Shown here in pieces: positions 1-52,696 of a stretch of 52,696 nucleotides of DNA. Every line of letters begins with the position of its first letter. The first letter of the stretch is position 1. The translations under genes were made by a program, and so were the position numbers. This stretch comes from Verrucomicrobiales bacterium (GTDB taxonomy: Bacteria; Verrucomicrobiota; Verrucomicrobiia; Verrucomicrobiales; SLCJ01), in contig JBJTQJ010000037.1 in the NCBI GenBank assembly GCA_046075565.1, positions 1-52,696 on the forward strand, in the 5' to 3' direction. The notes below the pieces were generated by a model, which did not search any database, was not told where the DNA came from, and worked only from the letters and a program-made list of their open reading frames with translations.

Positions 1-170
1 ATTTTGTGGCCAGGGTGCGTATATCACCTGAATTTTAATTGACGCCGGGGTTGCTCAGGTGCGCGGCTGATATCACTCGTTCGACCAGCGAGCGGCTTTC
101 CAAGAGGTTTTACGCGGTGGCTTTGGAGGGTGGAATTTAGCGGGGTGCATAGCTGGACTCGGAAATGGGT

Positions 171-300
171 AACCACGGATGACACAGAATCCACGGATTA
201 TGAATGGATTATGAAGAAGTTGATTCCCGCTCTCTGGGTGAGAACTCCAATGTCACCGAGGTCTCTGAATATCCGTGTTTTATCCGTGCCTATCCGTGGT
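171..300. repeat. ~130-bp inverted-repeat element (AACCACGGAT...ATCCGTGGT type), copy 1
   Basis: Left arm AACCACGGATGACACAGAATCCACGGAT, right arm ATCCGTGTTTTATCCGTGCCTATCCGTGGT; homologous copy at 43530-43657. Confidence 0.8.
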
Positions 301-348
301 CCATTTTCCTTTCAAGATTAAGATTTTCTCGTGCTTCTCCTTGGCTGA

Positions 349-623
349 TCAGGGGCTTCAGGAAATCGGAAATCTGCAATTGGCAGTCATCAATCGTCAA
401 TGAAACTGCATTGCGGGCTTAAGCCCGAGCTCCAACGGGGAAGTCGTTGCCGAGCCGGACATGGCGTTGCTGGACACTGGAGATTGACGAATGATGGTTG
501 ACGATTTTTGAAGTTTGATTTTGTAGCCTCGACCCGTCACCTCAGGGTTTTCAGGAAATCGCAAATCAACAATCAACATTCGTCAATGAAACTGCACGAC
601 GGGCTAAAGCCCGAACTCCAACG
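349..623. repeat. Two imperfect direct copies (349-437, 542-623) of a composite unit: heptamer-like run plus REP-like palindrome CGGGCTAAAGCCCGAACTCCAACG
   Basis: Both copies read TCAGGG..TTCAGGAAATCG...CGTCAATGAAACTGCA..CGGGCT(T/A)AAGCCCGA(G/A)CTCCAACG; an inverted heptamer run ATTGACGAATGATGGTTGACGATTT lies at 483-507. Confidence 0.75.
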
Positions 624-686
624 AGCCGGATTCACGTGGTTCGATCAAACCACCGGCTTCTCTATCGCGGGAATTGGTCGGTTCTG

Positions 687-3600
687 TCAGTGTCCGCTAG
701 GCTCTGCTGCAGCCTCGCCGCCGGCGGGGGGAGTGATCTTGCGTCCGCTCAGTTTTTCGATGGCATAATAGCAAACCGGGATGAGGAAGATTGCGAGGAA
801 ACTGGCGGCGAGCATCCCGCCAATGACCGCGAAGCCCATGACCTGGCGGGAAAGCGCCCCCGCCCCGGCGGCTTTGGCCAGCGGCAGGCAACCGAGGATG
901 AAGGCGAACGAGGTCATGAGGATGGGGCGCAGGCGCAGGCGTGCCCCTTCGAGGGCGGCTTCCATGAGTTCCTTGCCTTTTTCATATTCCATCTTCGCGA
1001 ACTCCACGATGAGGATGGCATTCTTCGCGGCGAGGCCGATGAGCATGACCAGTCCGATCTGGGCGTAGATGTTGTTTTCGTATCGTCCGACAAATAGTCC
1101 GGCGAAAGCACCGAAGACGGCGATGGGGGTGCCGAGCAGAACGCTGAAGGGCAGCGACCAGCTTTCGTATTGCGCGGCTAGGATGAGGAACACGAACAAC
1201 AACGACATCGCGAAGATGGCCGAGGGTGGGACACCTTCCGCCGCCTTCTTCTCCTGGAAGGACATGCCGGAGTAATCGAAGCCCATCCCTTCGGGCATCG
1301 ATTGTTTGAAGACATCTTCCAGGACCTCCATGGCCTGGAGCGAGCTGGTTCCGGGCGCGGGGGTCACGTTCAATTGCACGGAACGGTAGAGGTTGAAGCG
1401 CTGGGTGAATTCGGGTCCGTTGGTTTGGTCGATGCGGGTGAGCGCGCTCAGCGGCACCATGTCGCCGTCCGCGTTCTTCACATGGAAGCGCCCGAGGTTG
1501 GCCGCGTCCGTCCGGTAGTCGCCCTCGGCTTGGAGGAAGACCTGCCATTGCCGTCCGAAGCGGTTGAAGTAGTTGATGAAATACCCGCCCATGAAGGCCT
1601 GGAGGGTCTGATAGACCGACCCCGGATCGATCTTCTGTTTGATCACCTTGTCGATATCCACTTTGACGAAGATTTGGGGCACGGTGGGGGAGAAGGTGGT
1701 GGTCACGCTGGCCAATTCCTGGCGTTGGCGTGCGGCGGCCATGAAGGCTTTGGTATTTTGCGCGAGGAAATCGATGTCCTTGCCCGCGCGGTCCTGGAGC
1801 ATGAAGGTGACACCGCCCGAGGTGCCGACGCCGGGAATGGCGGGCGGCGGGAAGCAGAAGGCGAATCCCTCCTGCACGCGCGAGAGCGCACCATTGATGT
1901 GTTTCTTGATGACCTCGTATTTTTCCTCCGGTGCGGTGCGTTCGCCCCAGTCTTTGAGGGTGATGTAGAAGAAGGCGTTGTAGCTGCTGGAGACCCCGCT
2001 GAGCAGGCTGTAACCATTGACGGTGGTGACATGCTCGACGCCGGGCGTGGCGCGCAGGATTTCCTCGACTTTCCGGCTGGCTTCGTCCGTGCGCTGGAGC
2101 GAGGCGGCTTCCGGCAGGGAGATGCCTGCGAAAAGATAGCCTTGGTCTTCATCCGGCAGGAACCCGCCGGGAAGCTTGCCATTGAGGGCGATCGTGCCCG
2201 CGACGAACGCGCCTAACAAAATTACTGCCACCAACGACTTGCGGATGAGCAAACGGCAGACGCCGACGTAACCGTCGGTGCAGCGGTCGAAAGCGCGGTT
2301 GAAGACGTCGAAGAATTTCTGCAGGGGTCCGGTGCCGCGCTTCTTGGGACGGAGCAGGAGCGCAGAGAGGGCGGGGGATAGGGTGAGCGCATTGAAGGCC
2401 GAGATGATCACGGAAATGGCGATGGTCACCGCGAACTGCTGGTAGAGCTGACCGGTGATCCCGGGAATGAAAATCGTCGGAACGAAAACGGCGCTGAGAA
2501 TGAGAGCGATGGCGATAACCGGTCCGCTGACCTCGCGCATGGCCTTGAAGGTCGCTTCCTTAGGTGAGAGTCCTTTTTCGATATGATGCTCGACGGCCTC
2601 GACGACGACGATGGCATCATCGACCACCAGACCGATGGCAAGCACCAGCCCGAACAACGAGAGCGTGTTGATCGAGAATCCGAGCATCGGAAAGATCATG
2701 AAGGTTCCGATGAGGGAGACCGGCACGGCGAGCAGGGGGATGAGGGTGGCGCGCCAGCCCTGCAGGAAGAGGAAAACGACGATGATGACGAGCACGACCG
2801 CTTCGAGGAGCGTGTGGGTGATTTCCTTCATGCCTTCGGTCACGGCCTTGGTCGTGTCGAGGGCGACGGTGTAGGTCAAGTCATCGGGGAAATTGCGGCT
2901 CAATTCCTCCATCAGTTTCCGCGCGCCTTCGGCAGCGGCGATGGCATTGGTGCCGGGCATTTGATAGAGAGCGACGCAGGCGGTGGGGCGGCCATCGAAA
3001 CGGCTCTCCATCGAGTAGGTTTGCGCGCCGAGTTCGATTCGCGCGACATCCTTCAGGCGCACGGTGCCGCCATCGGGATTGATGCGGATGACAATTTCCC
3101 CGAATTCCTCCTCGCTTTGCAGACGCCCTTGGGCGCGCACGGCGTAAGTGAACTCCTGTCCGGTGGGAACGGGTTCGGCTCCGATTTGGCCGGCCGGGTT
3201 CACGTTGTTCTGTTTCTGGACGGCGGAGAGGATTTCCGGGACGGTGATGCCGAGTTTGGCGAGGGCGTCAGGCCGGACCCAGAAGCGCATGGCATATTGA
3301 CCGGCTCCGAAAATGGTCACGCTGGCAATGCCGGGCACGCGGGTGAACTGGTCGTTGAGATTGATGTAGCAATAGTTCGCGAGGAAGCGGCTGTCGTGGG
3401 TGCCATTCGGGCTGCTGATGGCGAACAACAACAACGGGGAACTGGCCGCCTTCTGCACGGTGACGCCTGCTTTCGTGACATCGGGAGGAAGCTGGGAATT
3501 CGCCTGGCTTGCTCGCATTTGCGCCAAGATCTGATCGGTGTTCGGGTCGGTGCCGACTTTGAAATTCACCGTGAGGTTCATGGTCCCGTTATTGGCGTTG

Positions 3601-3842
3601 GTCGAGACCATGTAGTCCATGTTATCGACGCCGCTCATCTGCTGCTCGATGGGCGTGGCCACCGATTGTTCGATGGTGGTGGCATCGGCGCCGGTGTAGG
3701 TGGCTTTCACCTGTACTTGGGGCGGCACAATGTCGGGGAACTGCGCGATGGGAAGCCCGAGAATCGCGACCACCCCCAAGATGACCATGAGAATGGAGAT
3801 GACCATGGCCACGATGGGCCGGTTGATGAAAAAGGCGGCCAC
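687..3842 (-). CDS. Multidrug efflux RND transporter permease subunit (HAE1/AcrB family)
   Basis: 1051 aa; FFINRPIVAMV start; VVDDAIVVVE, AAKNAILIVEFA and RLRPILMTS proton-relay motifs. Confidence 0.97.
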   Translation of the reverse strand: MAAFFINRPIVAMVISILMVILGVVAILGLPIAQFPDIVPPQVQVKATYTGADATTIEQSVATPIEQQMSGVDNMDYMVSTNANNGTMNLTVNFKVGTDPNTDQILAQMRASQANSQLPPDVTKAGVTVQKAASSPLLLFAISSPNGTHDSRFLANYCYINLNDQFTRVPGIASVTIFGAGQYAMRFWVRPDALAKLGITVPEILSAVQKQNNVNPAGQIGAEPVPTGQEFTYAVRAQGRLQSEEEFGEIVIRINPDGGTVRLKDVARIELGAQTYSMESRFDGRPTACVALYQMPGTNAIAAAEGARKLMEELSRNFPDDLTYTVALDTTKAVTEGMKEITHTLLEAVVLVIIVVFLFLQGWRATLIPLLAVPVSLIGTFMIFPMLGFSINTLSLFGLVLAIGLVVDDAIVVVEAVEHHIEKGLSPKEATFKAMREVSGPVIAIALILSAVFVPTIFIPGITGQLYQQFAVTIAISVIISAFNALTLSPALSALLLRPKKRGTGPLQKFFDVFNRAFDRCTDGYVGVCRLLIRKSLVAVILLGAFVAGTIALNGKLPGGFLPDEDQGYLFAGISLPEAASLQRTDEASRKVEEILRATPGVEHVTTVNGYSLLSGVSSSYNAFFYITLKDWGERTAPEEKYEVIKKHINGALSRVQEGFAFCFPPPAIPGVGTSGGVTFMLQDRAGKDIDFLAQNTKAFMAAARQRQELASVTTTFSPTVPQIFVKVDIDKVIKQKIDPGSVYQTLQAFMGGYFINYFNRFGRQWQVFLQAEGDYRTDAANLGRFHVKNADGDMVPLSALTRIDQTNGPEFTQRFNLYRSVQLNVTPAPGTSSLQAMEVLEDVFKQSMPEGMGFDYSGMSFQEKKAAEGVPPSAIFAMSLLFVFLILAAQYESWSLPFSVLLGTPIAVFGAFAGLFVGRYENNIYAQIGLVMLIGLAAKNAILIVEFAKMEYEKGKELMEAALEGARLRLRPILMTSFAFILGCLPLAKAAGAGALSRQVMGFAVIGGMLAASFLAIFLIPVCYYAIEKLSGRKITPPAGGEAAAEPSGH

Positions 3843-3848
3843 GGGAGA

Positions 3849-5024
3849 TCAGGGAGCTTTGGTTGCGGCCGCGGGTTTCGCTTCAGCCGCTAACGCGGGC
3901 GGTGACCATGGTTTGGGCACGACGGTTGTGCCGGGTCGCGCTTTTTGCAGTCCTTCCACCACCACGCGTTCACCGGGTTTCAATCCGCTGGTGATCACCC
4001 ATTCGGTGCCGATGCGTTCGCCCGTTTTTACCGGACGGATTTCCGGTTTGTCTCCTTCGCCGATGATGACGAGATGGTAGGCCCCCTGAGTTTCGGTTAC
4101 CGCGCGCTGCGGCACGAGCAGGGCATCTTTTTCCGTTCGGATAACAGCGCGGAGACGTGCGAAGAGACCGGGGCGGAGTTTGTTGCCGGGGTTGGAGAAA
4201 TGGGTTTCCACGGCGAGGGTTCCGGTCTTCGGATCAATCTGCCGGTCGGCGGAGAGGAATTTCCCTTTTTCCGGATGCACGGAACCATCGGCGAGGATGA
4301 GTTCGAGGTCAGATGGGCGCTCCTCGAGCGGCATAGCCATCATGCGGTTGAGCAATTCTTCGCCGCGCAGGTATTCCTGTTCGCTTACCTGGAAGGTGGC
4401 TTTGATGGGATCCACGGTGGAGATTTTCGTGAGGTCGGAACCGGATGGACCGACCAGATCGCCGATACCGGGGTTCGAGATACCGATGATGCCTCGCACC
4501 GGGGCGGTGATGCGAGTGAACTCGAGGTTGATACGCGCCAGATCGACGGCGGCCTTGGCGGCTTGGACATTGGCTTTGGCGGCTTCGTTGTTCTGGACGG
4601 CCGCATCGCGATCTTGCTCGCTCACCGCTTTGCTGGCAAAAAGGGACACCTGGCGATTGGCATCCAGCTCGGCTTTCACCTGGATGGCTTCCACTTGGGC
4701 GAGCGATGCTTCGGCCTGCGCCAAGGACGCCGCGAAGGGGCGGGCATCAATCTCAAACAGGACCTCGCCCTCCTTGACCTCGGAGCCGGCCGTGTAGAGA
4801 ATCTTCGTTAGATATCCTTGAACCCTGGGCCGCACCACGACGTTTGCAGAACCATCCAGAGTGGCCAGCCATTCGCGGGTGATCGGCACGTCGCGTTGAG
4901 CGGGGGCGGTGACGAGCACCTCGGCTGGTGGCGGGGCGACATTCGCCTTCTCTGGTCCGGAACAGGCAGCGAGCAGGGCGGCAGTTGCCGCGGCGGCGAA
5001 GGAGAGGGGTCGGACGGAGTTCAT
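3849..5024 (-). CDS. RND efflux periplasmic adaptor (MFP), lipoprotein
   Basis: Start moved to MNSVRPL (ATG 5024); lipobox LAAC; ITAPVRGIIG, LRPGLFAR, GLKPGERVVVEG motifs; adjacent to RND permease. Confidence 0.95.
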   Translation of the reverse strand: MNSVRPLSFAAAATAALLAACSGPEKANVAPPPAEVLVTAPAQRDVPITREWLATLDGSANVVVRPRVQGYLTKILYTAGSEVKEGEVLFEIDARPFAASLAQAEASLAQVEAIQVKAELDANRQVSLFASKAVSEQDRDAAVQNNEAAKANVQAAKAAVDLARINLEFTRITAPVRGIIGISNPGIGDLVGPSGSDLTKISTVDPIKATFQVSEQEYLRGEELLNRMMAMPLEERPSDLELILADGSVHPEKGKFLSADRQIDPKTGTLAVETHFSNPGNKLRPGLFARLRAVIRTEKDALLVPQRAVTETQGAYHLVIIGEGDKPEIRPVKTGERIGTEWVITSGLKPGERVVVEGLQKARPGTTVVPKPWSPPALAAEAKPAAATKAP

Positions 5025-5111
5025 TGGGTGAGAAGGTAACTGGTTGCCTAACGCGCGTAACAGTTCGGCAGATTGCGCGATTTGACCAACAAAAAGTGCG
5101 GCGAGGAACAA

Positions 5112-5687
5112 TCAGGACTTTGTCAGCAACTTTCCTTCCTTGAGAAAGGTGCGGAGGTAAAGCACCCCGCTCAAGACGGTCGTTGCCCACGTGGCGTGGA
5201 AGAAGAAAATATGCGCCCATTCCCAGAGGTCCCAGTCAGCCACTTTCGACCAGCCCATTTCCCTTAATCCTGCGACACCGAGGATGATACAAACCAGCAC
5301 GATCTGCGCGATGGTCTTTAGTTTCCCCCAGATATCGGCCGCAATCACGATGCGGCTGCCCAATGCCAACATCCGGACTCCCGTGACGAGAAATTCGCGG
5401 AAAAGGATGAGGATGACAAACCACGCGGGGAGGAGCCGCTCTACGGCCAGCAGGACCATGGCCGCGCTAACGAGGATTTTGTCGGCGAGCGGGTCCATCA
5501 GTTTGCCAAAATCCGTGATCTGGTTGCGTTTCCGAGCCAGATACCCGTCCAGAAAATCCGTGATCGAGGCGATGAGGAAAAGCAGGAACGCCGTCCCGAA
5601 GGCATAGGGCCAGCGGAAGGAGAGCGCAATCACAAAGAGCACGCTCATGCCGATGCGGGTGAGGGTCAGGCAGTTCGGGAGATTCAT
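5112..5687 (-). CDS. pgsA: CDP-diacylglycerol--glycerol-3-phosphate 3-phosphatidyltransferase
   Basis: MNLPNCLTLTR start; CDP-alcohol phosphotransferase motif DGYLARKRNQITDFGKLMDPLADK. Confidence 0.93.
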   Translation of the reverse strand: MNLPNCLTLTRIGMSVLFVIALSFRWPYAFGTAFLLFLIASITDFLDGYLARKRNQITDFGKLMDPLADKILVSAAMVLLAVERLLPAWFVILILFREFLVTGVRMLALGSRIVIAADIWGKLKTIAQIVLVCIILGVAGLREMGWSKVADWDLWEWAHIFFFHATWATTVLSGVLYLRTFLKEGKLLTKS

Positions 5688-5834
5688 GGATGGAACCCTG
5701 CGAGCATGTCGGAATCACCGCCCCGCCGCAAACGAAATTTTTCCTTTGGCAGGCATTCTGATGAGCCCGGATTCGTCCATGCGGGCTAGCTGAAACCGTT
5801 TGCTCCAATCGCCGGAAAGGGCTTTGCTTGCCGG

Positions 5835-7085
5835 ATGAAGATCATCGTCGTCGGCAAAGGAGGCCGCGAACACGCCCTCGCCACCGCTCTTGCGGTCTCG
5901 CCTGGCCAGCACACGCTTTATTCTTTTCCCGGCAGTGATGCCATCGCCGCACTCGCCGAACGGGTGCCCGGCTCGGGTATGGATAGCCTGCTCGCCTGGA
6001 TTGAAACGGAAAGACCGGACCTCGTGGTGGCCGGTGAAGAGGCTTGGCTGGTGCAGGGAGAGGGGCTCGCCAATGTCTGTGAACGCCTCGGCATTCCTTG
6101 TTGGGGGCCACACAAGGCTTCCGCCCAATTGGAAGCGAGCAAGGAGTTCGCCAAGGAGTTCATGGTCCGCCACGACATTCCCACCGGCGGATATGCCAGC
6201 ACCGCTAGTTACGAAGAGGCCTTTGCGGCGATTGCCAACCGTTATCCGACGGTGCTGAAATTTGACGGGTTGGCTGCTGGCAAAGGCGTGGCCGTGTGCC
6301 CGGATGAGGCTTCGGCCAAGGAATTCCTTGATGTCGTTTTCACCCGCCGTCAATTCGGTGCCGGGCGTTTGCTCGTCGAGGAATTTCTCACCGGCCCGGA
6401 GATATCCATTTTCGCATCGGTGTGTGACGGCAAATACCATATCCTCTGCCCGGCCCGGGACTACAAACGCCTCGGCAACGGCGATGCCGGCCCCAACACC
6501 GGAGGCATGGGCGCGGTTGCCGGACGCGGTCTCGCCAGCATCGAGACGATCAAACGCATCGAGGATGAGATGGTGCGCCCCACCGTCGAAGGATTGGTTG
6601 CCGATGGTTTGCCGTATCGTGGATTTCTCTACTTCGGCATCATGCTCACGCCGGACGGCCCGAAGCTGCTCGAATACAACTGCCGCTTCGGTGACCCGGA
6701 ATGCCAGGCCGTGATGCCCCTCGTCTCCGGTGATTTCGCCGCCTATTGCCTCGCCGGAGCGAAAGGAGCGCTTGACCCCGCGCTCATTGATTTCTCCGAA
6801 GGCTGGAGCGTCGGAGTCGTGCTCGCCAGCGCCGGTTATCCGGCCACTTCCCGCAGCGGCGATCCCATCGCCGGGCTCGAGGCGGTATCGCCCGATTGCC
6901 GGGTCTATCACGCGGGCACTCGACTCGGTGAAAATGGTTACGAAACCAATGGCGGTCGTGTGCTTGCTGTCGTCGCCGGTGGCAGCACCCGCGGGGAAGC
7001 CGTGGCCCGCGCCCACGCCGAGGCGGCCAAGGTGGATTTCCGCGGCTCGCAGCGGCGCTCGGACATCGGCATCGCCGGATTCTGA
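5835..7085 (+). CDS. purD: Phosphoribosylamine--glycine ligase
   Basis: GKGGREHAL, DGLAAGKGV, DYKR..GPNTGGMGA, EYNCRFGDPE motifs. Confidence 0.97.
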   Translation: MKIIVVGKGGREHALATALAVSPGQHTLYSFPGSDAIAALAERVPGSGMDSLLAWIETERPDLVVAGEEAWLVQGEGLANVCERLGIPCWGPHKASAQLEASKEFAKEFMVRHDIPTGGYASTASYEEAFAAIANRYPTVLKFDGLAAGKGVAVCPDEASAKEFLDVVFTRRQFGAGRLLVEEFLTGPEISIFASVCDGKYHILCPARDYKRLGNGDAGPNTGGMGAVAGRGLASIETIKRIEDEMVRPTVEGLVADGLPYRGFLYFGIMLTPDGPKLLEYNCRFGDPECQAVMPLVSGDFAAYCLAGAKGALDPALIDFSEGWSVGVVLASAGYPATSRSGDPIAGLEAVSPDCRVYHAGTRLGENGYETNGGRVLAVVAGGSTRGEAVARAHAEAAKVDFRGSQRRSDIGIAGF

Positions 7086-7130
7086 AAAAACTAACCAATC
7101 TTCCTAACAACCTATATGCTCTAGAGCGGA

Positions 7131-7976
7131 TTGATTCTCAAACTCGCCTGTCCCGACCGGCCCGGTATCGTGGCGCGCATCGCCAGCCATGTGGCGGCCG
7201 TCTCGGGAAACTTGCTTGAGTTCTCCCAGTTCACTGACCGCGAATCCGACCGCTTTTTCGCGCGATTGGAAATCGACACGGCCGGACTCGAAGTGGAAGT
7301 CGATGACTTCATCCATGGATTCGGCACCCTCGGTCGTGCCTTGGAGGCCACATGGCATTTCCGGAAATTGCCTTACCTGATGCGCTCGGCTGTTTTGGTC
7401 ACCAATACCGATCATTGCCTGCATGAAATCCTCTGGCGCGCACGGTTGGGCGAGTTGCCGGTCGAAATCACCTCCATCGTCGGCAACCGCGAAACCTGCC
7501 GACCGGTCGCAGACGCAGCCCGACTGCCCTTTCATTTTCTTCCTATCGACCCTGCCGATCGCGACGCCGGATTCCAGAAGGTCCGCGACCAGTTGATCGC
7601 GGAAAAGGTCGAATTGATCGTGCTCGCCCGCTACATGCAGATCCTGCCCGATTGGTTCTGCCGCGAATTCTCGGGAAGAATCATCAATACCCACCACAGC
7701 TTTCTGCCCGCCTTCATCGGGGCCAATCCCTACCGTCAGGCGTATGAGAGGGGGGTGAAACTCATCGGCGCGACTTGCCACTATGTGACTTCCGATCTCG
7801 ACGCCGGACCCATCATCGAACAGACGGTTGAACGGGTGCAACACTATCATAGTGTCGCCGACCTCATCCGCCTCGGACGCGACTGCGAACGCTCGGCTCT
7901 CGCCCGCGGTATCCGCTGGCACGTGCATGACCGCACCATTATCGACGGCCACCGCGCCATCGTTTTTCCGGATTGA
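7131..7976 (+). CDS. purU: Formyltetrahydrofolate deformylase (start uncertain)
   Basis: ACT domain CPDRPGIVA; LARYMQIL, INTHHSFLPAFIGANPYRQAYERGVKLIGATCHYVT, DAGPIIEQ. Confidence 0.93.
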   Translation: MILKLACPDRPGIVARIASHVAAVSGNLLEFSQFTDRESDRFFARLEIDTAGLEVEVDDFIHGFGTLGRALEATWHFRKLPYLMRSAVLVTNTDHCLHEILWRARLGELPVEITSIVGNRETCRPVADAARLPFHFLPIDPADRDAGFQKVRDQLIAEKVELIVLARYMQILPDWFCREFSGRIINTHHSFLPAFIGANPYRQAYERGVKLIGATCHYVTSDLDAGPIIEQTVERVQHYHSVADLIRLGRDCERSALARGIRWHVHDRTIIDGHRAIVFPD

Positions 7977-8094
7977 GGGGAAATGGGGAAGCCTCGTGCC
8001 TCGCCACGAAAAGTGAGATATGCGAGCGGGCAAAAATGCTATTCACTTAGCACAAAAAGCGATGACGGTCTTCATTTCCGTAGCCCAACCCCGT

Positions 8095-8240
8095 GGGGCA
8101 AGAGCGAGACGCTCTTGCTACGGCTGGCACAGCGGACCGTGGTGATTTTCCCTGCGAGCAACCATCGGAATCGTAGCAAGACCGTCCCGGTCTTGCCGAG
8201 AAAACCGATTTCCGCGCTGTTGGCTCTTGTGCCAGCTAAA
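8095..8240. repeat. GTAG-type REP doublet (REPIN-like), copy 1
   Basis: GGGGCAAGAGCGAGACGCTCTTGCTAC ... GTAGCAAGACCGTCCCGGTCTTGCC AGAAAACCGATTTCC-like tail; reverse-complement homolog at 50745-50913. Confidence 0.8.
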
Positions 8241-8319
8241 CGGCATGGGAACTATCAAGCTGTGACTTTCGACCGCCCGGAATGACGTGTATATTCGACC
8301 CGCCCTCCTCGGTTTCCCC

Positions 8320-9120
8320 ATGCCTTTCTCCTTCCAACCTGTTTCCGCCCTCGTGTTGCGGTATCTTTTCCTTTACACGCGTCATCCGGTGCGGTTTGTC
8401 GAACTGATCTTCTGGCCGCTCGTGGATCTTCTGGTCTGGGGTTTCCTGACCATGTATCTGCAGAAGCAGGGCGGCGCTTTCCCGATGGGGATAGGCTTCC
8501 TCATTGGCGGCATGATTCTCTGGGATGTTCTCTTTCGCTCGCAGCAGGGAGTGGCCATCTCGTTCCTCGAGGATGTGTGGACGAGGAATCTGCTCAATGT
8601 CTTTGTGGCTCCGGTTCGGACCATCGAATACGTGGCGGCGACCTGCCTGGTTGGTGTCCTGCGTGTGCTGGTCACCCTGATCGTGCTCGCCATCGTGGCT
8701 GCGGCCGCCTATGGGTTTGAATTGCACGCTCTGGGATGGTCGTTGTTGCCGTTCCTCGGAAATCTCATGATCTTTGGCTGGTCGCTGGGATTGGTGTCAA
8801 CCGCGCTCATCATGCGTTGGGGTCAAGCCGCCGAGAGCCTGGCCTGGGCGGTGCCGTTCTTCATCCAACCATTGGCTTCGGTCTTTTATCCCGTGGCGGT
8901 TCTGCCCGCGTGGTTGCAGCCCGTGGCCATGGCTTTGCCATGCACGCCGGTATTCGAAGGGATGCGCGCGGTGCTCGGAGGTGCTCCCATGCCCTGGCCG
9001 ATGCTAGCTCAGGCCTTCGTGCTCAATCTCATCTGGGGCCTTGCCGCCGCGTTCTTTTTCGCTGCGAATCTACGGCATGTCCGGCGCACGGGTTTGCTCG
9101 TGAAAATCGCCACGCATTGA
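8320..9120 (+). CDS. ABC-2 type transporter permease
   Basis: About six hydrophobic segments; SFLEDVWTRNLLNVFVAP and FYPVAVLPAWLQ motifs; start at MPFSFQ. Confidence 0.85.
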   Translation: MPFSFQPVSALVLRYLFLYTRHPVRFVELIFWPLVDLLVWGFLTMYLQKQGGAFPMGIGFLIGGMILWDVLFRSQQGVAISFLEDVWTRNLLNVFVAPVRTIEYVAATCLVGVLRVLVTLIVLAIVAAAAYGFELHALGWSLLPFLGNLMIFGWSLGLVSTALIMRWGQAAESLAWAVPFFIQPLASVFYPVAVLPAWLQPVAMALPCTPVFEGMRAVLGGAPMPWPMLAQAFVLNLIWGLAAAFFFAANLRHVRRTGLLVKIATH

Positions 9121-9148
9121 ACCCTGAATCGCAGGCTAAGCGCAGCAA

Positions 9149-9484
9149 TCAATACCTCGGCACGGACGGATCGACTTCCAAGGACCATGCTTCGATACCT
9201 CCGGCCATCGATTGCACGGCGGTGTAGCCTTGTTGGCGGAGAAAACGGGTGGCCCGAAGCGACCTCATGCCATGGTGACAATGGATCACGATGGCGGCAT
9301 CTTTCTGGGTGGGGAAAGCATCGGGAAAAGCCGACGACCATGTGCTGAGCGGCACAAGTTTCGCGCCTTCGATCCGCGTGGTGGCGTGTTCGTCCGATTC
9401 GCGACAATCCAGCAGGAGGATTTTTCCGTCGGAAAGCAAACGCGAGGTCTCGGCGACCGAGATTTCTTCAGGGACTTCGCTCAT
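9149..9484 (-). CDS. Rhodanese-like domain protein
   Basis: LLDCRE, HCHHGMRS active-site loop, GGIEAWS..VDPSVPRY C-terminus. Confidence 0.92.
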   Translation of the reverse strand: MSEVPEEISVAETSRLLSDGKILLLDCRESDEHATTRIEGAKLVPLSTWSSAFPDAFPTQKDAAIVIHCHHGMRSLRATRFLRQQGYTAVQSMAGGIEAWSLEVDPSVPRY

Positions 9485-9515
9485 GACTCCAAGGAAGTGG
9501 CAACGTGAAGATGGG

Positions 9516-10115
9516 TTATTCCACCCAGACTGGCGTGCCGAGGGGCGCGTTTTCCCAAAACTTCATTGCCATCTTCTCGGGCATGCGGATGCAGCCGTGG
9601 GAGGCCGCGTATCCGGGCAGGAATCCGACGTGCATTCCCACGCCGCCGTGGATCCGCATAAAGTAGGGCATGGGAGCACCGACAAATCGTCCTCCGGGTG
9701 GCACAGGGTCTTTCTTGATATCGGCATCCTTGTTGATGACGGTGCCACTCGCATCGAGGATCTCCCCGTAGAGGTTCGAGTGGTGGTCCTTGTTTTTCTG
9801 GATGATTTTGAACTTGCCCGAGGGCGACTCGAAGTTCTCGCGTCCGCTGGCAATCATCGAGACTCCGGCGAGGGTGCCGCCCTTGAAGAAATAGGCTTTT
9901 TGTTCGGACAAACGGATGTGGATGGAAGGGGCGCCGCTCATGCCATCACCGTCCCAGTAGGAAACTTTGTCGATTCCGAGCGGGTCGGACTGCACCGGGC
10001 CGGTCCCAACCCCTTGCAGATACATCGCGCTGGCCGTTTGGGGGGACATCGTGGTCAAACAGGAGGAGCCGGTGAGGGCGACAGCAATGGCAAAGGCTCG
10101 GAGCAGGATTTTCAT
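9516..10115 (-). CDS. L,D-transpeptidase (YkuD) family protein, probable lipoprotein
   Basis: MPYFMRI..GMHVG..ASHGCIRM catalytic motif; signal/lipobox MKILL..GSSC. Confidence 0.9.
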   Translation of the reverse strand: MKILLRAFAIAVALTGSSCLTTMSPQTASAMYLQGVGTGPVQSDPLGIDKVSYWDGDGMSGAPSIHIRLSEQKAYFFKGGTLAGVSMIASGRENFESPSGKFKIIQKNKDHHSNLYGEILDASGTVINKDADIKKDPVPPGGRFVGAPMPYFMRIHGGVGMHVGFLPGYAASHGCIRMPEKMAMKFWENAPLGTPVWVE

Positions 10116-10236
10116 GGACGGGAATGGTGGGGATTTTACCTGATTTTCGGGCAGGGTCAAGGCGCGGCGGCGCTTGCATGGACTAAAAGAGGGCGGTATA
10201 GTCGCCGCCACGGTTTCCACCCCCCATTCCATCGCC

Positions 10237-10524
10237 ATGCCCAACTACGATTACTCGTGCGCCAAGTGCGGGAAAACCTTCGAGGTTTTCCAATCCATGA
10301 AAGATCCCCGGCTGGAATCCTGCCCGGACGAAACCTGCGGCGGCGCGGTGCGGCGGTTGCTCGGCACCGGCGCTGGCATCATTTTCAAGGGTTCCGGCTT
10401 CTACGCCACCGACTACCGAAGCTCGACCTACAAGGAATCGGCGAAAAAAGACGCGCCCTCGGCGCCGGCCGAATCCAAACCTTCCTCGTCCTGCTGTTCC
10501 GGCGGGTCCTGCTCCTCGAACTGA
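10237..10524 (+). CDS. FmdB family zinc-ribbon protein
   Basis: MPNYDYSCAKCG...CPDETCGG...IIFKGSGFYATDY. Confidence 0.92.
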   Translation: MPNYDYSCAKCGKTFEVFQSMKDPRLESCPDETCGGAVRRLLGTGAGIIFKGSGFYATDYRSSTYKESAKKDAPSAPAESKPSSSCCSGGSCSSN

Positions 10525-10548
10525 AGCCAACCGAGGAAATCCAAATCC

Positions 10549-11265
10549 ATGAGTTCTCCCGTCCGCCGTGGACCCGTGCTGCCAGCGAAGCCGGTCGGCA
10601 AACCAAGTGCTCCCGTCAGCTCCGGCAATACCGGAGGAAGGCCTCCCTCCTCGCCCCGTCCGGTCCCGGCGTCTTCTGGCTCCGGCGGCGGAGGTCTGAG
10701 CCTCGTCCTGTTGCTCCTGATGCTCGCTGGCTTGGGTCTTTGTTACACCCTCGCCTTCACCAGTGACGCGTGCGATGCCAAGATTCCCGCATCCGGGACA
10801 TCGGTTCCGAATCTAAAGAACCTGCTTGCCGTCGGCTTGAGCAGCGGTCAACACCTGACGATCACCGAGCCGGAGATCAACGGCTATCTCGCCGCGACAT
10901 TGAAAGCCCGCCAGGGCGGCCCTTTGGCCGAGCGAGCGCCTCTGCGCCGCGTGGCCGTGCGTTTGCGTGACGGGGATTTGCATCTCGTGATGGTGCGCCA
11001 GGTCTTCGGACGCGAGCACTGCGTGACCGTGCGCCTTACTCCTTCCCAGATCGTCTCGGGTGGCGACCGCGTGTGGAACGTCCAACCTAGCGGGGGCAGC
11101 ATTGGCAAACTTCCCGTGGCAGGCGGTCTCCTCGCCCTCGTGCTGGCTCCGGTGAACCAACTAGCCGCCATTTACCGGGATGAATTGAAGATCCTCCGGC
11201 ATGCATCTTCGGTCCGGGTCGAGAGCGGGCGAGTCTTACTCGGACCGGTCGTCGTGAAACAATGA
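10549..11265 (+). CDS. Hypothetical membrane-anchored protein
   Basis: Pro/Ser-rich N-terminus, single TM (LSLVLLLLMLAGLGL), ITEPEINGYLAA segment; ATGA overlap with next gene. Confidence 0.75.
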   Translation: MSSPVRRGPVLPAKPVGKPSAPVSSGNTGGRPPSSPRPVPASSGSGGGGLSLVLLLLMLAGLGLCYTLAFTSDACDAKIPASGTSVPNLKNLLAVGLSSGQHLTITEPEINGYLAATLKARQGGPLAERAPLRRVAVRLRDGDLHLVMVRQVFGREHCVTVRLTPSQIVSGGDRVWNVQPSGGSIGKLPVAGGLLALVLAPVNQLAAIYRDELKILRHASSVRVESGRVLLGPVVVKQ

Positions 11266-12662
11266 ACTCGAGAACCACTGGCCGTGGCCTTTTGCTGGTC
11301 CTTCTGTCGGGCCTTGTCATGGTTTGTTCCTGCTCCGCTCAGGTCGTGGCATCGCCTCCGCGCGTTGAACCTCCCGCGCCACCCATCGAAGCAACCGGAG
11401 GTGAAGCGCCGGTGATCCCCGACAGCGGTATCACCCAAACAGCCTCCGGACGATTCCGTATCCTCGGGGGAAATGCCGCCACCCGGCGCGTCTTCGCGAC
11501 CCAAGCTGAGGAAAACCAGGCGGGATACGCCCGATTGTTGGAAGGAAATGCCGGGAAAGGAGCTCCCATCACCATCCAACTCCACGACCCCGCCGTGGTT
11601 TCGCCGCTTTATGCTTCCGTGCGCGAGTCGCTCGAAAGTGTGGGCGAAACCTTCCGCGCGGTTATCCACATCCGTCTTGATGCGGGAGCGACGCCCGAGG
11701 CTTGCCGCTCGGCGGTGATCCGTTGTCTTCTCGCCGGCGACATCTTGCAAGGGCGCCGCCCGTCGGAAGTGCGCGCCGGCAATCTCGTGCCCGCGTGGTT
11801 GCACCGAGGCGTGATGGCCGCCCTCGACTATCGTGAGCAAGGCGGTCGCTCACCCGTCGCGGCCACGGTTTTCGCCCGCGGCCGCGCCTTTCCCGTGGAA
11901 AAGCTGCTCAAGGAAAGTCCCGAAGGTATGACCGCGGCCGGACTTGCTGCTTATGATGCCTCCGCTTGCGGACTGTTACTCACCTTGCTCGAGTTGGATA
12001 AAGGAGGAGGGCGATTCCGCCGCTTGCTCGCCGATTTCGCATCCTTCGATGCGGAGGCCGCCACACAAATCCGCCACCATTTCCAGGAGATGGCGGAATC
12101 CGATCGCGCTCTGGAAAAATGGTGGGCGTTGCAAGTCGCGCAAATGGCGCGGCCCGGGGCCATGGACTTTCTCAGTGCCGGCGAATCCGAACGATTGCTC
12201 GGCCGCGCTCTCCTAACAGAATTGACGCCTACGGGAAAAACGAAAGCCGAAACCGTCGTGCTTGGATTGCCCGACATGATCGCACTTTCCGATAAGAACG
12301 AACGGCTGCGTGTTCTGCGCCAAACCTGGCTGGCCGTGCGGGCTCTCGGCCCGCGCGTGCATCCGGTTTTCCGTGCGGTGGTCGAAGCCCATCGGGTATT
12401 GATCGAGGATGCCATGGGCGGCAAAACGAAGGAACTGCCCGAACGATTGGCCCGGCTTGACGAGGAACGCGCCACCCTTGCCGCCCGGCTCGATGCCATC
12501 GATGACTACCTCAACTGGTGGGAAGTCACCAAGGGCCGCGGCGAGACGGCCGACCTCAAAGGTTACCGCGAGGCCATGAAAGCCAGACCTGCTGCCACCC
12601 GGCAGGACGACCCCATTGGCGATTACCTCGATGGGGCGGCCCGTCTTCTCGAAAAACCTTGA
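11262..12662 (+). CDS. Hypothetical exported protein, possible degenerate peptidase-MA-like domain
   Basis: Signal peptide, PAWLHRGV motif, long ORF in operon with pdxJ. Confidence 0.7.
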   Translation: MNSRTTGRGLLLVLLSGLVMVCSCSAQVVASPPRVEPPAPPIEATGGEAPVIPDSGITQTASGRFRILGGNAATRRVFATQAEENQAGYARLLEGNAGKGAPITIQLHDPAVVSPLYASVRESLESVGETFRAVIHIRLDAGATPEACRSAVIRCLLAGDILQGRRPSEVRAGNLVPAWLHRGVMAALDYREQGGRSPVAATVFARGRAFPVEKLLKESPEGMTAAGLAAYDASACGLLLTLLELDKGGGRFRRLLADFASFDAEAATQIRHHFQEMAESDRALEKWWALQVAQMARPGAMDFLSAGESERLLGRALLTELTPTGKTKAETVVLGLPDMIALSDKNERLRVLRQTWLAVRALGPRVHPVFRAVVEAHRVLIEDAMGGKTKELPERLARLDEERATLAARLDAIDDYLNWWEVTKGRGETADLKGYREAMKARPAATRQDDPIGDYLDGAARLLEKP

Positions 12663-12673
12663 TTACACGAAAC

Positions 12674-13417
12674 ATGATTCAACTCGGCGTAAACATCGAT
12701 CACGTCGCCACCCTGCGGCAAGCGCGTTATGCGCGCGACCCGGAAAACTTCAATCGCGAGCCATCGATTCTCGAGGCCGCCGAGGCTTCCATCGCGGGAG
12801 GCGCCGACTCCATCACCGTGCACCCGCGTGCCGATGGCAGGCACATGCAGGTGGCTGACGTCCGTTTGTTACGCGCCCGCCTTGCCGTCCCGCTCAACAT
12901 GGAAATGGGAGCCACCGAAGCCATGCTCCGGCTCGCCCTTGAAGAACGCCCCGCTTTCGTCTGCATTGTGCCTGAGACCCGCGAAGAAGTGACCACCGAA
13001 GGAGGACTCGACGCCGTGGCCGCGCGCGATATTCTCGCGGAAATGATCCCGGAGCTTCAAGGCGCCGGAATCAAAGTGAGCCTATTCATCGATCCCGTGC
13101 CTGCACAAGTCGAAGTGGCGGCCGCTTTGAAGGCCGACATGATTGAACTGCACACCGGGTGTTTCGCCAATGCCAGGGGAGGGGAACGCGCTGCCGAAGT
13201 CGCGCGTCTCGCCGACTCCGCGCGACTCGCCCATGGGGCGGGGTTGCAGGTGAATGCCGGCCATGGGATTACTCTGGCCAACCTGCCGGATCTTTTCGCC
13301 ATTCCGCACCTGGCGGAACTCAATATCGGGCACTCCATCGTGTCGCGTGCCGTTTTCATCGGAATCACCGCCGCCGTCGCGGAAATGCGCGCGGCCATGA
13401 ATGTTTACCGCGGATGA
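12674..13417 (+). CDS. pdxJ: Pyridoxine 5'-phosphate synthase
   Basis: LGVNIDHVATLRQAR, TTEGGLD, VSLFIDP, IELHTG, NAGHG, ELNIGHSI. Confidence 0.97.
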   Translation: MIQLGVNIDHVATLRQARYARDPENFNREPSILEAAEASIAGGADSITVHPRADGRHMQVADVRLLRARLAVPLNMEMGATEAMLRLALEERPAFVCIVPETREEVTTEGGLDAVAARDILAEMIPELQGAGIKVSLFIDPVPAQVEVAAALKADMIELHTGCFANARGGERAAEVARLADSARLAHGAGLQVNAGHGITLANLPDLFAIPHLAELNIGHSIVSRAVFIGITAAVAEMRAAMNVYRG

Positions 13418-13806
13418 CTCCCGAATTTCCGATTGGACTCGGCGTGGATATCGTCGAATGCGAGCGCATCCGCCGGATTGTCGAACGCGGTGATAAGGCC
13501 TTTTTGAACCGCGTCTTTACAGAAAACGAACGAGCGTATTGCGCCCGCATGGCCTATCCCGCTCCGCACTATGCGGCCCGGTTTGCCGCCAAGGAAGCCG
13601 TCGCCAAAGCCCTCGGCACCGGCATCGGTGCTTCGGCCGCTCTCGCGGAAATTGAGGTCGTGCGCGCCCCGAACGGTGCCCCCGGCATCCAACTCCACGG
13701 CACCGCCGCCGCCACCGCCGCCCGCCTCGGCCTCGCCGGTTTCCGGATTTCCCTCAGCCACACCAAGGATCTCGCCATTGCCATCGTCCAAGGTGTGGAG
13801 ATTTAG
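13414..13806 (+). CDS. acpS: Holo-[acyl-carrier-protein] synthase
   Basis: GLGVDIVE, ARFAAKEAVAKALGTG, ISLSH; ATGA overlap with pdxJ. Confidence 0.96.
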   Translation: MTPEFPIGLGVDIVECERIRRIVERGDKAFLNRVFTENERAYCARMAYPAPHYAARFAAKEAVAKALGTGIGASAALAEIEVVRAPNGAPGIQLHGTAAATAARLGLAGFRISLSHTKDLAIAIVQGVEI

Positions 13807-13822
13807 CCTGCCTGTCCCGCAG

Positions 13823-14102
13823 GGGGGCAGGATAAAAAAGTCAGCGTGCTTTTTCATCTCCGTGCCTTTGTTTGGCTGACATTCCTGCCAGCTATCTCGC
13901 AGGGGTTCCCAAATCCCGAAGGGATTGTGTCCCGGAGCCCGGGGTTGCCCCGCTTGCGAGGCTACCCCGGGCTTTGGGGCGGAACCCCGTTGGGGTTCGA
14001 TTATGCCTGCTTCAGCTCCATCGAACGCACCGACGGGCAACGGACCAAGACAATAAAAATCCACCCGATTTCCAGAAGACCCGACTTTTTTGTCCTGCAC
14101 CC
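13823..14102. mobile_element. MITE-like non-autonomous element, 280 bp, 20-bp TIRs, 8-bp TSD
   Basis: TIR-L GGGGGCAGGATAAAAAAGTC (13823-13842); TIR-R GACTTTTTTGTCCTGCACCC (14083-14102; 2 mismatches); direct repeat TCCCGCAG at 13815-13822 and 14103-14110. Confidence 0.75.
13910..13998. repeat. REP-like multi-hairpin element nested in the MITE
   Basis: AATCCCGAAGGGATT, CCCGGGGTTGCC..GGCTACCCCGGG and AACCCCGTTGGGGTT palindromes. Confidence 0.65.
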
Positions 14103-14174
14103 TCCCGCAGGGGTCGCCGAATTTTCTTTTTCCCTTCCCCGGCGGGTGCTAAAGTCCGGGAAAATGCCACCACC

Positions 14175-15077
14175 ATGAATCATTCGAATTCTTCTCGCCG
14201 CCAATTCCTCCGCACCGCCGCCGCCGGGGCCGTGGCCGCCTTATGGTCAACACCGGGCCACGCGGCGGAGGCTGTGCCACAAGTGAAATTGGGTGCTGAT
14301 TTGCGGGTGCCCCTGCTCGGTATGGGCACAGGTGTGAAGGCGAGCAACCGTAGCAATGCATTAACGCGCTCCGGTGAAAAGAATTTCCAGGATACCGTGC
14401 GCCGGGCCTATGATGAGGGCGTGCGCTTGTTCGACTGCGCCGATTCCTACGGCAGCTTGCCCATGGTCGCGAAAGCGCTGGCCGACAAACCTCGGGAAAG
14501 TTTTGTGCTCGTGACGAAGATCTGGTGTCATCCGAAAGGAGGCATCCCGCAAGAGGAATCCCGCGATGATAGCATGGCGGTGATCGAACGATCCCTGCGC
14601 GAGGCCGGTAGTGGTTACATCGATATCGTGCAACTCCACTGCCAGACCGCTGCCGATTGGACCACCACCTATCGCAAACACATGGATGCGCTGGAGAAGG
14701 CCAAGGAGAAAGGCGTGATCAAAGCCCATGGTTGTTCTTGTCACAGCTTGCAGGCCCTTGAAGCGGCCGCCGCAGATCCGTGGGTTGATATCGTGCATTC
14801 GAGGATCAATCCCTGGGGAGTGAAGATGGATGGCCCCGCCGATGTCGTCGTGCCCGTGTTGAAAAAAATCCACGCGGCCGGCAAAGGGATCATCGGGATG
14901 AAACTCATCGGCGAAGGAACCTTCCGGGATGATCCTGCCAAAATCGACGAGTCGCTGCGTTTCGTGCTCGAGCTCGGATGTGTGGATGCGCTCATCGTGG
15001 GATTTGAGAAGCCCGAGGAGATCGTCGACTACAAGGGACGTCTCGTCAGGGCCCTCGAGGCGCGGGCCAAATCCTGA
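14175..15077 (+). CDS. Aldo/keto reductase with Tat signal
   Basis: SRRQFL twin-arginine motif; LGMGTG, FDCADSYG, VTK, YIDIVQLHC AKR motifs. Confidence 0.9.
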   Translation: MNHSNSSRRQFLRTAAAGAVAALWSTPGHAAEAVPQVKLGADLRVPLLGMGTGVKASNRSNALTRSGEKNFQDTVRRAYDEGVRLFDCADSYGSLPMVAKALADKPRESFVLVTKIWCHPKGGIPQEESRDDSMAVIERSLREAGSGYIDIVQLHCQTAADWTTTYRKHMDALEKAKEKGVIKAHGCSCHSLQALEAAAADPWVDIVHSRINPWGVKMDGPADVVVPVLKKIHAAGKGIIGMKLIGEGTFRDDPAKIDESLRFVLELGCVDALIVGFEKPEEIVDYKGRLVRALEARAKS

Positions 15078-15085
15078 TACGCGCC

Positions 15086-15646
15086 ATGATTGAACCGAAT
15101 CCACCGGATGATTCTCCCGCAGGTCCAATCATCGACCTCAAGAGCGACGAGTTTTTCATGGACATGGCCCTGCGCGAGGCGAGAAAGGCCTATGCCCACG
15201 GCGAGGTGCCCATCGGGGCCGTGATCGTGGACAAGAATTTCCATGTCATCGCCCGGGCATTCAATCAGGTCGAAACACTGAAGGATGCCACCGCCCACGC
15301 GGAGATGCTTGCGCTTACCCAGGCTGAGGCCGCGTTGGGCGATTGGCGGCTCGACGACTGCACGCTCTACGTCACCAAAGAACCATGTCCGATGTGCGCG
15401 GGGGCCATCGTCCACTGCCGACCGGCGCGCGTGGTTTTCGCCCTTCCAGATCCGAAAGGCGGTGCTGCCGGAGGGTGGATCAATTTGCTCGACACACCCA
15501 ATCTCAACCACCGCTGCCCGACCACATCGGGAGTGCGCGAGGATGACGCCCGCGCTCTGATCCAGAGCTTTTTCAGGGAAGCCCGCGAAAAGAAGAAAGC
15601 TGGCGAGGAGAGATACCGGCCGGATGAACGGGAGGCAGAAAGCTAG
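15086..15646 (+). CDS. tadA: tRNA adenosine(34) deaminase
   Basis: GEVPIGAV, TAHAEM, TKEPCPMCAGA zinc motifs. Confidence 0.92.
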   Translation: MIEPNPPDDSPAGPIIDLKSDEFFMDMALREARKAYAHGEVPIGAVIVDKNFHVIARAFNQVETLKDATAHAEMLALTQAEAALGDWRLDDCTLYVTKEPCPMCAGAIVHCRPARVVFALPDPKGGAAGGWINLLDTPNLNHRCPTTSGVREDDARALIQSFFREAREKKKAGEERYRPDEREAES

Positions 15647-17025
15647 CCCGGAAGCATTTTCCCGGGATTGAGGATGCCCTTGGGATCCATGGCATTCTTG
15701 ATGGCGGAGTGCAGGGCGATGGAGGCGGGGCCGAGTGCATCCTCGATCCATTTCAATTTGGCCAAGCCCACTCCGTGTTCGCCAGTGATTGCCCCTTTGT
15801 TCGCGAGCACCCAGCGGAATAACCGGTCCACGGCATCGTCGGCTTTGACCCGTGAATCGGGATTCGCGTAATCGGCGACCATGACATTGGCGTGGATGTT
15901 TCCATCGCCGGCGTGGCCAAAACAAGCAACGGGGATTCCGGTTTCAGTCTCAAGTTCCCGGCAGAAGCGCACCAGTTCGACCAGACGGGAGCGGGGAACC
16001 ACGATATCCTCGTTGAGTTTAGTCATGCCGGTGGCGCGAAGGCCATTGGAGAACTCGCGGCGCAATTTCCAGATCCGTTCGCAGCCGTCCTCGTCGTCGG
16101 CCAGATTGATCGCCATGGCCCCGTGGAAAAGTAGGATTTCCCGCAAGGCGGCGAGTTCCTCGGCCACGGCGGCGGGACGACCATCGGTCTCCACGATCAA
16201 ATGGGCGTCGCCTTCGGGCAGTGAATCGGCTCCGAGCAGGGCGCGGGCGGCGCGCAGGGTAAAGCCGTCGGTGATCTCGAGGGCAGAGGGCAAATGACCG
16301 GCCCCGAGGATGCCCTGGACGCACGCGGCGGCGGATTCAAAATCGGGAAATACGGCCGCGAGCATGCCGCGCGCGGGAGGATGAGGAATCAAGCGCAAGG
16401 TCGCTTCGGTGATCACGCCTAACAAGCCTTCGCTACCAGTAAAAAGTGCCGTCAAATCGAAGCCTGTCTTGTTCTTGTGCACGCGGCCCCCGGTGCGGGT
16501 GACCGTGCCATCGGCGAGCACGACTTCGAGACCAAGAACATAATGCCGCGTGACGCCATATTTCAGGCAACGCGGACCACCGGCATTGGTGGCGATATTA
16601 CCCCCGATGGAGGAGTCTTTTAGCGAGGCCGGGTCGGGAGGATAATACCAGCCCAATTCGCGGGCCGCATCTCCGATGGCCTTGGTGATCACACCCGGTT
16701 GCACTACGGCCGCGCCATCGGCGGGATTGATTTCCAGAATCTTGTTCATTCGGGCCACGGAAAGCACGATGCCGCCCCGGATGGGAACACAACCACCGAC
16801 GTAACCGATACCCGCGCCACGGGTGGTCACGGGCACATTGTTTTGGTTGGCGAAAGCGAGCGTCGCCGAAACATCCTCGGTTGTCTCCACAAAAACCACG
16901 ATCTCAGGCTGCGCGCTCATGTTCCACTTGTCGGTGCCGTGCTCGGCCAGAACGGTCTCGTCACGCGAGACCTTGCCCGTGCCCAACAGTCCTGCCAGCG
17001 AGACAAACATTTCTTCCGTCGTCAT
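15643..17025 (-). CDS. FAD-binding oxidoreductase, GlcD/D-lactate dehydrogenase-like
   Basis: YPPDPAS, GGNIATNAGG..LKYGVT, GSEGLLG, FGHAGDGNIH, ITGEHGVG, DPKGILNPGK. Confidence 0.92.
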   Translation of the reverse strand: MTTEEMFVSLAGLLGTGKVSRDETVLAEHGTDKWNMSAQPEIVVFVETTEDVSATLAFANQNNVPVTTRGAGIGYVGGCVPIRGGIVLSVARMNKILEINPADGAAVVQPGVITKAIGDAARELGWYYPPDPASLKDSSIGGNIATNAGGPRCLKYGVTRHYVLGLEVVLADGTVTRTGGRVHKNKTGFDLTALFTGSEGLLGVITEATLRLIPHPPARGMLAAVFPDFESAAACVQGILGAGHLPSALEITDGFTLRAARALLGADSLPEGDAHLIVETDGRPAAVAEELAALREILLFHGAMAINLADDEDGCERIWKLRREFSNGLRATGMTKLNEDIVVPRSRLVELVRFCRELETETGIPVACFGHAGDGNIHANVMVADYANPDSRVKADDAVDRLFRWVLANKGAITGEHGVGLAKLKWIEDALGPASIALHSAIKNAMDPKGILNPGKMLPG

Positions 17026-17078
17026 ATCCCGGAAGAAAAGCCCGATCCACGTCTCCGCCAAATGGAAAATGCGGGCAT

Positions 17079-18485
17079 CTACTGGCCGCTCGGCTTGGCG
17101 CCTTTTTCCCTGGCTTTATCCAGCGGCCAGTCGGGATGGGAGGTCCGTTCAGAGGCCATATAAGCCACGGCCTTTTTCACGACTTCGGACTGGGATTCGG
17201 ACACATCGTTGGATTCACCGGGATCCTTCTCGAGATCGTAGAGTTCAACCTTGGCGGTCGGTCCGTTTTTGACAGCTTTCCATTTTCCGAAGCGAACGGC
17301 TTGGATCGGTTTGCCCTCGTGGAGTTCCCAATAGAAGACATCACGTTTCGGGGCAGGACCGCCGCGCAGAAATTCGACCAAGGAATGGCCATCGAATTTC
17401 CCTTTTGCCGGTAGCTCCGCGCCGGCCAATTCGGTGGCGGTTGGGAGAAAGTCCCAGAATGCCCATGGGTCATCGCGGGTCACTCCAGCGGGAATGACGC
17501 CCGGCCAGCGGGCCAGAGATGCCTGACGGAGCGCTCCCTCGTAAAGGCTACGTTTGAATCCCCTTAGGCCATTCGATGCCTGATTGAAGAGTTTCCCAAA
17601 TTCCGAATCCGGAGAGTAGGACGAGCCATTGTCGCCGGAGATCATGACCAGAGTGCGGTCATCGATGCCGAGTTCTTTTAGCAAATCGAGAAGTCGTCCG
17701 ACATCGGTGTCGAGTCTCGTTACCATGGCGGCATAGGTCTTTTGTCCATTGGTCCATGGCTTGTCCTTGTAAATCCCGAGATCGTCGATCTCGTTGCGGG
17801 CGTGCGGCAAAGTGATGGCGTAATACAGGAAAAACGGCTTGTCTTTCTGCTGGCGCACCCAGGCGAGGGTCTCGTCGGCGATGAGATTCTGGGCGTAGGT
17901 TTTGCCGATGCCTTTGCCATCATTTCCTGGCAGTTCGACTTTCTCCTCGTTCCGATAGAGGTGGGTTGGAAAATACGAGTGGGCATGGCGCTGGCAGTTG
18001 TATCCGAAGAAGAAGTCAAAGCCCTGCTTGAGGGGACTGCCGGTTGTATCAAACATGCCCATGCCCCACTTGCCGGTGCAGGCGGTGGCGTAGCCTTGTT
18101 TTTTGAGGATTTCCGAAACGAGAATCTGATTCTCCGGTAGTGGATACTGGCCCTCACCGGAAGCGATTTCCCAATTGGCACGGATTGGTGAATGCCCGCT
18201 GTGTTGTCCGGTCATGAGTGAGGCTCGGCTGGGAGCACACACGGTCGTTCCACAATAGGCCTCTGTGAACTTCATGCCTTCGGCGGCCATCCGGTCCAAG
18301 CGCGGGGTTTTGATCAACTTCTGTCCGTAACAGCCGAGGTCGCCCTGTGCGAGGTCGTCGCTGAGGATGAAGATGATATTCGGCTTCTGTGGTAGCGGGG
18401 GAGCGGCAGGCAATTGCGTGATGATGGCCAATCCACAGATGGCCGTTATCCATGGGAGGGGCGCGAATCGGAGCATCGAAGTCAT
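17079..18485 (-). CDS. Arylsulfatase (S1 family)
   Basis: [21 protein letters not shown] formylglycine motif, GKWG, DNG, ELYDL..DPGE. Confidence 0.94.
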
Positions 18486-18555
18486 CGGGAATAGACGTGG
18501 CTTCGCCGGGTTATCTTTCTCGTGATGCGTCTTCCGGCGGGGAAATCGGCCGGCC

Positions 18556-19659
18556 TTACTGTTCGAGTTCCGTGCGCAAGGCGGAGTAGCCGGGTTTGAT
18601 GACATTGTAAATGATCGAGCAGCGCCGTTTGTAGGGGATGAAGGCGGACTTGATCGCGTTGATGGTGAGTTTCTCGAGATCGTCGAGGGTCAGTCCCCAG
18701 GTATCGACGGCGGCCATCATTTCACGGGTCATGGTCGTGTTGGACATGAGCCGGTTGTCCGTGTTCAGGCAGAGTCGGAACTTGTAGCGCCAGAGCAAGG
18801 GAAATGGGTGCGCTTCAAGCGATGGCGAGGCGCCGGTTTGCAGGTTTGAAAGCAGGCAGATCTCAATGGGAATCCGTTTGTCGAGGACATACTGGGCGAG
18901 TGACCCCATGTCCACCAGACGTCCGGTGGCATCAATGGCCAGGTCGTCCATGAGTCGCACGGCGTGTCCGATGCGGTGCGCGCCACACCATTGGATGGCT
19001 TGCCAAATCGAGTCCTTACCGAATGCCTCACCGGCGTGGATGGTGATGCTGAAGTTCGCCCGCTGAACGTAGTGGAAGGCATCCACATGCCGTTTCGGGG
19101 GATGTCCGGATTCGTCTCCGGCGAGGTCAAAGCCCACAATCCCGCGGTCCCGGTAGGCCACGGCCAACTCCGCCATTTCCAGCGAGGTCGCCGGGTCCAT
19201 GTTCCGCATCGCACAGACGATGATACCCCACTGGACAGCGGTTTCTTTTTCGCCCTCGGCGCAACCGGCGAGCACGGAGTTCATCACATCCTCCAGCGTC
19301 AAGCCACGGGCCGTGTGGAAACCGGGATGGAAGCGCAATTCGATGTAGGCAATGTTTTCGGCGGCCGCATCGAGAATCGCTTCCTTGGCGACACGATGAA
19401 GAGCGGCACGGCTCTGCATGACGGCAATGGTGGTGCCGAAACCTTCAAGGTAAAGTGGCAAACTCCCACGGTTGGCCCCACGGTGGAACCAAGCTGCCAA
19501 CTCCTCCGGACCGGAAGCGGGGAGGTCCACACCAGCTTTTTCCGCCAATTCAATCACTGTTTGTGGGCGTAATCCGCCGTCGAGGTGTTCATGCAGGAGG
19601 ACCTTCGGGACCCGGCGGACAATCTCTTCGGCGAGTGGCGGGGTATCAATTCTTGCCAT
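18556..19659 (-). CDS. add: Adenosine deaminase
   Basis: [36 protein letters not shown]; start at MARIDT. Confidence 0.93.
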
Positions 19660-19823
19660 GCTGCAAGGATGGAGGACCGGATGCGGGTCCGTCAAGCGAT
19701 GATCGGTGATAGGAGGTGGGTTTTGCCTGCTTTTCGAGGACGAACTTGTGGCTTGAAACATAATCTTTTCGGGAGTAGGTAGGCTGATGGCCTTTTTCCG
19801 CCCATGTAAAGGTGAGAATCCCC

Positions 19824-21230
19824 ATGCAAGGATCACGACAAAAAATCCAAATTCGCCTGCTCCAAGTCGTTGACGGCCTGCTGGTTCTCCTTGCGTTCTG
19901 GGCATCCCGGGTCATTCGTGACTATCTTGGTGCCCAGGGGTATTTGCCTTTCAATGGCACTCTCGGTGCGGACCTCGCCGATATTGCCTGGATTTTGGCC
20001 ATTGTCGTGCCGCTCAGCCCTCTTGTTCTGCAACGTTACGGCTTCTACGACTATCCCTTGGAGAAACGGCGCTGGGATTCTTTGCGCCAGATGTTCCAGA
20101 CCATGTTGGTCCTGACGGTTTTGGTCGCCATGGGTGTGGTGTTCGCTCGTTTTGCTCCGTCCAGCCGGCTTACCTTGGCAGGGGCCGTGCCGTTGGGGGT
20201 GACATTCCTGCTTCTGCGGGAACGAGCAACCCGCTGGTATCTGCGCCGCTATCTCTTGGCCGAAGGAAAACTGGAGACCGTAATCTTCGCGGGCAATCTC
20301 GATGACATCGCGGCGATGAAGAACAAACTGTCTCCGGGTGTGCTTTCCGCCTGGCGGGTGGTGGAAGTCTTCGACTTGCAGTTGCGCGACCTCGGGGAAT
20401 TACCGGATATCCTGCACCAGCACAATGTCGGACGCGTGATTTTCGCCGCCGGGCATACCTCCTTCGACAAGGTGCAAGAAGCCGTCCAGACCTGCGAGGT
20501 CGAGGGGGTCGAATCGTGGATTTACGCGAATTTCCTCAAGACAAGTGTCGCGCGCCCGACTTTTGACTTTCTGGGCAACCAACCCATGCTCGTTTTCCGC
20601 ACGACCCCGGAGGTTTCCTGGTCGATGCTCGGCAAAGAGGTTTTTGATCGCACGGCGGCGTTTGTCGCCCTGGTGATCTTCGCCATCCCGATGTTGGTTA
20701 TCGCCGGTTTGATCAAATGCATGAGTCCCGGACCGGCCATTTTCAAACAAGCCCGCAGTGGACGGCACGGCAAACCCTTCACCATGCTGAAGTTCCGCTC
20801 CATGCACAACAATGCCGAGCAACAACTTGCCGAGATCAAGGCCATGACCGGCAATGAAATGAGCGGCCCCGTTTTCAAATTGGAAAAAGATCCCCGGGTT
20901 TTTCCCTTCGGCCGTTGGTTGCGAAAGCTAAGTCTGGACGAACTACCCCAGTTCATCAACGTGCTCATGGGCGATATGAGTATCGTCGGTCCGCGCCCTC
21001 TCCCCACCTACGAGGTGGACGAATTCACCGACTTCTCCCACCGTCGCCGTTTGAGTGTGAAACCGGGCCTGACTTGCCTTTGGCAGGTGAGCGGACGCAA
21101 TTCCATTACCCGCTTCGAGGATTGGATTAAACTCGATCTTGAATACATCGACAATTGGTCGCTCGGGCTTGATTTCCTCATCCTGCTCAAGACGATTCCG
21201 GTGGTGCTCCTGGGCAAGGGGGCGAAGTGA
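19824..21230 (+). CDS. Polyprenyl glycosylphosphotransferase (priming sugar transferase, WcaJ/WbaP-like)
   Basis: N-terminal TMs; KFRSM, DPRVFPFGRWLRKLSLDELPQFINVLMGDMSIVGPRP, KPGLT..QVSGR, DLEYIDNWS. Confidence 0.95.
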   Translation: MQGSRQKIQIRLLQVVDGLLVLLAFWASRVIRDYLGAQGYLPFNGTLGADLADIAWILAIVVPLSPLVLQRYGFYDYPLEKRRWDSLRQMFQTMLVLTVLVAMGVVFARFAPSSRLTLAGAVPLGVTFLLLRERATRWYLRRYLLAEGKLETVIFAGNLDDIAAMKNKLSPGVLSAWRVVEVFDLQLRDLGELPDILHQHNVGRVIFAAGHTSFDKVQEAVQTCEVEGVESWIYANFLKTSVARPTFDFLGNQPMLVFRTTPEVSWSMLGKEVFDRTAAFVALVIFAIPMLVIAGLIKCMSPGPAIFKQARSGRHGKPFTMLKFRSMHNNAEQQLAEIKAMTGNEMSGPVFKLEKDPRVFPFGRWLRKLSLDELPQFINVLMGDMSIVGPRPLPTYEVDEFTDFSHRRRLSVKPGLTCLWQVSGRNSITRFEDWIKLDLEYIDNWSLGLDFLILLKTIPVVLLGKGAK

Positions 21231-22446
21231 TTTTGCCATGCTTTTTCGGCTGACCGTTGCGCCATTTTCTCCACATCGCCACCATCAGGAGCCCGCACCC
21301 GATGCCGAGCGCGTTGACGGCAAGGTCTTCCATGTCCTCCCCTTCAAACCCGAAGCCGAAAGCTGTCTGCATTGCCTCCGAGCTGATGCCCAATATCGCC
21401 ACGGGAATCCAGCCTCGGGTTGAATGGAAAATGGCCACAAACGCGAGCGTCAGGGCGACAAATGTGCCCAGGTGCATCAGGCCCCTGGCTTTCTCTTTCG
21501 CCCAGCGGTAGGTCTCCCAGAACCAACCATCTTTGACTGCTGCGGGCACGGGCAAGTTGACGGCGGGAACGGGCGATGCCGCAACGGGAGTGTTCGGAGC
21601 GGATGGGCTTTCTGCCGTCGGTTCTCCGATTGAACTTGCCGGCTTTGTCGCCAACGCTGAGGTGTGGTCGATGGCAAAGGGACCGCCCAGTGGCCGCAAC
21701 GGTTCCCACGGTCCAGGTAGCACCAAGGCCCAAAATACGACTAGTGCCAGTGTGGCCGCCCCCAAGGGCCGCCGGATCCCTGATTGCCCAATGAGTAGGC
21801 GGAAGAGAAACGTCCACCAGACACCAACTCCCATCAACAATCCCGCCGTGGCCCACGGCACCCACGTCCTCATTGTCACCGGGCAAATCTCCAGGCTATG
21901 GAGGACGATTTCGCCCGATTTTCCAGCTTGTTGGAGGAATATCGAGGCCTCGCCCGGTTCATTCAAGACCGCTAGGAATTCATTTTCAAAGGTCCCGCTT
22001 CCGTAGGCGAACAACAACCCGTAGTGCTTTTCGCGGAGTATCCCTTTTTCGTCTCTCCAGATGACCATGATGCGCGCGCTTTGCCATATTTCGTCGCCGG
22101 GGACGATTTCCTTGGCTACGCCCCGGAACCGGATATGCGCCGCCGAGCCCTCGGGCCAGCCTTGCAGGGGAATTTCGTAGCTGGGCGAGGGGAGGCCTTG
22201 ATCGGCTCGAAGCGTCAGTGTCCCTGCGGACCCGTCCCAATCGACTGATTCCGCTCTCATGAGGGGCCGACCCGGGGGCTGGGGCCCCGGGTCGAGAGTG
22301 ATACGCGAGACCTTTTCAGAAACCGCCCAGGCATTTTTCCACAACCATCCGACGGCCACGACCAACAGGACGAGGAGACAGAGATGAAGCAGGAGCCGGA
22401 CAGGTCGCACGGGCGGGGAGATAACCCCGACTGCCCCGGAAATCAA
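21187..22446 (-). CDS. Membrane protein with C-terminal VanZ-like domain (start uncertain, possibly GTG 22410)
   Basis: C-terminal MHLGTF..SEAMQ..DLAVNALG pattern typical of VanZ; N-terminal TM plus soluble domain. Confidence 0.65.
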   Translation of the reverse strand: MISGAVGVISPPVRPVRLLLHLCLLVLLVVAVGWLWKNAWAVSEKVSRITLDPGPQPPGRPLMRAESVDWDGSAGTLTLRADQGLPSPSYEIPLQGWPEGSAAHIRFRGVAKEIVPGDEIWQSARIMVIWRDEKGILREKHYGLLFAYGSGTFENEFLAVLNEPGEASIFLQQAGKSGEIVLHSLEICPVTMRTWVPWATAGLLMGVGVWWTFLFRLLIGQSGIRRPLGAATLALVVFWALVLPGPWEPLRPLGGPFAIDHTSALATKPASSIGEPTAESPSAPNTPVAASPVPAVNLPVPAAVKDGWFWETYRWAKEKARGLMHLGTFVALTLAFVAIFHSTRGWIPVAILGISSEAMQTAFGFGFEGEDMEDLAVNALGIGCGLLMVAMWRKWRNGQPKKHGKITSPPCPGAPPESS

Positions 22447-22514
22447 CTCCCTCCCATCCGTTCTTGCGGAATGAGGTGGTCGACGTTACAGGTTGGTTCC
22501 AATTTCAAGCACCC

Positions 22515-23510
22515 ATGTCCACTGGCCTGACCTACAAAGAATCCGGAGTTGATATCAAAGAAGCCGCCGCCCTCGTGGGCGATATCGGGGAACTCCGCCG
22601 GCGGACGGAAAAAAACCGCAAATTGCACCAGGCTTTCGGTCTTTTCGCGGCCAGCTACGACCTCAGCGCTTACAAGGAACCCGTGATTGTCACCGGATGT
22701 GATGGCGTAGGCACAAAAATGGAACTCTGCCTCGAACACGATCAACTTGAAACGGCCGGCAAGGACCTCGTTGCCATGAACGTGAACGACATCCTGACCA
22801 CCGGTGGTGACCCCTTGCTTTTCCTCGACTACATCGGCATCGGACGTATCGACAAAACCCGCATCGCCCGCCTCATCGCGGGTATGGTCGAATGGCTCGA
22901 GGATTGCAATTGTATCCTCGCCGGTGGTGAAACCGCGGAGATGCCCGGCATCGTGCCTGATGGAGTGATTGAGTTGAGTGGATTCTGTATCGGCGCTGCG
23001 GAAAAACCCGACCTGCTCGACCCGGAAACCGTCGCACCCGGAGATGCCGTCATCGGCTACCCGTCGAATGGATTCCACGCCAATGGTTGGTCACTCGTGC
23101 GGCGTGTGCTCGCGTCTTTCCCCGATGACTTCACCAAGCAGGAAATTGTCTCCCTGCTCACACCCACGCGGCTTTACCATGATGTCACCGGCGACCTGCG
23201 CAAAGCCGGACTTCGTCCGAAAGCCATGGCCCACATCACCGGAGGCGGTTTGGTCGAGAATCTCGAACGTTTCCTCGGCGAAAAAGGTGCCGACCTGCTC
23301 ATTCCGAAAGTGGAGGATCCGGTCATCCAAAAAGTGCTCGCCCGCGTGGATCAGCATGACCGATTCGATACTTTCAACATGGGCATCGGATGGGTCGTGA
23401 TCTGCGATCCCGCCTGCGAAGCCGACGCCCTCAAGGCCGGCCCCGGTGGCAAGCGCATCGGCACCATTCGGGCCGGTCGCGGCATCAAAGTCGCGGTCGA
23501 AGGAGAGTGA
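22515..23510 (+). CDS. purM: Phosphoribosylformylglycinamidine cyclo-ligase
   Basis: TYKESGVD, DGVGTK, DLVAMNVND, GGETAEMPG, HITGGG, TFNMGIG. Confidence 0.97.
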   Translation: MSTGLTYKESGVDIKEAAALVGDIGELRRRTEKNRKLHQAFGLFAASYDLSAYKEPVIVTGCDGVGTKMELCLEHDQLETAGKDLVAMNVNDILTTGGDPLLFLDYIGIGRIDKTRIARLIAGMVEWLEDCNCILAGGETAEMPGIVPDGVIELSGFCIGAAEKPDLLDPETVAPGDAVIGYPSNGFHANGWSLVRRVLASFPDDFTKQEIVSLLTPTRLYHDVTGDLRKAGLRPKAMAHITGGGLVENLERFLGEKGADLLIPKVEDPVIQKVLARVDQHDRFDTFNMGIGWVVICDPACEADALKAGPGGKRIGTIRAGRGIKVAVEGE

Positions 23511-23519
23511 GCCTGCCAC

Positions 23520-24269
23520 TCACGCTGGTTTGACGATGTAGTCGCCCTTGTCGTTGGTGATTTGGGGCAGGCGTTTTGTCTCTTCGAAAAGCCGCCACGC
23601 GGGTTCGAGCTGTTGCCAGAATGCGAGATGCGCGGCTTCTTCCGCGCTTTTCTCGGCCTTTGTCATCCGGCTTGGCTTCATACGGAAGGGGAAACAATGG
23701 ATGGGCACCTCGGTTTGGCCTTGCGCGATGGCCATGGAGACGAGCGTATAGATTTCCTCGATCACGGGATCGGTCATGGCATAACAACCGATCGAGTAAA
23801 CCGAGCCATGCACCATGATTAGATTGCCGGTCAAGTTGAGGGCCCGGTCGCGGGCGTTCGGATAGTTGATATCAAAGGAAAGATGGAAACGCGATTCCGG
23901 ATTGAGGCTGTCGCGATTGGTATAGTAAAATCCCTCCGGAGTCTGGCCGTCGCCCATTTCCTTCTTCGGACCGAGTTTGCCCGACCAGCGCGCGATTTTC
24001 CATTCCTTGAAAAGTTTCCACTCCTCGGATGTTGGCGGTCTCATCCACAATTCCATCTCCGAAGATTCCTTGAAAAACCGCAAATGCACCGGCTCACCGG
24101 GAGCGAGTCCCTTTTTCGCCAGATCTTCCCGCAATTTCGGAAGGATACGCTTCACTACCGCAATGGCGCGGGCATGGTTTTTCTTGCGAGGGGAGGGGCC
24201 CGCTCCCTCCGCGCAACTGGAGAGGGCGGCATTGGCGGCGGCAAGGGAGAGAAAATCGCGGCGGCGCAT
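23520..24269 (-). CDS. Murein L,D-transpeptidase family protein (YafK/DpaA-like), Tat lipoprotein
   Basis: MRRRDFL..LSSC; GPKKEMGDGQTPEGFY, LNPESRFHLSFDINYPN, IMVHG..SIGCYAM. Confidence 0.9.
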   Translation of the reverse strand: MRRRDFLSLAAANAALSSCAEGAGPSPRKKNHARAIAVVKRILPKLREDLAKKGLAPGEPVHLRFFKESSEMELWMRPPTSEEWKLFKEWKIARWSGKLGPKKEMGDGQTPEGFYYTNRDSLNPESRFHLSFDINYPNARDRALNLTGNLIMVHGSVYSIGCYAMTDPVIEEIYTLVSMAIAQGQTEVPIHCFPFRMKPSRMTKAEKSAEEAAHLAFWQQLEPAWRLFEETKRLPQITNDKGDYIVKPA

Positions 24270-24363
24270 CGTGGAGGGGAATCTGGCGGAAAGGTTCCAC
24301 GACCCGCGGTCGGAAGCAAGGCTCATCCGGCGTTGGGAAATGCGAAATTTCCGCAGCTTTGTC

Positions 24364-24392
24364 TTGCCAGTTCAGCGCGGATGGGGCAGTAT
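24364..24392 (+). promoter_or_regulatory. Candidate sigma70-type promoter for the 6S RNA
   Basis: TTGCCA-N17-CAGTAT just upstream of the RNA. Confidence 0.4.
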
Positions 24393-24399
24393 CGTGGCT

Positions 24400-24592
24400 G
24401 TGCTTCGGCACCCTACCTGCGGTGTTCGCGACTTCGTGGGACACAAAGGCCCGGACCGTTATATCCATTACGGGAGGCACCTCCATTCCTTTGACGCCAG
24501 GCCTTCACTGGACGGCGGAAACCATGGAAATTGGAAGCCTCCCACCTACGGAGCTCTAGGGAACGTGAGCCAATCGCCCACCGGCGGCATTG
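24400..24592 (+). ncRNA. ssrS: Probable 6S RNA
   Basis: About 190 nt non-coding; closing stem CCUGCGGUG.UUCGCG / CGUGAG..CACCGGCGG; central bubble CCCGGACCGUUAUAUCCAUUAC; apical stem GGGAGGC/GCCUCCC then CACCU..AGGG as in known 6S RNAs; terminator follows; ends approximate. Confidence 0.75.
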
Positions 24593-24597
24593 CGGGG

Positions 24598-24627
24598 CCG
24601 CTCCGGATTCTTCCGGAGCGGTTTTTT
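24598..24627 (+). terminator. Intrinsic terminator
   Basis: CCGCTCCGGA-TTCT-TCCGGAGCGG hairpin followed by TTTTTT. Confidence 0.85.
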
Positions 24628-24645
24628 CGTTTCCGGGCATGTCCA

Positions 24646-24720
24646 TCAACCCTTCGGGAGCAAAGCCAGAAGTTCCTCGTGTGGACGCGCGATCACATGG
24701 GCGGCGATCAATCCCGGTTT
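24646..24720 (-). pseudogene. 3' remnant of a BMC hexamer shell protein gene (PduA/EutM-like)
   Basis: Translates to ..GLIAAHVIARPHEELLALLPKG*, matching the BMC-H C-terminal HVIPRPH..(L)LPKG motif; not in the ORF track. Confidence 0.65.
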
Positions 24721-25322
24721 GGTCGCTCCTTCGGCCCAGGTGACATTCAAATCGGCGAAGGTTCCTTGTTTGACCATGGCGTAGAACATGAATCCCGGAA
24801 CAACGAAGAGGAAAACGGGGAGAATCTTAATTGGCGCTGCAAACAGCGGACCAACCCGGGCGTGGTTTTATCCTTTGCTCCAAGCACCCGCTGCACAATG
24901 GTCTGGTCGGCGCACCAATACCAGATGCCGAGCACGGGGTAGCCGAGGAAAATCGCATACCACGGCATCCCGCTGGCGTCACCGCTGGGACGGAGCATCG
25001 AGAGCATGTTCTTTTCAGCAGGCATCTGCAAAGCAGCGACGAGGTGCGACCATCCGCCAGCCACTCCCTGGTCGCCGCCGAGCACCTTGAAGGAAAACCA
25101 TGTAATCAGCGCCGCGCCCAACAAAAGCACCACCGTTTCCACCCTTTCCGTAAAAACCACCGCCATGAGCCCGCCCACCACCACATAGAGCGCCGTCCCG
25201 ACCGCGATCACGACGATGCTGACCCATGGATTGACGCCGAAGAGCCCGCTCAGCACGATGGCACCGGTAAGAAGCGAAAATCCGATGTGGATGATGATCG
25301 CGGAAATCACCGAAAAGACCGC
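24721..25322 (-). pseudogene. Internal fragment of a sodium:solute symporter (SSS) with a frameshift near 24869
   Basis: GGLMAVVFTE, PWYAIFLG..IWYWCADQTIVQRVLGAKD, then shifted frame NHARVGPLFAAPIKILPVFLFVVPG. Confidence 0.85.
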
Positions 25323-26156
25323 GAGGATGTCATCCGGATGTGTGGGTTCCTCAATCCAGAGCAAATTGAACTCGGCTGACCTGCGTCCAAACTCGAGAGA
25401 GCGCTCTAGTGTCCATTGCTGGTTGCAGTCCACCATCACGGTGGCGTCCGCACCCGCGCCCTCGCGCACGAGGGCGGTCCGGCGCAGATCCACCTCCATG
25501 TCCGGTGCTCCGACCTTGAGTTTCATGGCCGTGAATCCGGCGTCCACCGAGGCGCGCACGTTCTCTCGGATCTGCCCGTCGGTGTAGTTGAACCAGCCAA
25601 TGGAGGTATCGTAACCCGGATAGCCGGTCTTGAGAATGCCCTCGCGATCCTTGCGGAAACTGCGTTCGTTTTCTATAAGTGTGGCCGCGTCAACGAGGGA
25701 GAGTTCGTCCTCCACGTAGCTGAAATCCATGGTGGCGAGGAGCGCTTTTGTTTCCAAATCGAGAAGGAGTTGCCAGAGCGGGACACCTCGTTTTTTCGCC
25801 CAGAGATCCCAGCAGGCATTGGTCACGGATGCGAGGGCGAGATGAACCAAGCCTTTGTGCGGACCGGGCCACCGGTATTGCTGTTCGTTGGCCATCGCGC
25901 GCTGAATGTTCCCGAAATCGGCCATGATTTCCTCGATGTCCCGCCCCTGCAGCCGTTGGGCGAGGAAGAGCGCGGCCTCGCAAACCAGATTGTTCCCGGC
26001 TCCCAGGGTGAAGGCCCAACCGCTGCCACAATGTCCCGAGCTGTCTTGCAGCAGGGTGACGGCATACGAATACTTTGGATCCTTGTGGATGGCGTCCGAG
26101 CCGGCCTGGGTGCCGATGTCATACCTGAGATCGCGAGTGCGGATGGACGTGATCAT
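25323..26156 (-). pseudogene. 5' portion (~278 codons) of L-fuconate dehydratase-like enolase-superfamily enzyme, fused in frame to the SSS fragment
   Basis: GSDAIHKDPKYSYA, WPGPHKGLVHLA, NACWDLWAK, YDTSIGW, KLKVG, VDCNQQW, WIEEPTHPDDIL, then abrupt switch to TM sequence. Confidence 0.85.
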
Positions 26157-26192
26157 CGGCGGTGGAAAATGGGAAAGGGGCGTGGGGGCAAT

Positions 26193-26957
26193 CTATCGCC
26201 GGTAGCCGATTTCCGCTCCGCCGCTCACATGGAGAATGTGACCGGTGATGAAGCGGGCCATATCGGAAAGCAGGAAAACACAAGGGTCGGCAATGGCGTC
26301 GCCTTCCGGACACGGCCCAAGCGGGTGGATGTCATCGAGATACTGCTCGATGCCCGATGGGTCATCCTGGTCGCGGCACCATTCGCGCAGCATGGGGGTC
26401 CATGAGCCGGCTGGGCAAACTGCGTTCACGCGAATGCCGTCGGCGGCATAATCCAAGGCCATGGATTTCGTGAGAGTGTTCATCGCCCCTTTCGTCGCCG
26501 TGTAGGCGGCATGGTTCGCTTGCCCTATCACACCGACGAGGCTGGATGTGTTTAAAATGCTGCCGCGGTTTTTCTTGAGGGCGGCAAAAGCATGGGTCGT
26601 CGTATGCAGGACGGACCGTAGATTGATAGCGAAAAGTTTTTCCCATTCCTTCGCGCTCGTCTCGTGCAGTGGTTTGCTCGGGCTGGCAGTGCCTGCGTTG
26701 TTATGCACCGCGTCGATGCGGCCGAAGGTGTCCAGCACTTTCGCCATGGCCGCCGCCACTTCGTCTTCGATCGCCACATCACACGGGATGCCGAGATGGA
26801 GCGGACCGAGTTGCTTAACAGCGGCCGCCACCTTGTCGGCTGAACGGGCGAGGATGGCTACCCGCGCTCCATGGTGATGGTAGGCCTTGGCGCATTCCTA
26901 GCCAATGCCCTCGGAGCCGCCCGTGAGAACGATGATTTTGTTTTCCAGCAGTCCCAT
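26193..26957 (-). pseudogene. SDR oxidoreductase (L-fucose dehydrogenase/HSD17B14-like) with in-frame TAG at 26898-26900
   Basis: MGLLENKIIVLTGGSEGIG*ECAKAY is in frame with the tracked ORF; NNAG, SSLVG.IGQA, YTATK, SGGAEIGY. Confidence 0.85.
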
Positions 26958-27023
26958 GGTAACGACCCTACCAGTTCCTTTGCCCGCCGCCTTCCGCAAG
27001 CGGGAATTCCGCCCCCGTGAGCG

Positions 27024-28214
27024 TCACTTGGCGAAGGCTTTCTCGATTTCAGCAAGGCTTACCCCCAGAGTCTTGCGGGCGATGGGGTCGAGCGCCTCCT
27101 TTGGACCGGTGAAATGAAGGGTCGTCTGCCGGTGCTCGTGCGAGGCTCCCGGCGCGAGGGCGAGCGCGGGGCTGGAGGTTTCGAGTTCAAAAAATGGCCC
27201 CAGAGGCTTCGCACCCGGCTCGGGCGGTCCGTCGTTGTAGGCATTGATCACATCGCCCGCGTAAGGGTCTCCATTTTCCTTCCATTGCGAATCGACGTAA
27301 GGAAGTGAACTCGCGTCGGCGGGCATTGCAGTGTGCACGAGCGTTAGGACTCCGATGTCCGATTGCCAGCATCCGCTGAAAGGCAGGGCGAGCGAGGGCG
27401 GAACTCCAAGTTTGCCCCGCGCCTTGCCATCGCCCTTGAAGAAAAGATGGTCTCCTTTGACGATGGCGCGGTCCGGGGGAATCTGCCCGAAACCAGTGTA
27501 GTTCGTGTTGGGAGCCCCGCTGCCGCCGGATTTTAGAGGTAGCACGAGAATGCTACCCTCCGAAGGCGGGAACATGCCGAGCATCCAGATGGAAATGAGC
27601 CCGCTTTCTTTTTTCCAAGCCGCCTCGCCGGTATTCGTCACCCGGTTTTCCGTCCGATAGGCGACGGCACCAATCTCCGCGCCGGGTGAAATGCCGAGCG
27701 TTTTCTCGATTTCTTCCTTGTCGAGGATTTTCACCTCGCGTCGGATGGCGAAGGAAAAGGATGAGCCGGCGCGGTTGGAAAGGCGGGCGGTATGAGTGAA
27801 AACAGCGGAGGACTCGGAGGAGACCTCGACGGAGAACGGTTCGGTGTCGATCAAGGCGGGGGTCTTCCAATGGGCGAACTCTTGCGGCACGCCCGGCGGG
27901 AAAAACAAGGAATACGGTCCACCCTCCGGTCCGAACCAGAGGCGCTCTTCACCACCAAAGACATGGATGTGTTTCGCCAGTCCTTCCCGCTTGGCTTCGG
28001 GTTGAATCCCAGCGGCGATGTTTTCCCGGTGCAACCATCCCAGCGAGCGGCCCTTTTCCGCATCCGTGGTGCTCGTCATCACCCGGCCTTGCCAGTCCGG
28101 AACCACGGCCACCCTGGCCGCGCCCGATTTCAACTCAACGACCTTGACATGTTTGCGCAAATACTCGAGGTCTTCGGAATACTGGACGATGGGTGGTGGG
28201 GTATCGGCTGCCAT
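27024..28214 (-). CDS. DUF6786-like protein
   Basis: VAVVPDWQGRVMTST, GGEERLWFGPEGG.YS.FF, SIWMLGMF, YNDGP..GPFFELETSSPA. Confidence 0.75.
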   Translation of the reverse strand: MAADTPPPIVQYSEDLEYLRKHVKVVELKSGAARVAVVPDWQGRVMTSTTDAEKGRSLGWLHRENIAAGIQPEAKREGLAKHIHVFGGEERLWFGPEGGPYSLFFPPGVPQEFAHWKTPALIDTEPFSVEVSSESSAVFTHTARLSNRAGSSFSFAIRREVKILDKEEIEKTLGISPGAEIGAVAYRTENRVTNTGEAAWKKESGLISIWMLGMFPPSEGSILVLPLKSGGSGAPNTNYTGFGQIPPDRAIVKGDHLFFKGDGKARGKLGVPPSLALPFSGCWQSDIGVLTLVHTAMPADASSLPYVDSQWKENGDPYAGDVINAYNDGPPEPGAKPLGPFFELETSSPALALAPGASHEHRQTTLHFTGPKEALDPIARKTLGVSLAEIEKAFAK

Positions 28215-28326
28215 GAGCTTTTCATAGTCAATGCGGAGCGGTTTGGCAAGCCGAACTATCGGGTGTCGTCATTTTCCAAACCCATCCCACGTGGATGTGC
28301 GGGTTAGGTCCGGCGAGACCGGCTTT

Positions 28327-29304
28327 TCAAGCATTCCCGGCAAAGAACCGTTTCTTCAGCCAAAAAGAGACATGGACGAGTCCGATGAGGGCCGGGACTT
28401 CGACAAGCGGGCCGACCTCTGCCGCGAAGGCCACACTGGCCGTGCGCGGGTAGTCCGCGCCGAGTTTGGCGGCCATGAGGAAACTCACCAGGAACATCAC
28501 GGCAAAGTAGATGAGTAGCGGAATGGCGATCCGCAGCACGTCCATGGGCAGTTCGACAATGGCATCGCCTTTGTAGGTGAACATCACGACAATGGTGAAA
28601 AGCAAAGCCACCAACGTGAGCGGCGAGATCCGTGGGATAAATTTCTTCTCATACCATTCGACGCCTTTCATGCGGACGAGTGCCGATCTCGTGATCATGC
28701 CGGCGAAAAAGGGGATGCCGAGATAGATCATCACGGAAATGGAAATATCCTTCATCGCAATTTCGACCACCACGCCCTTGAGTCCGACCAGCGGGGGCAG
28801 CACGGTGATGAACAACCACGCGTAGGCGCTGTAGAAAAGGATTTGTGCGATGCTGTTCAAGGCGACCAGCCCGGCGGCATATTCCGGCGAACCTTTGGCC
28901 AGATCATTCCACACGAGCACCATCGCGATGCAGCGGGCGAGTCCAACCAGAATCAACCCGACCATGTAATCGGGTTGGTCGCGCAGCAAGAGCACCGCCA
29001 GCACCCACATGATGACCGGACCGATGATCCAGTTTTGCACTAGCGAAAATCCTAGGATACGCGGGTTGGCGAAGACACGCGGCAATTCGCCATAACGCAC
29101 TTTTGCCAATGGAGGATACATCATCACGATCAGACCGATGGCCAGGGGGACATTGGTTGGGCCGATGGTGAATGGCGCAAAGAAGGCCTCCGGATCATCA
29201 ATGACGAATCGTCCGATCAGGATTCCCACGGCCATGCCGGCGAAGATCCAGACCGTGAGGTAACGGTCGAGAAAGGACATCCGGGCGGCGATGTGTTCCG
29301 TCAT
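28327..29304 (-). pseudogene. acr3: ACR3 arsenite efflux transporter with probable internal in-frame deletion
   Basis: [44 protein letters not shown] present; NNFELAIAVA segment absent between SVAF and AAEVGP. Confidence 0.8.
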
Positions 29305-29316
29305 GGTTGTTACGAT

Positions 29317-29736
29317 TCAGCGTTGATCGAGTCGCCCGTCGGCGTAAGCGGTGAAGACGCGGTAGATTTCATCCCGCACCCGGCGGAAGACGATCATTTG
29401 TTCCTCCTCGCTGCCAGTGGCGTGCGCTGGGTCGTCGAAGGGGTAATGATGGCGGTTCATTTGACCGGGAAAGACCGGGCAGACCTGGTCGGCATTGCCA
29501 CAAACCGTGATCACGGTTTCGACCTCGCGGGTGAGGAAGGTGTCGAGGTGTTTCGACTCGTGGGTGGAGATATCGATGCCGATTTCTGCGAGCGCCCTGA
29601 TGGCCAGCGGGTGGACATAACCCGCGGGTTTCGAGCCGGCCGATGTAACTTCGAAATCCGGGCCCAGGGCTTTTTGCAGAATGCCTTCCGCCATGTGGGA
29701 TCGGCAGGAATTTCCAGTGCAGAGAATGAGGATCAT
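29317..29736 (-). CDS. arsC: Arsenate reductase, LMW-PTP type
   Basis: CTGNSCRS P-loop, [20 protein letters not shown]; inside ars operon. Confidence 0.9.
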
Positions 29737-29774
29737 GTGGACGAGCAGGGTGGGGCAGCGGGTGGTGTTCCAGA

Positions 29775-30248
29775 TCAGCAGCAACCGGAATCAGGGCGGC
29801 AGGCTGATTCCCCGGGGATACTGGGCAGCGAGAAATCGGGCAGGCAAATCTCCTTGGCCAGGCAGTCGGTGTGTTTGAATGCGGTATGGAAAACAAGGGT
29901 GCCATCCACAACCTCGCAGTGAGTGAGGCGAAGTTAGGTGAGAACCGGTGCCTCCACTTCGATTGCCACGGGCAGGTCGAGATTCGGCAAAAGACCGTCT
30001 GCACGCCCGAAAATGGTTGGGAGTTTACTTGCCTTGAGACGATGATGCATGTCATCCGCAACCCAAGCCTGGAGAACACAGGAATCCATGGTGTGGCGTT
30101 TGACTCCGCAGTCGATGAAAGATTTCGCCACGTAACCCACTTCGGTGATATGGAAATGTGCGGGCACGCGCGAGCCATCCGGTATCGCGAAACTCAAGAG
30201 ATGGTTGGGATGGGATTGGAGATGTTTGAGGGTTTCGCGAGTGGTCAT
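29775..30248 (-). pseudogene. DUF6428-like protein with premature TAA at 29934-29936
   Basis: VPAHFHITEVG..FIDCG; frame continues after TAA with [19 protein letters not shown]. Confidence 0.8.
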
Positions 30249-30271
30249 GGGATTGGCGCGGGGCAGGGGAC

Positions 30272-30571
30272 TCAGCAATCGCAGGCGCTGCGGCATTTTG
30301 CGATGTCTTCAACGCAGCGTAAAAAGGTGGGCAGGCAGTCGCAGGCAAGACGATACAGAACCTGTTGTCCCTGTTTGCGGCAGTCGATCCAACCGGCTTT
30401 CCGCATCAGCGTCAGATGTTTCGAAACGGTGGAAAGGTCGCCACCGACGAGTGTTTGCAAATCGCTCACACTGCGTTCTCCGCTCGCCAGAGCCTGCACG
30501 ATCTCCAGTCGCGCCGGATGGGCAAGGGCCTTGATGACCTGAACCTGATGGCGGAGAGCTAAAGTCCTCAT
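30272..30571 (-). CDS. arsR: ArsR/SmtB family metalloregulator
   Basis: KALAHPARLEI, STVSKHL HTH, Cys-rich C-terminus; heads ars operon. Confidence 0.9.
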   Translation of the reverse strand: MRTLALRHQVQVIKALAHPARLEIVQALASGERSVSDLQTLVGGDLSTVSKHLTLMRKAGWIDCRKQGQQVLYRLACDCLPTFLRCVEDIAKCRSACDC

Positions 30572-30572
30572 T

Positions 30573-30610
30573 ACTTGGCAAAAATGCCAAGTTTGGCAAA
30601 AATGTCAAGT
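30573..30610 (-). promoter_or_regulatory. arsR promoter with tandem palindromic operators
   Basis: ACTTGGCA-AAAA-TGCCAAGT perfect palindrome plus TTGGCA-AAAA-TGTCAA; TTGACA -35 on the minus strand. Confidence 0.75.
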
Positions 30611-30665
30611 ATTCTGAGGGTTTCCGGCTTTGACAAGGGCGACATCCCCGGCGAAAAGTTTTCCG

Positions 30666-30740
30666 GGCAATCGATCTCTGCCTGTTCCCGCCGCAACAGG
30701 GAATAACCGCCCGGATTTCCATCTGGCTGATGATTCCTGG
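30666..30740 (+). ncRNA. Fluoride (crcB) riboswitch-like element
   Basis: GGCAAU..UGCC P1, AAUAACCGC and GCUGAUGAUUCCU hallmarks, immediately upstream of crcB. Confidence 0.65.
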
Positions 30741-30767
30741 GGCATTCGGAACAAGAAAATTTTCATT

Positions 30768-31160
30768 ATGTTGCGGACCTATCTGGCGGTCATGGCGGGA
30801 GGCGCGGTTGGCGTCGGTCTCCGTGTGTTTCTTTCCGGCTGGATCGCCGCCAAATTCGGCGAGGCCTTTCCCTGGGGCACTTTGGTGGTGAATGTCAGTG
30901 GCTGCCTGGTAATTGGCTTTTTCACCGGGATCAGCGGGCCGGAAGGCATGCTGCTCACCTCACCGCTCACCCGCCAGGTCGTGGCCATTGGTTTGTTGGG
31001 CGGATTCACCACGTATTCTTCCTTCAGCCTGCAAACCATCAATCTTTTCTCCAATGGGCAGATTCTCTACGGCTTGGGAAACATTTTCCTCACGCTCCTT
31101 CTCTGCCTCGCGGGCACCTGGCTTGGACTGATCCTCGCGGCCTCACTGCAACCAAAGTGA
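30768..31160 (+). CDS. crcB: Fluoride channel Fluc/CrcB
   Basis: GGAVGVGLR, FPWGTLVVNVSGC, GLLGGFTTYSSF; start ATG 30768. Confidence 0.93.
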   Translation: MLRTYLAVMAGGAVGVGLRVFLSGWIAAKFGEAFPWGTLVVNVSGCLVIGFFTGISGPEGMLLTSPLTRQVVAIGLLGGFTTYSSFSLQTINLFSNGQILYGLGNIFLTLLLCLAGTWLGLILAASLQPK

Positions 31161-31304
31161 ACCACAGCCAGGATACAATTGCCCGTGGAGGCGGGGTTGC
31201 TGCGCCCTTCCGTCGGTCTCAGCGGGTCAATGGAGTCGCGGCTCCAGCAGATCGAATCGGGCGTAAAGAAGGTTTTTGTGAAGTGAGGCCAGTTTTCCCC
31301 GCGA

Positions 31305-32900
31305 TCACTTGGCGAAGGGTCCCGGCACAACATCAGCGCGTTGCGCCCATGCCTTCCACTGGGCCTCCAATTGCTTGACCCGTTCGGGTTGTTTTGCGGC
31401 CAGATCGTGCAGTTCAGAGCGATCTTGCTCGAGGTTGTAAAGTTCCCAAGAGCCTTTGTGGAGGCGGACCAGTTTCCATTTTCCATCACGCACCGCCTGA
31501 TTGCCTTCGTGTTCGAAAAAGATCGGATGCTCGCGCTGGAGCGGGTTCCCTTTGAAAGCCGGCAGAAGGGAGAGACCCTCCATGGGCCGAACTTCCCGGG
31601 AGCCATAAGTTTCCGGATACGCAGCGCCGGAGATATCCACACAGGTAGCCATGAGATCAATCAAATGCCCGGGCTCCCGAATCAGGCGTCCGCGGCGCGA
31701 GGTTTCGATGCCCGCCGGCCAATGGGCAATAAAGGGCGTGGCAATTCCGCCCTCGTGCGTCTCGCTCTTATACCATCGGAACGGGGTATTGGACACGTTC
31801 GCCCATGGCGTCGCGTAGCTCTGGAACGTGTCCGCTGGCCCCGCAGGAACGTCGGTCCGGTTGCCCCAACGGCTCGTGTCTTGTCCGGGTCTGGCAAAAC
31901 GCCGGACGGAGGGCATCTTCACCTCTTCCTCGCAACCACCGTTGTCGGAGAGAAAAAGGAAGAGCGTGTTCTCGAAGCGCCCACTTTGTCGCAGGGTTTC
32001 CACGAGCTTGCCAATGCCTTGGTCCATGCGGGTAATCATCGCGGCGTAGGTCGCCATTTGCCGGGTGTGCCATGTCCGGTCGGGAAGATTCTCGTTCCAG
32101 GCCTTGACCCGTTTGTCGCGTGGCGACAACTTCCAATCCGCCTTCACGAGCCCCATGTCGAGCATACGTTGGTAACGCGCCTCGCGGATGGCATCCCAGC
32201 CCGCGTCATAGAGGCCCTCGTATTTCGTGATTTCCGCATCCGGCACGTGCAACGGCCAGTGCGGAGCAGTATATGCGATGTAAAGGAATACGGGTTTGTC
32301 CTTTTGTGCACCTCGCGTGAACTCGATGGCGGCATCGGTGACCGCGTCGGTGTAATAGAATCCTTCGCCCGGTTCTTTGAAATCATTGTCCACCATCCAT
32401 GCTTTCGGATCATAGTAGTTGCCCCCTCCGGCCAGCGAGCCGACAAAGCGGTCGAACCCCCTCTGCAAGGGCCAACTATCCCGATGGTCCGCAGCCCCGG
32501 TGGCGTAATCAAAGGGAGTCACGTGCCATTTTCCGAAACATCCGGTGTGATAACCAGCCTTCCGGAGCACTTCGGCAATGGTCACGCTCCGGTCGTTCAG
32601 GTGGCCGATGTATCCAGGCTCCTTGTGCGGTGAGACCATGTGACCGACACCCGCCTGATGGGGATAGAGCCCGGTGAGCAGCGAAGCCCGGGTTGGACAA
32701 CAGCGGCCAGCGTTGTAGAAATCGGTAAATCGCAGCCCTTCTTTTGCCAAGGCATCCAGATTCGGGGTGCGAACCTCTCCGCCGTAACACCCGATGTCGC
32801 TGTAGCCCATATCGTCGGCCAGCACGATGACGACATTCGGTGGCGAAGATCCCAGCAAGGGAGCGGCGAAGGCCAAAAGAAGTGCGAGGACACGAGGCAT
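31305..32900 (-). CDS. Arylsulfatase (S1 family)
   Basis: Signal peptide; PNVVIVLADDMGYSD, CCPTRASLLTG, GKWH, SDNG. Confidence 0.94.
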   Translation of the reverse strand: MPRVLALLLAFAAPLLGSSPPNVVIVLADDMGYSDIGCYGGEVRTPNLDALAKEGLRFTDFYNAGRCCPTRASLLTGLYPHQAGVGHMVSPHKEPGYIGHLNDRSVTIAEVLRKAGYHTGCFGKWHVTPFDYATGAADHRDSWPLQRGFDRFVGSLAGGGNYYDPKAWMVDNDFKEPGEGFYYTDAVTDAAIEFTRGAQKDKPVFLYIAYTAPHWPLHVPDAEITKYEGLYDAGWDAIREARYQRMLDMGLVKADWKLSPRDKRVKAWNENLPDRTWHTRQMATYAAMITRMDQGIGKLVETLRQSGRFENTLFLFLSDNGGCEEEVKMPSVRRFARPGQDTSRWGNRTDVPAGPADTFQSYATPWANVSNTPFRWYKSETHEGGIATPFIAHWPAGIETSRRGRLIREPGHLIDLMATCVDISGAAYPETYGSREVRPMEGLSLLPAFKGNPLQREHPIFFEHEGNQAVRDGKWKLVRLHKGSWELYNLEQDRSELHDLAAKQPERVKQLEAQWKAWAQRADVVPGPFAK

Positions 32901-33098
32901 GGGTGGTGGGCTACGTCGGCAGGGGCAGATTTCTTTCGGCTGGGCTTTGTAGAGTCGACATAGAAAGCAGGATTGGCCGGATTTCGCACATTTCTGCGGA
33001 TAGCCTGGAGATCGGCCACCAATGTGCCAAGAATGGTCGTCACCAACGTTCGATGAGGGATCTTTCTTTAGTGGTGAAGGCGAGGGGGGCTAACCCCG

Positions 33099-34502
33099 TC
33101 ATGGAGTTTTGGAGAAAGACTCTTCGTGGACAATCTCGCCCGAGACATCATGATGGCGGAACAGGATTTGCGGAGTTGCACCTTCCGGAGTCACGGCCAC
33201 GGAAAGGAAGCCGCCGTTGATGCGGAGGAACTGGTGTTCGGGCTCGCGATTCTTCATGGCAAATCCCCCGGCATGGGAATCCGAGCCAGGACCACATCCA
33301 AACTCCCACAATCCGCTCTTCGGATGACGGGATGCATATTGCCAATGACGGTCCCCGCAAATCACGAAGGTGCCGGATTGGGAGGCGAGGAATGCCTTCA
33401 CTTCGTTTCCTTCGTGAGTGAAGCCCTTGTTGGAGAGGTTGTCGTTTTTCGAGCCGCGGTCCGGACCGATGATCGGAGTGGGACTGATCACCACGCGGAA
33501 GGTCGCGTCGGATGCACGTAACGAATCGAACAGCCACTTTTTCTGTTCCGCTCCGAGAATGGATTTTTCCGGACCGTCCGGCATGTTGTTCGGGCTCCGA
33601 TAGTCACGGCCTTCGACCATCCAGATTTGCAAGTCGCGCCCCCAACGCGTTGTGCGGTAAGTTTTTTCCCCCATGGGCACCTGTTCCCGGAAGATCGCCA
33701 GACCTTGCTCCCATGTCAGATCGCCGTAGGTCTGCCCGGGCCAGCAGTCGTTCATCAGGGTATCGTGGTCGTCTTTCATGAAGTAGGATGCGTGCCTGCA
33801 ATGGAAGTCGCGCTGATTGGCCAACGAATAAAGGCGGTTCCATTTGAAACGGGCGAGTTCGGCCGACTTCGCGAAGGGTCCGGCTTTGTCATAATATTCG
33901 ATGTCCCCGGCGTGCACGAAAAACTCCGGCTTAAGTCCGGACATCGCCTTATAGATAATATGCCCGCGTTCGCCATCATCACGGCGGGGGAAATCGTGAC
34001 AGGTCACCACCACGAAACGCACTGGTGCGGCCATGCTTGCCGCCGGGGCCGATCGAAATCCACCCTCGCATTTCACGGACGGGTTTTCTTCTCCTTCCGC
34101 GCGGCCTTCGGCAACAACAGTGTAAGCGGCGCCGGGCTTCAAACCATCGAGGCGGATTTGGGTGGTGAAATCTTGGTTGGCTTCCACGCTCCGCCAATCC
34201 GTGACGGTTTCTTGGTCATCGGCGGTCTTGTAGCGCAGGCGCACACTTCCGGCCGCTCCCATGAGGCTGTCTTTCATGTCCCTGAGGCTCAGTCCCGCTG
34301 GCACAGCCGAGTCCTTGTCATTGAACTCCGTGCCATCTGACCGCCGCTCGGGACGATCCGTGAGGCGCAGCCAGACGATGGCGGAGGTGGAGTCGACTTC
34401 CCCAATTTTGATTCCGTTGCCAAAGTAAACACCGGCCTGCAAGGAGCTCAGCGCGGAGAGAGCCAGACACAACGACAAGGCGAGAGAGCGGGGGAGGTTC
34501 AT
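33099..34502 (-). CDS. Alkaline phosphatase D (PhoD)-family metallophosphoesterase
   Basis: Signal peptide; HAGDIEYYD, KDDHD, ILGAEQKKWL, ICGDRHW motifs. Confidence 0.85.
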   Translation of the reverse strand: MNLPRSLALSLCLALSALSSLQAGVYFGNGIKIGEVDSTSAIVWLRLTDRPERRSDGTEFNDKDSAVPAGLSLRDMKDSLMGAAGSVRLRYKTADDQETVTDWRSVEANQDFTTQIRLDGLKPGAAYTVVAEGRAEGEENPSVKCEGGFRSAPAASMAAPVRFVVVTCHDFPRRDDGERGHIIYKAMSGLKPEFFVHAGDIEYYDKAGPFAKSAELARFKWNRLYSLANQRDFHCRHASYFMKDDHDTLMNDCWPGQTYGDLTWEQGLAIFREQVPMGEKTYRTTRWGRDLQIWMVEGRDYRSPNNMPDGPEKSILGAEQKKWLFDSLRASDATFRVVISPTPIIGPDRGSKNDNLSNKGFTHEGNEVKAFLASQSGTFVICGDRHWQYASRHPKSGLWEFGCGPGSDSHAGGFAMKNREPEHQFLRINGGFLSVAVTPEGATPQILFRHHDVSGEIVHEESFSKTP

Positions 34503-34802
34503 GATGCTGGGAGTGCTAGGGAGAAACGAGGCAATGGATCCGGGCAGGAAACGCGTGGCCATAACCCGGATGGACCCCAATGATACGAACCGGCCGTAGA
34601 TTCACCTTTCAGCGTATATAAACGGTATATCGGAGCAATGAACCATACAGAGCAATTGACAGGCAGGGACCGCTGTCCCAGCGGTTCGTGAGATCGTGAG
34701 GCCAAGGAAATCGCCAAAGCGTCCCACGGAATGGGAAAAAGCGGATGACCCCGAGAGAAGATGTGATTGCGCGGACCGCCCGACTGTGATACCTCCTCAA
34801 CC

Positions 34803-36107
34803 ATGTCCAATGCACAACTCACCTTCGCGCTCGTCACCCTATGCACCGTGGCTTGTGTGCAAGCTGGCGAGCCATCGAAAGACCAAACGTTCCAGAAGAT
34901 CCGACTCAGTGAGTTCTTCTGGACCGAGGGAGCGGGCGCGGGTGACTTCAATCGCGATGGTCATCCCGATGTCACTGCGGGGCCCTATTGGTGGCAAGGA
35001 CCCGATTTCCAGAAGCGCCACACCTTCCGCGATGATAGCAAGACCTCGACCATCAAACTGAAGGATGGTTCGGAACGGAGTGTCCCCGGATTCAAAGGTG
35101 CCCTCGGAACGCAGAATGACTATTCGGATAACTTTCTCACGTTCGTCCGGGACATGAACGGCGATGGTTGGGACGACATCATCAATGTCGGTTGGCCGGG
35201 CAAAGCGGTTCATTGGTATGCCAATCCCGGAGCCAAGGATCCCGCTGCAAGTGAATCGCATTGGCCCAAGCACCTGGCCATCGAAGTGCTGGACAACGAG
35301 TCACCGGTCTTCGCCGATCTGCTGGGGAATGGTTCTCCGGTCATGGTGGGAAATTTCGACGGGCACTACGGATACTTCCAACCGGATGCATCCAAACCCG
35401 AGTCGCCCTGGTCGTGGCATCCAATCACCCCGAAAGGCAAATGGCACAAATACACCCATGGCTGTGGGGTGGGGGATGTCAATAAGGACGGCCGACCGGA
35501 TTTGATCGAATCGGCCGGTTGGTGGGAACAACCGGCGTCGCTGGCCGGCGACCCCGTATGGAAACTTCACGCTTTTCCCTTCGCGCCCGGCGAAAAAACG
35601 GCGGGTGGTGCCCAGATGTATGCCTACGACTTCAATGGCGATGGACGCAACGACGTGTTGACCACGCTCGACCCGCATCGATACGGTCTCGTCTGGTATG
35701 AACAAACCGATGATTCAGGGACGGGATTCACCCGCCATATGATCCTCAACGACAACCCGCAGGCGAACCGCCATGGTGTTGCCTTTTCCCAGATGCACGC
35801 CATTGAGATGGCAGATATGAATGGCGACGGCTTGCTCGATGTGGTCACCGGAAAGCGCTATTGGGCGCATGGACCGGGAGGAGACGTCGATCCCGAGGGC
35901 GACTCCGTTGTGTATTGGTTCCGCGCCACGCGCGGCACCGACGGAGCCGTGGACTTTGTGCCTCACCGGGTGGACTCTGATTCAGGTGTGGGCACGCAGT
36001 TCTCCGTGGCCGACCTCAATCGCGATGGCAAGCCGGACATTGTCACGGCAAACAAACGCGGCATCTTCGTCTTCATTCACGGAGCAGAAAGCGCAGCCGG
36101 GAAGTGA
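34803..36107 (+). CDS. FG-GAP/VCBS repeat protein, secreted
   Basis: Repeated D.N.DG..D motifs (DFNRDGHPD, DMNGDGWDD, DVNKDGRPD, DFNGDGRND, DLNRDGKPD). Confidence 0.9.
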   Translation: MSNAQLTFALVTLCTVACVQAGEPSKDQTFQKIRLSEFFWTEGAGAGDFNRDGHPDVTAGPYWWQGPDFQKRHTFRDDSKTSTIKLKDGSERSVPGFKGALGTQNDYSDNFLTFVRDMNGDGWDDIINVGWPGKAVHWYANPGAKDPAASESHWPKHLAIEVLDNESPVFADLLGNGSPVMVGNFDGHYGYFQPDASKPESPWSWHPITPKGKWHKYTHGCGVGDVNKDGRPDLIESAGWWEQPASLAGDPVWKLHAFPFAPGEKTAGGAQMYAYDFNGDGRNDVLTTLDPHRYGLVWYEQTDDSGTGFTRHMILNDNPQANRHGVAFSQMHAIEMADMNGDGLLDVVTGKRYWAHGPGGDVDPEGDSVVYWFRATRGTDGAVDFVPHRVDSDSGVGTQFSVADLNRDGKPDIVTANKRGIFVFIHGAESAAGK

Positions 36108-36125
36108 AGTGGAGAGGCGGGGTCT

Positions 36126-36231
36126 GCTGGGATCGCCGACGTCCCCGTCGGCCTCAGGGGTCTGCTGGGAGGCAGACGAGGACCCAGTCTTCGCCCGAGG
36201 CCCCAGAGGGCAGGCTGTCGGCGATCCCAGC
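36126..36231. repeat. REPIN-like inverted repeat between convergent genes
   Basis: 15-bp perfect IR GCTGGGATCGCCGAC / GTCGGCGATCCCAGC; internal palindrome GCCGACGTCCCCGTCGGC. Confidence 0.7.
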
Positions 36232-36272
36232 GGGAGCGGCCTTCGGCGGTCCCGGCGGAGCCTAAGGATGCC

Positions 36273-36935
36273 TTACTTGGCGACTTCCTTGATGCGCAGG
36301 TTGCGGAACTTGTAGGTCGCGCCTTTTTCCCCGTGATGTTGGATTCCGATCGCACCGCTGGCGTCCATGTCGTCTTCGAATTCGCTCGTCACGACGCCAT
36401 TGACTTCGATTTTGATCTTCTTGCCGATGCAGGTGATGCGATAGGTATTCCAGTCGTCGCGTTTGAAGGTATTGCCGGCGCGGGCTTTGAAGGCTTCCTC
36501 GCTTTCCTTATTTCCTTTGATGGGGGAAACAAACCATTGACGGCGGCCTTCGTCATAGAGTCCTCCGGACCATCCGCGTTTCGGGTCGCCATCGACTTCA
36601 GCTTGATAGCCAAAGACCTTGTTCGGCTCGACATGGGCCCGGAACATGAAGCCGCTGTTGGCTTTGCCTTCGGGAAGTTTGACATCGCCCTCGAAGACAA
36701 AGTCCGAGTAGGTTTTTTCCGTCACAAGAAAGAACTTCTTGTCGGCGGTAAGGTGGATCTCGCCGTCCACGATATCGATTTTCCCCCATTCGTAGGGATT
36801 CTTCCACCCTTGGGTCGTTTTACCGTCGAAGAGAGGCTTCATTTCGGCGGCGTCGGCCGGTTTGTCTTCAGCGAATACCACCGGAGCGGCGACAGCAAAG
36901 ACGGACAAAGAAAGAAGGATGCGGAGCGATTTCAT
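36273..36935 (-). CDS. DUF1080 (3-keto-disaccharide hydrolase) domain protein
   Basis: Signal peptide; LFDGKTTQGW, NSGFMFR, GYQAEVD, WNTYRI, GIQHHG, FRNLRIKE. Confidence 0.9.
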   Translation of the reverse strand: MKSLRILLSLSVFAVAAPVVFAEDKPADAAEMKPLFDGKTTQGWKNPYEWGKIDIVDGEIHLTADKKFFLVTEKTYSDFVFEGDVKLPEGKANSGFMFRAHVEPNKVFGYQAEVDGDPKRGWSGGLYDEGRRQWFVSPIKGNKESEEAFKARAGNTFKRDDWNTYRITCIGKKIKIEVNGVVTSEFEDDMDASGAIGIQHHGEKGATYKFRNLRIKEVAK

Positions 36936-37015
36936 GATTCGGATGGTTCGATTGTTACTGGTTTTAGACGTGGGTGACGGACAAATTCTTTCGGGGATCA
37001 AAAATGGGGGAGTCT

Positions 37016-37897
37016 TCAAAGGACACCCGCCTCTGTAAGGATCCCCCGCAAGGTGGCGCGTTTGGCGTCGTCGAGCGGCAGCAGGGGTAGACGCAATTCG
37101 TCGCCGGGAATGATTCCGGCCATGGCGAGCGCGGCCTTGATGGGCGCGGGATTCACGTCCAGCGAGAGCATGCCTTTGAAAAGCGGATAGTATCGGTAGT
37201 GGGCAGCGCGCCCGGCAGCGAGGTCGCCGGCCAGCATGGCATTGACCAGCGAGGCGACACCGGCAGGGATGAGGTTCGAGGCCACGGAAACGACCCCAAC
37301 CGCACCGGAAGCCATGAAGGGCAGGGTGAGGGAATCATCGCCGGACAAGATGGTGAAATCATCCGGCAGGACGGCGCGGAGTTGGTGCACACGTTCGACA
37401 TTTCCCCCTGCTTCCTTGATCGACCGGATATTCGGGCAGGCTTCCGCGAGCCGGGCGACCGTTTCGACCGCGATCTCAATCACACAACGTCCCGGGATCG
37501 AATAAAGCATGACCGGCAGCGACGTTGATGCCGCGATGGCTTGGAAGTGACGGAAGACTCCCTCCTGGTTCGGCTTGTTATAGTAGGGCGCGACCACCAG
37601 CACACTGTCGGCGCCGAGTTCCTCGGCTTTTCGGGTGGCTTCGATGGCTTCGGCAGTGGAATTTGATCCCGTGCCGGCCATCACCTTGCCGCGCCCACCC
37701 GCGAACTCGACGGCGAGGCGGATCAACTCGAAGTGTTCGTCATAAGAGACCGTCGGGCTTTCTCCCGTCGTGCCCACCGGCACGATACCGGTGATGCCGC
37801 CTGCGAACTGGCTATCGATGAGCTTGCGGTAAGCCTCGCGGTCGATGGCGTCGTCGCGGAACGGAGTAACAAGTGCGGTGTAGGTGCCGGAAATCAT
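37016..37897 (-). CDS. dapA: 4-hydroxy-tetrahydrodipicolinate synthase
   Basis: ALVTPF, GTTGESPT, APYYNKP, LYSIPGR, IKEA, LSGDD. Confidence 0.96.
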   Translation of the reverse strand: MISGTYTALVTPFRDDAIDREAYRKLIDSQFAGGITGIVPVGTTGESPTVSYDEHFELIRLAVEFAGGRGKVMAGTGSNSTAEAIEATRKAEELGADSVLVVAPYYNKPNQEGVFRHFQAIAASTSLPVMLYSIPGRCVIEIAVETVARLAEACPNIRSIKEAGGNVERVHQLRAVLPDDFTILSGDDSLTLPFMASGAVGVVSVASNLIPAGVASLVNAMLAGDLAAGRAAHYRYYPLFKGMLSLDVNPAPIKAALAMAGIIPGDELRLPLLPLDDAKRATLRGILTEAGVL

Positions 37898-37909
37898 GGA
37901 GTGTCGGAT

Positions 37910-38731
37910 TCAGAGAGTGATGGAGCCGTTGAAAACAAAGTCGGCCGGACCGGTGAGCGTAACCTCGCGGAAACTCTCGGGACCTTCCGGGATGAAGCCG
38001 ACTTCCAGGAGGTCGCCGCCGCGCACGCGCACGCGGATTGGCGAAGCTGTTCCGGTAAGCCGGTGGTGCACGAGGGCGTTGGCCACGATGCCCGTCCCGC
38101 AGGCGAGGGTTTCATCCTCGACGCCGCGTTCGTAGGTGCGGATGGAGATTTCACCCGGCGAGAGCACCGATTGGAAATTGGCATTCGTGCCCTTGGGAGC
38201 GAAGGCCGCATGATAACGCATCGCCGCGCCGAGTCCGCGCACGTCGGTGCTTTCCAAATCCTCCACCAGCAACACCGCATGGGGCACGCCCGTGTTCACG
38301 AAATGCACGGTGCTTTGTCCGCAGGGCAAGGGAAGGTCGAGGCCGAGGCGGAAATCATGCGGCTCGGAGAGCTGGATACGCACGTTTTCCCCGATGAAGC
38401 GGGCGGTGATGCGCCCCGCGATGGTGTCGAAACTGACCTCCGGCCGCTCATGACCGAGCAAAGCCCGCGCGAATTTCCCGAAGCAGCGGGCGCCATTGCC
38501 ACACATCTCGGCTTCGCCGCCATCGGCGTTGTAATAGCGGAAGGTAAAGTCGGCATCCGAGCCGGCTTTTGGCGGTTCCACGGCGAGCAGACCGTCCGCT
38601 CCGACGCCGCGATGGCGGTCGCATAGCCGGGCGATGGCGGCCGTGTCGAGCGCGTCGTAACGACCGTCACGGTTGTCCAGCACGACGAAATCGTTGCCTG
38701 CGCCGTTCATTTTGGTAAAGGAAATTTCCAT
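37910..38731 (-). CDS. dapF: Diaminopimelate epimerase
   Basis: FTKMNGAGNDF, EMCGNGARC, TGVPH, ERGVEDETLACGTG. Confidence 0.96.
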   Translation of the reverse strand: MEISFTKMNGAGNDFVVLDNRDGRYDALDTAAIARLCDRHRGVGADGLLAVEPPKAGSDADFTFRYYNADGGEAEMCGNGARCFGKFARALLGHERPEVSFDTIAGRITARFIGENVRIQLSEPHDFRLGLDLPLPCGQSTVHFVNTGVPHAVLLVEDLESTDVRGLGAAMRYHAAFAPKGTNANFQSVLSPGEISIRTYERGVEDETLACGTGIVANALVHHRLTGTASPIRVRVRGGDLLEVGFIPEGPESFREVTLTGPADFVFNGSITL

Positions 38732-38821
38732 GGTTCGGGTGGGACCGGGCCCGGCCTTGGGGAGGCGTGCTCGGGGATCCCAAATTAAAGCCGGGGGAAG
38801 CTCCCGCACAAGTGGCAAGCT

Positions 38822-41206
<2,385 letters not shown>

Positions 41207-41547
41207 TCATCCTGCGGGAGGATACGAATGAATGCTATTGTTAAACGAATGAAGACCGATTCATCCCACTCACTTTTGGATAAACTGACGGCCGGCGGCA
41301 GAATGAATCGGCGGTCAAGGGATCTCCTGCGTGATCCGAAGAATCCGGATGCATCCGAGTGGTTCATTTATGTCCCGGCCGCCTTCAATGAGGCGCTTGA
41401 CATCAAGTTTGAGGCGAGCGGACCAAATGAAGGATGGACCCAATCCGGTTGCTTCGCATTTAAGGAAGAGTTCGTTTGATTTCTGATAAGTGGGCCGACT
41501 GGTGAGTTCAAGTTGGCATTCGATCAAGCTCAGCTAAGGAGAACGTC

Positions 41548-41877
41548 ATGATTCGAAAATTTTTATTTCAGGGGTCCGCGAGCGAACCTTACGAGGTTGT
41601 TTTCCGACTGGACGGCTCGAATCTTAGTGCGTATTGCACTTGTCCCGCAGGAACCAATGGCATGTATTGTAAGCATCGTTTCGCCATTCTCAAGGGATTG
41701 TCGAAGGGTGTCGTGAGCGATAACGCATCGCAGTTTGCCGAGGTCGCAGCTTGGTTGCCAGGAACAGATATTGAGGCTGCAATGGTTCAGGTTGAGGCGC
41801 TAGAGGCTCAGGCGAACCAGATCCAGAACGCCTTGAGCAAGGCGAAGAAGGATCTGGCGAAATCCATGCGCAACTAG
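41548..41877 (+). CDS. SWIM zinc-finger family protein
   Basis: CTCPAGTNGMYCKH (CxC..CxH) motif; RBS AAGGAG upstream; coiled-coil tail. Confidence 0.85.
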   Translation: MIRKFLFQGSASEPYEVVFRLDGSNLSAYCTCPAGTNGMYCKHRFAILKGLSKGVVSDNASQFAEVAAWLPGTDIEAAMVQVEALEAQANQIQNALSKAKKDLAKSMRN

Positions 41878-41885
41878 ACAAGAAT

Positions 41886-41980
41886 GCACAACAATTCGGG
41901 AGTAAAGACCGGCAACCGATTCCGCGGATGAATTTGGGCCTTGCCCCGCGTATGCTGCCGCCTTATATCTCGGGAATTAC
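41886..41980. other. Degenerate attC-like imperfect hairpin 1
   Basis: GCACAAC (R''-like), then AATTC.GGGAG.TAAAG..CGGCA pairing imperfectly with TGCCG.CTTA..TCTC..GAATT; follows the stop of the SWIM gene. Confidence 0.4.
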
Positions 41981-41992
41981 AAGACGTCCACA

Positions 41993-42211
41993 ATCAGCAA
42001 CAACGGTAAGGCGTTTATCAAGGGTGGGGTAGGGTGTTTCGTATTCTTTATCGTATTGGCTCTTCTCGCTCTGCTCCTCGGCGGTTCCGTGCGCGTGGAG
42101 CTCTTCGGAGTGGTGGTTCTTTTTGTGAGCGGCGGAGTGATAGGACTCATTGTGAATTGGATCTATCAGAAGGGCCGGCGCGATGCTTCGGATCACAACG
42201 ACAATCCCTAA
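41993..42211 (+). pseudogene. Small two-TM membrane protein lacking a canonical start (ATC)
   Basis: Reads ISNNGKAFIKGGVGCFVFFIVLALLALLLGG..VIGLIVNWIYQKGRRDASDHNDNP*; absent from ORF track. Confidence 0.6.
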
Positions 42212-42214
42212 TCA

Positions 42215-42333
42215 GCAAGACAAGGCGCCGGAATCCCCATGAGCCTCTCGGTTCACATGACTATCGTTATCCTCATCTCCAACACCGCGGGCGGCCTGCG
42301 CCCCCGCTGGTAGGGGGACATTCCGCGGTAAGC
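42215..42333. other. Degenerate attC-like imperfect hairpin 2
   Basis: ACAAGGCGCCGGAATCCCC ... GGGGACATTCCGCGGTAAGC inverted arms with a 2-nt bulge; directly after a stop codon. Confidence 0.45.
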
Positions 42334-42339
42334 AAACTG

Positions 42340-42765
42340 TTGAAACTTGCTCCAGCAGTCCGGATTCACAAAGGAACGGTCGCCGCATTGTTCGTATTCT
42401 TGCCCTATCTTGTCGTGGCGGCGAAACTCACCTTTTTCAACAAAGGCTGTATGGACGGATTCGGGCACCTCATCATCGGATCGACCGTGATTATCCTTCT
42501 CGGTGGGCCCTTGACAGTCTTAGCCGCAATTCTATCTATGGTAGAGTTGCGGAGCTTTTTTCCTACGCTGACCGCCAAAGACAAGGCGTTCTACCTGTGC
42601 AGCCATGCCATGGCTCTTCTAGCAATGGTTCTTGCGATATGGGTCGCCTTTGGACTGTCCCATGAAGGAGATCCGTTTGATTTCCGTGAGTTGTTGGCCA
42701 AAGATCGTCCGGTGCCAAACTATCCGCCAGAAATTGGTCCGATTGACAACCCCGAGTCGAATTGA
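42340..42765 (+). CDS. Hypothetical membrane protein (3 TM; start uncertain)
   Basis: Hydrophobic segments in the 3' half of ORF 42034..42765; 5' half overlaps the hairpin and upstream ORF. Confidence 0.55.
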   Translation: MKLAPAVRIHKGTVAALFVFLPYLVVAAKLTFFNKGCMDGFGHLIIGSTVIILLGGPLTVLAAILSMVELRSFFPTLTAKDKAFYLCSHAMALLAMVLAIWVAFGLSHEGDPFDFRELLAKDRPVPNYPPEIGPIDNPESN

Positions 42766-42890
42766 TCAACCAAAGCAATCCAGCAAGCCCTTCCTCAGAC
42801 CACGCGAACTCAGGGACCGCCTCCCATCATAATGAGCCACGTGCAAAGCCCGACCACGACTAATGGTCCTTGCTTTTGCCTTCCTCGAAG

Positions 42891-43451
42891 ATGAAACTAC
42901 AAGCAGACCTCCTCATCACCATGGCAATCATATCGTTTTTCAATTCCAACAGGGGGCAGGACAAGTTTCATGAGGTTCAAGCCCCAGTGGCCATCGTGGT
43001 TGACCTGAAAGAATTCAAGATGGGGGCGACTGCGCTGGGTGAGCCGACGGCGCCTGCCGACCCATTCCATGAGCCATTGAAGAAGACGGAAGTTTTCCAG
43101 CCTGCCGGACAAGGGGTGGAGTTGGGCACCAAGAATGGAGTGCTCGACTATGGGTTCTTTGAAATCCCCGCCTACAAGGGCTCTTTCTCCCGCTCGGGAG
43201 AGCCCATCAAGATCGGCAAGGACACAACCGAAAATGACATTCGCAATATGTTCGGCGAGCCATACTGGACAGACCGTTCGGATGGAGAGGTCATCATGTT
43301 CTATGAGTATAAGGCGGGCACGATTGAGCTTCAGTTCGAGTTTTCCGACGGCAAGGTGCTGAGCGCGATCACCCTCTCGATGAATGGTGTTTTATCCAAA
43401 GCCGACCAGCGGAAAGCCTATGGCGTGACGAAGCCATGGCCACCGCCATGA
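42891..43451 (+). CDS. Hypothetical protein
   Basis: Protein-like composition; FGEPYWTD..EVIMFYEY..ELQFEF; cassette-like position. Confidence 0.7.
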   Translation: MKLQADLLITMAIISFFNSNRGQDKFHEVQAPVAIVVDLKEFKMGATALGEPTAPADPFHEPLKKTEVFQPAGQGVELGTKNGVLDYGFFEIPAYKGSFSRSGEPIKIGKDTTENDIRNMFGEPYWTDRSDGEVIMFYEYKAGTIELQFEFSDGKVLSAITLSMNGVLSKADQRKAYGVTKPWPPP

Positions 43452-43529
43452 AATCCGGTTGACGTCGTTCCCAGTTTGGCTGCAGGACTCGACCGTGCGA
43501 CCAGCATGATCCTGGATTCAGAAGCGGGG

Positions 43530-43657
43530 AACCACAGATGACACAGAATACACTGATGCGGAATGGATTAAGAAGGATATATCCGCGTTCAGCGTAATTT
43601 AGTCAGTTCCGTTGATCCTTCTGAACATCCGTGTCTTATGCGTGCTTATCCGTGGTT
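43530..43657. repeat. ~130-bp inverted-repeat element, copy 2
   Basis: AACCACAGATGACACAGAATACACTGAT ... ATCCGTGTCTTATGCGTGCTTATCCGTGGTT; shares internal GAATGGATTA and CTGAA.ATCCGTG with copy 1. Confidence 0.8.
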
Positions 43658-43756
43658 TATCAAGGCTTGCTGGCACCATGACTGGGGTTTCCAACCCCTC
43701 TGAAGATCCCGTGGTCTGTCCCTGTCTTTCCCGGAGACTGGGCTGCCATCGCGGAC

Positions 43757-45019
43757 TCAGTCACCTTTGGCGATGGTGGTTTTCTTCAAGTCGGGTTCAA
43801 GCCAAGAGAGGGCGCTGAGGGCGTAGGCTGTGCCGTAGGGCTGGTGGTAATCGTAGAGCGGGAAATCCCACCATGTGCCGTCCTTCTCCTGAAGGCGCAG
43901 CAGGGTCGCGGCGAGGTGCCCGCGGTAGAATGGCCGCTCCTTCTCCGGCAACAAGGTCACGCACCAGGCGGCGTAGTATTGACCGTAGTAGTAGAAGTAG
44001 CCGGAATTCTGGAACCAGGCTTCGTGCGGGATTGGAAACTTCCTGGCGTTTTCGATCCATCCTCCGCGGGTGACCAAGCGGTCGAGCCAGTCTCGGATGT
44101 CTTGGTCGCTCACGTGGCGGGTATCGGTCCAGTGGCGCAGGGCGGCATTGCAGGCGGGGGCGCGTCCGAGCGAGCCGGCCGGGCGATTGATGCCGCCGCG
44201 CGGGCGCATGCGGTGGCCAAAGGAATAGACGTAACTGCCATCGCGGGTGCGCTGCATAAGGATGGAGCGAACGGCATTATCGACCATCTTTTGGGGGACC
44301 TCGAGGCCTGCTGAACGGGCCTGGTGCAGGGCGATGAGGGCCGTGGCGGTGGTGAAACTCGTGCCGATGCCACTCGGCTTACGCGTGGCCATGTCGAAAT
44401 CATAGTAGCCCCAACCGCCATCGATGAACTCGAAAGTCTGGAGCATGCGGATTTGCTCGCGGGCGGCCTCGAGAAGTTTGCCCTTTTGTTCTTCCGTAAC
44501 GCCCGGGCGCTGCGAAAGCAGAAGAAGCGCGCGTATGCTATAGCTGTGGGCCCACGTGTTGTAGAGTTCGGTTTGGTTGGGGCGCTTGACGCGTGGCAGG
44601 AAATCCAGAAGCCATGCTTCGGCCTTGTCGATGGAGGCCTTCACTTCCGGCGTCTCGGGCACCGAGAGGATGAGCGCTTCGATGGCCAGGCTGGTGGTGG
44701 CTGTCATGAAGGCGTAATGGGCACCCGGGACATCGGCGGCGATATTGAGTCCTTTGGTGCGGCCCGGACTTCCCCAGGCTCCGGAGGGTTGTTGATTTGC
44801 TAACAACCAAGCGACACCACGATCCCGGGCGTCGGCGATTTGTGATGCGGTGATTTCCGGTGACGGTCCGGGACGAGGCACGGGCGGCAGGTCTTCGGCC
44901 GGCGAGACCGCGCCATTGAACAGGGGCGAGACTGCCGCCGCCTCGAGCGCGGGATCCTGCGCGGGCAGTCCGGCTGTGCCGAGAATAGCAACGAGGAGGC
45001 TGGCCGAGAGCAAATGCAT
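43757..45019 (-). CDS. Secreted prenyltransferase/squalene oxidase repeat protein
   Basis: Signal peptide; QW-like repeats WLLANQQPSGAW, DGGWGY, QRTRDGSY, LQEKDGTW. Confidence 0.8.
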   Translation of the reverse strand: MHLLSASLLVAILGTAGLPAQDPALEAAAVSPLFNGAVSPAEDLPPVPRPGPSPEITASQIADARDRGVAWLLANQQPSGAWGSPGRTKGLNIAADVPGAHYAFMTATTSLAIEALILSVPETPEVKASIDKAEAWLLDFLPRVKRPNQTELYNTWAHSYSIRALLLLSQRPGVTEEQKGKLLEAAREQIRMLQTFEFIDGGWGYYDFDMATRKPSGIGTSFTTATALIALHQARSAGLEVPQKMVDNAVRSILMQRTRDGSYVYSFGHRMRPRGGINRPAGSLGRAPACNAALRHWTDTRHVSDQDIRDWLDRLVTRGGWIENARKFPIPHEAWFQNSGYFYYYGQYYAAWCVTLLPEKERPFYRGHLAATLLRLQEKDGTWWDFPLYDYHQPYGTAYALSALSWLEPDLKKTTIAKGD

Positions 45020-46500
45020 CAGGGGAGGGGAACAATTTTTTCTCCGGCCTTAAGGCCGTTGGTGACCACGACACCCTTAGCACCGCGGGCTCCCGTTTCG
45101 ATGGTGCGTTTTTCCGGCGATCCCTCCGCGGCTTTCACATAGACGCTCTGGACACGTTGGCCATTGGCGAAGGAGGTTTCGATGAGGTTGGCCGGAACGG
45201 TGAGGGCGTTTTCGATGCGGGTCTCGGCGAGCACCACGCGGGCCTTCAATCCGGCGACCACCGGTGGAAGGTCGTCGTCGGCGAGGGCTTCGTTGTCGAA
45301 GGCGAGGGTCATGCCGAATCGCCCTTGGGCGTCCGGTTGGGAATCGACGGAGAGGATGCGCACGCCGAAGGGCATTTCGGGATCGGTCTCGATGGTCGCA
45401 TGGCGGGTGCCATTCGGTTGCGCCTCGGCATCCGGTCCGCGCCATCCGATGCTCCCGCGGTTCTCCGGCGAAATGCTGCCATGGATGCGGTTGGGCACGC
45501 CGGAAACGACGGTGGCAAAGATATCCTGAGGCGCGATGAAGGCGCGGGGAGCGCCGGCCCGTTTTTTCTCCAGTTCGGCGAATTTGCCCGGGCCTTCATC
45601 GGCGGTCCAGTCGCCCCAGAGCATGCGTCCGTCGGCGGGGGCGCGCACGGCGCGGAGAAGGTCGAGGTCGGCGCGAAGCTCCGCGAAATTCTTTTCCTCT
45701 TTTTCGAAGGCATGGCGTTTCTCGACGAATTCGAGTTCCTTGATTTGCAGACCCCGGGCATGGTCTTTTTCGACGCGCTCCAAAGCGATGGCGGCACGGT
45801 CGTAGGCATCCTGACGCTCGCGGTCGGTGCGCGGGATGAGAAGCTTGAGTCCGCGATCACTTTGTTCCTTGGCGGTGCGCAAGGCGAACTCGGCGCGCTC
45901 GACCGCCCACTTCGAACGCTTGAGTGTGATCTCCTCGGTTTCTTCGGTGAGATCGTCGGCCTTATACATGATTTGAAGCTGGCGGAGTTCCTCGGTGGTG
46001 TATTCGAGGGCCTGCTCGGAGGCTTGCAGATCGCGTTTGTATTCCTCGATTTGCAATGGACGCCAGGTCGATTTCCAACTCTCCAGGCTTTCTTTGGCGC
46101 GCTCGGCGGCTTCGCGGGCCGCTTGCAAGTCGAGTGGCGCTATTTTGCGCACGGTGGCGAGTTCCAGCTCGGCGCGTTCCATTTCGAGTTTTGCGGTCTG
46201 GCGTGAGCGCCCGACATTTTCGACATGTTCTTCGAGTTTCTCGACATCAAAGGTGACAATCGGATCGCCCTTCTTCACGATGGTGCCGTGGGCCGCGAAG
46301 TCCTTCACGAGGAGGGTCTTCCATTGCTTTGGGTCGACTTGAACCGGGGTGGCCGAGGCCGGTGAGAGGTAACCCTCCATCACGACCTGATGCCGGAAAG
46401 TTCCGGGTTTCACTTCGGTTTCTTTGGCTTCTTCCTGGGCGCCGACCATGGGCGCGGCAAGAAGCGGAAGGGCAATGGCGAGGAGACGATGGTTGCGCAT
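45019..46500 (-). CDS. HlyD/MFP-like exported coiled-coil protein
   Basis: Start MRNHRLL with signal peptide; HGTIVKKGD, long coiled coil, VRAPADG, NALTVP, GLKAGEKIV. Confidence 0.8.
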   Translation of the reverse strand: MRNHRLLAIALPLLAAPMVGAQEEAKETEVKPGTFRHQVVMEGYLSPASATPVQVDPKQWKTLLVKDFAAHGTIVKKGDPIVTFDVEKLEEHVENVGRSRQTAKLEMERAELELATVRKIAPLDLQAAREAAERAKESLESWKSTWRPLQIEEYKRDLQASEQALEYTTEELRQLQIMYKADDLTEETEEITLKRSKWAVERAEFALRTAKEQSDRGLKLLIPRTDRERQDAYDRAAIALERVEKDHARGLQIKELEFVEKRHAFEKEEKNFAELRADLDLLRAVRAPADGRMLWGDWTADEGPGKFAELEKKRAGAPRAFIAPQDIFATVVSGVPNRIHGSISPENRGSIGWRGPDAEAQPNGTRHATIETDPEMPFGVRILSVDSQPDAQGRFGMTLAFDNEALADDDLPPVVAGLKARVVLAETRIENALTVPANLIETSFANGQRVQSVYVKAAEGSPEKRTIETGARGAKGVVVTNGLKAGEKIVPLP

Positions 46501-46568
46501 GATATGGAAAGCGGAGTTACATGGGGTGCGGGGGGATTCTTTCGCGAATTTCCCCCGGAAATGGGGAA

Positions 46569-47210
46569 TCAGGGCGAGAGGCGATCGATGGTCCACTCGG
46601 ATGATGGGTTTTCCAGGCGGTAGAGAAACCGGTCGTGCAGGCGCCCGGCGCCGCCCTGCCAGAATTCGATTTCGACGGGCACGACGCGGTAACCGCCCCA
46701 GAAGGAGGGCAGAGGCACCTCGCCACCGGCGAACTTGCGTTTGATTTCCGCGAGCTTCTGCTCGAGCAACGAACGCGAGGAGATGACACTGCTCTGGCGG
46801 CTCACCCAAGCGCCGAGTTGGGATTCGCGCGGACGGCTGAGGAAATACCTGAGGGATTCGGTGGTCGGGACTTTTTCCGCCCGGCCTTGGATGATGACCT
46901 GCCGCTCGAGGGCGAGCCAGGGGAAAAGAAGCGAGACTTCCGGGTTTGCTTCGATGTGGTTTGCCTTCCGGCTCTCGAAGTTGGTGAAAAAGACAAACCC
47001 TTTGCCATCGAAAAATTTCAACAGCACCGTGCGTTGGCTCGGGCGATTGTTCGCGTCGATGGTGGCAAGGGTCATCGCGTTGGGCTCGACCAGATCCGCC
47101 TCCATGGCCTGGTTGAACCACTTGGAAAACTGCCCGATCGGGTCGAGATCGAGGTCCTGGCGGCGCAGCCCGCCTTGCAGGTAGTTTTTGCGGAGTTCGG
47201 AGAGATCCAT
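46569..47210 (-). CDS. pdxH: Pyridoxamine 5'-phosphate oxidase
   Basis: EPNAMTLAT, RTVLLK, FFTNFESRK, RQV, YFLSRPRESQ, EFWQG..RLHDR. Confidence 0.96.
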   Translation of the reverse strand: MDLSELRKNYLQGGLRRQDLDLDPIGQFSKWFNQAMEADLVEPNAMTLATIDANNRPSQRTVLLKFFDGKGFVFFTNFESRKANHIEANPEVSLLFPWLALERQVIIQGRAEKVPTTESLRYFLSRPRESQLGAWVSRQSSVISSRSLLEQKLAEIKRKFAGGEVPLPSFWGGYRVVPVEIEFWQGGAGRLHDRFLYRLENPSSEWTIDRLSP

Positions 47211-47365
47211 GATTCGGACGGGCCGGATGACAGACCAAGAACGTGGCGCGGACCAGCCCCGGATCCAAGCAATTTCCCTATCTTTGCCTGCACCCTGTCT
47301 TCTGGTCACGAAAAGTGCGAAAAATGCGAGCTTGCCGCCGGAAGGTGGCGTAAAGTCGGAGCATC

Positions 47366-48049
47366 ATGAAAGTCACCTATTTCGGCCATTCCACCCTTCT
47401 CGTCGAAACCGCCGGCACCCGGCTGCTGTTCGACCCGTTCATCAGTCCGAATCCATTGGCAGCGGGCATTGATATCGCGAGTATCGGGGCCGATTATGTG
47501 CTTCTTTCACACGGACACGGTGACCATGTCGCCGATGCGGAAGCCATCCTGAAAAACACGGGAGCCACTTTGATTTCAAACTATGAGATCGTCACCTGGT
47601 TCGGAGCCAAGGGTATCGAAAAGGCCCATCCGCTCAATCATGGCGGGGGTTTTGTTTTTCCCTTCGGACGCGTGGACTATGTCGCGGCCGTGCATAGCTC
47701 GATGTTGCCCGATGGCAGTTACGGCGGCAACCCGGGTGGTTTCGTGGTGACCACGGCAGAGGGTTCATTCTATTTCTCCGGCGACACGGCATTGACGATG
47801 GACATGAAAATCCTCGGGGAAAAATACCAACTCTCATGGGCCGCGCTCTGTCTCGGCGATAATTTCACCATGGGTCCCGGCGATGCGGCGACCGCCGCCA
47901 AGTGGGTTGGAACGAAGGAAGTCATCGGCATGCATTTCGATACCTTCCCTCCCATAGCCATCGATCACGATGCGGCGCGCTCGGAATTCGCCAAGGCGGG
48001 AGTGAAGTTGCATCTGCTCAAGCCGGGAGAAGTGGTGTCGCTCGGATGA
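47366..48049 (+). CDS. Metal-dependent hydrolase (MBL fold, UPF0173-like)
   Basis: FGHS, DPF, SHGHGDH, HSS, SGDT, GDNFTMG, MHFDTF. Confidence 0.9.
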   Translation: MKVTYFGHSTLLVETAGTRLLFDPFISPNPLAAGIDIASIGADYVLLSHGHGDHVADAEAILKNTGATLISNYEIVTWFGAKGIEKAHPLNHGGGFVFPFGRVDYVAAVHSSMLPDGSYGGNPGGFVVTTAEGSFYFSGDTALTMDMKILGEKYQLSWAALCLGDNFTMGPGDAATAAKWVGTKEVIGMHFDTFPPIAIDHDAARSEFAKAGVKLHLLKPGEVVSLG

Positions 48050-48095
48050 GCGGGCGAGGGACGTTCAACCTCGCTGGAGATGCGGCGTCCTCTCT

Positions 48096-48155
48096 CCGGA
48101 ACGCGAAGGCGTTCCGCTACTTCTGGATCTGTAGCGGCACGGCTTCCCGTGCCGG
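48096..48155. repeat. Back-to-back GTAG-type REP pair
   Basis: CCGGAACGCGAAGGCGTTCCGCTAC-N10-GTAGCGGCACGGCTTCCCGTGCCGG. Confidence 0.75.
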
Positions 48156-48213
48156 TGGGGTGGACGGACTTGCTCCCTTTCCAGCCCGCTGAAATCTTCC
48201 TCCGGTTAGAATC

Positions 48214-49191
48214 TCACAACCATCCCTTGCGTTTGAAGAACCAATAGGGCAGGAGAGCCGAGAGGATCATGAGGAAGATGGCGAACTCGAATCCGTGCGC
48301 CCAAGTGGCATCGGGATAGAGTTTGAGATTCATGCCGTAAATGCTGGCCACGAGGGTGGGCGGAAGAAAGACGACCGCGGCCACGGAGAAGATCTTGATA
48401 ATGGCGTTCTGTTCGATGTTGATGAACCCGAGGGTGGCATCGAGCATGAAGTTGATCTTCGAGGAGAGGAAGTTCGCGTATTCGGTGAGCGAGTGCAGGT
48501 CGCGTCCGAGCGGTTTCAGACGTGGATAGAGCAGATTGTCGCGGGGCGCGTCGAAGTCTTCCTGGCCCGCGAACGTGATGAGTCGGCCGAGTGAGACAAG
48601 CGCCTCGCGTTCTTTGGCGATGAGGTCACCGCGGAGGCCGATGGCGCGCAGGGTTTCCTTGAGCTGCCGTTCTTCGATTCTTTTTCCCGACTCGGGCGGC
48701 GAGAAGATGCCGCCGGAGATGCCATCGAGTTCGATGCCAATTTTCTCCAGGATGTCCGCTTGCCGATCCACGATGGCTTCGAGCAATCCGACGAATGCGC
48801 CATCCCGGTTCATCTCGGCATTCTTCCGCAGTATTTGGGCGGCGAAATTCGTGAACGGCCTAGGATCCGCGAACCGCAGGGTGACGAGACGCGAACCCGT
48901 GAGAATGAAGGTGATTTCCGAACTTTCCGGAGCCTCGCTGTCGGCCTTCACGAGGACGTTGGCCGTCATGTAGCGCGACGCTCCCTCGCGATACAGCCGG
49001 CTTGTCATCTCGATCTCCTTCATTTCTTCCCGCGTCGGCATATCGAGGTCGAGCAGTTGATCGACAAAGGCGTCCTCTTCCGGTGTGGGCTCGAGAAGGT
49101 CCACCCAGAAGGTGCCCGGCGGCAGGGTATGACCGGCCGTCTGCTCGCGGCAGCGGACGATACCTCCCTCGCAGAAATACGAACGAATCAT
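48214..49191 (-). CDS. corA: CorA family Mg2+/Co2+ transporter
   Basis: PTREEMKEIE..SRLY, FLPPTLVASIYGMN, FKRKGWL. Confidence 0.94.
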   Translation of the reverse strand: MIRSYFCEGGIVRCREQTAGHTLPPGTFWVDLLEPTPEEDAFVDQLLDLDMPTREEMKEIEMTSRLYREGASRYMTANVLVKADSEAPESSEITFILTGSRLVTLRFADPRPFTNFAAQILRKNAEMNRDGAFVGLLEAIVDRQADILEKIGIELDGISGGIFSPPESGKRIEERQLKETLRAIGLRGDLIAKEREALVSLGRLITFAGQEDFDAPRDNLLYPRLKPLGRDLHSLTEYANFLSSKINFMLDATLGFINIEQNAIIKIFSVAAVVFLPPTLVASIYGMNLKLYPDATWAHGFEFAIFLMILSALLPYWFFKRKGWL

Positions 49192-49303
49192 TACCGGAAG
49201 CCTTAAACCCTCCAAGCCCTGATTTCCAATCCGATTTTGCCCCACCGGTGGAAAAGATCGTCAATTCGATTGACTAGCGCCTGGATCTGCCTTCTCTGCG
49301 GAC

Positions 49304-50662
49304 ATGCAGCCCACCATCCGCGAATTGCTCCTCGTTACCACCGCGCCCGCCGAAGCCCTTGTCGTGCAGGCATGGGTGCGCACCCGCCGCGACTCCAAGG
49401 GGTTTTCCTTTCTCGAACTGAACGACGGGTCCTGCTTGGCCAATCTGCAATGTGTGGTGGACGAGGGGGTCCCGGGTTCCGGGCATCTGCCGGAAGCGGG
49501 CACCGGGGCATCGGTGAAGGTGACGGGGAAACTCCTGCCTTCCCCGGCCGCCGGCCAGAAATGGGAACTCCACGCCAGTGAGTTCGAACTGCTGGGCAAC
49601 GTCGCCCCGGACTACCCGCTGCAGAAAAAAGGCCACTCGGTGGAGTTTCTCCGCTCGATTTCCCATCTGCGCGCGCGCACCAATCTCTTCAGCGCGGTTT
49701 TCCGCACGCGTTCGCGGCTGAGCTTGGCCGTGCACCGGTTTTTCGAGCGCCACGAGTTTTTTTATGTCCACACCCCGATCATCACGGCCAGCGACTGCGA
49801 GGGGGCAGGGGAGATGTTCCGCGTGACGACCCTGCCACCCGGTGGAAAACCGCATGAGGACTTCTTCGGGCGGGCCGCCTACCTAACGGTGTCCGGTCAA
49901 CTCGAAGCCGAGACGCTGGCTTGCGGGCTCGGGCGCGTTTACACCTTCGGCCCGACCTTCCGCGCTGAAAACTCGAATACCTGGCGCCATGCCGCCGAAT
50001 TCTGGATGATCGAGCCGGAAATTGCCTTCTGCGATCTGGCCGCCGACATGGACCTCGCGGAGGCCTTTGTGAAAGACATGACCCGGGCCATGCTCGAGGA
50101 CTGCGCGGAGGACCTCGCTTTCTTCACCAAGTTCCTCGACAAGGAACTGGAGTCGCGCCTGCGCGGCGTGTTGGAGAAGCCATTTGTTCGGTTGCCCTAC
50201 ACCGAGGCCGTGGAAATCCTGCTCGCCAGTGGACGCCAGTTCGAATATCCCATCGAGTGGGGCGCGAACCTGCAAGCCGAACACGAGCGTTATCTAACAG
50301 AAGAACATTTCCGTTCGCCGGTCACGGTGTTCAATTACCCGAAGGCCATCAAGCCATTCTACATGCGCTCGAATGATGACGGACGCACGGTCACGGCCAT
50401 GGACCTGCTGGTTCCCGGTATCGGCGAACTCGTCGGTGGCGCGCAACGGGAGGAGCGGGCCGATGTGCTCGCCGCGAACTTCAAGGAACACGGCCTCGAC
50501 CCCGAGACTTACTCCTGGTATCTGGACCTCCGGCGCCATGGCACCGTGCCTCACGCGGGATTCGGACTCGGCTTCGAACGCCTGCTCATGTTCTTGACCG
50601 GCGTGAAAAATATCCGCGACGTGATTCCATTTCCCCGCGTGCCAGGGAACGCGGGTGTGTGA
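49304..50662 (+). CDS. asnS: Asparagine--tRNA ligase
   Basis: [51 protein letters not shown]. Confidence 0.96.
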
Positions 50663-50744
50663 GAACGCCCACGAGAGTCGGACACGACCCTTCGGGATCG
50701 TGTCCCTCCGGATTCCGATGGGCAGGCCTGGGAACGCCGAATAC

Positions 50745-50913
50745 TTAGCACCATGTCCAACGAATGGAAATCGGTTTTCTGGGCAAGACCGGGCCTACTT
50801 CGCCAAGGCTTCGAAGGCTTCAACGGTCTTGCTACATTTCCGAGGGACGCTCACAGGCCAAATCCCCTTGACTTTCCATGTCACGCGTAGCAAGAGCGTC
50901 TCGCTCTTGCCCC
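50745..50913. repeat. GTAG-type REP doublet, copy 2 (inverted relative to 8095-8240), with 29-nt insertion
   Basis: GGAAATCGGTTTTCT, GGCAAGACCGGG[CCTACTTCGCCAAGGCTTCGAAGGCTTCA]ACGGTCTTGCTAC, GTAGCAAGAGCGTCTCGCTCTTGCCCC. Confidence 0.8.
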
Positions 50914-51001
50914 TCATGGATCGGACCAAGAGGATGAAGACCGACATCGATATTCGCGATCGGTGAACAGCATTGAGGCCTGTCCGTCGATACTGAGGCA
51001 A

Positions 51002-52477
51002 TCACGCTCCGCCGAGTGTAGATTGCAGGAGTTCGGCGACCATCCGCGGATTGGCTTTGCCGCCGGATCGTTTCATGACCTGACCGGTCAGCCAGTTCAG
51101 CACTTTGGCTTGCCCGGCCGCGGCTTCGGCCGCTTTGTCGGGGAACTCGGCAAGCACGGCCTGCACGACCGGGAGCAGGGCCGAGCGGTCGCTCACCTGC
51201 TCAAATCCCTTGGCCCGGGCAATCGCGGCCGGGTCAGACCCCGGTTTGTCGAAAAGTTCAGCGAAGATCTCCTTGGCCTGGGATTGGGAAACTTTGCCAC
51301 CCTCGATCATGTCCACCAGCGAGCGCAAGGTCGTTGGTTCGATCGGACAATCTCCGATGGTCAGGGCCGCTTCGTTGAGTTTGCCTAACAATTCATTGAT
51401 CACCCAGTTCGCGATCTTCTTGGGCGCGGAAGCACCATCGGCGGCACATTCGAACCAATCAGCCAAGGCGCGTTCGGAGGCGAGCACACCGGCATCATAG
51501 GACGTCACGCCATAATCGGCAATGAAGCGCGCGCGTTTCGCCGCGGGAAGTTCGGGCACCAGCGGTTGCACTTCGGCGAGCATGTCGGTGGTGGCGATGG
51601 GCACGAGATCCGGATCGGGGAAATAACGGTAGTCGTGCGCGTCTTCCTTGGTGCGCATGAGTTGGGTTTCCCCGAGGTCGTCGTCCCAGCGCCGGGTGCT
51701 CTGGACTTGCAGGATGCCGAGATCAAGTTCGGCCGATTGACGCTCGATCTCATGCTCGAGGGCGCGGCGCACGGCGGAAATGGAATTGAGATTCTTCAGC
51801 TCGATCTTCGGACCGAGTTCTTCCTGGCCATCGGGGCGCAAGCTCACGTTCACATCGCAGCGCATCTGGCCTTTTTCCATGTCGGCATCGGAGACACCTC
51901 CATAGACCAGGGTTTGCCGCAGGGCATTGAGAAAGGCCACGGCCTCTTCCGGAGTCTCCATGTCCGGTTCGGAGACGATTTCCATGAGCGGGGTGCCGGC
52001 GCGGTTGAAGTCGATGAGGCTGTTATTGTCGTAGTGGGTTGATTTCCCGACGTCCTCTTCCAAATGGATGTGGTGGATGCGGATCACACGTCCGGCTTGG
52101 ACAGACTTCTGCGCGTCCTTCGGGTAATGCAAGGTATCCAACTCGACATGGCCGCCCCAGCACAGAGGATGCTGCAACTGGGAGAGTTGGTAGTTTTTCG
52201 GCATGTCCGGGTAGAAGTAATTCTTCCGGTCCCAGGTCGTCACTTCGGGGATACGGCAACCGAGCATCAGACCCGCGAGGATGGTCTGGCGGATGGCCCG
52301 GCCGTTCACCACAGGCAGGGCGCCGGGCAAGCCAAGGCAAACCGGGCAGACATTCGTGTTCGGCTCCGCCCCGAAACTGGTGCGGCATCCGCAGAACATC
52401 TTGGTTTGCGATTTGATCTGGCAATGGACTTCCAATCCGATGGTGATTCGGTAGGCGGAGGCGGTGGCTGCTGACAT
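51002..52477 (-). CDS. gatB: Asp/Glu-tRNA amidotransferase subunit B
   Basis: IGLEVH, RKNYFYPDMPKNYQ, HLEEDVGK, NRAGTPLMEIVSEPD, DYRYFPDPD, GQVMK..GKANP. Confidence 0.97.
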   Translation of the reverse strand: MSAATASAYRITIGLEVHCQIKSQTKMFCGCRTSFGAEPNTNVCPVCLGLPGALPVVNGRAIRQTILAGLMLGCRIPEVTTWDRKNYFYPDMPKNYQLSQLQHPLCWGGHVELDTLHYPKDAQKSVQAGRVIRIHHIHLEEDVGKSTHYDNNSLIDFNRAGTPLMEIVSEPDMETPEEAVAFLNALRQTLVYGGVSDADMEKGQMRCDVNVSLRPDGQEELGPKIELKNLNSISAVRRALEHEIERQSAELDLGILQVQSTRRWDDDLGETQLMRTKEDAHDYRYFPDPDLVPIATTDMLAEVQPLVPELPAAKRARFIADYGVTSYDAGVLASERALADWFECAADGASAPKKIANWVINELLGKLNEAALTIGDCPIEPTTLRSLVDMIEGGKVSQSQAKEIFAELFDKPGSDPAAIARAKGFEQVSDRSALLPVVQAVLAEFPDKAAEAAAGQAKVLNWLTGQVMKRSGGKANPRMVAELLQSTLGGA

Positions 52478-52529
52478 CGCGCGGAATGTGCCGGATCCGA
52501 GCCGTCCGGGCAAGAAAAAACGGGGCAAG

Positions 52530-52606
52530 TGGCGCACCCCGCAGGATTCGAACCTGCGACCGTCGGATTAGAAATCCGATGCTCTATCCAGCTGAGCTAG
52601 GGGTGC
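52530..52606 (-). tRNA. tRNA-Arg (anticodon TCT)
   Basis: GCACCCCTAGCTCAGCTGGATAGAGCA-TCGGA-TTTCTAA-TCCGA-CGGTCGCAGGTTCGAATCCTGCGGGGTGCGCCA cloverleaf with encoded CCA. Confidence 0.97.
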
Positions 52607-52696
52607 CGATGATCGCCCGTTTCAGGCGATGGTAATGTATCCGCTGGATCGACGTGAGCCAAGCGGAAAGCGACTGCCGGGTGTCCGGCTCTCACC

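Follow-up and report, generated by a model that had tools for sequence, protein, structure and literature searches.

We asked why, on the minus strand of the 52,696-nucleotide stretch of DNA analysed here (the window), a fragment of an SSS symporter gene should run in frame into what reads as the last residues of a bacterial microcompartment (BMC) shell protein, and which events may have brought the two together. The window comes from a freshwater metagenome-assembled draft genome of 129 contigs, 100% complete by marker genes.

The symporter fragment ends in the tail of a shell protein

On the minus strand, the symporter fragment continues in frame into LIAAHVIARPHEELLALLPK, followed by a glycine and a stop codon (24646-24711). 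The peptide obtained by minus-strand translation of 24646-24900 ends in KPGLIAAHVIARPHEELLALLPKG and a TGA stop, exactly as the initial annotation had transcribed it, and the open reading frame (ORF) to which the tail belongs is 47 aa long (24646-24789, minus strand).

The initial annotation had taken this tail for the C-terminus of a PF00936 shell protein. Results agreed with this reading, as all 20 of the 20 tail residues are identical to the C-termini of tandem-domain PF00936 shell proteins of about 206 aa. When the 47-aa ORF was compared with longer proteins, 11 proteins among 51 candidates matched at E <= 10, every one of them carrying PF00936, and six of the 11 were 100% identical to the query across the final ~20 residues. 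Eight of these matches were inspected in full and all eight had the C-terminus IAAHVIARPHEELLALLPK; six are 205-207 aa long, and two, with the same tail, measure 88 and 92 aa. We also built a profile of the tandem-domain protein (BMC-T) from 74 of the best 80 loci found in relatives, omitting six because the match started after residue 4 or the stop was not found. Among 102,854 six-frame stop-to-stop peptides of the genome, this profile recovered the tail at E 4.1e-6, its positions 184-204 (the last 21) aligning on peptide residues 52-72. Genome-wide, three intact shell genes of another contig, C20, ranked above the tail (E 1e-28 to 1e-30), and the next match below it had an E of 1.7. C20 came up again when the 24-aa peptide was searched against the genome by tblastn, where, the self match aside, C-termini of its BMC-H proteins ranked first (E 0.024 and 0.086).

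At the DNA level, 56 nt of the tail align with the 3' ends of BMC-T genes at up to 86% identity. This similarity runs from the Leu/Ile codons at 24708-24711 to 24652, where the relatives have their stop codon. The pattern H-(V/I)-(I/V)-x-R-P was present in the tails of 65 of the best 80 BMC-T loci, which are identical to the window at 13-19 of 20 residues, and the remaining 15 tails lack the search pattern, mostly through a changed His.

Peptide searches divided on the initial reading: the protein search upheld it, with PF00936 in 11 of 11 matches, but none of the peptides of 24, 47 and 73 aa matched any Pfam family at E <= 10, and a PF00936 search of the whole genome gave no match on the window's contig. 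Only about 11 residues of the PF00936 domain are left in the tail, a remnant too short for the domain model, so that the blindness of Pfam BMC to it is not evidence against homology. The tail scores below the PF00936 gathering threshold, and its homology is seen at the C-terminus. No intact gene for a hexamer or trimer subunit is present here, the frame upstream of L53 being symporter. As the initial annotation had stated, PF00936 and BMC-T profile searches of the genome found no other BMC trace in the window. Judged by its sequence, the tail is the relic 3' end of a BMC shell gene, and the resemblance is not due to chance. The relic is functionless now; once the right family was found, a remnant of 60 nt could be assigned with confidence. 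A contig of another sample of the same study (X2) differs from the window at 24655 and 24721, in or adjoining the relic; both changes read as synonymous and are too few for an assessment of selection.

In relatives, the shell gene closes a deoxy-sugar operon

In a scan with one genome per species, relatives of the 206-aa protein turned out to be encoded in 462 stretches, and the best 80 loci are nearly all from Verrucomicrobiota metagenome-assembled genomes (MAGs). BMC-T contigs labelled as Bifidobacteriaceae, Bacteroidetes, Dongiaceae, Omnitrophota and Hydrogenedentota MAGs were also encountered, probably through binning or labelling errors. In two Opitutales MAGs (loci L104 and L120), the intact order is SDR, dehydratase, SSS symporter, Amidohydro_2, DHDPS and BMC-T, based on ORFs for both loci and on Pfam assignments for L120. 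Intact loci with SDR, dehydratase and symporter therefore do carry a shell gene downstream, as expected under the initial annotation. The relatives' protein is about 206 aa long, with two PF00936 stretches in L120, and 74 of the best 80 loci match the profile from residue 4 or earlier; this tandem architecture is seen in the relatives and unreadable from the window. Among solved structures, its second domain matches PduA-type BMC-H, and the two domains together match PduT or a synthetic tandem fusion.

Two parts of the initial annotation did not survive this comparison. The lost gene had been called a BMC-H, and its relatives are tandem-domain BMC-T of ~206 aa. It had also been placed in a microcompartment operon with EutN-type neighbours, and in relatives BMC-T is encoded alone, not within a shell operon: of the 76 loci among the best 80 with at least 1100 nt of flank, 69 have the end of a DHDPS-family gene no more than 300 nt upstream and on the strand of BMC-T. 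We replaced a BMC-H closing a microcompartment operon by a satellite BMC-T closing a deoxy-sugar operon, the putative substrate of which is assigned by family.

At the identity thresholds used, orthologs were present at the best 80 BMC-T loci as follows: DHDPS at 74, Amidohydro_2 at 24, and SDR, dehydratase and symporter at 15 each. With the window fragments as queries, at least one SDR, dehydratase or SSS ortholog flanks 18 of the best 80 loci, always on the strand of the shell gene. When the search was anchored on the dehydratase, BMC-T was found at 5 of 65 metagenome loci, and none was detected by tblastn at L133 and L134, two metagenome loci where the five genes stand in the same order. 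Given this low count and the endings of L133 and L134, the shell gene is an optional ending of the operon. In both loci the DHDPS keeps a helix-like tail, and the ~1.1 kb past it is without an ORF of at least 90 aa. The module looks damaged in two other loci also: upstream of BMC-T in L114, just 0.39 of the amidohydrolase query and 0.30 of the DHDPS query are matched, and in L104 the amidohydrolase ORF has 172 aa against 287 expected.

Anatomy of the broken operon

Compared with these loci, the window at 24646-26999 (minus strand) is very probably the wreck of a six-gene deoxy-sugar operon that is intact in other Verrucomicrobiota. The features are, in the order of the operon:

26196-26948, minus strand: SDR gene, full length, with an in-frame TGA at 26898-26900 (Pfam adh_short, E 4.7e-40)
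25323-26156, minus strand: fragment of a fuconate-type dehydratase (enolase superfamily), residues 1-280 of ~408 (Pfam MR_MLE_C, E 3.9e-24)
25323-25331, minus strand: junction 1, shared codons D-I-L, end point of a ~0.8 kb deletion (parent gene comparison)
24867-25331, minus strand: SSS symporter fragment 1, corresponding to residues 145-299 of 592 of the L120 symporter (79% identical to L104 and L120)
24866-24869, minus strand: -1 frameshift site in an A run within the symporter (one base short against five orthologs)
24712-24867, minus strand: SSS symporter fragment 2, in the frame after the frameshift, corresponding to residues 300-339 of the L120 symporter (81-88% identical to L095, L104 and L120)
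24646-24711, minus strand: 3' end of the BMC-T shell gene, codons L53-K72, an extra Gly codon and TGA at 24646-24648 (C-terminal identity, profile, DNA similarity)
24594-24625, plus strand: strong 14-bp hairpin with a trailing T run, located 21 nt past the relic's stop; its orientation suits plus-strand transcripts (no plus-strand gene recognised upstream)

The fragments map in operon order and on the same strand (SDR 3-253, dehydratase 1-280, SSS 145-339, then the BMC-T C-terminus); their identities, this order and the positions of the junctions are direct observations. The SDR aligns with that of L120 in a single 251-aa tblastn alignment (residues 3-253, 68.5% identical), its in-frame TGA lying directly after the GGSEGIG nucleotide-binding motif. 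The dehydratase fragment is 66-67% identical to L104 and L120 and 73% to the closest genomic match, G234; its match to MR_MLE_C covers profile positions 2-87 of 219, which leaves the barrel domain incomplete. Together with the symporter it forms a 469-aa ORF (24747-26156, minus strand), an in-frame chimera of the N-terminal part of the dehydratase and the middle part of the symporter. Automatic annotation would probably call this ORF a protein; our comparison corrects it to a dehydratase-symporter chimera, not an intact gene. Within it, Pfam SSF was matched with an E of 2e-18 at profile positions 87-232 of 406, and what the window holds of the SSF domain (PF00474) is a fragment with a frameshifted continuation.

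At junction 1, the dehydratase of L104 and L120 reads PDDILGH, their symporter RDILAGF, and the window PDDILAVF. The dehydratase and symporter tblastn alignments overlap at exactly the 9 nt of the junction, and D-I-L, common to both parents, is the signature of a short-homology deletion. Arithmetic on the coordinates gives 814-817 nt for this first deletion. At the frameshift site, five orthologs have GAT/GAC GAG AAC CA(C/T) where the window has GATAAAACCAC, with one base missing. Past it the symporter continues for 52-53 residues to KPG(L); the remainder of fragment 2, up to KPG, is alignable only to the closer orthologs L068 and L095. K50, P51 and G52 of the peptide (24712-24720) are still symporter and the shell part starts at L53 or I54, so that the symporter ends in KPG(L), the shell protein begins with (L)IAAH, and the parents share at most the Leu codon.

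The second deletion runs from the symporter to the shell-gene tail and amounts to ~2.9 kb with L104 as reference and 3.2 kb with L120. Lost with it were the amidohydrolase and the aldolase, together with the C-terminal 240 residues of the symporter on one side and the first ~186 of the shell protein on the other; the last 20 shell-gene codons with the stop region survive because the deletion ended just inside the gene. The local alignment with BMC-T spans residues 155-205, the two being truly alike only in the last 20. The initial proposal that the tail belonged to the last gene of a former operon, joined to the symporter by a large deletion, is therefore upheld, with ~2.9-3.2 kb missing relative to L104 and L120.

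The operon would thus have suffered four lesions: a nonsense codon early in the SDR; a ~0.8 kb deletion between DIL stretches, fusing dehydratase codon 280 to symporter codon ~148; a -1 frameshift within the A run of the symporter; and a ~3 kb deletion from symporter codon ~352 to BMC-T codon ~187, with which nine tenths of the shell gene would have gone. The two deletions alone suffice to kill the operon, and neither the SDR stop nor the frameshift is needed for this.

Past the tail, the stretch 24327-24645 does not resemble what follows BMC-T genes, either as DNA or in translation, and none of its ORFs matches a Pfam family. No plus-strand gene was recognised upstream of the hairpin at 24594-24625, which may be the remnant terminator of a convergent gene. 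The 267 nt between the hairpin and the YkuD gene (24327-24593) are gene-less and match nothing; L120 has a convergent IclR regulator at the position equivalent to the window's hairpin.

The genome keeps its main microcompartment locus

We also looked for what the rest of the genome retains. By Pfam, a main locus of the PVM (Planctomycetes-Verrucomicrobia) type is complete outside the window on a different contig (C20:289-7715), in the order DeoR regulator, PduL, two BMC-H, acetate kinase, BMC-H, BMC-P, aldehyde dehydrogenase, two BMC-P and class II aldolase. All parts by which we recognised such a locus (class II aldolase, aldehyde dehydrogenase, PduL, BMC-H, BMC-P, DeoR and acetate kinase) are present on C20, and loss of the organelle from the genome is ruled out by this complete locus. 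In the rest of the genome we found no other dehydratase of the relic's type and no tandem BMC-T, and no Amidohydro_2 match of at least 60 bits occurs in the genome. Its sole DHDPS-family match lies in the window (37100-37894, minus strand), is 27% identical to the module's aldolase and is presumably the housekeeping DapA. As the main locus is intact and no second copy of the module is present, the organelle was kept and only the satellite module lost. C20 also encodes, at 15572-17383, an intact 603-aa SSS symporter, 29% identical to that of L120 and ~8 kb from the main microcompartment locus.

BMC matches occur in 21 of 301 genomes of the order (this genome counted), and three genomes, all of one genus, have a full-length tandem BMC-T, each on top of three main-locus genes. 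In three family-level relatives neither the dehydratase nor a tandem BMC-T was found. A metagenome scan with the dehydratase fragment gave no near-identical intact allele (best matches 69-71% identical), and the genomes yielded no close relative in which the operon is intact, their best dehydratase match being 73% identical; the ancestral state is therefore deduced from distant relatives. A DNA search with the 2.8 kb region against 40 relatives returned only short matches within the SDR and the dehydratase, and no synteny. For the flanking DUF6786 and YkuD genes, matches in the three family relatives lie on different or short contigs.

Alternative explanations of the locus

The tail could in principle be the normal continuation of the symporter, cut by a stop and resembling a shell protein by chance. 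SSS proteins do have an LLPxG motif of their own slightly further on, and tblastn of the 73-aa piece against the ortholog in another genome (G297) aligned all 73 residues, pairing LLPKG with LLPTG over a 7-residue gap. The closer orthologs L068 and L095 (64-81% identical) decide the matter: they match through WAEGAS(K/V)PGL and then diverge, L068 having ~27 unrelated residues before LLPSG, whereas the window carries HVIARPHEELLALLPK after KPGL. HVIARPH is absent from all symporter orthologs compared. Since the orthologs read otherwise after KPGL, the tail is not symporter sequence, and with 20 of 20 residues shared with BMC C-termini, a genome-wide profile E of 4e-6 and a DNA similarity that begins exactly at the Leu/Ile codons, we give this reading practically no probability. 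The joints might instead be artefacts of assembly or binning that connect pieces of different molecules, the real genes being intact. In favour of this, the genome is a draft assembled from metagenome data into 129 contigs, and the SDR nonsense codon and the symporter frameshift are seen in a single contig, that of the probable source sample, so that either could be a sequencing or assembly error. This contig, 7.3 kb long, covers 24200-27100 entirely. Junction 2 is also crossed by independent contigs from two other samples of the study, X2 over 24610-24830 with two differences from the window and X4 over 24465-24790 with none, and thus occurs in three samples. Outside the source sample, junction 1 is covered by a single X2 contig (25026-25357), which reaches 26-34 letters past the junction against a required minimum of 31. 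No joints or loose ends are reported for the stretch, the homology shared at the junctions (<= 9 nt) is too short for joining by a k-mer assembler, and all fragments retain the order and strand of the intact operon. An artefact is therefore very improbable.

A further possibility is that already broken foreign DNA, or a small patch with the end of a shell gene, was acquired by transfer or illegitimate recombination. The absence of the dehydratase and of tandem BMC-T from the three family relatives, the presence of a full-length tandem BMC-T in just three of the 301 genomes of the order, and the scatter of the fragments' best matches over Opitutales and Akkermansiaceae-type MAGs would be in agreement with it. 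The four fragments are nevertheless collinear with the intact operon, for which internal deletions are the simplest explanation, and no mobile-element gene was seen when the ORF list of 20000-30000 was read by eye; we consider acquisition in this form very unlikely, if a little less so than an artefact. Taken together, the locus is very probably a dead deoxy-sugar operon with a satellite BMC-T tail, damaged by deletions in place while the organelle was kept, which we hold to be the best explanation. We infer that these deletions occurred in this lineage. As a feature alone, it is an ordinary pseudogene relic that changes no concept; it also provides a junction-level record of a catabolic operon dismantled by short-homology deletions, with the organelle it served retained.

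The aldolase beside BMC-T suggests a plug-in module

The DHDPS-family aldolase was removed together with most of the shell gene. In relatives, the 70 DHDPS-family proteins adjoining BMC-T are 325-352 aa long, and in L120 Pfam DHDPS ends near residue 278. In the extension beyond it (L045-L124), a variable Ala/Pro/Ser-rich linker is followed by an amphipathic helix, h-h-x-x-h-h-x-x-h. This helix pattern falls within the last 32 residues of 63 of the 70 proteins, versus 87 of 935 in a control set of ORFs, drawn from the same loci with a minimum length of 250 aa and including the DHDPS genes themselves and spurious ORFs. A linker and a C-terminal amphipathic helix are the architecture of microcompartment encapsulation peptides, and by its sequence the helix of the DHDPS-family proteins looks like a putative peptide of this kind.

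The intact module would then supply the PVM-type microcompartment with a lactaldehyde-releasing aldolase of L-2-keto-3-deoxyfuconate (L-KDF) type and with a shell tile of its own. We lean, by a small degree, towards the view that the relic records the recent loss of such a plug-in of the PVM organelle. In many Verrucomicrobiota, an L-KDF-type aldolase with an encapsulation-type helix would be co-transcribed with a BMC-T tile, so that lactaldehyde of the non-phosphorylating fucose or rhamnose route would be released inside the microcompartment. If true, this genome would be a natural knock-out, left with the shell and with the phosphorylating entry alone. The tightly conserved pair of DHDPS-family aldolase and tandem BMC-T (69 of 76 loci) links a non-phosphorylating deoxy-sugar route to microcompartments. 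Our literature search found no paper describing a module of DHDPS aldolase and BMC-T, and the searchable text of published BMC catalogues does not mention a DHDPS partner. The supplements of Sutter et al. 2021, in the portions available as text, contain no DHDPS or PF00701 term; their locus diagrams may show such satellites.

Comparison with known systems

With the BMC-H proteins of the PduA/EutM type, the relic's family shares its C-terminal motif of strand and tail: the C-terminus of PduA (3ngk_A, ...hviprphtdvekilpk) aligns with the ...hviarpheellallpk end of the family, so that the PduA comparison made in the initial annotation holds. Unlike them, the family has two PF00936 domains in ~206 aa, and the window keeps the last 20 residues and no gene. 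Closer in architecture are the tandem BMC-T of the PduT kind, which form single-layer trimers, as both have two non-permuted BMC domains in one chain. Matches covering both domains of the family were the PduT chains 3vcd and 3n79 and the synthetic BMC-H tandem fusion 6ner_A (E 2e-45). The family differs from PduT in that, by eye, no conserved cysteine for a pore iron-sulfur cluster is present in eight of its sequences. It also differs from the BMC-T(SE) modules, which, in the accessible portion of PMC11626177, stand beside an MNdh gene; the gene of the relic's family does not.

Satellite EUT modules, consisting of EutABC and an EutL-type BMC-T, are described as plug-ins in the available text of Sutter et al. 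2021 (PMC8217296). The operon discussed here resembles these modules, as far as that text describes them, in having a shell tile away from the main locus and beside an aldehyde-releasing enzyme, with a complete main locus also in the genome. It departs from them in its partner, a DHDPS-family aldolase in a non-phosphorylating deoxy-sugar operon, and in that the window's module is dead. Regarding the enzymes, the non-phosphorylating L-fucose route 1, according to the accessible part of PMC11199699, proceeds through the dehydrogenase FucA, the lactonase FucB, the dehydratase FucC and the L-KDF aldolase FucH to pyruvate and L-lactaldehyde. Judging from their Pfam classes, the genes of the relatives' operon (SDR, Amidohydro_2, enolase-superfamily dehydratase and DHDPS-family aldolase) would correspond to this route as outlined there, to which the operon adds a shell gene and the C-terminal helix of the aldolase.

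Finally, the PVM microcompartment serves L-fucose and L-rhamnose according to the available text of Axen 2014 (PMC4207490). The C20 parts match the list given in that text (class II aldolase, aldehyde dehydrogenase, PduL, acetate kinase, DeoR, three BMC-H and three BMC-P). The relic differs from this system in that it came from a separate satellite locus, the C20 main locus lying outside the window.
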